Shown: in pieces, positions 1-24,181 of the stretch
Layout: each line of letters begins with the position of its first letter
Numbering within the stretch: position 1 is the first letter of the stretch
Assembly (NCBI GenBank): GCA_964493715.1
Contig: CAZBPC010000049.1
Span: 1-24,181, forward strand
DNA length: 24,181 nt
Direction: 5' to 3'
DNA from: an uncultured archaeon
GTDB taxonomy: Archaea > Asgardarchaeota > Lokiarchaeia > Sigyniarchaeales > SOKP01
Translations under genes and position numbers: made by a program
Notes under the pieces: generated by a model
Seen by the model: the letters and a program-made list of their open reading frames with translations, nothing else
Told to the model about the DNA's origin: nothing
The model's database searches: none

Positions 1-1015
1 TTGTAACTGCTGGATTTATGCTATGACCTGAACCAAAGATATATCCTCCACCTGGCGCTAATTCTCGTATTAATTTTTTTGCGTAATCTTCAATCTCCGA
101 AATATCTCCCATTGCTAACATGATAGGGCTTAAATTTCCAACAAATGTAATTTTATCGCCATATTTTTCGTTTAATTTAAATATGTCATATTCTGGGTTA
201 GCAGTAGTAGATTCGATCGGATTGAGGGCATCAACACCACACTTTATAATGTCCTCAAAGATTTCCATTAAATCTCCATCGGAGTGTAATAATATTTTAC
301 AATCACGCTTATGAGCAGCATCGCATATCTGCTTTATCCATGGAAAAATATATTTTCGGTATAAATTAGGTCTCATGAACAAGCCATTTTTAAATCCATA
401 ATCGTCCCAAAGTAACACCATTTGGGCATCATTTTCAGCCAAGATTTTCACTAATTCTAGCGTAAAAGATCCTCTGTCATCAAATACTTTTCTGATTTGT
501 TTATCGCGCCCCAGTATTCTTGAAAAGGTTTCAAGTCCAAATCCTTCCCAAGTACATTCCATGAGTGATCCTGTAGCTGGAATAGAAAAAACAACGTCAT
601 TCATTTCTTTTTGAAGTTTTCTTCCGCTTTCAAATTGTGCTAATCTCGATTTCAAGTGTGGATCCGGCTGTTCCCAACTTTCGTAGTCTTCAAAACTTTT
701 AAAATGACCTCCATGATAAGCGAGAATTTGGGTACCATCTTCACTATTTTCAAACTTCATTAAACGACCATATTCATCAATAAATCCCTGTTTACCTTTT
801 AGAAACGTTCTTGGGAAAAGACTTACAGCAGTAAGGACTAAATCTATACCTACTTTATAGAAGAATTCATAGGCACCTTTATAGCCACCAGAAGTTCTTG
901 GATCAATTCCATAATATCTCATTATTGTGTTATTTGTAAATGCACTTTCAAAAGCGGGAACTTTATCTGCTTCTTCATGCTCAATAATTTTTAATATTCT
1001 TTCTGGAGCGTTCAT
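1..1015 (-). CDS. Uroporphyrinogen decarboxylase / MtaA-CmuA-like (URO-D family) protein, 3' end runs off the window
   Basis: Not in ORF track. Manual translation from ATG at 1015: MNAPERILKIIEHEEADKVPAFE...FIDEYGR...WDDYGFKNGLFMRP...ILLHSDGDL...IAPGGGYIFGSGHSINPAVT, the typical URO-D-like TIM-barrel motif series. Confidence 0.85.
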   Translation of the reverse strand, partial: MNAPERILKIIEHEEADKVPAFESAFTNNTIMRYYGIDPRTSGGYKGAYEFFYKVGIDLVLTAVSLFPRTFLKGKQGFIDEYGRLMKFENSEDGTQILAYHGGHFKSFEDYESWEQPDPHLKSRLAQFESGRKLQKEMNDVVFSIPATGSLMECTWEGFGLETFSRILGRDKQIRKVFDDRGSFTLELVKILAENDAQMVLLWDDYGFKNGLFMRPNLYRKYIFPWIKQICDAAHKRDCKILLHSDGDLMEIFEDIIKCGVDALNPIESTTANPEYDIFKLNEKYGDKITFVGNLSPIMLAMGDISEIEDYAKKLIRELAPGGGYIFGSGHSINPAVT

Positions 1016-1119
1016 TTTAACCCTAAGTTAATAAAAATTTATTAAATTCTATTATTTATTATTCTTAATCATTTAAATATATAAATTTTTAAATTTACAA
1101 GTTTGTAATTGATTCTGAA

Positions 1120-1761
1120 TTGAATGAGTTAAGAAGGTTAACAAGGGATTATTTTTCGAGAGATACGATCTCAGTGGCCAAGGACCTCTTAGGAAACTAT
1201 CTCGTAAGAAAATCAGCTCAAAAAATAATGATTGGAAAAATAATTGAGTTAGAAGCCTATTTAGGTCCAAAGGATAAAGCTTGTCATTGCTATAATTATA
1301 AAAAAACTGAGAAAACAAAAGTAATGTATAAAAAACCTGGTACAATTTATGTTTATTATATTTATGGCACATATTTCTGCCTTAACGTTATCACTGAACC
1401 AGAGGGGTTTCCGTGTGGTATATTCATCAGAAAATTGTATCCAATAGAGGGAATTGAATTGATGAAAGAAAATCGGAACGTAAAAGTAGGCAAGAATTAT
1501 AAAAATTTAGTGGATGGTCCCAGTAAACTTTGCATAGCTATGAATATAACTAAGAAGAAATTTAATGGTAAAGATTCTTGCGCTGAAAACTCAGAACTCT
1601 TTTTTGCCGAGGGAGAGAAGATTGAGGATAAGAAAATCTTATTAGGAAAAAGAATTGGAATAGAATATGCTGAAGAAGATAAAGATCGATTCCTACGTTT
1701 CACATTAGAGGAGTTAAAAGACCCGACTCTTGGCTCCAATCCCAGAGCTATGACCAGATAA
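1120..1761 (+). CDS. mpg: DNA-3-methyladenine glycosylase (MPG/AAG family)
   Basis: Motifs VAKDLLG..LV, IIELEAYLG..DKACH, PGTIYVYYIYG.YFCLNV, GPSKLC.AM.I, GKRIGI. TTG start; the last ~14 codons overlap the antisense SRP RNA. Confidence 0.93.
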   Translation: MNELRRLTRDYFSRDTISVAKDLLGNYLVRKSAQKIMIGKIIELEAYLGPKDKACHCYNYKKTEKTKVMYKKPGTIYVYYIYGTYFCLNVITEPEGFPCGIFIRKLYPIEGIELMKENRNVKVGKNYKNLVDGPSKLCIAMNITKKKFNGKDSCAENSELFFAEGEKIEDKKILLGKRIGIEYAEEDKDRFLRFTLEELKDPTLGSNPRAMTR

Positions 1762-2023
1762 TACACCCCTCCACGCCCTTACCTTGAAGCGTGAACGTCT
1801 AACCTTACGACTGCTCCATCCCTGGCCTGGTCGGGTTCGGAATTACGGGTTTATGCCTTCCCTACAGAAAACAACACCACAGATACCCACCATCAAGGGG
1901 AGCGCTTCGCCGGAATGTAAAATTGGATAACAATGCTTATGAAACCTCAAATCGGGCAATTTCCGCTATGAGCATTTTGCGGTCAATCCAACGAAGGGAT
2001 ATCAGGCATTGCCCAACTTGCCC
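1716..2023 (-). ncRNA. ffs: Archaeal-type signal recognition particle RNA (7S SRP RNA, ~305 nt)
   Basis: GC-rich island. On the minus strand, helix 8 reads CGAC-CAGG-CCA-GGGA-UGG-AGCA-GUCG (1833-1808), the SRP54-binding CAGG/AGCA loop with a GNRA tetraloop. Helix 6 has a GUAG tetraloop (1865-1862). Long helix-5 pairings: GCCCGAUUU/GAGUCGGGU, GGUUUCA/UGGAGCC, UACAUUCC/GGGGUGUA, CCUUGA/UCAAGG. Ends in a U-run. The 5' end is approximate. Confidence 0.93.
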
Positions 2024-2307
2024 ATATATATAAAAAAACGGGAAAATAAAAAATTTCTCATTTTTTTCCAAATCTCGCATGTATCGCAATCTCCCGGCAA
2101 TATTTTAAAATATTCTATTAAAAATCTAAGATAAGTGAAATTTGTTTCATACTTTTCCCTCTTTAAATTACGTATGATATCTTCTTTTAGATAAAATCTA
2201 ATATTATATTTTATGTATTTTAAATCTGACCCTCTGATTGTATATATTCCTGAAATTCAAGTATTCTAACCGACAAATAATATAAAGAAATATAAAATAA
2301 ATTAATC

Positions 2308-2766
2308 TTAGTTCTGAATTTTTTTTCTTAGGTAATATCTGTGAATTAATAAGATTATTCCCAATATGAAACACAAAAGAAGAGGAATTATTATTTCCAT
2401 TATAATTGAGGATACATATGATAATGAACCAAGGTCGTACCAAATTGGAAAACCATGCAATAAGAACCCAATTCCAATTATAGAGAAAAAAATTATAACC
2501 CCTCCAAAAATTAAATCAATTTTAGTGAGGTTTTTTTTTCCTTTTAAAGTTTTTCTTGGTTTTACTATGAAATAAATACATAAAAATAATGTAATCATTA
2601 AAATAAATTCCTCTAAATACAAACAACCGAGACCTACTCCATAAAACAATAAGGTGGGATAGTGTGTGGTCAATCCAAGTAGTATTGGTAAAACACCTAT
2701 TATAAAAATTAATCCTATAAAAAGTACCAAAACCGTAATTATCCTATTTCTTTTTTTTAAATCCAT
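2308..2766 (-). CDS. Hypothetical integral membrane protein (~4 TM helices)
   Basis: Four hydrophobic segments separated by a basic loop (KPRKTLKGKK). ATG at 2766 (MDLKKRNR) preferred over TTG at 2778. No recognised family. Confidence 0.7.
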   Translation of the reverse strand: MDLKKRNRIITVLVLFIGLIFIIGVLPILLGLTTHYPTLLFYGVGLGCLYLEEFILMITLFLCIYFIVKPRKTLKGKKNLTKIDLIFGGVIIFFSIIGIGFLLHGFPIWYDLGSLSYVSSIIMEIIIPLLLCFILGIILLIHRYYLRKKIQN

Positions 2767-2971
2767 AATCCTTCCCAAGTCAATGAGATTTTTATCTATT
2801 TTTATATATAGAATTAAGAAGTGTTTTATTTAATCTTATCGACTGTAATCCTTATTTTCCTATCTTTCTTCAGAATTATAAAACATCCAATCTATTCTAC
2901 AATTCATCTGATAGCAACTTTCGAGTAATATCTCTTCTTAATATAGAGATAAATAATAAAAACTGAAATTT

Positions 2972-2996
2972 ATAATTAGAAGTGGTTCTTTAAAAT
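2972..2996 (+). repeat. Copy of the 25-nt leader preceding the first Ldh_2 gene (other copy 14458-14482)
   Basis: ATAATTAGAAGTGGTTCTTTAAAAT (2972-2996) vs ATAATTAGAAGTGGTTCATTAAAAT (14458-14482): 24/25 identical. Confidence 0.75.
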
Positions 2997-3072
2997 TAAC
3001 TTTTGTTAAGATAGGTAGATTTTTACACTCCCGAGATTTTCCCAATTTATATTTTCAAAGTAATTCGTATCG

Positions 3073-3693
3073 TTATTTTACCAAAATCTGGGAAAGTCGA
3101 GAAGTTAAATCCGCTATCTCATTTTGATATTGTTTAACCTCGTTCTCTTTTTCTGTCAATTCCTTCAAACATTGATTTAATTCGGTTTTTTTTTGGTTGT
3201 ATTGAGCTTTTATTAATTTCATATCTTCATCTGATTTTTTTTGAAATGTTTTTCCATATTTTAGCTGGATTTTTCCTAATTTAATGCGGGCATTGGCAAC
3301 TTTCAATTTTGAAGTGGCTTGTGAGAGTTTACTTTCAGCTAGCTCTTCTTCAAGTTTGGCTATTTCTTTATGATGTTTTGCAAGTTCTAATTGATTTTCA
3401 GCAACTTTTTCATGATATTCTATAAAATTCTTTTCTTTTTTAATTACTTCTTCTGAGAAATTTAAAAGTTCTCTGGATTTCATCTGGTTTTCTAATAATT
3501 TTTTATTATGATTAACCAAGTTTTTTCGTATTTGATTTAATTCAATCTCTTTTTCAGCAAATCTCTCTCTACTTTTTGCTTTTTTCAATAGATTTTTAGC
3601 TAATTTCTTCAATTCCAATGCAACTAAATTTTCTTTTTTAGCAATAATTAAATTCTCTTGTGCTATTAAATTAAGATTAAATAAATTTTCCAT
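3073..3693 (-). CDS. Hypothetical all-helical coiled-coil protein (~206 aa)
   Basis: E/K/L/Q-rich heptad pattern throughout. ATG at 3693 (MENLFNLN) is preceded by AGGTGA 7 nt upstream, favouring it over the ORF-track start at 3753. Confidence 0.75.
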   Translation of the reverse strand: MENLFNLNLIAQENLIIAKKENLVALELKKLAKNLLKKAKSRERFAEKEIELNQIRKNLVNHNKKLLENQMKSRELLNFSEEVIKKEKNFIEYHEKVAENQLELAKHHKEIAKLEEELAESKLSQATSKLKVANARIKLGKIQLKYGKTFQKKSDEDMKLIKAQYNQKKTELNQCLKELTEKENEVKQYQNEIADLTSRLSQILVK

Positions 3694-3854
3694 TTGATAT
3701 TCACCTAATAATTTAAATAGAATCTCTGTAATTCCTTCCTCAGAATCTACCATTTTAGAAAATTGTAAATTGATTCAAGGTAAAATATTAATTCATCATT
3801 GGAAATTAAATTTTTGTGAGACTCTTTCATAGATTGTATTATCATAAATGCTTC

Positions 3855-3898
3855 TTAAATACTTAATCATCTGATTTATCATTAAATAACTTAATCAT
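3855..3898. promoter_or_regulatory. Direct repeat TTAAAT(A)ACTTAATCAT in the divergent intergenic region between the coiled-coil gene and USP
   Basis: TTAAATACTTAATCAT at 3855-3870 and TTAAATAACTTAATCAT at 3882-3898. AT-rich context weakens significance. Confidence 0.3.
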
Positions 3899-4066
3899 TT
3901 AAAAATATTAAGTTGATATTAAATAGAAGGATTAAAAGAAGCTATTTTCATATTTTAGAAAGCTTAAACTAGTTAGTATTTATAATTTTAAGTTAAAAAT
4001 TTAATACCTTATCTTTAAATATAGTACTTTTATATCTAGTATTATAATTTAACAAGTTGATGCATT

Positions 4067-4540
4067 ATTTATAGGAAAATTTTAGTTGGGATTGATGGAT
4101 CCGAACACTCATACAAGGCAATACTAAAGGCAATTGAGCTTCAAAAAGAGAGCAATAGTCAAGTGATCGTGTTTCATTCCGTAAAGTATGAAGCTATACC
4201 GAGTGGTACTTTCATGGCGTCATCATTTAGCGTTCCGCATATCTATAGCATTTCAGATCCAGATGTACAAAGAATTAAAGAAGTATATGAAAAAAATGCT
4301 CAGATGATTGTGAATCGAGTGGAGGATATATTTAAGGAACAGGGATTAGATGTAGAAACTCGATTAATATTTGATGAGACTCCTGGATCCTATATTAAAA
4401 AAACAGTGAAACATGAGAATATTGACCTTGTAATAGTAGGCAGTAAAGGTCTTCATTCTCTTACCGAAGAATTTCTACTCGGCTCTGTAGCAGAAAAGGT
4501 TCTAAGACACACACCTTGTGACGTTTTAGTTATACGTTAA
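4067..4540 (+). CDS. Universal stress protein (UspA family), probable ATT start
   Basis: In-frame sequence upstream of the track start (4163) encodes the canonical USP N-terminus YRKILVGIDGSEHSYKAILKA. C-terminal motif DLVIVGSKG...LLGSVAEKVLRHTPCDVLVIR. The in-frame TGA at 4058-4060 leaves only ATT (4064/4067) as a candidate start. Confidence 0.9.
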   Translation: MYRKILVGIDGSEHSYKAILKAIELQKESNSQVIVFHSVKYEAIPSGTFMASSFSVPHIYSISDPDVQRIKEVYEKNAQMIVNRVEDIFKEQGLDVETRLIFDETPGSYIKKTVKHENIDLVIVGSKGLHSLTEEFLLGSVAEKVLRHTPCDVLVIR

Positions 4541-4654
4541 TTAATTTTTTTTTCCCACTATGACAAGATATAGGATCGCAAGTTTGAAATTTTGGATCTG
4601 AAATTAAAAATTAAAAATGATTAAATTATCTCATTTAAATTAAAAAAATAGGTT

Positions 4655-7105
4655 TTATATTTGGTTCAATTTTTTTGTATCTCTTCTATTCAACCACTTT
4701 AATGTAAATGTTTTAATGAAATTATTACCTATAAACGCTCCAAGGGCAAACACCCAAATGAAACCAGTTAAACCCCAACCAAGAGGTGCCATGAAAATTC
4801 CAGTAGCAGCAAAAATAGTCGCTACAATTTGAGTGCTTTCACAAGTGTAAAAAAGGCTTTTTGATGGAAAAGGGCGCTTCCAAAAATTGTCTTCCTCTGT
4901 TCGTGTAAGATATATTGTCATATGACCAGCTACGGTTAATTTCAAGAAAATAAATGTCTGAAGTACTGCAGGATCGAGAACAAATACAAATCTACCAATT
5001 AAAAATATAGTAAAACTAAATGCTACCCCAGCAATCCCTAAAATTGAAGATAAAATTAATATTCTTTGCATTCTCCATCTTACTGGTTTTTGGTCAATTC
5101 TTGTGTTATCAAAAGCAATTGTCATTATTGGTAAATCGTTTAAAAGTGCTAAAATCACAATCATAACTGCAGTAATTGGATAAAAGTTAAGGATTGTGAT
5201 AGAAAGGACTAGGAAGATTAGAATCCGAACGGTTTCAGCAATTCTATAAACTGCATAACTTTTCATTCTTTCAAAGATTTTTCGACTTTCCTGTGTAGCT
5301 TTTATAATCACTGATATCCCCGGATCAGTCAACACAATATCGGCTGCAGATTTTGCAGCATCTGTGGCATTAGAAACTGCGATCCCGATGTCTGCTTTTT
5401 TCAAGGCAGGAGCATCGTTAACTCCATCCCCTGTCATCCCAACCACATGATCTTTACTTTGCAGTAATTCTACAATGTGATATTTATGTTCGGGATACAC
5501 TTCAGCAAAACCGTCAGCATTCTCAACTAAGCGAATTGTATCAGAATCATGTTTTCCTACAATTTCAGTGGATAGGACTATATTCGTCCCAATTCCAAGA
5601 TTACCCGCTATTTGTTTTGCTATTTCAATATGATCACCAGTTACCATTTTCACATTTATACCTAACGATTTTGCTGTCTTTATTGTTTCAAATGAATCTT
5701 CTCTCGGAGGATCATGAAGAGCTACGATCCCTACATACTTCCAGGTAATTTGATTGTCGGATATTGCTACTCCAAGAGCTCTGAATCCTTTAGATGCAAA
5801 AATCTTTCCTTGACTGTTTACTTTATCTTCCATGGTGGGATCTGCTTTGGTTAAATTTAAAATCACTTGGAGAGCTCCTTTAGATACTTGAAGCGATTTA
5901 TTATCTTTATCTTCTATGCTTGCTTCTGTCCGCTTTTTTATTGGATCGAAAGGCTTGAATGACTTTAAATTATATTTGGAATATAGAGAATACATTTTCG
6001 AATCTTCTTTCATTTTAGAAAAAAAAGCATCATCAATTGGGTCCTTGCTCTCCTCTTTTGATGCCAGTCCACCATAAAGAATTACATCTTGTTCAGAATA
6101 ATTACTAAAAGATATAACCTTAGCTATTGATATTTGATTCTTAGTGAGAGTTCCAGTTTTATCACTACATAGAACATCCATACTGGCTGCTTCTTCAATA
6201 GAAAGCAATCTACTCACAATCGCTTTTTTTTTAGCCAATTCCATTGCACCTACTGCCATAGAAACCATCATAACAGCAGGTAACGCGACTGGAATTGCAG
6301 CAACAACTAAAACTAGAGCAAACTGTAAGATATTAAAAAAACCTTCCGCTCTTATTAACCCGATAATAAAAACAAGTGATACTAGTAAAATTGCTAAAAT
6401 AATAAGATAATTACCGATCTTAACGATAGCTTGCTGAAAGTGGCTTCTTGTTTTTGCTTCTTCAACTAATTTTGTCGTCTTTCCGAAGAATGTATTTAAT
6501 CCAGTCCCCACTACAACACCATTCATCTCACCCTGGCGAATTATTGCTCCTTCGAATGCCATATCTGAAACCTTTTTATCAACTGGTAATGATTCCCCCG
6601 TTAAAACAGATTCATCCATTGTAAGGTACTCTCCATCTATCAATTTTACATCTGCAGGGATAATATCACCTAATCTAAGATGCACGATGTCTCCCGGAAC
6701 TAAATTTTTCGCTTCAAATTCTATCCAATTTCCATCTCGCAGTACTTTACACCTTAATGCGAGTTTTTCTTTTAATAATTCTATTGCATTATCCGCTTTG
6801 TTTTCTTCCCAAAAACGTACAACGCTATTAATTAAAAGCATTGCTATAATAATGGCAAAATCATCCCATTCCTCTATAACAAGAGATAGAATAGCTGCAA
6901 TTTCAATCATCCAAGGAATCGGACCCCAAAAGTTGCGTAGAAATTTTAATACAGGTGATTTTTTTTTCTCCGGAATCTCATTAGTCCCATATTTTTGAAG
7001 TCGATTTGTTGCCTCTTGAGAAGTAAGACCTTTTTCACTGGTAGATAATTTTTGATAGATTTCATTAATAGCTAATTCTTTCGCTTCTTTAATATTAATC
7101 TCCAT
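4655..7105 (-). CDS. Plasma-membrane proton-efflux P-type ATPase (P3A, PMA1/AHA-like), copy 1
   Basis: FWGPIPWMIE, LTGES, IPVALP, CSDKTGTLT (phospho-Asp), DPPRED, VTGD, MTGDGVNDAPALKKAD, TM5 YRIAET (Arg), TM6 LLNDLPIMTIAFD (proton-acceptor Asp). ATG at 7105 preferred over GTG at 7120. Confidence 0.95.
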   Translation of the reverse strand: MEINIKEAKELAINEIYQKLSTSEKGLTSQEATNRLQKYGTNEIPEKKKSPVLKFLRNFWGPIPWMIEIAAILSLVIEEWDDFAIIIAMLLINSVVRFWEENKADNAIELLKEKLALRCKVLRDGNWIEFEAKNLVPGDIVHLRLGDIIPADVKLIDGEYLTMDESVLTGESLPVDKKVSDMAFEGAIIRQGEMNGVVVGTGLNTFFGKTTKLVEEAKTRSHFQQAIVKIGNYLIILAILLVSLVFIIGLIRAEGFFNILQFALVLVVAAIPVALPAVMMVSMAVGAMELAKKKAIVSRLLSIEEAASMDVLCSDKTGTLTKNQISIAKVISFSNYSEQDVILYGGLASKEESKDPIDDAFFSKMKEDSKMYSLYSKYNLKSFKPFDPIKKRTEASIEDKDNKSLQVSKGALQVILNLTKADPTMEDKVNSQGKIFASKGFRALGVAISDNQITWKYVGIVALHDPPREDSFETIKTAKSLGINVKMVTGDHIEIAKQIAGNLGIGTNIVLSTEIVGKHDSDTIRLVENADGFAEVYPEHKYHIVELLQSKDHVVGMTGDGVNDAPALKKADIGIAVSNATDAAKSAADIVLTDPGISVIIKATQESRKIFERMKSYAVYRIAETVRILIFLVLSITILNFYPITAVMIVILALLNDLPIMTIAFDNTRIDQKPVRWRMQRILILSSILGIAGVAFSFTIFLIGRFVFVLDPAVLQTFIFLKLTVAGHMTIYLTRTEEDNFWKRPFPSKSLFYTCESTQIVATIFAATGIFMAPLGWGLTGFIWVFALGAFIGNNFIKTFTLKWLNRRDTKKLNQI

Positions 7106-7246
7106 AAATATGAAAGACACTATTAAGTATTTAAACCTTTTTTCATCGAATTATAGAGAGATATAATTCAAATATACTTTTTTGTCGATAATTTGATTGT
7201 GCTAATAGATTAATAAATAAAGTAAAAAAAAATAAATAATTAAAAT

Positions 7247-9691
7247 TTAGAACATCCTGCCTCTACGTCGTAGAAACTTATAGAAATAATACTTTAGATA
7301 ATCTGTAATAATAAACCATATAAATGCATATATTAACACAAATACCGCTAATCCCCATCCCATTGGGGGTAGTATTATTCCATATACAGTAAAAATCACA
7401 GCAAGAATTTGGGTTGTTGTTGTTGCAATGAATAATTCTTTTGCTGGTTTTTTTTCCCAGAAATGCCCTTTAGTTCGTGCTACGTACACGGTTAATGATG
7501 CTGCCACAGATAATTTCAGAAATATAAAGGATTGAAGTATTACAACGCTAAGATTAAATACAACAAGCCCTATATAAAATAATAGGAAAGAGGCTAATAC
7601 CCCAAAAACACCAAGAACAGTGCTAATAAGTAAGATTACATTCATATTCCACCGTTCTGGTTTTTTAGAATACCCTACATTATCTACAGCAATAGTCATA
7701 ATCGGAGCGTCGTTTAAAAGGGCTAATAATACAATCATTAGTGCTGTTACCGGATAAAAGTTGAAAATTACAATAGAAAGCGTGATAAATATTATTACAC
7801 GAATGGTTTCTGAAATTCTATATATAGAATAATTAAGCATTCGATGAAAAATTTTACGACTCTGAATTGTTCCATCAATTATAACTGAAAGTCCTGGTTT
7901 TGTAAAAGTTATATCTGCTGCTGATTTTGCAGCATCTGTTGCGTTCGAAACAGCAATGCCAACATCTGCTTTTTTTAAGGCAGGTGCATCATTAACCCCA
8001 TCTCCCGTCATTCCAACAATATGATTTTTCATTTGTAATAATTCAACGATCCGGTATTTGTGTTCTGGAAAAACCTGTGCAAAACCATCGGCGTTTTCAA
8101 CAATTGTTTCAGCTTCGTCGTCTGCTCTATCCAGAAAAGCTGAAACTGGGTAAATATTCATACCTAGTCCAAGAGTTTTAGCCGTTTCTTTAGCAATTGC
8201 AACATGATCTCCAGTAACCATTTTAACACCTATTCCCATAGATTCAGCCATTTTTATTGTTTCAGCAGAATCCTCTCGGGGTGGATCGAATAATCCTATC
8301 AATCCAATAAAGTAGAAATCATTACTTCCATTTACTGTTTTTCCAACTCCTAATGCGCGATAACCCTTTGAAGCATATTCATCAACAAAACTATTTACTT
8401 CCTTTTCTATAGCATCTTTATTTACTGAAAGCGATAAAATGACTTGAGGTGCTCCTTTTATCACTTTAAAAGATTTCCCAGTGCTATCTTGTATTACCGC
8501 TTCAGTACGTTTTATAACGGGATCAAATGGTGTGAATTTTTCTACAGTATATCCATCAATTTTCTTTTTAAGTTCTTCAAAATCCTCACCCTTAATTATG
8601 ATTGCATTATCAATAGGATCTTGATCTTCTTCTCTCGATGCCAAAATTCCATTTAATATAACACTTTCTTCATTACTATCTCCAAAATATTTGATCGTTG
8701 CTACTGAAATTTCATTTTTAGTAAGTGTACCTGTCTTATCTGAACACAATATATCAACACCAGCTAATTCTTCAATGGCTACTAATTTGCTAACAATTGC
8801 ATTCTTTTTCGCCATATTTATCGCTCCGATTGCCATAGTTACTGATAGAACTGCGGGTAATGCGACCGGAATAGAAGCAATGATTAAAACTAAGATAAAC
8901 TGAAGTGTATTCAGAAAGGTTGCTCCACGAATAGCTGACACTATAATAATTATCAAGACCATACAGAAAGCAAAAATAATTAAATAATTTCCAATTTTTA
9001 CAACAGCCTTCTGAAAGTGGCTACCAGTTTTTGCTTTCTCAACAAGTTCAGTAGTTTTTCCAAAATAAGTCTTCATACCAGTACTAGTGATTATTCCATC
9101 CATTTCTCCTTGCTTAACGATAGACCCAGAATAACCTATATCATTTACATGCTTTTCAACAGGTAATGATTCACCAGTTAACGCAGATTCATCAATCTGT
9201 AAATAATCTCCTTTTATTAATTTTAAATCGCCAGGAATAATGTCCCCTAATCGTATACGGATTACATCTCCAGGCACAAGCTCTCTTGCAGCTACACTTT
9301 TCCATTTTTTGTCGCGCAAAACGCGCGCTTTAACAGCTAGTTTGTTTTTTAAAAGCTCGATTGCGTTATCTGCTTTATTCTCTTCCCAGAATCGTACGAC
9401 TCCATTCACCATCAATAAAATAAAGATAATCCAAAAATCCGTCCAATGTCCAATAATTGCTGATATTACAATAGCAACTTCGATCATCCATGGTATAGGA
9501 CCCCAAAAATTTCTTAGAAATTTTATTATTGGGTTAACTTTTTGTTCAATAATTTCATTGTAACCATAAATCTCTAATCTTTTATTGACTTCAACTTGCC
9601 TCAAACCTTCATTATTAGTTGAAAGCTGGGAATATATTTCTTCAACCTTCATTGATTTTGCTTGTTCGGTTGTTAAAATTTTATTACTCAT
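7247..9691 (-). CDS. Plasma-membrane proton-efflux P-type ATPase (P3A, PMA1/AHA-like), copy 2
   Basis: Same motif set: FWGPIPWMIE, LTGES, IPVALP, CSDKTGTLT, GDGVNDAPALKKAD, YRISET, LLNDAPIMTIAVD. SD-like GAGTGAT just upstream of the ATG. Confidence 0.95.
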   Translation of the reverse strand: MSNKILTTEQAKSMKVEEIYSQLSTNNEGLRQVEVNKRLEIYGYNEIIEQKVNPIIKFLRNFWGPIPWMIEVAIVISAIIGHWTDFWIIFILLMVNGVVRFWEENKADNAIELLKNKLAVKARVLRDKKWKSVAARELVPGDVIRIRLGDIIPGDLKLIKGDYLQIDESALTGESLPVEKHVNDIGYSGSIVKQGEMDGIITSTGMKTYFGKTTELVEKAKTGSHFQKAVVKIGNYLIIFAFCMVLIIIIVSAIRGATFLNTLQFILVLIIASIPVALPAVLSVTMAIGAINMAKKNAIVSKLVAIEELAGVDILCSDKTGTLTKNEISVATIKYFGDSNEESVILNGILASREEDQDPIDNAIIIKGEDFEELKKKIDGYTVEKFTPFDPVIKRTEAVIQDSTGKSFKVIKGAPQVILSLSVNKDAIEKEVNSFVDEYASKGYRALGVGKTVNGSNDFYFIGLIGLFDPPREDSAETIKMAESMGIGVKMVTGDHVAIAKETAKTLGLGMNIYPVSAFLDRADDEAETIVENADGFAQVFPEHKYRIVELLQMKNHIVGMTGDGVNDAPALKKADVGIAVSNATDAAKSAADITFTKPGLSVIIDGTIQSRKIFHRMLNYSIYRISETIRVIIFITLSIVIFNFYPVTALMIVLLALLNDAPIMTIAVDNVGYSKKPERWNMNVILLISTVLGVFGVLASFLLFYIGLVVFNLSVVILQSFIFLKLSVAASLTVYVARTKGHFWEKKPAKELFIATTTTQILAVIFTVYGIILPPMGWGLAVFVLIYAFIWFIITDYLKYYFYKFLRRRGRMF

Positions 9692-9910
9692 AATATCACT
9701 CTTTATATGTTATAAGATAATATTGAAATCTTTTCATAACTTAAAATAACAATAATATCGAATTTAATGTTTTTAAACAGTAAATTAAACATTTAAATAT
9801 TACATATTAAATTTATAAGAAGATATTAAAAAAGTTTATATTATTATTCACATTGGACGTTTTATTTTGGTAGAAATATCATGTTCTTATATCTATAAAA
9901 TTCATTATAA

Positions 9911-11620
9911 TCAACTTATCTTGATTTTCCAAGCTGGTTGTTTTACCAACTCATAAGATTTCAAGGCATATTCTTCCATCATGCGATTTGTGTTGAAATA
10001 AGCTCCTAATTTTATTGCATACTTCATTCTCTCTTGCCATTCACTCTTATTTTTGTAAAAAAGAGGAATAATTTCTGTTTCCAATTTATTATATAAATCT
10101 TCAGCATCAGAAGCGTCATCTAAATTCTCCGCTCTTGGATCAGATGGTTCAGGACCTATCGCCCAACCAGCTTTTTTATCAGACATATTATACCCTTCAA
10201 TCCACCAACCGTCTAAAGTGGACAAATTAAGAACCCCATTAATCGCCGCTTTCATTCCGCTTGTACCACTTGCTTCTAAATATCTTCTGGGGTTGTTAAG
10301 CCATAAATCCACACCACTAACTAATAACCTTGCTAAGTTAATTTCGTAATTTTCTAGAAATACAAGTCCTATATCGAATGAATTCCATAAATAATTACTA
10401 TACTCATAGATCTTCTTTATGAAAGATTTAGAAAGTGTGTCAGCCGGGTGAGCTTTTCCGGCAAAGATTATTTGTGCTTTTTTCTTGATAATTTTAGTTA
10501 ATCGTTCCAGATCTGTAAAAATTAGAAGTGGTCGCTTATATTCAGCAATTCTTCGACCAAATCCTATTGTTAACATGCTTTCATCAAAGAGAATCCAAGA
10601 ATGGGAATTTTCGTATTCAATAAGACGGTGTTTTGCTTTATTGTGAGCTCTCCACAATTCATAGCTGTTTAAATCTAATGCGTTCTCAAGAAGATTTAAA
10701 TTATGATGCCAATCCCTCGTTAACTCCTCATTTAATAAGTCTCTCATGTATGGGGATAACCAATAACCTACATGAATACCATTGGTTATACTAGTAATCT
10801 TGTAATTAGGAAACATTTTGTTAGACACTTCAGAATGTTTTTTTGAAACAGCATTAATCACTCCACTAGCATTTAAAGCTAAAACAGTCATATTGAGGGC
10901 GTTTTTTCCCCCAAATTCACGAATTTGTTGGGGTAAGCGATTTCGAAAGACATCATTGACTATGTTATAATCAAATTCCTCAAGTCCTGCCCTTACAGGC
11001 GTATGGGTAGTAAACGCACAATGTTTTTTCACTTCGTCTAAAGTTTTATATTTTTTTAAAAGTTCGAAGATTAAAAAAGCAGCATGTCCTTCATTCAAAT
11101 GAAAGGTTTTTATATTATTATAACCAAGTTTTTCTAACATTAGGTACCCACAAATACCAAGTATCATCTCTTGAACTATTCGCTGAAATTTATTTGCATC
11201 GTATAACACATTAGTTAATTTTCGTTGCCATGGCTCATTTTCATCAAGATTCGTATCCAGTAATATTACCGGAATAATATGACCATTTCGACCGACAATT
11301 TCATATTTCCAAGCTTCTACTTTGATTATTTTATCTTGTAATTCAAGGCTGACTTGCTGGTTAATTTTTTGAAAATCATCACTAAAGTCCCATTCCATTT
11401 CTTTTTCGATTTGTTCTCCATTTGGACCAATTTGCTGATAAAAATATCCTGCTTTATAGGTTAAAGTGACTGCAATCATTGGTAAACCCATATCAGCAGC
11501 GGAGCGAAGTGCGTCTCCAGCTAAAATGCCTAACCCTCCAGAATAAATAGGTAAACTACTTTCCAAAGCAATTTCCATTGAAAAGTAAGCTATTTCTTGA
11601 TTATGTTCATTATTAATAAT
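9911..11620 (-). CDS. glgP: Alpha-glucan (glycogen/maltodextrin) phosphorylase, probable ATT start
   Basis: IAYFSMEIAL...YSGGLGILAGD, HLNEGH, FTTHTP, NGIH, RRIAEYKR, AGKAHP, PLP-lysine motif EASGTSGMKAAING. The conserved IAYFS lies upstream of the track ATG (11578), and the frame extends to ATT at 11620. Confidence 0.95.
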   Translation of the reverse strand: MINNEHNQEIAYFSMEIALESSLPIYSGGLGILAGDALRSAADMGLPMIAVTLTYKAGYFYQQIGPNGEQIEKEMEWDFSDDFQKINQQVSLELQDKIIKVEAWKYEIVGRNGHIIPVILLDTNLDENEPWQRKLTNVLYDANKFQRIVQEMILGICGYLMLEKLGYNNIKTFHLNEGHAAFLIFELLKKYKTLDEVKKHCAFTTHTPVRAGLEEFDYNIVNDVFRNRLPQQIREFGGKNALNMTVLALNASGVINAVSKKHSEVSNKMFPNYKITSITNGIHVGYWLSPYMRDLLNEELTRDWHHNLNLLENALDLNSYELWRAHNKAKHRLIEYENSHSWILFDESMLTIGFGRRIAEYKRPLLIFTDLERLTKIIKKKAQIIFAGKAHPADTLSKSFIKKIYEYSNYLWNSFDIGLVFLENYEINLARLLVSGVDLWLNNPRRYLEASGTSGMKAAINGVLNLSTLDGWWIEGYNMSDKKAGWAIGPEPSDPRAENLDDASDAEDLYNKLETEIIPLFYKNKSEWQERMKYAIKLGAYFNTNRMMEEYALKSYELVKQPAWKIKIS

Positions 11621-11626
11621 TTTATT

Positions 11627-11632
11627 TCACCT
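11627..11632 (-). promoter_or_regulatory. Shine-Dalgarno site (AGGTGA) of glgP
   Basis: Minus strand reads AGGTGA-AATAAA-ATT-ATT-AAT..., complementary to the usual archaeal 16S 3' end. Confidence 0.7.
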
Positions 11633-11819
11633 AAAAATAAGTAGTTGAATATTCAACTATATTAATTTTATTTTTATAAGCTTATCCCTTTAAAATTAAA
11701 TGTGAATTTTCTTTATTTTATCCTAACTATAACTTTACGAGTTATAGATGAATGCTTTATTAAAGATTATTAATTCATATATTAATAATTAATACAACCA
11801 AAATTTTATATGAGAAATT

Positions 11820-13940
11820 ATGATAGGTCAAGATTTCGATTTTACTACTGTGAGCAATGGAATTGCAATATTGTATTGGACGCTTTTATTATCTGCAATC
11901 ATCTTATCGTGTTTAGGGTTAGTTTATATCTTCTGGTTGATGAAAAAACTATCAAAATTAGATAATGGAAGTGAAGAAATGATTAAAATCCACGATTTAA
12001 TAAAATTAGGCTCTAATGCATATCTAAAAAGACAATTTAAGACAATTAGTATCGTATTGATAGTAATTTCTGCTTTATTGTTTCTATTTGACATACATCT
12101 AGCTATTTCTTTCATAATTGGAGCAGTTACTTCTCTGATTGCGAGTTACATAAGTATGGTTGCATCCACACTATCGAATGTCAAAGTCACACAAGCATGT
12201 AAGACTGATTTAAATAGCGCTTTGAAAATTGGTTTTAATACAGGGATGATAATTGGAGTATCCGTGATTTCTATTTCATTATTAGGCATTAGCGTTCTTT
12301 ATATCGTGTTTAATTTCAATACTCAAAGCATTGTCGGTGTCGCTTTTGGAGCTTCTTTTTCAGCATTATTTGCTCAATTAGGTGGTGGAATTTTCACAAA
12401 AGGAGCAGATATAGGCGCAGATTTAGTAGGAAAATTAGAGCATGGATTACCCGAAGATGATATACGAAACCCTGCAGCTATAGCGGATAATGTCGGTGAT
12501 AATGTCGGGGATTGTGCCGGTAGAGGAGCAGATCTCTATGAATCTTCATCAGCTAATAATATAGCTGCCATGATTATCGGAGTAACACTAAGTGTAGTCA
12601 CAAATAATCCGTTGTTCATTATATTTTCCTTAATATCAAGAGCATTAGGTAATATCGCGGGAATGTTGGGAGGATATTTTGTGAAGATTAAAGAAAAAGA
12701 TAAATCTCCTATAGCAGCATTCGCTCGTAGTCTGACAGCTACAGCAGTCATTAATATCATTTTTTTTCTGATTCTAACGCTGATTTCTTTTCCAACAGGT
12801 TGGTACTTCTTATTTATTTGTTCGGTATTAGGAATAATATTGGGGTTATCGACATATTTTATTGTTGATTATTATACATCCTCAAGCTATAGACCGGTAA
12901 AAAACGTGATAAAAAGCTCTGAGACAGGCGCTGCTACGAACGTGATAAGCGGCTTTTCGCTAGGTTTAGAATCACCTACTATTCCAGTAATTTCATTTAT
13001 AGTGGGGATAATACTTTCCTACTTTTTCGGAGAACAATATGCCCTATTAAATAATATCGTAGACCCCGTACATATGATTGATCCATCCTTAGGAGGAGTT
13101 TTTGGTATAACTGTGACTACAATGGGCTTACTGTCTATTACTACCATAATCTTAGCTTTTGATGGATTTGGGCCCGTATCTGACAATGCTGCGGGAATAG
13201 CAGAAATGTCACATCAAGGAGAAGAAGTTCGATATAATTTGGACAAATTGGACGCTGTTGGGAATACAACTAAAGCATTAGCGAAAGGATTTGGTATTAC
13301 TTGTGCGGCTTTATCTGCGATAATATTATTCGAAGCCTATTTGGAAGAAATTAAGGATTTCGACGTTAATATAGTTCACCCCATTATTTTGTGTGCATTG
13401 CTGATCGGTGCTGTCCTTCCGTTTGTTTTTTCCGCGTTTGCGATTAGAGCAGCGGGAGTAGCTGCTTATGGGATGATTAAGGAGATTCAACGGCAATTTA
13501 AAGAAGATCCCGGGATCCTTGAAAATAAGACTCTACCAGATTATGAAAAATGTATAGATGTTGGTACTAAAGTAGCTTTAAAGCAAATGATTTTTCCAGC
13601 GTTATTACCTACTTTGACACCAATTCTTATCGGATTTCTATTTGGAGCCGTAGCATTAGGTGCTTTTTTAATTTCTGGAACTATTTCTGGAATAATTTTA
13701 GGCTTTGTACTAAACACGGGTGGAGGAGCTCTCGATAATGCTAAAAAAGCTATAGAAGGTGGACTCCTTGGTGGAAAAGGTTCTGTAGCACATGCCGCTT
13801 CTATCGTTGGAGATACTTTTGGTGATCCACTAAAAGATACAGCTGGACCCTCACTTCATATTCTTGTTAAAGTAATAAACACAGTTTCAATAGCATTTGC
13901 ACCAATATTTTTAACTGTTGGGGCATTAATAATTCTCTAA
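11820..13940 (+). CDS. hppA: Membrane-bound proton-translocating pyrophosphatase, K+-independent type
   Basis: GGGIFTKGADIGADLVGKLE..LPEDD.RNPA.IADNVGDNVGDCAG.GADLYES; LDAVGNTTKA (Lys at the K+-dependence determinant); GDTFGDPLKDTAGPS; many TM helices. Confidence 0.95.
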   Translation: MIGQDFDFTTVSNGIAILYWTLLLSAIILSCLGLVYIFWLMKKLSKLDNGSEEMIKIHDLIKLGSNAYLKRQFKTISIVLIVISALLFLFDIHLAISFIIGAVTSLIASYISMVASTLSNVKVTQACKTDLNSALKIGFNTGMIIGVSVISISLLGISVLYIVFNFNTQSIVGVAFGASFSALFAQLGGGIFTKGADIGADLVGKLEHGLPEDDIRNPAAIADNVGDNVGDCAGRGADLYESSSANNIAAMIIGVTLSVVTNNPLFIIFSLISRALGNIAGMLGGYFVKIKEKDKSPIAAFARSLTATAVINIIFFLILTLISFPTGWYFLFICSVLGIILGLSTYFIVDYYTSSSYRPVKNVIKSSETGAATNVISGFSLGLESPTIPVISFIVGIILSYFFGEQYALLNNIVDPVHMIDPSLGGVFGITVTTMGLLSITTIILAFDGFGPVSDNAAGIAEMSHQGEEVRYNLDKLDAVGNTTKALAKGFGITCAALSAIILFEAYLEEIKDFDVNIVHPIILCALLIGAVLPFVFSAFAIRAAGVAAYGMIKEIQRQFKEDPGILENKTLPDYEKCIDVGTKVALKQMIFPALLPTLTPILIGFLFGAVALGAFLISGTISGIILGFVLNTGGGALDNAKKAIEGGLLGGKGSVAHAASIVGDTFGDPLKDTAGPSLHILVKVINTVSIAFAPIFLTVGALIIL

Positions 13941-13952
13941 TTTTTTTTTTTT
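13941..13952 (+). terminator. Oligo-T archaeal terminator after hppA
   Basis: Run of 12 T immediately after the TAA stop. Confidence 0.55.
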
Positions 13953-14189
13953 ACGTAATTGAATTCGATTAAAATTTTTTCGAAATTTTTTCAACTAAAT
14001 CGACAATTTCTGTCTTTCGATAAGATGGATTCACTTTGATATTCAAGCCTCACTTGCTACTAAGACTTATCTATCTTCTCGAACAGATGAACAAATTTAA
14101 AAAAAATTATTTAAAATACACTCAGGATTTAAAGAGCTTCCAGAATCGGAGAACGATTGAAAGTGAAATGGATTATGAAATCTTAATAC

Positions 14190-14336
14190 TCATTCTTCAG
14201 ATATCAATTTTTTGTTAAGATCTCTGCGTAAAATCGAGATGAAATCCTTAGTATCAGGGAACACATAAACTATATCATCATCATTGTCATCAATAGTAAT
14301 TTCTTTGAAGAAACGTCCTTTAACTTTAATTTTCAT
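14190..14336 (-). CDS. Small hypothetical protein (48 aa)
   Basis: Manual translation MKIKVKGRFFKEITIDDNDDDIVYVFPDTKDFISILRRDLNKKLISEE*. Protein-like composition, in an otherwise empty gap, below the ORF-track size cutoff. Confidence 0.5.
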   Translation of the reverse strand: MKIKVKGRFFKEITIDDNDDDIVYVFPDTKDFISILRRDLNKKLISEE

Positions 14337-14480
14337 ATCATTTAATATCATGAGATATTGTGAATAATTTTAGCTACAAAAATTCACATAATATGGGAAT
14401 GATACTTGCCAAAAGTTTTTGTTAAAATCATGATTATTAGTGATAAAAACCAATTTAATAATTAGAAGTGGTTCATTAAA

Positions 14481-15584
14481 ATGACTGATGACGTTGTTTA
14501 TATTGACGCAAAAACTCTTGAGAACTTCATGAAAGACGTATTTAAAAGCCTTGGTGTACCTCAAGAAGACGCTGCCATAATTGCAAACGTGTTAATTACA
14601 TCAGATTTAAGGGGAATTGATTCACACGGTATTCAGCGCTGTAAAATGTACTATGACCGGATTAAAGAAGGGATTTATGAAGTGAACACTAAAATTGATG
14701 TTATCAATGATGGTCCAACTACTGCATTATGGGACGGAAATTGCGGAATGGGACATGTAATCGCCCATAAAGCAATGAAAGCAGCAATTGAAAAAGCCAA
14801 GAAATATGGACTAGGTTCAGTGGCAGTAAGGAATTCCACTCATTTTGGAATCGCAGGATACTATTCTTTAATGGCAATAAAAGAAGGAATGATTGGTTTA
14901 GCTGTTACAAACGCAAGACCATCAATGCCTCCAACCTTTGGGGTGGAACCAATGTTGGGAACCAATCCTTTAACAATCGGAACTCCTACTGATGAAAATT
15001 TTCCCTTTCTAATTGATTGTGCAACAACTATTATTCAAAGAGGAAAGGTAGAAGTGTATGATCGATTAAAAAAACCTTTACCAGATGGTGTAGTAATTAC
15101 TGAAGAAGGTAAAACAGAGACGAATGCTACAAAAGTCTTAGAGGATTTAGGAAAGGGTAAAGCTGCGTTATTACCACTAGGTGGAAAAGGAGAGGAAACT
15201 TCTGGATATAAGGGATATGGATATGCTACCTTGGTAGAACTTTTATCTGCTGCATTAACTGATGGAATTTATCTAAAAAACACTATAGGAATTACTGAAA
15301 AAGGTCAAAAACGCCTTAAAGTAGGGCACTTTTTCTTAGCAATTAATATAAAAAGCTTCTTGCCGCTCTCCAATTTTGAAAAAACTGCAGGCGAAATATT
15401 GAGAGGTTTAAGAAATTCTAAAAAAGAACCTGGAATGGATAAGATATATACTGCAGGAGAAAAAGAATATTTTGCTGAAATTAAGAGGAGTAAATCTGGA
15501 ATTCCTTTAAATAAAAGTTTGCAAGAAGATATTAAAATAATGCAGAAGGAACTTCATTTAAACAACTACAAATTTAAATTTTAA
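14481..15584 (+). CDS. Ldh_2 family (malate/L-lactate/sulfolactate/ureidoglycolate-type) NAD(P)-dependent oxidoreductase, copy 1
   Basis: SDLRGIDSHG, RNSTHFG, GTNP, YKGYG, GHFFLAI, IYTAGEKE motifs. Confidence 0.92.
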   Translation: MTDDVVYIDAKTLENFMKDVFKSLGVPQEDAAIIANVLITSDLRGIDSHGIQRCKMYYDRIKEGIYEVNTKIDVINDGPTTALWDGNCGMGHVIAHKAMKAAIEKAKKYGLGSVAVRNSTHFGIAGYYSLMAIKEGMIGLAVTNARPSMPPTFGVEPMLGTNPLTIGTPTDENFPFLIDCATTIIQRGKVEVYDRLKKPLPDGVVITEEGKTETNATKVLEDLGKGKAALLPLGGKGEETSGYKGYGYATLVELLSAALTDGIYLKNTIGITEKGQKRLKVGHFFLAINIKSFLPLSNFEKTAGEILRGLRNSKKEPGMDKIYTAGEKEYFAEIKRSKSGIPLNKSLQEDIKIMQKELHLNNYKFKF

Positions 15585-15765
15585 AAAATCTTTTAATTTC
15601 TTTTTCAATAATTACATATTTCTTTTACTAATTTTAAAAATTTATTAATAAAATCTCTCAGAATTAATAAAATTAGGATTAATCACGAACTTTCAACTTA
15701 TATTTAATATGATTTTAATTAAATAGAAACATTGCTAAGCAATTATATCACAACTTTTTTATGGA

Positions 15766-16914
15766 ATGATAATGACTGAAAAAACTATATCAAAACCAAT
15801 TAATAATTCTCAAGAAGATGAGATATATATCAACGCGTCAATTCTTAGAAATTTTATGGAAGATGTATTTATAAAACTAAAAGTTCCTAAATCTGATGCT
15901 AAAATAATTGCCAACGGTATTATCCAAGCAGATTTAAGGGGGATTGATTCTCATGGTATTCAAAGATGCAAGATGTATTTTGATCGAATCAAACAAGGTA
16001 TATACAATCCTGTGACGAATATTGAAGTTGTGAGTGATAATGGCGCAACAGCTGTACTAGATGGAAATTGTGGAATGGGTCACGTGATTGGGTACCATTC
16101 GATGAAACTCGCTATTAAAAAAGCAAAATATTTTGGGGTTGGAGCCGTAGCAGTGAGAAATTCTACTCATTATGGATTTGCTGGTATGTATTCCCTCATG
16201 GCAATTGAGGAAGGAATGATTGGTTTTACAACCACTAATGCAAGACCTGCAGTACCACCTACGTTTGGAGTTGAGCCCATGTTGGGAACTAATCCTTTAA
16301 CATATGGTGCTCCAACTGATGAAGAGTTCCCTTTTCTTATAGATTGTGCAACATCCATAATTCAGAGAGGAAAAGTGGAAGTATATAATCGTATTCATAA
16401 ATCTTTACCTACTGGAGTTATCATTACTGAAGATGGAAACACTGAAACTAACCCAGAAGATATCCTTAACGACTTATGTGATAGATCCGCTGCATTATTG
16501 CCCTTAGGTGGGAAAGGGGAGTCGACCTCAGGATATAAAGGTTATGGTTATGCGACTTTTGCCGAGATTTTATCATCTGCATTACAAGATGGAGTTTATT
16601 TAAAAGACACAGCGGGAATTGTTGAAAATGATCAAAAAAGGTTAAAAGTTGGGCATTTCTTTTTAGCAATTGATGTGGATCACTTTAGACCTTTAGAGAA
16701 GTTTAAGGAAACTACTGGAAATATAATGCGGGAGCTGAGGAATTCTAAAAAAGTACCAGGGGTTAAAAAAATTTATACTGCTGGAGAAAAAGAGTACTTA
16801 AATGAAAGGATTAATAAAATAAGGGGAATTCCACTAAATAAAAGCCTGCAAAAAGAGATCAAAATCATGCAAAATGAACTAGGGTTGAAACAGAAATATA
16901 AATTCCCTTTTTAA
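15766..16914 (+). CDS. Ldh_2 family NAD(P)-dependent oxidoreductase, copy 2
   Basis: ADLRGIDSHG, RNSTHYG, GTNP, YKGYG, GHFFLAI, IYTAGEKE. Collinear paralog of copy 1; the start may be ATG 15772. Confidence 0.92.
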   Translation: MIMTEKTISKPINNSQEDEIYINASILRNFMEDVFIKLKVPKSDAKIIANGIIQADLRGIDSHGIQRCKMYFDRIKQGIYNPVTNIEVVSDNGATAVLDGNCGMGHVIGYHSMKLAIKKAKYFGVGAVAVRNSTHYGFAGMYSLMAIEEGMIGFTTTNARPAVPPTFGVEPMLGTNPLTYGAPTDEEFPFLIDCATSIIQRGKVEVYNRIHKSLPTGVIITEDGNTETNPEDILNDLCDRSAALLPLGGKGESTSGYKGYGYATFAEILSSALQDGVYLKDTAGIVENDQKRLKVGHFFLAIDVDHFRPLEKFKETTGNIMRELRNSKKVPGVKKIYTAGEKEYLNERINKIRGIPLNKSLQKEIKIMQNELGLKQKYKFPF

Positions 16915-16928
16915 ATTGAAATGCATTT

Positions 16929-18371
16929 TTAGAAAATAATTCCATCAGTTCTACCTTTAATAGGTTCGGAATGCAGAATAATTTCAGTTAAATTCTCTTG
17001 CTTTAGTAAATTCCCTATCTCTTGTTCTAATGATGTAATAATGTCGTGTACTTTAGAGATATTAAGAGCACCATCAAAAAATATATGAAGTTCAAGTATG
17101 CAACAATCTGGGGCTGTCCAAAATTCTAATCCATGATATCCTCTTACCTCTTTATTACTTCTTAATAAAGTCTCCAATGAATCTTGTATTTCTATTTTCT
17201 TTTTTGACTCAATGGGAGTACAGATCAGATTATCTACTCGTAATTTCTTTACTAATGCTTCTGATTCAATATGAGTAATAATACGGTATATTAAAGGTTC
17301 CTGAGTTTTTAATTGTTTTTCAAAGTCGCTACATACATTATGAGCTTCTTTTAGGGAAATATCTTCATTTACAATGATTGAGACAGAAATGAAATATTTT
17401 TCTTGAATTCTAAATACGTTTAAATCTTGAAAATCCACGATTTCTTCAAATTCTGCAATCATGGAATATAAAAGGTTAACAATTTTCTCACTAATTGAAG
17501 ATTCTCCACTTAATGGATTCATTTCTATTATCGTTTCAACTTTATATGAAGAAAAATATTTTTTAGTCAAATTATTGATTGATTTAGTTATTTCATTTGC
17601 ATGTATTAAAGGAATATGATCCTCCACTAAGATATGAGCTTCTAAAAATAACATATCTCCACTTACCCTAACTTTTAAATCCTCTAACGCATTGACATGG
17701 TCCAAATTGAGGATATTTTGTTTTATCTCTTCTAAAATTAAAGCACTAATTGGATTCACATCGATCAATTCTACTATTCCTTCCTTCGAAAGTTTAATTG
17801 CTGTAAAAATGATCCAAATTGCTAAGATGATGCTAAAAATAGGATCAAGATATTCTATGCTTAAAAATAACGCGACTATGAAGTTTATAATTATCAAAAG
17901 CGCTCTCAATGAATCTTGGAAAAGATTTAATCCTTGAATTTTAAGAGAAAGACTATTTTGTTTTTTTCCTTGCCATATTAATATTCTTGAAAATATTATA
18001 TTAATTGTAAACGAAATTATTATTAATTGAAGACCTATACCAGGATTTATAAAGCCATACGTTCCTTGTATGAGAGATTGTATTGCTGTAAATATTATAA
18101 TTCCATATAAATTAATCAATATGATTCCTTGAATCAATCCTCCAATTGAATCAATCTTTTTATGACCATACATGTGTTCATAATCAGGAGGTTTTTGACT
18201 TAAATAAATTGAATATATTGTTAGAATAACAAAAAAAATATCCGTTAAGGTATCAATAGTCTCTGATAATAAACTCAGACTACCAGTAATTAGTACACCA
18301 CCTAATTTTAAAACGGATTGGATCAAAATCACAATAAATGCTACTATTCCATATTTTATTTTTATATCCAT
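16929..18371 (-). CDS. Cation diffusion facilitator (CDF) metal exporter with three tandem C-terminal (ZT_dimer-like) domains
   Basis: TGSLSLLSE.IDTLTD, KPPD.EH.YGH.K, LDPIFS. Three C-terminal repeats (EAHILV..HIPLIHANEI; VSIIV..ISLKEAHNV..ITHIES; ELHIFF..LNISKVHDI..ILHSEP). ATG 18371 or GTG 18380. Confidence 0.92.
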   Translation of the reverse strand: MDIKIKYGIVAFIVILIQSVLKLGGVLITGSLSLLSETIDTLTDIFFVILTIYSIYLSQKPPDYEHMYGHKKIDSIGGLIQGIILINLYGIIIFTAIQSLIQGTYGFINPGIGLQLIIISFTINIIFSRILIWQGKKQNSLSLKIQGLNLFQDSLRALLIIINFIVALFLSIEYLDPIFSIILAIWIIFTAIKLSKEGIVELIDVNPISALILEEIKQNILNLDHVNALEDLKVRVSGDMLFLEAHILVEDHIPLIHANEITKSINNLTKKYFSSYKVETIIEMNPLSGESSISEKIVNLLYSMIAEFEEIVDFQDLNVFRIQEKYFISVSIIVNEDISLKEAHNVCSDFEKQLKTQEPLIYRIITHIESEALVKKLRVDNLICTPIESKKKIEIQDSLETLLRSNKEVRGYHGLEFWTAPDCCILELHIFFDGALNISKVHDIITSLEQEIGNLLKQENLTEIILHSEPIKGRTDGIIF

Positions 18372-18447
18372 ATAAACCACTTAATATTAGGTGAAAGATC
18401 TAAAGATTTTCTAAAAATAAAAGTTATGTAATAAAAAGAAAAAAAGA

Positions 18448-19680
18448 TTACAAATTTCTTGGTATCTTCATTTCAATATCCGATATTGGATACGAAGCAC
18501 ATGGATGGAAATAATTAAACTTTTTATCTGCTGATCGTCGCCAATCTGAGATTGGATTTACATATACTTCTCCTGATATGAGAAGAGATCGACAAAATCC
18601 ACATTCTCCAGAGCGACATTTTGATGGTGGGGCTAAATTTGCCCTTTCTAATGCAACCAAAACAGATTCTGTAGACATAGCGGGTATCTCTTTAGATAGC
18701 CCTCCTATATGAATTTTAAGTTTGAAAGTCTTTTCTGCAACTTCTTTAGGAAAGTCAGGATGTTTTAAAATATCCTTAATTTCTCCAAAAGCTTCTCTGC
18801 GAATTCTCTTTATTGGTAAATTAAACTTGTTGAGTTCTTTTTCTACGAAATCGTACATGACTTGTGGTCCGCATATGAAAAATGTGGTTGAGTTTACATC
18901 ACAATACTTCTCTATAATTTCTTTAGTAATGAATCCTTTCTCACATCCTTCCAAAGAAACCTCCTCACAACTAAGAACATGGATAATTTTTATTTTAGCT
19001 GGATTATTTTTCTCCATTTCTTTAAATTCATCATAGAAGATTATATCATCCTCTTCAGAACTTCCATATAATAATGTTAAACGTGCATCGATTTGACCTT
19101 CATCTATTGCTTTTGCAATCGATCTAAAGGGGGTAATTCCTGAACCTCCAGCAATTCCAACAATATTTTTTAAATCCCTTAATCTCTCAAAAAAGAAGAA
19201 TCCTTCCGGACCTGAACTTTCAATCTTAGTTCCCACTTTCCAATTATCCCAAAGATAATGGGTTATGAAACCATTTTCTTCTTTTTTAATCGAAATTTCG
19301 TAAAAGCCTTTTGCGACATCTGTCGGTGAGGAAGCAATTGAATATGGTCTAGTAATTCTGACACCATTAACATCAACTTTTAAGCTGAGATACTGTCCCG
19401 GTCTAAAATAAGATAATTCTTTAGTTGTTGATTCAGGGTCAGGGACTACTTTGAAGGTTTTAGTAGATTTAGTTTCCTCTTTGATATCATCAATTATTAT
19501 AAATTGCTTTTCGGGATGTAATTTTCTCGCGAGATCATTTATTGGATCCTTTGTAATTGGCTTGCTCGATGCACGTTCTATCCGTTTCATTCTATTGGGT
19601 ACAAGCTTAGTAAAAGCAAATAAGTCCTTTGTATTGCTTTTAACAGTTACTTCTAATTTTTCATCATTCTTTTTACTCAT
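18448..19680 (-). CDS. FAD/NAD(P)H-binding ferredoxin reductase-like protein with C-terminal [2Fe-2S] domain (Hcr/PaaE/KshB-type architecture)
   Basis: FRPGQY, RPYSIASSP (FAD), IAGGSGITPF (NAD), FICGPQVM, C-terminal CRSGECGFC...HPC. ATGA 4-bp overlap with the upstream gene. Confidence 0.92.
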   Translation of the reverse strand: MSKKNDEKLEVTVKSNTKDLFAFTKLVPNRMKRIERASSKPITKDPINDLARKLHPEKQFIIIDDIKEETKSTKTFKVVPDPESTTKELSYFRPGQYLSLKVDVNGVRITRPYSIASSPTDVAKGFYEISIKKEENGFITHYLWDNWKVGTKIESSGPEGFFFFERLRDLKNIVGIAGGSGITPFRSIAKAIDEGQIDARLTLLYGSSEEDDIIFYDEFKEMEKNNPAKIKIIHVLSCEEVSLEGCEKGFITKEIIEKYCDVNSTTFFICGPQVMYDFVEKELNKFNLPIKRIRREAFGEIKDILKHPDFPKEVAEKTFKLKIHIGGLSKEIPAMSTESVLVALERANLAPPSKCRSGECGFCRSLLISGEVYVNPISDWRRSADKKFNYFHPCASYPISDIEMKIPRNL

Positions 19681-21245
19681 GCTTTTCCACCCTCCTCTAA
19701 TATTTTTCCTAAAATTAGTTGCGCCGAAATAACTCCATCATTCATCGCGCTACTATATCCATGAGCTCGTCTGTTAAATCCTCCAGCAAATTCAAGCCCT
19801 TTAATATATACGTCTTTACCCATGCTCATTAATCGTGGTACTAAGGAATCCCAAGATTCAGGTTCATAACCATAAAAAATACCCTTATAATGCCTTGTAT
19901 ATCTAGCAAAAGTAGCAGGAGTCGCGATTTCAATTTCTTCAATGTGATTTCTAATAGAACTTCCTGTAGCTTTTTCGAAATAAATGAGTAGATCTTCTGC
20001 AATTTTGGTCTTTAAATCATAATAATCTTCTGGTTTAACCTCTTCCCAAGCCTCAGCTCTATAAAGCGTCGTTATATCTAACATGCAAGTTCCTGGAGGT
20101 GAGCAATCGGGAACCGCATTATTAAGAACTACGCATGCTAAGCCTTTAGGGGCTTGAAGCGTAGTCCACGAGTCATACACATCCTCAGTATCCATATTAT
20201 TCATGATAAAATAACCATATTCAGTCAAACCTAACTCTTTTGCCGTGGCATCTAATCCTACATAGACAACAAAGCCAGTTAATCCATGAATACGTGCGTT
20301 TACATCTTTATATGCAATTTCTGGAACCTCTGATTTTGGATAGATTAGTTTATTATATGTTAATATCGGAGATGCATTACTGATTACATAATTTGTCTTG
20401 AATTTATCCCCGTTTGTAGTTTCTACTCCGATAACCATCCCATTCTCAACAATTATCTTATCTACTCTAGTATTATATTCAATTCTTCCTCCAAATTCTC
20501 TAATTTTTGCATCAAACGCAGTTGTAAAACCATGTGATCTATTTGTAGGGATCCATCCCCCTAATTCAGCGTATTGAAGTACCATTGCTGCAAAAAGAGT
20601 AAAATTAATTCTGCTTTCTGGAAGTCCTAAATATGCCCAATAACCATTAAGAATTTTCTGAGCTTGTTTAGGAATGCCCAATGCATCCTCAACCTCTTGG
20701 ACGGAATATGCTGCCGTTTTAAGAAAATTCGAATATTCTTTCATTAATACTCCTTGATCTGGTTTACCTTTGGTACTTCCAATATATGAAAACGCAGCGC
20801 TAATCTCTTGTGCAACATCAAAGAAATTTCTGACCGATTCCTTACTCCCAGGCACTTCTTTTTCTAAAGCTTCGATAAAATTATCAACTCCAAATGGCAT
20901 GGTGACATCCATTTTTTCGTCAGGATCAGTTAATATTAATCTATAAGCTTCCGGAACCTGAACAAATTCAGTATCTAATTGAAGTTTATCTTCAAACATA
21001 GTTCGAATGCTGCCCTTATTGGTTTTGGGTCCATAACTAGCAAGTTCATGTAAAGATGTCTCAAATTCGAATCGGCCTCTTACAAAACTTGTTGCTACAC
21101 CCCCGGGTAAATTGTGTTGCTCTATCATTATAACCTTAATACCTTTTTGAGCTAAAAATGCTGTTGCGGCCAATCCACCATTCCCTGCTCCAATAACTAC
21201 AACATCAAATGATTCTTCAATATTTTGTTCCTTCTTATTACTCAT
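19677..21245 (-). CDS. Phytoene desaturase / retinol saturase-like (COG1233) FAD-dependent oxidoreductase
   Basis: FDVVVIGAGNGGLA...EQHNLPGG.ATSFVRGRFEFE (Rossmann fold plus family motif), VISNASP, EIATPATFARYT...GIFYG, KGLEFAG. Confidence 0.88.
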   Translation of the reverse strand: MSNKKEQNIEESFDVVVIGAGNGGLAATAFLAQKGIKVIMIEQHNLPGGVATSFVRGRFEFETSLHELASYGPKTNKGSIRTMFEDKLQLDTEFVQVPEAYRLILTDPDEKMDVTMPFGVDNFIEALEKEVPGSKESVRNFFDVAQEISAAFSYIGSTKGKPDQGVLMKEYSNFLKTAAYSVQEVEDALGIPKQAQKILNGYWAYLGLPESRINFTLFAAMVLQYAELGGWIPTNRSHGFTTAFDAKIREFGGRIEYNTRVDKIIVENGMVIGVETTNGDKFKTNYVISNASPILTYNKLIYPKSEVPEIAYKDVNARIHGLTGFVVYVGLDATAKELGLTEYGYFIMNNMDTEDVYDSWTTLQAPKGLACVVLNNAVPDCSPPGTCMLDITTLYRAEAWEEVKPEDYYDLKTKIAEDLLIYFEKATGSSIRNHIEEIEIATPATFARYTRHYKGIFYGYEPESWDSLVPRLMSMGKDVYIKGLEFAGGFNRRAHGYSSAMNDGVISAQLILGKILEEGGKA

Positions 21246-21299
21246 AATCTCACAATTTTTTTTTTAATTATAATTTCATAATTCTTTATTTATTTTGAA

Positions 21300-21319
21300 T
21301 TTGATAACTTTTTATCAAA
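21300..21319. promoter_or_regulatory. Perfect 8-4-8 inverted repeat in the divergent promoter region (candidate operator)
   Basis: TTTGATAA-CTTT-TTATCAAA within the 154-bp spacer between the COG1233 gene and the GRE gene. Confidence 0.55.
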
Positions 21320-21399
21320 ATCTACCTCAAAAATATTTTAACAAATTTTAATAACTACAAAATCAATCATTAAATAAAATAATTTTTAGGGAATTTACC

Positions 21400-24181
21400 A
21401 TGCAAGTATTAGATGTAGAAAAAGAACTTGAAAATTTTAAAGGTCAGCTAAATTTACTGGCTATGATCTTCGATACCCGCAGAAAAATGCGTAGAGAGAT
21501 ATATAATGAAAAAACAGGATTCATTTTTAATGCAAAATATCAATTCACGACAAAAGATGATGCTTTTAATGTTTACGTAATTTTTAAAGATGGAAAGATG
21601 ACTGTCGCTGATGGAAAAATTGAGAATCCAAATATTACAATCTATTATAAAGATAAGCAGACTTTGGCTAACCTATATAGCAAGAGTGCTGAAGAATCGC
21701 TTGATTATCTTTTAACAAATGAAATGGGATATATTGGTAACATGAGTTATCTTACTAAATTCTCTTATCTCACATCGCTCGTGATGGGGGCTAAAATCAA
21801 GGATTATAAGGGTCCTGAAAATCGCTTGCTTTACCCAATTGAGGATATTGATAATAGAAAACTCAAAAATGAAGGTTTAAGCTATAAAGTTGATAATGTT
21901 AAAGTATTAGAGGATCCCTATTTATCTAAATATTCTATAAACGATTTTCCTAGGCTAAAATATTTAAAAAATAGGAGATTTGCCTTGAAACCGGCAATTT
22001 GTGTGGAAAGGGCGAAGTTAGTTACAGAATATCATATGGAAAATGGTTTTGAAGTAGATAAATCCGGAAATCCTTTTGATCCAGAATTAAGACAAGCTGG
22101 AGCGGTGAATTATATAATGGCTAATAAAGCGCCAATAATTCACGATGAGCATCTTATTGCTGGCTCCACTACTTCAAAAGAAGTTGGCATACCAATGTAT
22201 CCTGAACTCATAGCAACAGCAATATGGCCCGAATTAAAAACAATAGGCGAACGAGAACTCAATCCGAATGATATTTCAGATAAAGATGCTGATATTTTGA
22301 GTCTTGAAGTTTTTCCTTACTGGATGGAACGAAATGTGAGGGAATTTTGCAGAACAAAAAATAATAATCCAAAATCCCAAGCTTTAGAAGAAGGATGGGT
22401 TTTCTATTTTATGATGAAAACTAACGCCATTAGCCATACCGTTCCTGGATTTCCAATGGTGATCAATGAAGGCTTGGAAAGTGTAAAAAATAAAGCTAAA
22501 AAATTAGAACTGGAAACTGAAGAAGCAGAGAAAAAGAATTTTTATAAAGCAATTCAAATCGCAATTGAAGGGGTTTTAATTTATTCAACACACTTGAGTG
22601 AGGAAGCTCTAAAAATTGCTGACAGTTTGGACCCTAATAACCCAGATCAAGCAAAAAGAATATCAGAATTAAAAGAAATTTCAAAGATATGCGCTAAAGT
22701 GCCCGCAAAGCCTGCAGAAACCTTACAAGAGGCTATTCAATCAATCTGGACTAGTTTTGTATGCCTTCATTGTGAAAATGCTAATTCTGCATTGTCTATT
22801 GGTCGACTTGATCAGATGCTTCAGCCCTTTTTCTTAAAAGATGTTGAAAAAGCACATGATGAAGCAGAGAAACAAAAAATCATAAAACGTGCTATTGAGC
22901 TGGTGGGGTCCTTTTTTCTAAGAATAAATGACCACGATCCATTAATGCCAAACGTAGGATGGAAGTTATTTGGTGGTAGCTCTTCAGATGACACCGTAAC
23001 TGTTGGAGGTGTGGATAGAGAAGGGAATGATGCTGTTAATGACATGTCTTTTATCATTTTAAAAGCAAATGAAATGCTAGGTTTTCAAGATCCAAACATG
23101 AATGCTAGATATTATTCTGGAATTAATTCTAAGGAATATTTACGGAGGCTTACTGAAGTAAATATTAATATGGGGGCATCTCCAAGTATCCATAATGACA
23201 AAACTATGATTGAAGCATTGGTCCATGAAGGCTTTTCATTGGAAGATGCTAGGGATTGGGGCGTTACGGGCTGTGTTGAGCCTACAATTGTGGGGAAACA
23301 TTATGGTCATACAAATTGCATGCTTTTGAATTTGGTTGCTCCTCTAGAAATGGCATTAAATAATGGAATTATTCCACTGACGGGGGATAAAATGGGTCTT
23401 GAAACTGGGGATGTTCGATTGGCTTTTCCCACTTTCAATGATTTCCTTGATGCTTATAAAGCACAACTTAAGTATTTAGCTGAACAATCAATTGAAATTA
23501 ATAATTTTCTTGGGAAAGCACACGAGGTTATCCATCCAACACCTCTCTTATCTGGTTTTTATCAAGGACCACTAGAAAAAGGTAAGGATCTTATAAAAGG
23601 AGGAGCAATTTATAACACCTCAGGGGTTGCTCTTGTGGCGCTTACTGATGTAGTTGATAGTTTATTAGTTATAAGAGATTTAGTGTATAATGGAAGGGAT
23701 TTCGATTTTGCTATGTTAATGGATGCTATTGAAAATGACTTTGAAGGCTATGAATCAATTTTAAATAAAATAGATCAAGTTCCTAAGTTTGGATCCGGTG
23801 AAGAATCTACGATCAAGTTAGCTCAAGATATTATCGATTTCTGTTATGGAATATACAATTCTGCTGATAATTATAGGGGTGGCAAATATCTAGTTGGATA
23901 CTGGTCGATTAGTTACCATACTGGATTTGGAATGCTCACTGGTGCTTTACCTTCGGGTAGAAAGAAAGGAAAGGCATTAACTCCAGGGTTAACACCTGCT
24001 CCAGGAACTACTGACATATTACTTCCCAGTATTCAGAGTGTTGCAGCTTTAGATTATTTAAAAATGGCTAATAATGCTTCATACAATGTAAAGTTAGTAC
24101 CCCATGCTGGAGACAGTCATGAACAGACATTAGATTTATTTACTAGTTATGTTCAGAGCTTTTTTGATTTGAATGGAATGC
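21400..24181 (+). CDS. Glycyl radical enzyme (PFL superfamily, GCVEP type) with N-terminal SCP2-like lipid-binding domain; 3' end runs off the window
   Basis: Not in ORF track. Open frame of at least 927 codons from ATG 21400. Core: RLKYLK..PAICVERAKLVTEY, LIAGS, AETLQEAIQSIW, SIGRLDQML, TVGGVDREGNDAVND, DPNMNAR, EDARDWGVTGCVEP (Cys625, nt 23272-23274), PKFG, GALPSGRKKG.ALTPG.TP. The Gly-radical loop should lie beyond the window edge. Confidence 0.93.
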   Translation, partial: MQVLDVEKELENFKGQLNLLAMIFDTRRKMRREIYNEKTGFIFNAKYQFTTKDDAFNVYVIFKDGKMTVADGKIENPNITIYYKDKQTLANLYSKSAEESLDYLLTNEMGYIGNMSYLTKFSYLTSLVMGAKIKDYKGPENRLLYPIEDIDNRKLKNEGLSYKVDNVKVLEDPYLSKYSINDFPRLKYLKNRRFALKPAICVERAKLVTEYHMENGFEVDKSGNPFDPELRQAGAVNYIMANKAPIIHDEHLIAGSTTSKEVGIPMYPELIATAIWPELKTIGERELNPNDISDKDADILSLEVFPYWMERNVREFCRTKNNNPKSQALEEGWVFYFMMKTNAISHTVPGFPMVINEGLESVKNKAKKLELETEEAEKKNFYKAIQIAIEGVLIYSTHLSEEALKIADSLDPNNPDQAKRISELKEISKICAKVPAKPAETLQEAIQSIWTSFVCLHCENANSALSIGRLDQMLQPFFLKDVEKAHDEAEKQKIIKRAIELVGSFFLRINDHDPLMPNVGWKLFGGSSSDDTVTVGGVDREGNDAVNDMSFIILKANEMLGFQDPNMNARYYSGINSKEYLRRLTEVNINMGASPSIHNDKTMIEALVHEGFSLEDARDWGVTGCVEPTIVGKHYGHTNCMLLNLVAPLEMALNNGIIPLTGDKMGLETGDVRLAFPTFNDFLDAYKAQLKYLAEQSIEINNFLGKAHEVIHPTPLLSGFYQGPLEKGKDLIKGGAIYNTSGVALVALTDVVDSLLVIRDLVYNGRDFDFAMLMDAIENDFEGYESILNKIDQVPKFGSGEESTIKLAQDIIDFCYGIYNSADNYRGGKYLVGYWSISYHTGFGMLTGALPSGRKKGKALTPGLTPAPGTTDILLPSIQSVAALDYLKMANNASYNVKLVPHAGDSHEQTLDLFTSYVQSFFDLNGM

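Follow-up and report, generated by a model that had tools for sequence, protein, structure and literature searches.

An archaeal gene at the end of the window (the whole 24,181-nucleotide stretch of Asgard DNA analysed, which is one entire contig, C49) encodes an oxygen-sensitive glycyl radical enzyme (GRE) with an SCP2-fold domain at its N-terminus, an architecture that no GRE studied so far shows. The reading we lean towards, if not strongly, is that it represents a 1,2-eliminase clade among the glycyl radical enzymes, as yet uncharacterised, whose SCP2 domain would hold the hydrophobic tail of an amphipathic substrate or bring it in. Database and literature searches turned up no characterised GRE with a lipid-carrier domain, in line with the original prediction made from this DNA, and the literature search found no publications on the SCP2-GRE family. 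To our knowledge, PFL-like GREs have so far been characterised from bacteria only, and those of them that are eliminases use small polar substrates. The available part of a 2026 review (PMC13450708) presents archaeal GREs as an open gap.

The gene and its downstream partner break down as follows, the reading frame being open at its 3' end because the window is the entire contig.

21400..24180, + strand: GRE-SCP2 fusion reading frame, 927 aa, open at the 3' end
21400..21789, + strand: predicted SCP2-fold domain, residues 1-130 (AlphaFold2 topology; best Foldseek and VIA matches all SCP2; Pfam SCP2 below threshold)
21790..21939, + strand: linker, residues 131-180 (sequence alignments; pLDDT)
21940..24180, + strand: GRE catalytic core, residues 181-927 of about 983, running off the contig end (Pfam, phmmer, VIA)
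22435..22437, + strand: His346, aligned to His164 of glycerol dehydratase, the proposed leaving-group acid
23269..23283, + strand: Cys loop GCVEP, with Cys625 as radical carrier and Glu627 of the CXE motif, aligned to C433 and E435 of glycerol dehydratase
Contig C82, positions 235-1134: radical-SAM activase, 299 aa, Radical_SAM and Fer4 (ferredoxin-type cluster) families, directly downstream of the GRE

The rest of the enzyme lies on contig C82, whose first 30 bases are the last 30 bases of C49. C82 carries the GRE reading frame onward (bases 3-200) through the motif RVSGY to a stop at C82:200, and 35 bases separate this stop from the activase start; both the RVxG loop and the radical-SAM activase that the original prediction sought downstream are on C82, beyond the window. 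The join is supported by the gene order of a relative locus (L033), GRE-activase-AOR-PaaE-CrtI (AOR, aldehyde:ferredoxin oxidoreductase), which is that of C49 joined to C82. A protein of 983 aa (P0001) is identical to the window protein across all 927 aa and carries RVSGY. In the 56 residues of the tail encoded on C82 there are 4 differences from P0001, so that C49 and C82 may derive from slightly different strains. Contigs assembled from DNA runs extend beyond the 3' end of the window. Two metatranscriptome runs yielded three short contigs (151-202 b) over 23685-24053 with at least 95% likeness, which could be DNA carry-over and are not counted as expression. A tRNA search of the window found none, and a promoter and terminator scan of 21200-21450, a type of scan ill-suited to archaea, found nothing.

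Placement of the core within the GRE class rests on HMM scores, phmmer scores and structural Z. The Pfam PFL-like family (PF02901) spans residues 186-844 (E 6.8e-157, 524 bits), followed by the beginning of the Gly_radical domain at residues 861-926, and in all 36 solved GRE sequences matched by phmmer in the PDB the alignment begins at query residue 179 or later. The predicted fold matches all solved PFL-like GREs with a VIA Z of 31-43. Within this class the core is nearest to the 1,2-eliminases, namely glycerol and propanediol dehydratase, Archaeoglobus fulgidus PFL2, CutC and HypD: phmmer scores range over 345-389 bits for the eliminases (PFL2 389; HypD, glycerol dehydratase and propanediol dehydratase 355; CutC 346), against 207 for MasD, 166 for BSS and 88 for PFL, and in VIA the eliminases reach a Z of 43.5-41, the X-succinate synthases 36.7-34.2 and PFL 31.5. 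The Cys loop GCVEP, rightly read at the outset as of eliminase type, is invariant in 53 of 53 family members, and C625, E627, H346 and the RVSGY glycine, G958, are equally invariant in those 53 sequences. The protein has the PFL-like barrel, the RVxG loop (on C82), the catalytic Cys and the cognate activase by which the GRE superfamily is recognised, together with the Cys-x-Glu motif that marks the glycyl radical 1,2-eliminases. The definition of this motif, and the roles of Glu435 and His164 in GRE eliminases, are given in the available part of PMC13450708.

The enzyme nevertheless falls outside every characterised GRE family, as had been proposed. All nine matching NCBIfam GRE models score far under their cut-offs; among the equivalogs considered (CutC, HypD, PflD, sulfopropanediol dehydratases, indoleacetate and 4-HPA decarboxylases, PFL), CutC comes closest at 369.8 against 1050, with HypD at 364.2 against 1100, PflD at 319.3 against 1109 and PFL at 80.6 against 994. 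The PFL2-3 subfamily model is not passed either (453 against a cut-off of 678 bits). Clostridium butyricum glycerol dehydratase (1r8w, VIA Z 43.5) and the GRE 1,2-propanediol dehydratases (5i2a and 9rco, Z 43.3-43.4) have the same barrel, with about 778 residues aligned at an rmsd of 2.0 and 28-31% identity, and share with the Asgard enzyme the Cys-x-Glu, the His164 equivalent and an activase with extra ferredoxin-type clusters. Unlike them, the Asgard enzyme has 180 residues of N-terminal SCP2 domain and linker, and its other pocket residues are changed. The residues H281/S282, Y339, D447 and Y640 (1r8w numbering), which we take to form the substrate pocket of glycerol dehydratase, become S463/A464, D530, N639 and W835, and only His164 is kept, as H346, in keeping with the expectation that the core would lack the conserved substrate residues of these dehydratases. 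Those pocket positions that can be mapped are polar (S527-D531, H634, H637, N639, H840), which argues that the reacting group would not be a plain hydrocarbon. The best sequence match is A. fulgidus PFL2/PflD (2f3o; 4.9e-115, 389 bits, Z 43.4), likewise archaeal, which differs in being 776 aa long without an SCP2 domain, the alignment beginning at query residue 197, in its Cys-loop context, and in having Asp at the position of the Asgard family's N639. Its function is also described as unsettled in the available part of PMC13450708.

The N-terminal domain is where sequence and structure speak with different force. The claim that this region matches SCP2 is borne out by fold and falls short by the Pfam threshold: in the N-terminal 187 aa, residues 44-122 align to positions 20-97 of the 101 in the Pfam SCP2 profile (PF02036) with an E of 0.0099, and the score of 16.6 bits against a cut-off of 21.3 makes the sequence-only match marginal. 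Among 41 related sequences, 10 match Pfam SCP2 at E <= 0.01, and a profile of 41 related small proteins searched against PDB sequences found no SCP2, its sole match being calnexin at E 0.97. The AlphaFold2 model of residues 1-187 has the element order H H E E E E H H E H, and a Foldseek search of the PDB with this model gave 29 matches at E <= 0.001, of which those listed are all SCP2 proteins or domains, AF1534 and alkylsulfatase C-terminal domains among them. The structure search VIA, independent of Foldseek and run over 48,161 chains, places SCP2 at all of ranks 1-10 (Z 12.2-7.5, 104-115 residues aligned, rmsd 2.5-4.0); ranks 11-20 include the C-terminal domains of Eis and GNAT proteins at Z 5-6. 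These last are SCP2-like folds without a known lipid role. An ESM Atlas search with residues 1-135 yielded leads only, scoring 0.91-0.92; in one of the clusters 16% of the members carry SCP2. On the predicted structure, residues 1-130 are a true SCP2 fold, which does not by itself imply lipid binding, and with the GRE core starting at residue 186 in Pfam the proposed fusion is real.

Known SCP2-fold proteins offer partial precedents for this arrangement. UbiJ is the best Foldseek match (6h6n/o/p; 8.9e-6, TM 0.67 on target), and UbiJ and stand-alone SCP2 proteins (AF1534, 3bn8; human SCP2) reach VIA Z of 10.5-12.2 at 10-15% sequence identity; UbiJ, AF1534 and human SCP2 are carriers or accessory proteins, with no radical-enzyme domain among them. 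Closer in design are the alkylsulfatases SdsA1, Pisa1 and YjcS (2cfu, 2yhe, 4pdx), which likewise join a catalytic domain to an SCP2-fold domain (Z 11.6 for 4pdx; Foldseek E 1.6e-4 to 5e-4), although theirs is a metallo-beta-lactamase hydrolase with the SCP2 domain at the C-terminus and no radical chemistry. The SCP2 domain of SdsA1 presumably recruits the alkyl chain. Related Asgard domains, stand-alone or fused, exceed the Pfam SCP2 cut-off with 68.6, 48.3, 45.6 and 34.6 bits; the genes around them encode acyl-CoA enzymes, including a beta-oxidation operon, and one such domain is fused to an Oxidored_FMN + Pyr_redox_2 enzyme.

How would the domain sit on the catalytic core? The linker is of variable length in residues 131-162 and conserved in residues 163-178, where all 53 sequences share D165, D172, P173 and L175; its pLDDT stays under 50 in the model of the N-terminal part by itself and is 67-95 in the full-length model. 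That model has a pTM of 0.91, with the SCP2 domain at pLDDT 85-94 and the Gly loop below 50. Prediction of the complex between SCP2 domain and core gave an ipSAE of 0.89 in three runs, against 0.00 for the best of 3 controls; of 80 solved complexes, 58 attain the ipSAE mark used, as do 2 of 110 mismatched pairs, counts that hold only roughly because the present analysis used its own alignment. Contacts agree across runs by at least 77%, with partner pLDDT of at least 82. The predicted interface on the core comprises residues 331, 333, 517-523 and 845-846, which flank H346, D530 and W835, and interface residues are strongly conserved (W276, E278, L279, F305, P306, W308, G113, N114-Y123). The SCP2 domain is thus predicted to pack on the core beside the pocket-aligned loops, where "beside" denotes closeness in sequence to those loops.

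If the enzyme is an eliminase of amphipathic substrates, a mechanism modelled on the dehydratases suggests itself. The activase would install the glycyl radical, and Cys625 would take hydrogen from a hydroxyl-bearing carbon; Glu627 would deprotonate that hydroxyl and His346 would protonate the neighbouring leaving group (OH, OR or NR3), yielding an aldehyde or ketone. The SCP2 domain would meanwhile hold or deliver the hydrophobic tail as the polar head of the substrate enters the polar pocket, and oxidation of the product would fall to the AOR, which in close relatives adjoins the activase. Of the chemistries originally listed, elimination of C-O or a similar bond beside a hydroxyl fits best, and alkane C-H activation through fumarate addition finds poor support. 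The original prediction had been staked on three points, and what was found agrees with it on each: the SCP2 fold is present, the dehydratase pocket residues are changed, and the Gly loop and activase are present.

Could the substrate instead be small and polar? An enzyme acting on a diol, amino alcohol or similar compound, whose SCP2 domain is structural or regulatory (oligomerisation, channel gating, activase docking or membrane association) and carries no lipid, is a serious if less probable alternative. The polar character of the mapped pocket would suit it, as would the nearest structures, all of which handle small polar molecules, the tight predicted docking across a highly conserved interface, and the existence of SCP2-like folds such as those at VIA ranks 11-20. 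Against it, related Asgard SCP2 domains keep company with acyl-CoA enzymes, genes for enoyl-CoA hydratase (ECH), SDR and TetR proteins recur beside the GRE, and five other GREs of the same genome (contigs C43, C87, C7, C15 and C33) all manage without an SCP2 domain. HMM searches found no SCP2-like gene near these five on their contigs, and the weak SCP2-like candidates in the genome lie only on C124, C36 and C3.

Upstream, 155 bases from the GRE start, lies a divergent pair whose genes overlap by 4 bases.

19677..21245, - strand: CrtI-like (phytoene desaturase family) flavoprotein, divergent, 522 aa; in 19 of 74 related loci
18448..19680, - strand: PaaE-like FAD/NAD(P)H + 2Fe-2S reductase, 410 aa; in 18 of 74 related loci

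This pair occurs in about a quarter of the 74 related loci. An activase homologue is found in 46 of the 74, and in 44 of the 54 whose downstream DNA extends to 1300 b or more; clustering the ORFs of two locus sets turned up no other neighbour common to most loci. AOR is a neighbour in 17 loci, ECH in seven, from archaea and Dehalococcoidia alike, and SDR genes in five, and ECH is the commonest family in a clustering of flanking proteins (149 of 157 listed) with only 7 members. A flanking family that adjoins the GRE in one genus (cluster 12) was considered among the neighbours and rejected: it is alanyl-tRNA synthetase, unrelated to the GRE.

SCP2 proteins bind acyl-CoAs, and the substrate might accordingly be a CoA thioester, its chain hydroxylated or functionalised in another way, that is bound by the SCP2 domain and passed by radical elimination into beta-oxidation. 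Such a role, to which the ECH and SDR neighbours, the Asgard SCP2 relatives embedded in acyl-CoA operons and the binding of acyl-CoA by SCP2 proteins would all lend themselves, seems to us unlikely: ECH is a minority neighbour (7/74), no CoA-binding motif was identified in the core, and AOR, an enzyme of free aldehydes, is found beside the GRE more often (17/74). We know of no characterised GRE that acts on a CoA ester.

Returning to the eliminase with an amphipathic substrate, a still more specific and rather improbable version has the SCP2-GRE begin anaerobic breakdown of ether lipids, archaeol-type or alkylglycerol, an idea that has only the domain architecture, the changes on one side of the pocket and the neighbouring AOR and ECH genes to go on. 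The SCP2 domain would grip the alkyl or isoprenoid chain and Cys625 would take hydrogen from the glycerol head at its free hydroxymethyl carbon, whereupon the adjacent alkoxy or hydroxyl group would be expelled by Glu627 and His346, much as glycerol dehydratase expels water, leaving a 3-alkoxypropanal. AOR would oxidise this to the acid, and after CoA activation a crotonase-type enzyme (ECH) would free the remaining alcohol by beta-elimination. Nothing in the results favours ether lipids above other amphipathic alcohols, diols or amino alcohols. If true, this would be a route for anaerobic ether-lipid recycling in sediments.

Least probable of all, and very doubtful, is the reading as an alkyl- or benzylsuccinate synthase, in which the enzyme would add hydrocarbons to fumarate to activate them and SCP2 would deliver the alkane: an alkane would suit SCP2, a homologue (P0096) occurs in the alkane degrader Desulfatibacillum aliphaticivorans, PflD-like GREs of Asgard Hermodarchaeota are termed Ass/Bss in the available part of PMC8163825, and A. 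fulgidus PFL2, the best sequence match, is suggested as a methylalkylsuccinate synthase in that of PMC13450708, but the solved X-succinate synthases are more distant than the eliminases (207 and 166 against 345-389 bits; Z 34-37 against 41-43.5), neither the CXE motif nor the His164 equivalent varies, and, as far as the adjacent DNA goes, the gaps of 35 and 155 bases leave no room for small-subunit genes beside the GRE.

The SCP2-GRE family is spread over many Asgard lineages and is also present in Desulfobacterales, Dehalococcoidia, Leptospirales and other anaerobes. The GRE protein, its activase and the isolated SCP2 domain are ordinary expression targets. The family bears on claims of hydrocarbon degradation by Asgard archaea that are based on "Ass/Bss" homologues: if these are of the SCP2-GRE clade, they look like eliminases and not like fumarate-adding enzymes. 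A widespread, conserved clade with a domain of lipid-carrier fold points to anoxic radical chemistry on amphipathic or lipid substrates, undescribed for the superfamily.

The glycyl radical enzyme (GRE) gene is open at the end of its contig, C49, all of which is the window, in a genome of 3.68 Mb with 31% G+C and 160 contigs. The last 30 bases of the window are the first 30 of another contig of this genome, C82, the sole other match when the genome was searched with the window's final 1182 bases. The frame carries on into C82, where it encodes an RVSGY glycine loop and ends in a stop codon at base 200; a radical-SAM gene follows, so the RVxG loop and activase looked for downstream in the original prediction are both found on C82.

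21400..24180 (+), GRE open reading frame, 927 aa, open at the contig end
Residues 186-844, PFL-like domain (Pfam, E 6.8e-157)
Residues 861-926, Gly_radical domain, start only (Pfam)
23269-23283, GCVEP motif, containing Cys625 and Glu627
C82:235-1134, activase gene, 299 aa, matching Radical_SAM and several 4Fe-4S families

The predicted 299-aa product has the Radical_SAM and 4Fe-4S make-up usual for a GRE activase; after it C82 carries a Roadblock/LC7 protein, an aldehyde:ferredoxin oxidoreductase (AOR) and a second PaaE-like/CrtI-like pair. The join is supported by a relative, L033, which shows the matching order on a single contig: Ldh2, CDF, PaaE, CrtI, GRE, activase, AOR, PaaE, CrtI. The 983-aa protein P0001, the full-length stand-in for the analyses, is identical to the window protein across all 927 residues and differs from the C82-encoded tail at 4 of the final 56, so C82 may represent another, slightly divergent strain within one population.

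None of the 36 matched solved GRE sequences aligns before query residue 179, and in structural comparison no solved GRE aligns upstream of model residue 150. Beyond that point the protein compares with known enzymes as follows.

Matches to GREs (bits; structural Z)
A. fulgidus PFL2: 389; 43.4
N-methyl-hydroxyproline dehydratase 8id1: 369.5; 42.0
HypD, glycerol dehydratase, propanediol dehydratase: about 355; 41.9-43.5
CutC: about 346; about 42.9
MasD / BSS (X-succinate synthases): 207 / 166; 36.7-34.2
PFL: 88; 31.5

Nine NCBIfam GRE models were matched, every one with a score far under its curated cut-off, and by these profiles the protein is therefore no equivalog of any curated GRE. Residue-by-residue alignment to glycerol dehydratase (PDB 1r8w) pairs the active sites.

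C433: C625 here
E435: E627 here
H164: H346 here
H281/S282: S463/A464 here
Y339: D530 here
D447: N639 here
Y640: W835 here

The equivalents of C433, E435 and H164 are kept, whereas H281/S282, Y339, D447 and Y640, which we take to be residues of the glycerol dehydratase pocket, are replaced. All 53 aligned members carry C625, E627, H346, G958, D530, H634, H637 and H840, and these family-specific residues are polar. The aligned pairs thus indicate that the radical and acid-base machinery is retained and that the specificity residues are peculiar to the SCP2-fused family. Passages of a 2026 review (PMC13450708) describe the CXE motif as kept in C-O-cleaving GRE eliminases, and have glycerol dehydratase deprotonate the C1 hydroxyl through Glu435 and protonate the leaving C2 hydroxyl through His164.

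What precedes the core? The original prediction saw a GRE fused to an N-terminal SCP2-like domain. From sequence alone that assignment is marginal: Pfam SCP2 aligns to residues 44-122 over profile positions 20-97 of 101 (E 0.0099) with 16.6 bits, under the cut-off of 21.3. The AlphaFold2 model of residues 1-187, built on an alignment with 52 homologues, folds residues 6-128 as helix, helix, four strands, two helices, strand and helix, and leaves residues 132-161 disordered. Foldseek against the PDB gave 29 matches at E <= 0.001, and those listed are all SCP2 proteins or domains, among them UbiJ-SCP2 (8.9e-6), AF1534, alkylsulfatase C-terminal domains, and insect and human SCP2. A Foldseek-independent search of 48,161 chains put SCP2 at every rank from 1 to 10 (Z 12.2 to 7.5), with a clear lead over the remainder. 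The modelled structure settles the domain as an SCP2 fold, and together with the Pfam core it confirms the fusion.

Indirect support comes from small stand-alone proteins and C-terminal domains of other Asgard genomes, which the domain also matches and which exceed the Pfam SCP2 cut-off (68.6, 48.3, 45.6 and 34.6 bits). These relatives accompany acyl-CoA enzymes.

L120:3714-9681 (+), operon with a stand-alone SCP2 gene (109 aa, 68.6 bits) that has an acyl-CoA dehydrogenase on one side and two enoyl-CoA hydratases on the other; the operon also has an ADP-forming acyl-CoA synthetase-like pair, with an AOR gene nearby
L118:2862-5237 (+), L119:5673-8087 (-), L124:5231-7606 (-), proteins of 791-804 aa with Oxidored_FMN (old-yellow-enzyme type), Pyr_redox_2 and C-terminal SCP2 (34.6-48.3 bits)

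With the latter, the phylum has two kinds of enzyme-SCP2 fusion; the domain order of these proteins is presumably like that of 2,4-dienoyl-CoA reductase.

The SCP2 domain is predicted to dock on the core. The full-length model reaches a pTM of 0.91, with pLDDT 85-94 over the SCP2 part and about 95 at the conserved linker end. When residues 1-135 and 181-983 were predicted as separate partners, three runs gave the complex a score of 0.89, with at least 77% of contacts in common and a partner pLDDT of at least 82, and the best of three controls had 0.00. In the method's calibration, 58 of 80 solved complexes and 2 of 110 mismatched pairs came up to that mark, figures that are rough here because a custom alignment was used. 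Docking is therefore supported, short of shown. The predicted interface joins SCP2 residues 32-43, 97-107 and 112-130 to core residues 213, 273-281, 301-318, 323, 331, 333, 517-523, 660-661 and 845-846. Since H346, D530 and W835 are only a few residues away from three of the core stretches, the domain would sit near the surroundings of the pocket.

The GRE's close homologues carry Loki-, Thor-, Hermod-, Odin-, Freyarchaeota or Promethearchaeota labels, which marks the window's organism as an Asgard archaeon. A word-indexed search with residues 1-185 matched 105 proteins, mostly of 980-1000 aa, one from Desulfatibacillum aliphaticivorans, and exhaustive phmmer with the 187-aa N-terminal part gave 136 cluster representatives (E <= 0.001), comprising fusion proteins or fragments and many proteins of 120-230 aa. 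The domain was matched in 90 of 398 genomes of the phylum at E <= 0.001, a count into which unrelated small SCP2 genes with weak matches also enter. There the fusions form two clades (55-100% and 37-44% identity in the domain), both present in some genomes. A scan of one genome per species yielded 74 loci, from Asgard lineages, Desulfobacterales, Thermodesulfobacteriota, Bacteriovoracaceae, Dehalococcoidia, Chloroflexia, Syntrophaceae, Leptospirales, Spirochaetes and Bradymonadales. The window's genome has five further GREs (28-32% identity; stop-to-stop frames of 781-891 aa; contigs C43, C87, C7, C15 and C33), all lacking the N-terminal extension, and no separate gene for such a domain was found next to any of the five; six GREs are a large set for a single archaeal genome.

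Neighbours in the 74 loci were counted by tblastn with representative proteins (E <= 1e-6, half-length coverage), and the counts are lower bounds because many contigs are short.

GRE core, 67 of 74
Activase, 46 of 74
CrtI-like, 19 of 74
PaaE-like, 18 of 74
AOR, 17 of 74
Enoyl-CoA hydratase, 7 of 74
SDR, 5 of 74
TetR, 5 of 74

These counts make the activase, which occurs in 44 of the 54 loci that offer 1300 bases or more downstream of the core, the steady partner of the GRE. AOR and beta-oxidation-type genes are recurrent, not universal, and the window's CrtI-like/PaaE-like pair is present in about a quarter of loci. In a first set (20 loci of related genomes together with C49 and C82) the pair occurred in 8 and AOR in 9, all of them close relatives of the window's organism. 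Among flanking proteins of more distant loci (149 examined of 157 listed, eight dropped), enoyl-CoA hydratase led the Pfam families with 7 members. Other features are as follows.

18448-21245 (-) and C82:3859-6629 (-), two paralogous CrtI-like/PaaE-like pairs flanking the GRE-activase-AOR unit; the two genes of the window pair share a 4-base overlap
4655-9691 (-), two tandem P-type (E1-E2) cation ATPase genes, 821 and 814 aa
14481-16914 (+), two tandem Ldh_2 family genes (malate/L-lactate dehydrogenase type 2) upstream of a CDF transporter, a block that several relatives also keep in synteny with the GRE locus
C82:1296-1859 (+), Roadblock/LC7-domain protein, 187 aa, directly after the activase; in two relatives one lies a few kb or less from the locus, e.g. 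L024:18281-18844 (+)
L025:33-2588 (+) and C82, FAD_binding_4 protein (549 aa) and DUF1848 protein, co-occurring near the locus in 5 of 22 locus sets

A carotenoid-desaturase-family enzyme paired with a dedicated ferredoxin reductase is puzzling in an anaerobic archaeon; the CrtI-like protein scores far under every NCBIfam cut-off.

A full-text literature search for GREs linked to SCP2 or sterol carrier protein gave, among the papers listed, only ones that were unrelated by their titles and abstract openings. The terms "sterol" and "N-terminal domain" are absent from the available text of PMC13450708, which has all characterised PFL-like GREs as bacterial and the archaeal ones as still open, and the accessible part of the Hermodarchaeota paper PMC8163825 uses "N-terminal" only of the activase.

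Fold, motifs, activase and fusion are established by computation, and docking is predicted by it. What could such an enzyme do? On balance we lean towards a direct, glycerol-dehydratase-like elimination, which would act on an amphipathic molecule at a hydroxyl-bearing carbon of its polar head, with the SCP2 domain holding or delivering the hydrophobic part, and would release an aldehyde oxidisable by AOR. The main rival, possible though less probable, is that the enzyme takes a small polar substrate and its SCP2 fold has a structural or gating role. Fumarate addition to hydrocarbons, claimed for PflD-like Asgard GREs in passages of PMC8163825, is a poor fit and very improbable. The original prediction of a radical enzyme acting on a hydrophobic substrate stands in part: the GRE is uncurated, SCP2-fused and eliminase-like in its Cys-x-Glu, but alkane-type C-H activation by fumarate addition fits poorly. 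The SCP2-fused GRE is an uncharacterised and widespread variant within a known kind of enzyme, for which elimination on an amphipathic substrate is the favoured reading.
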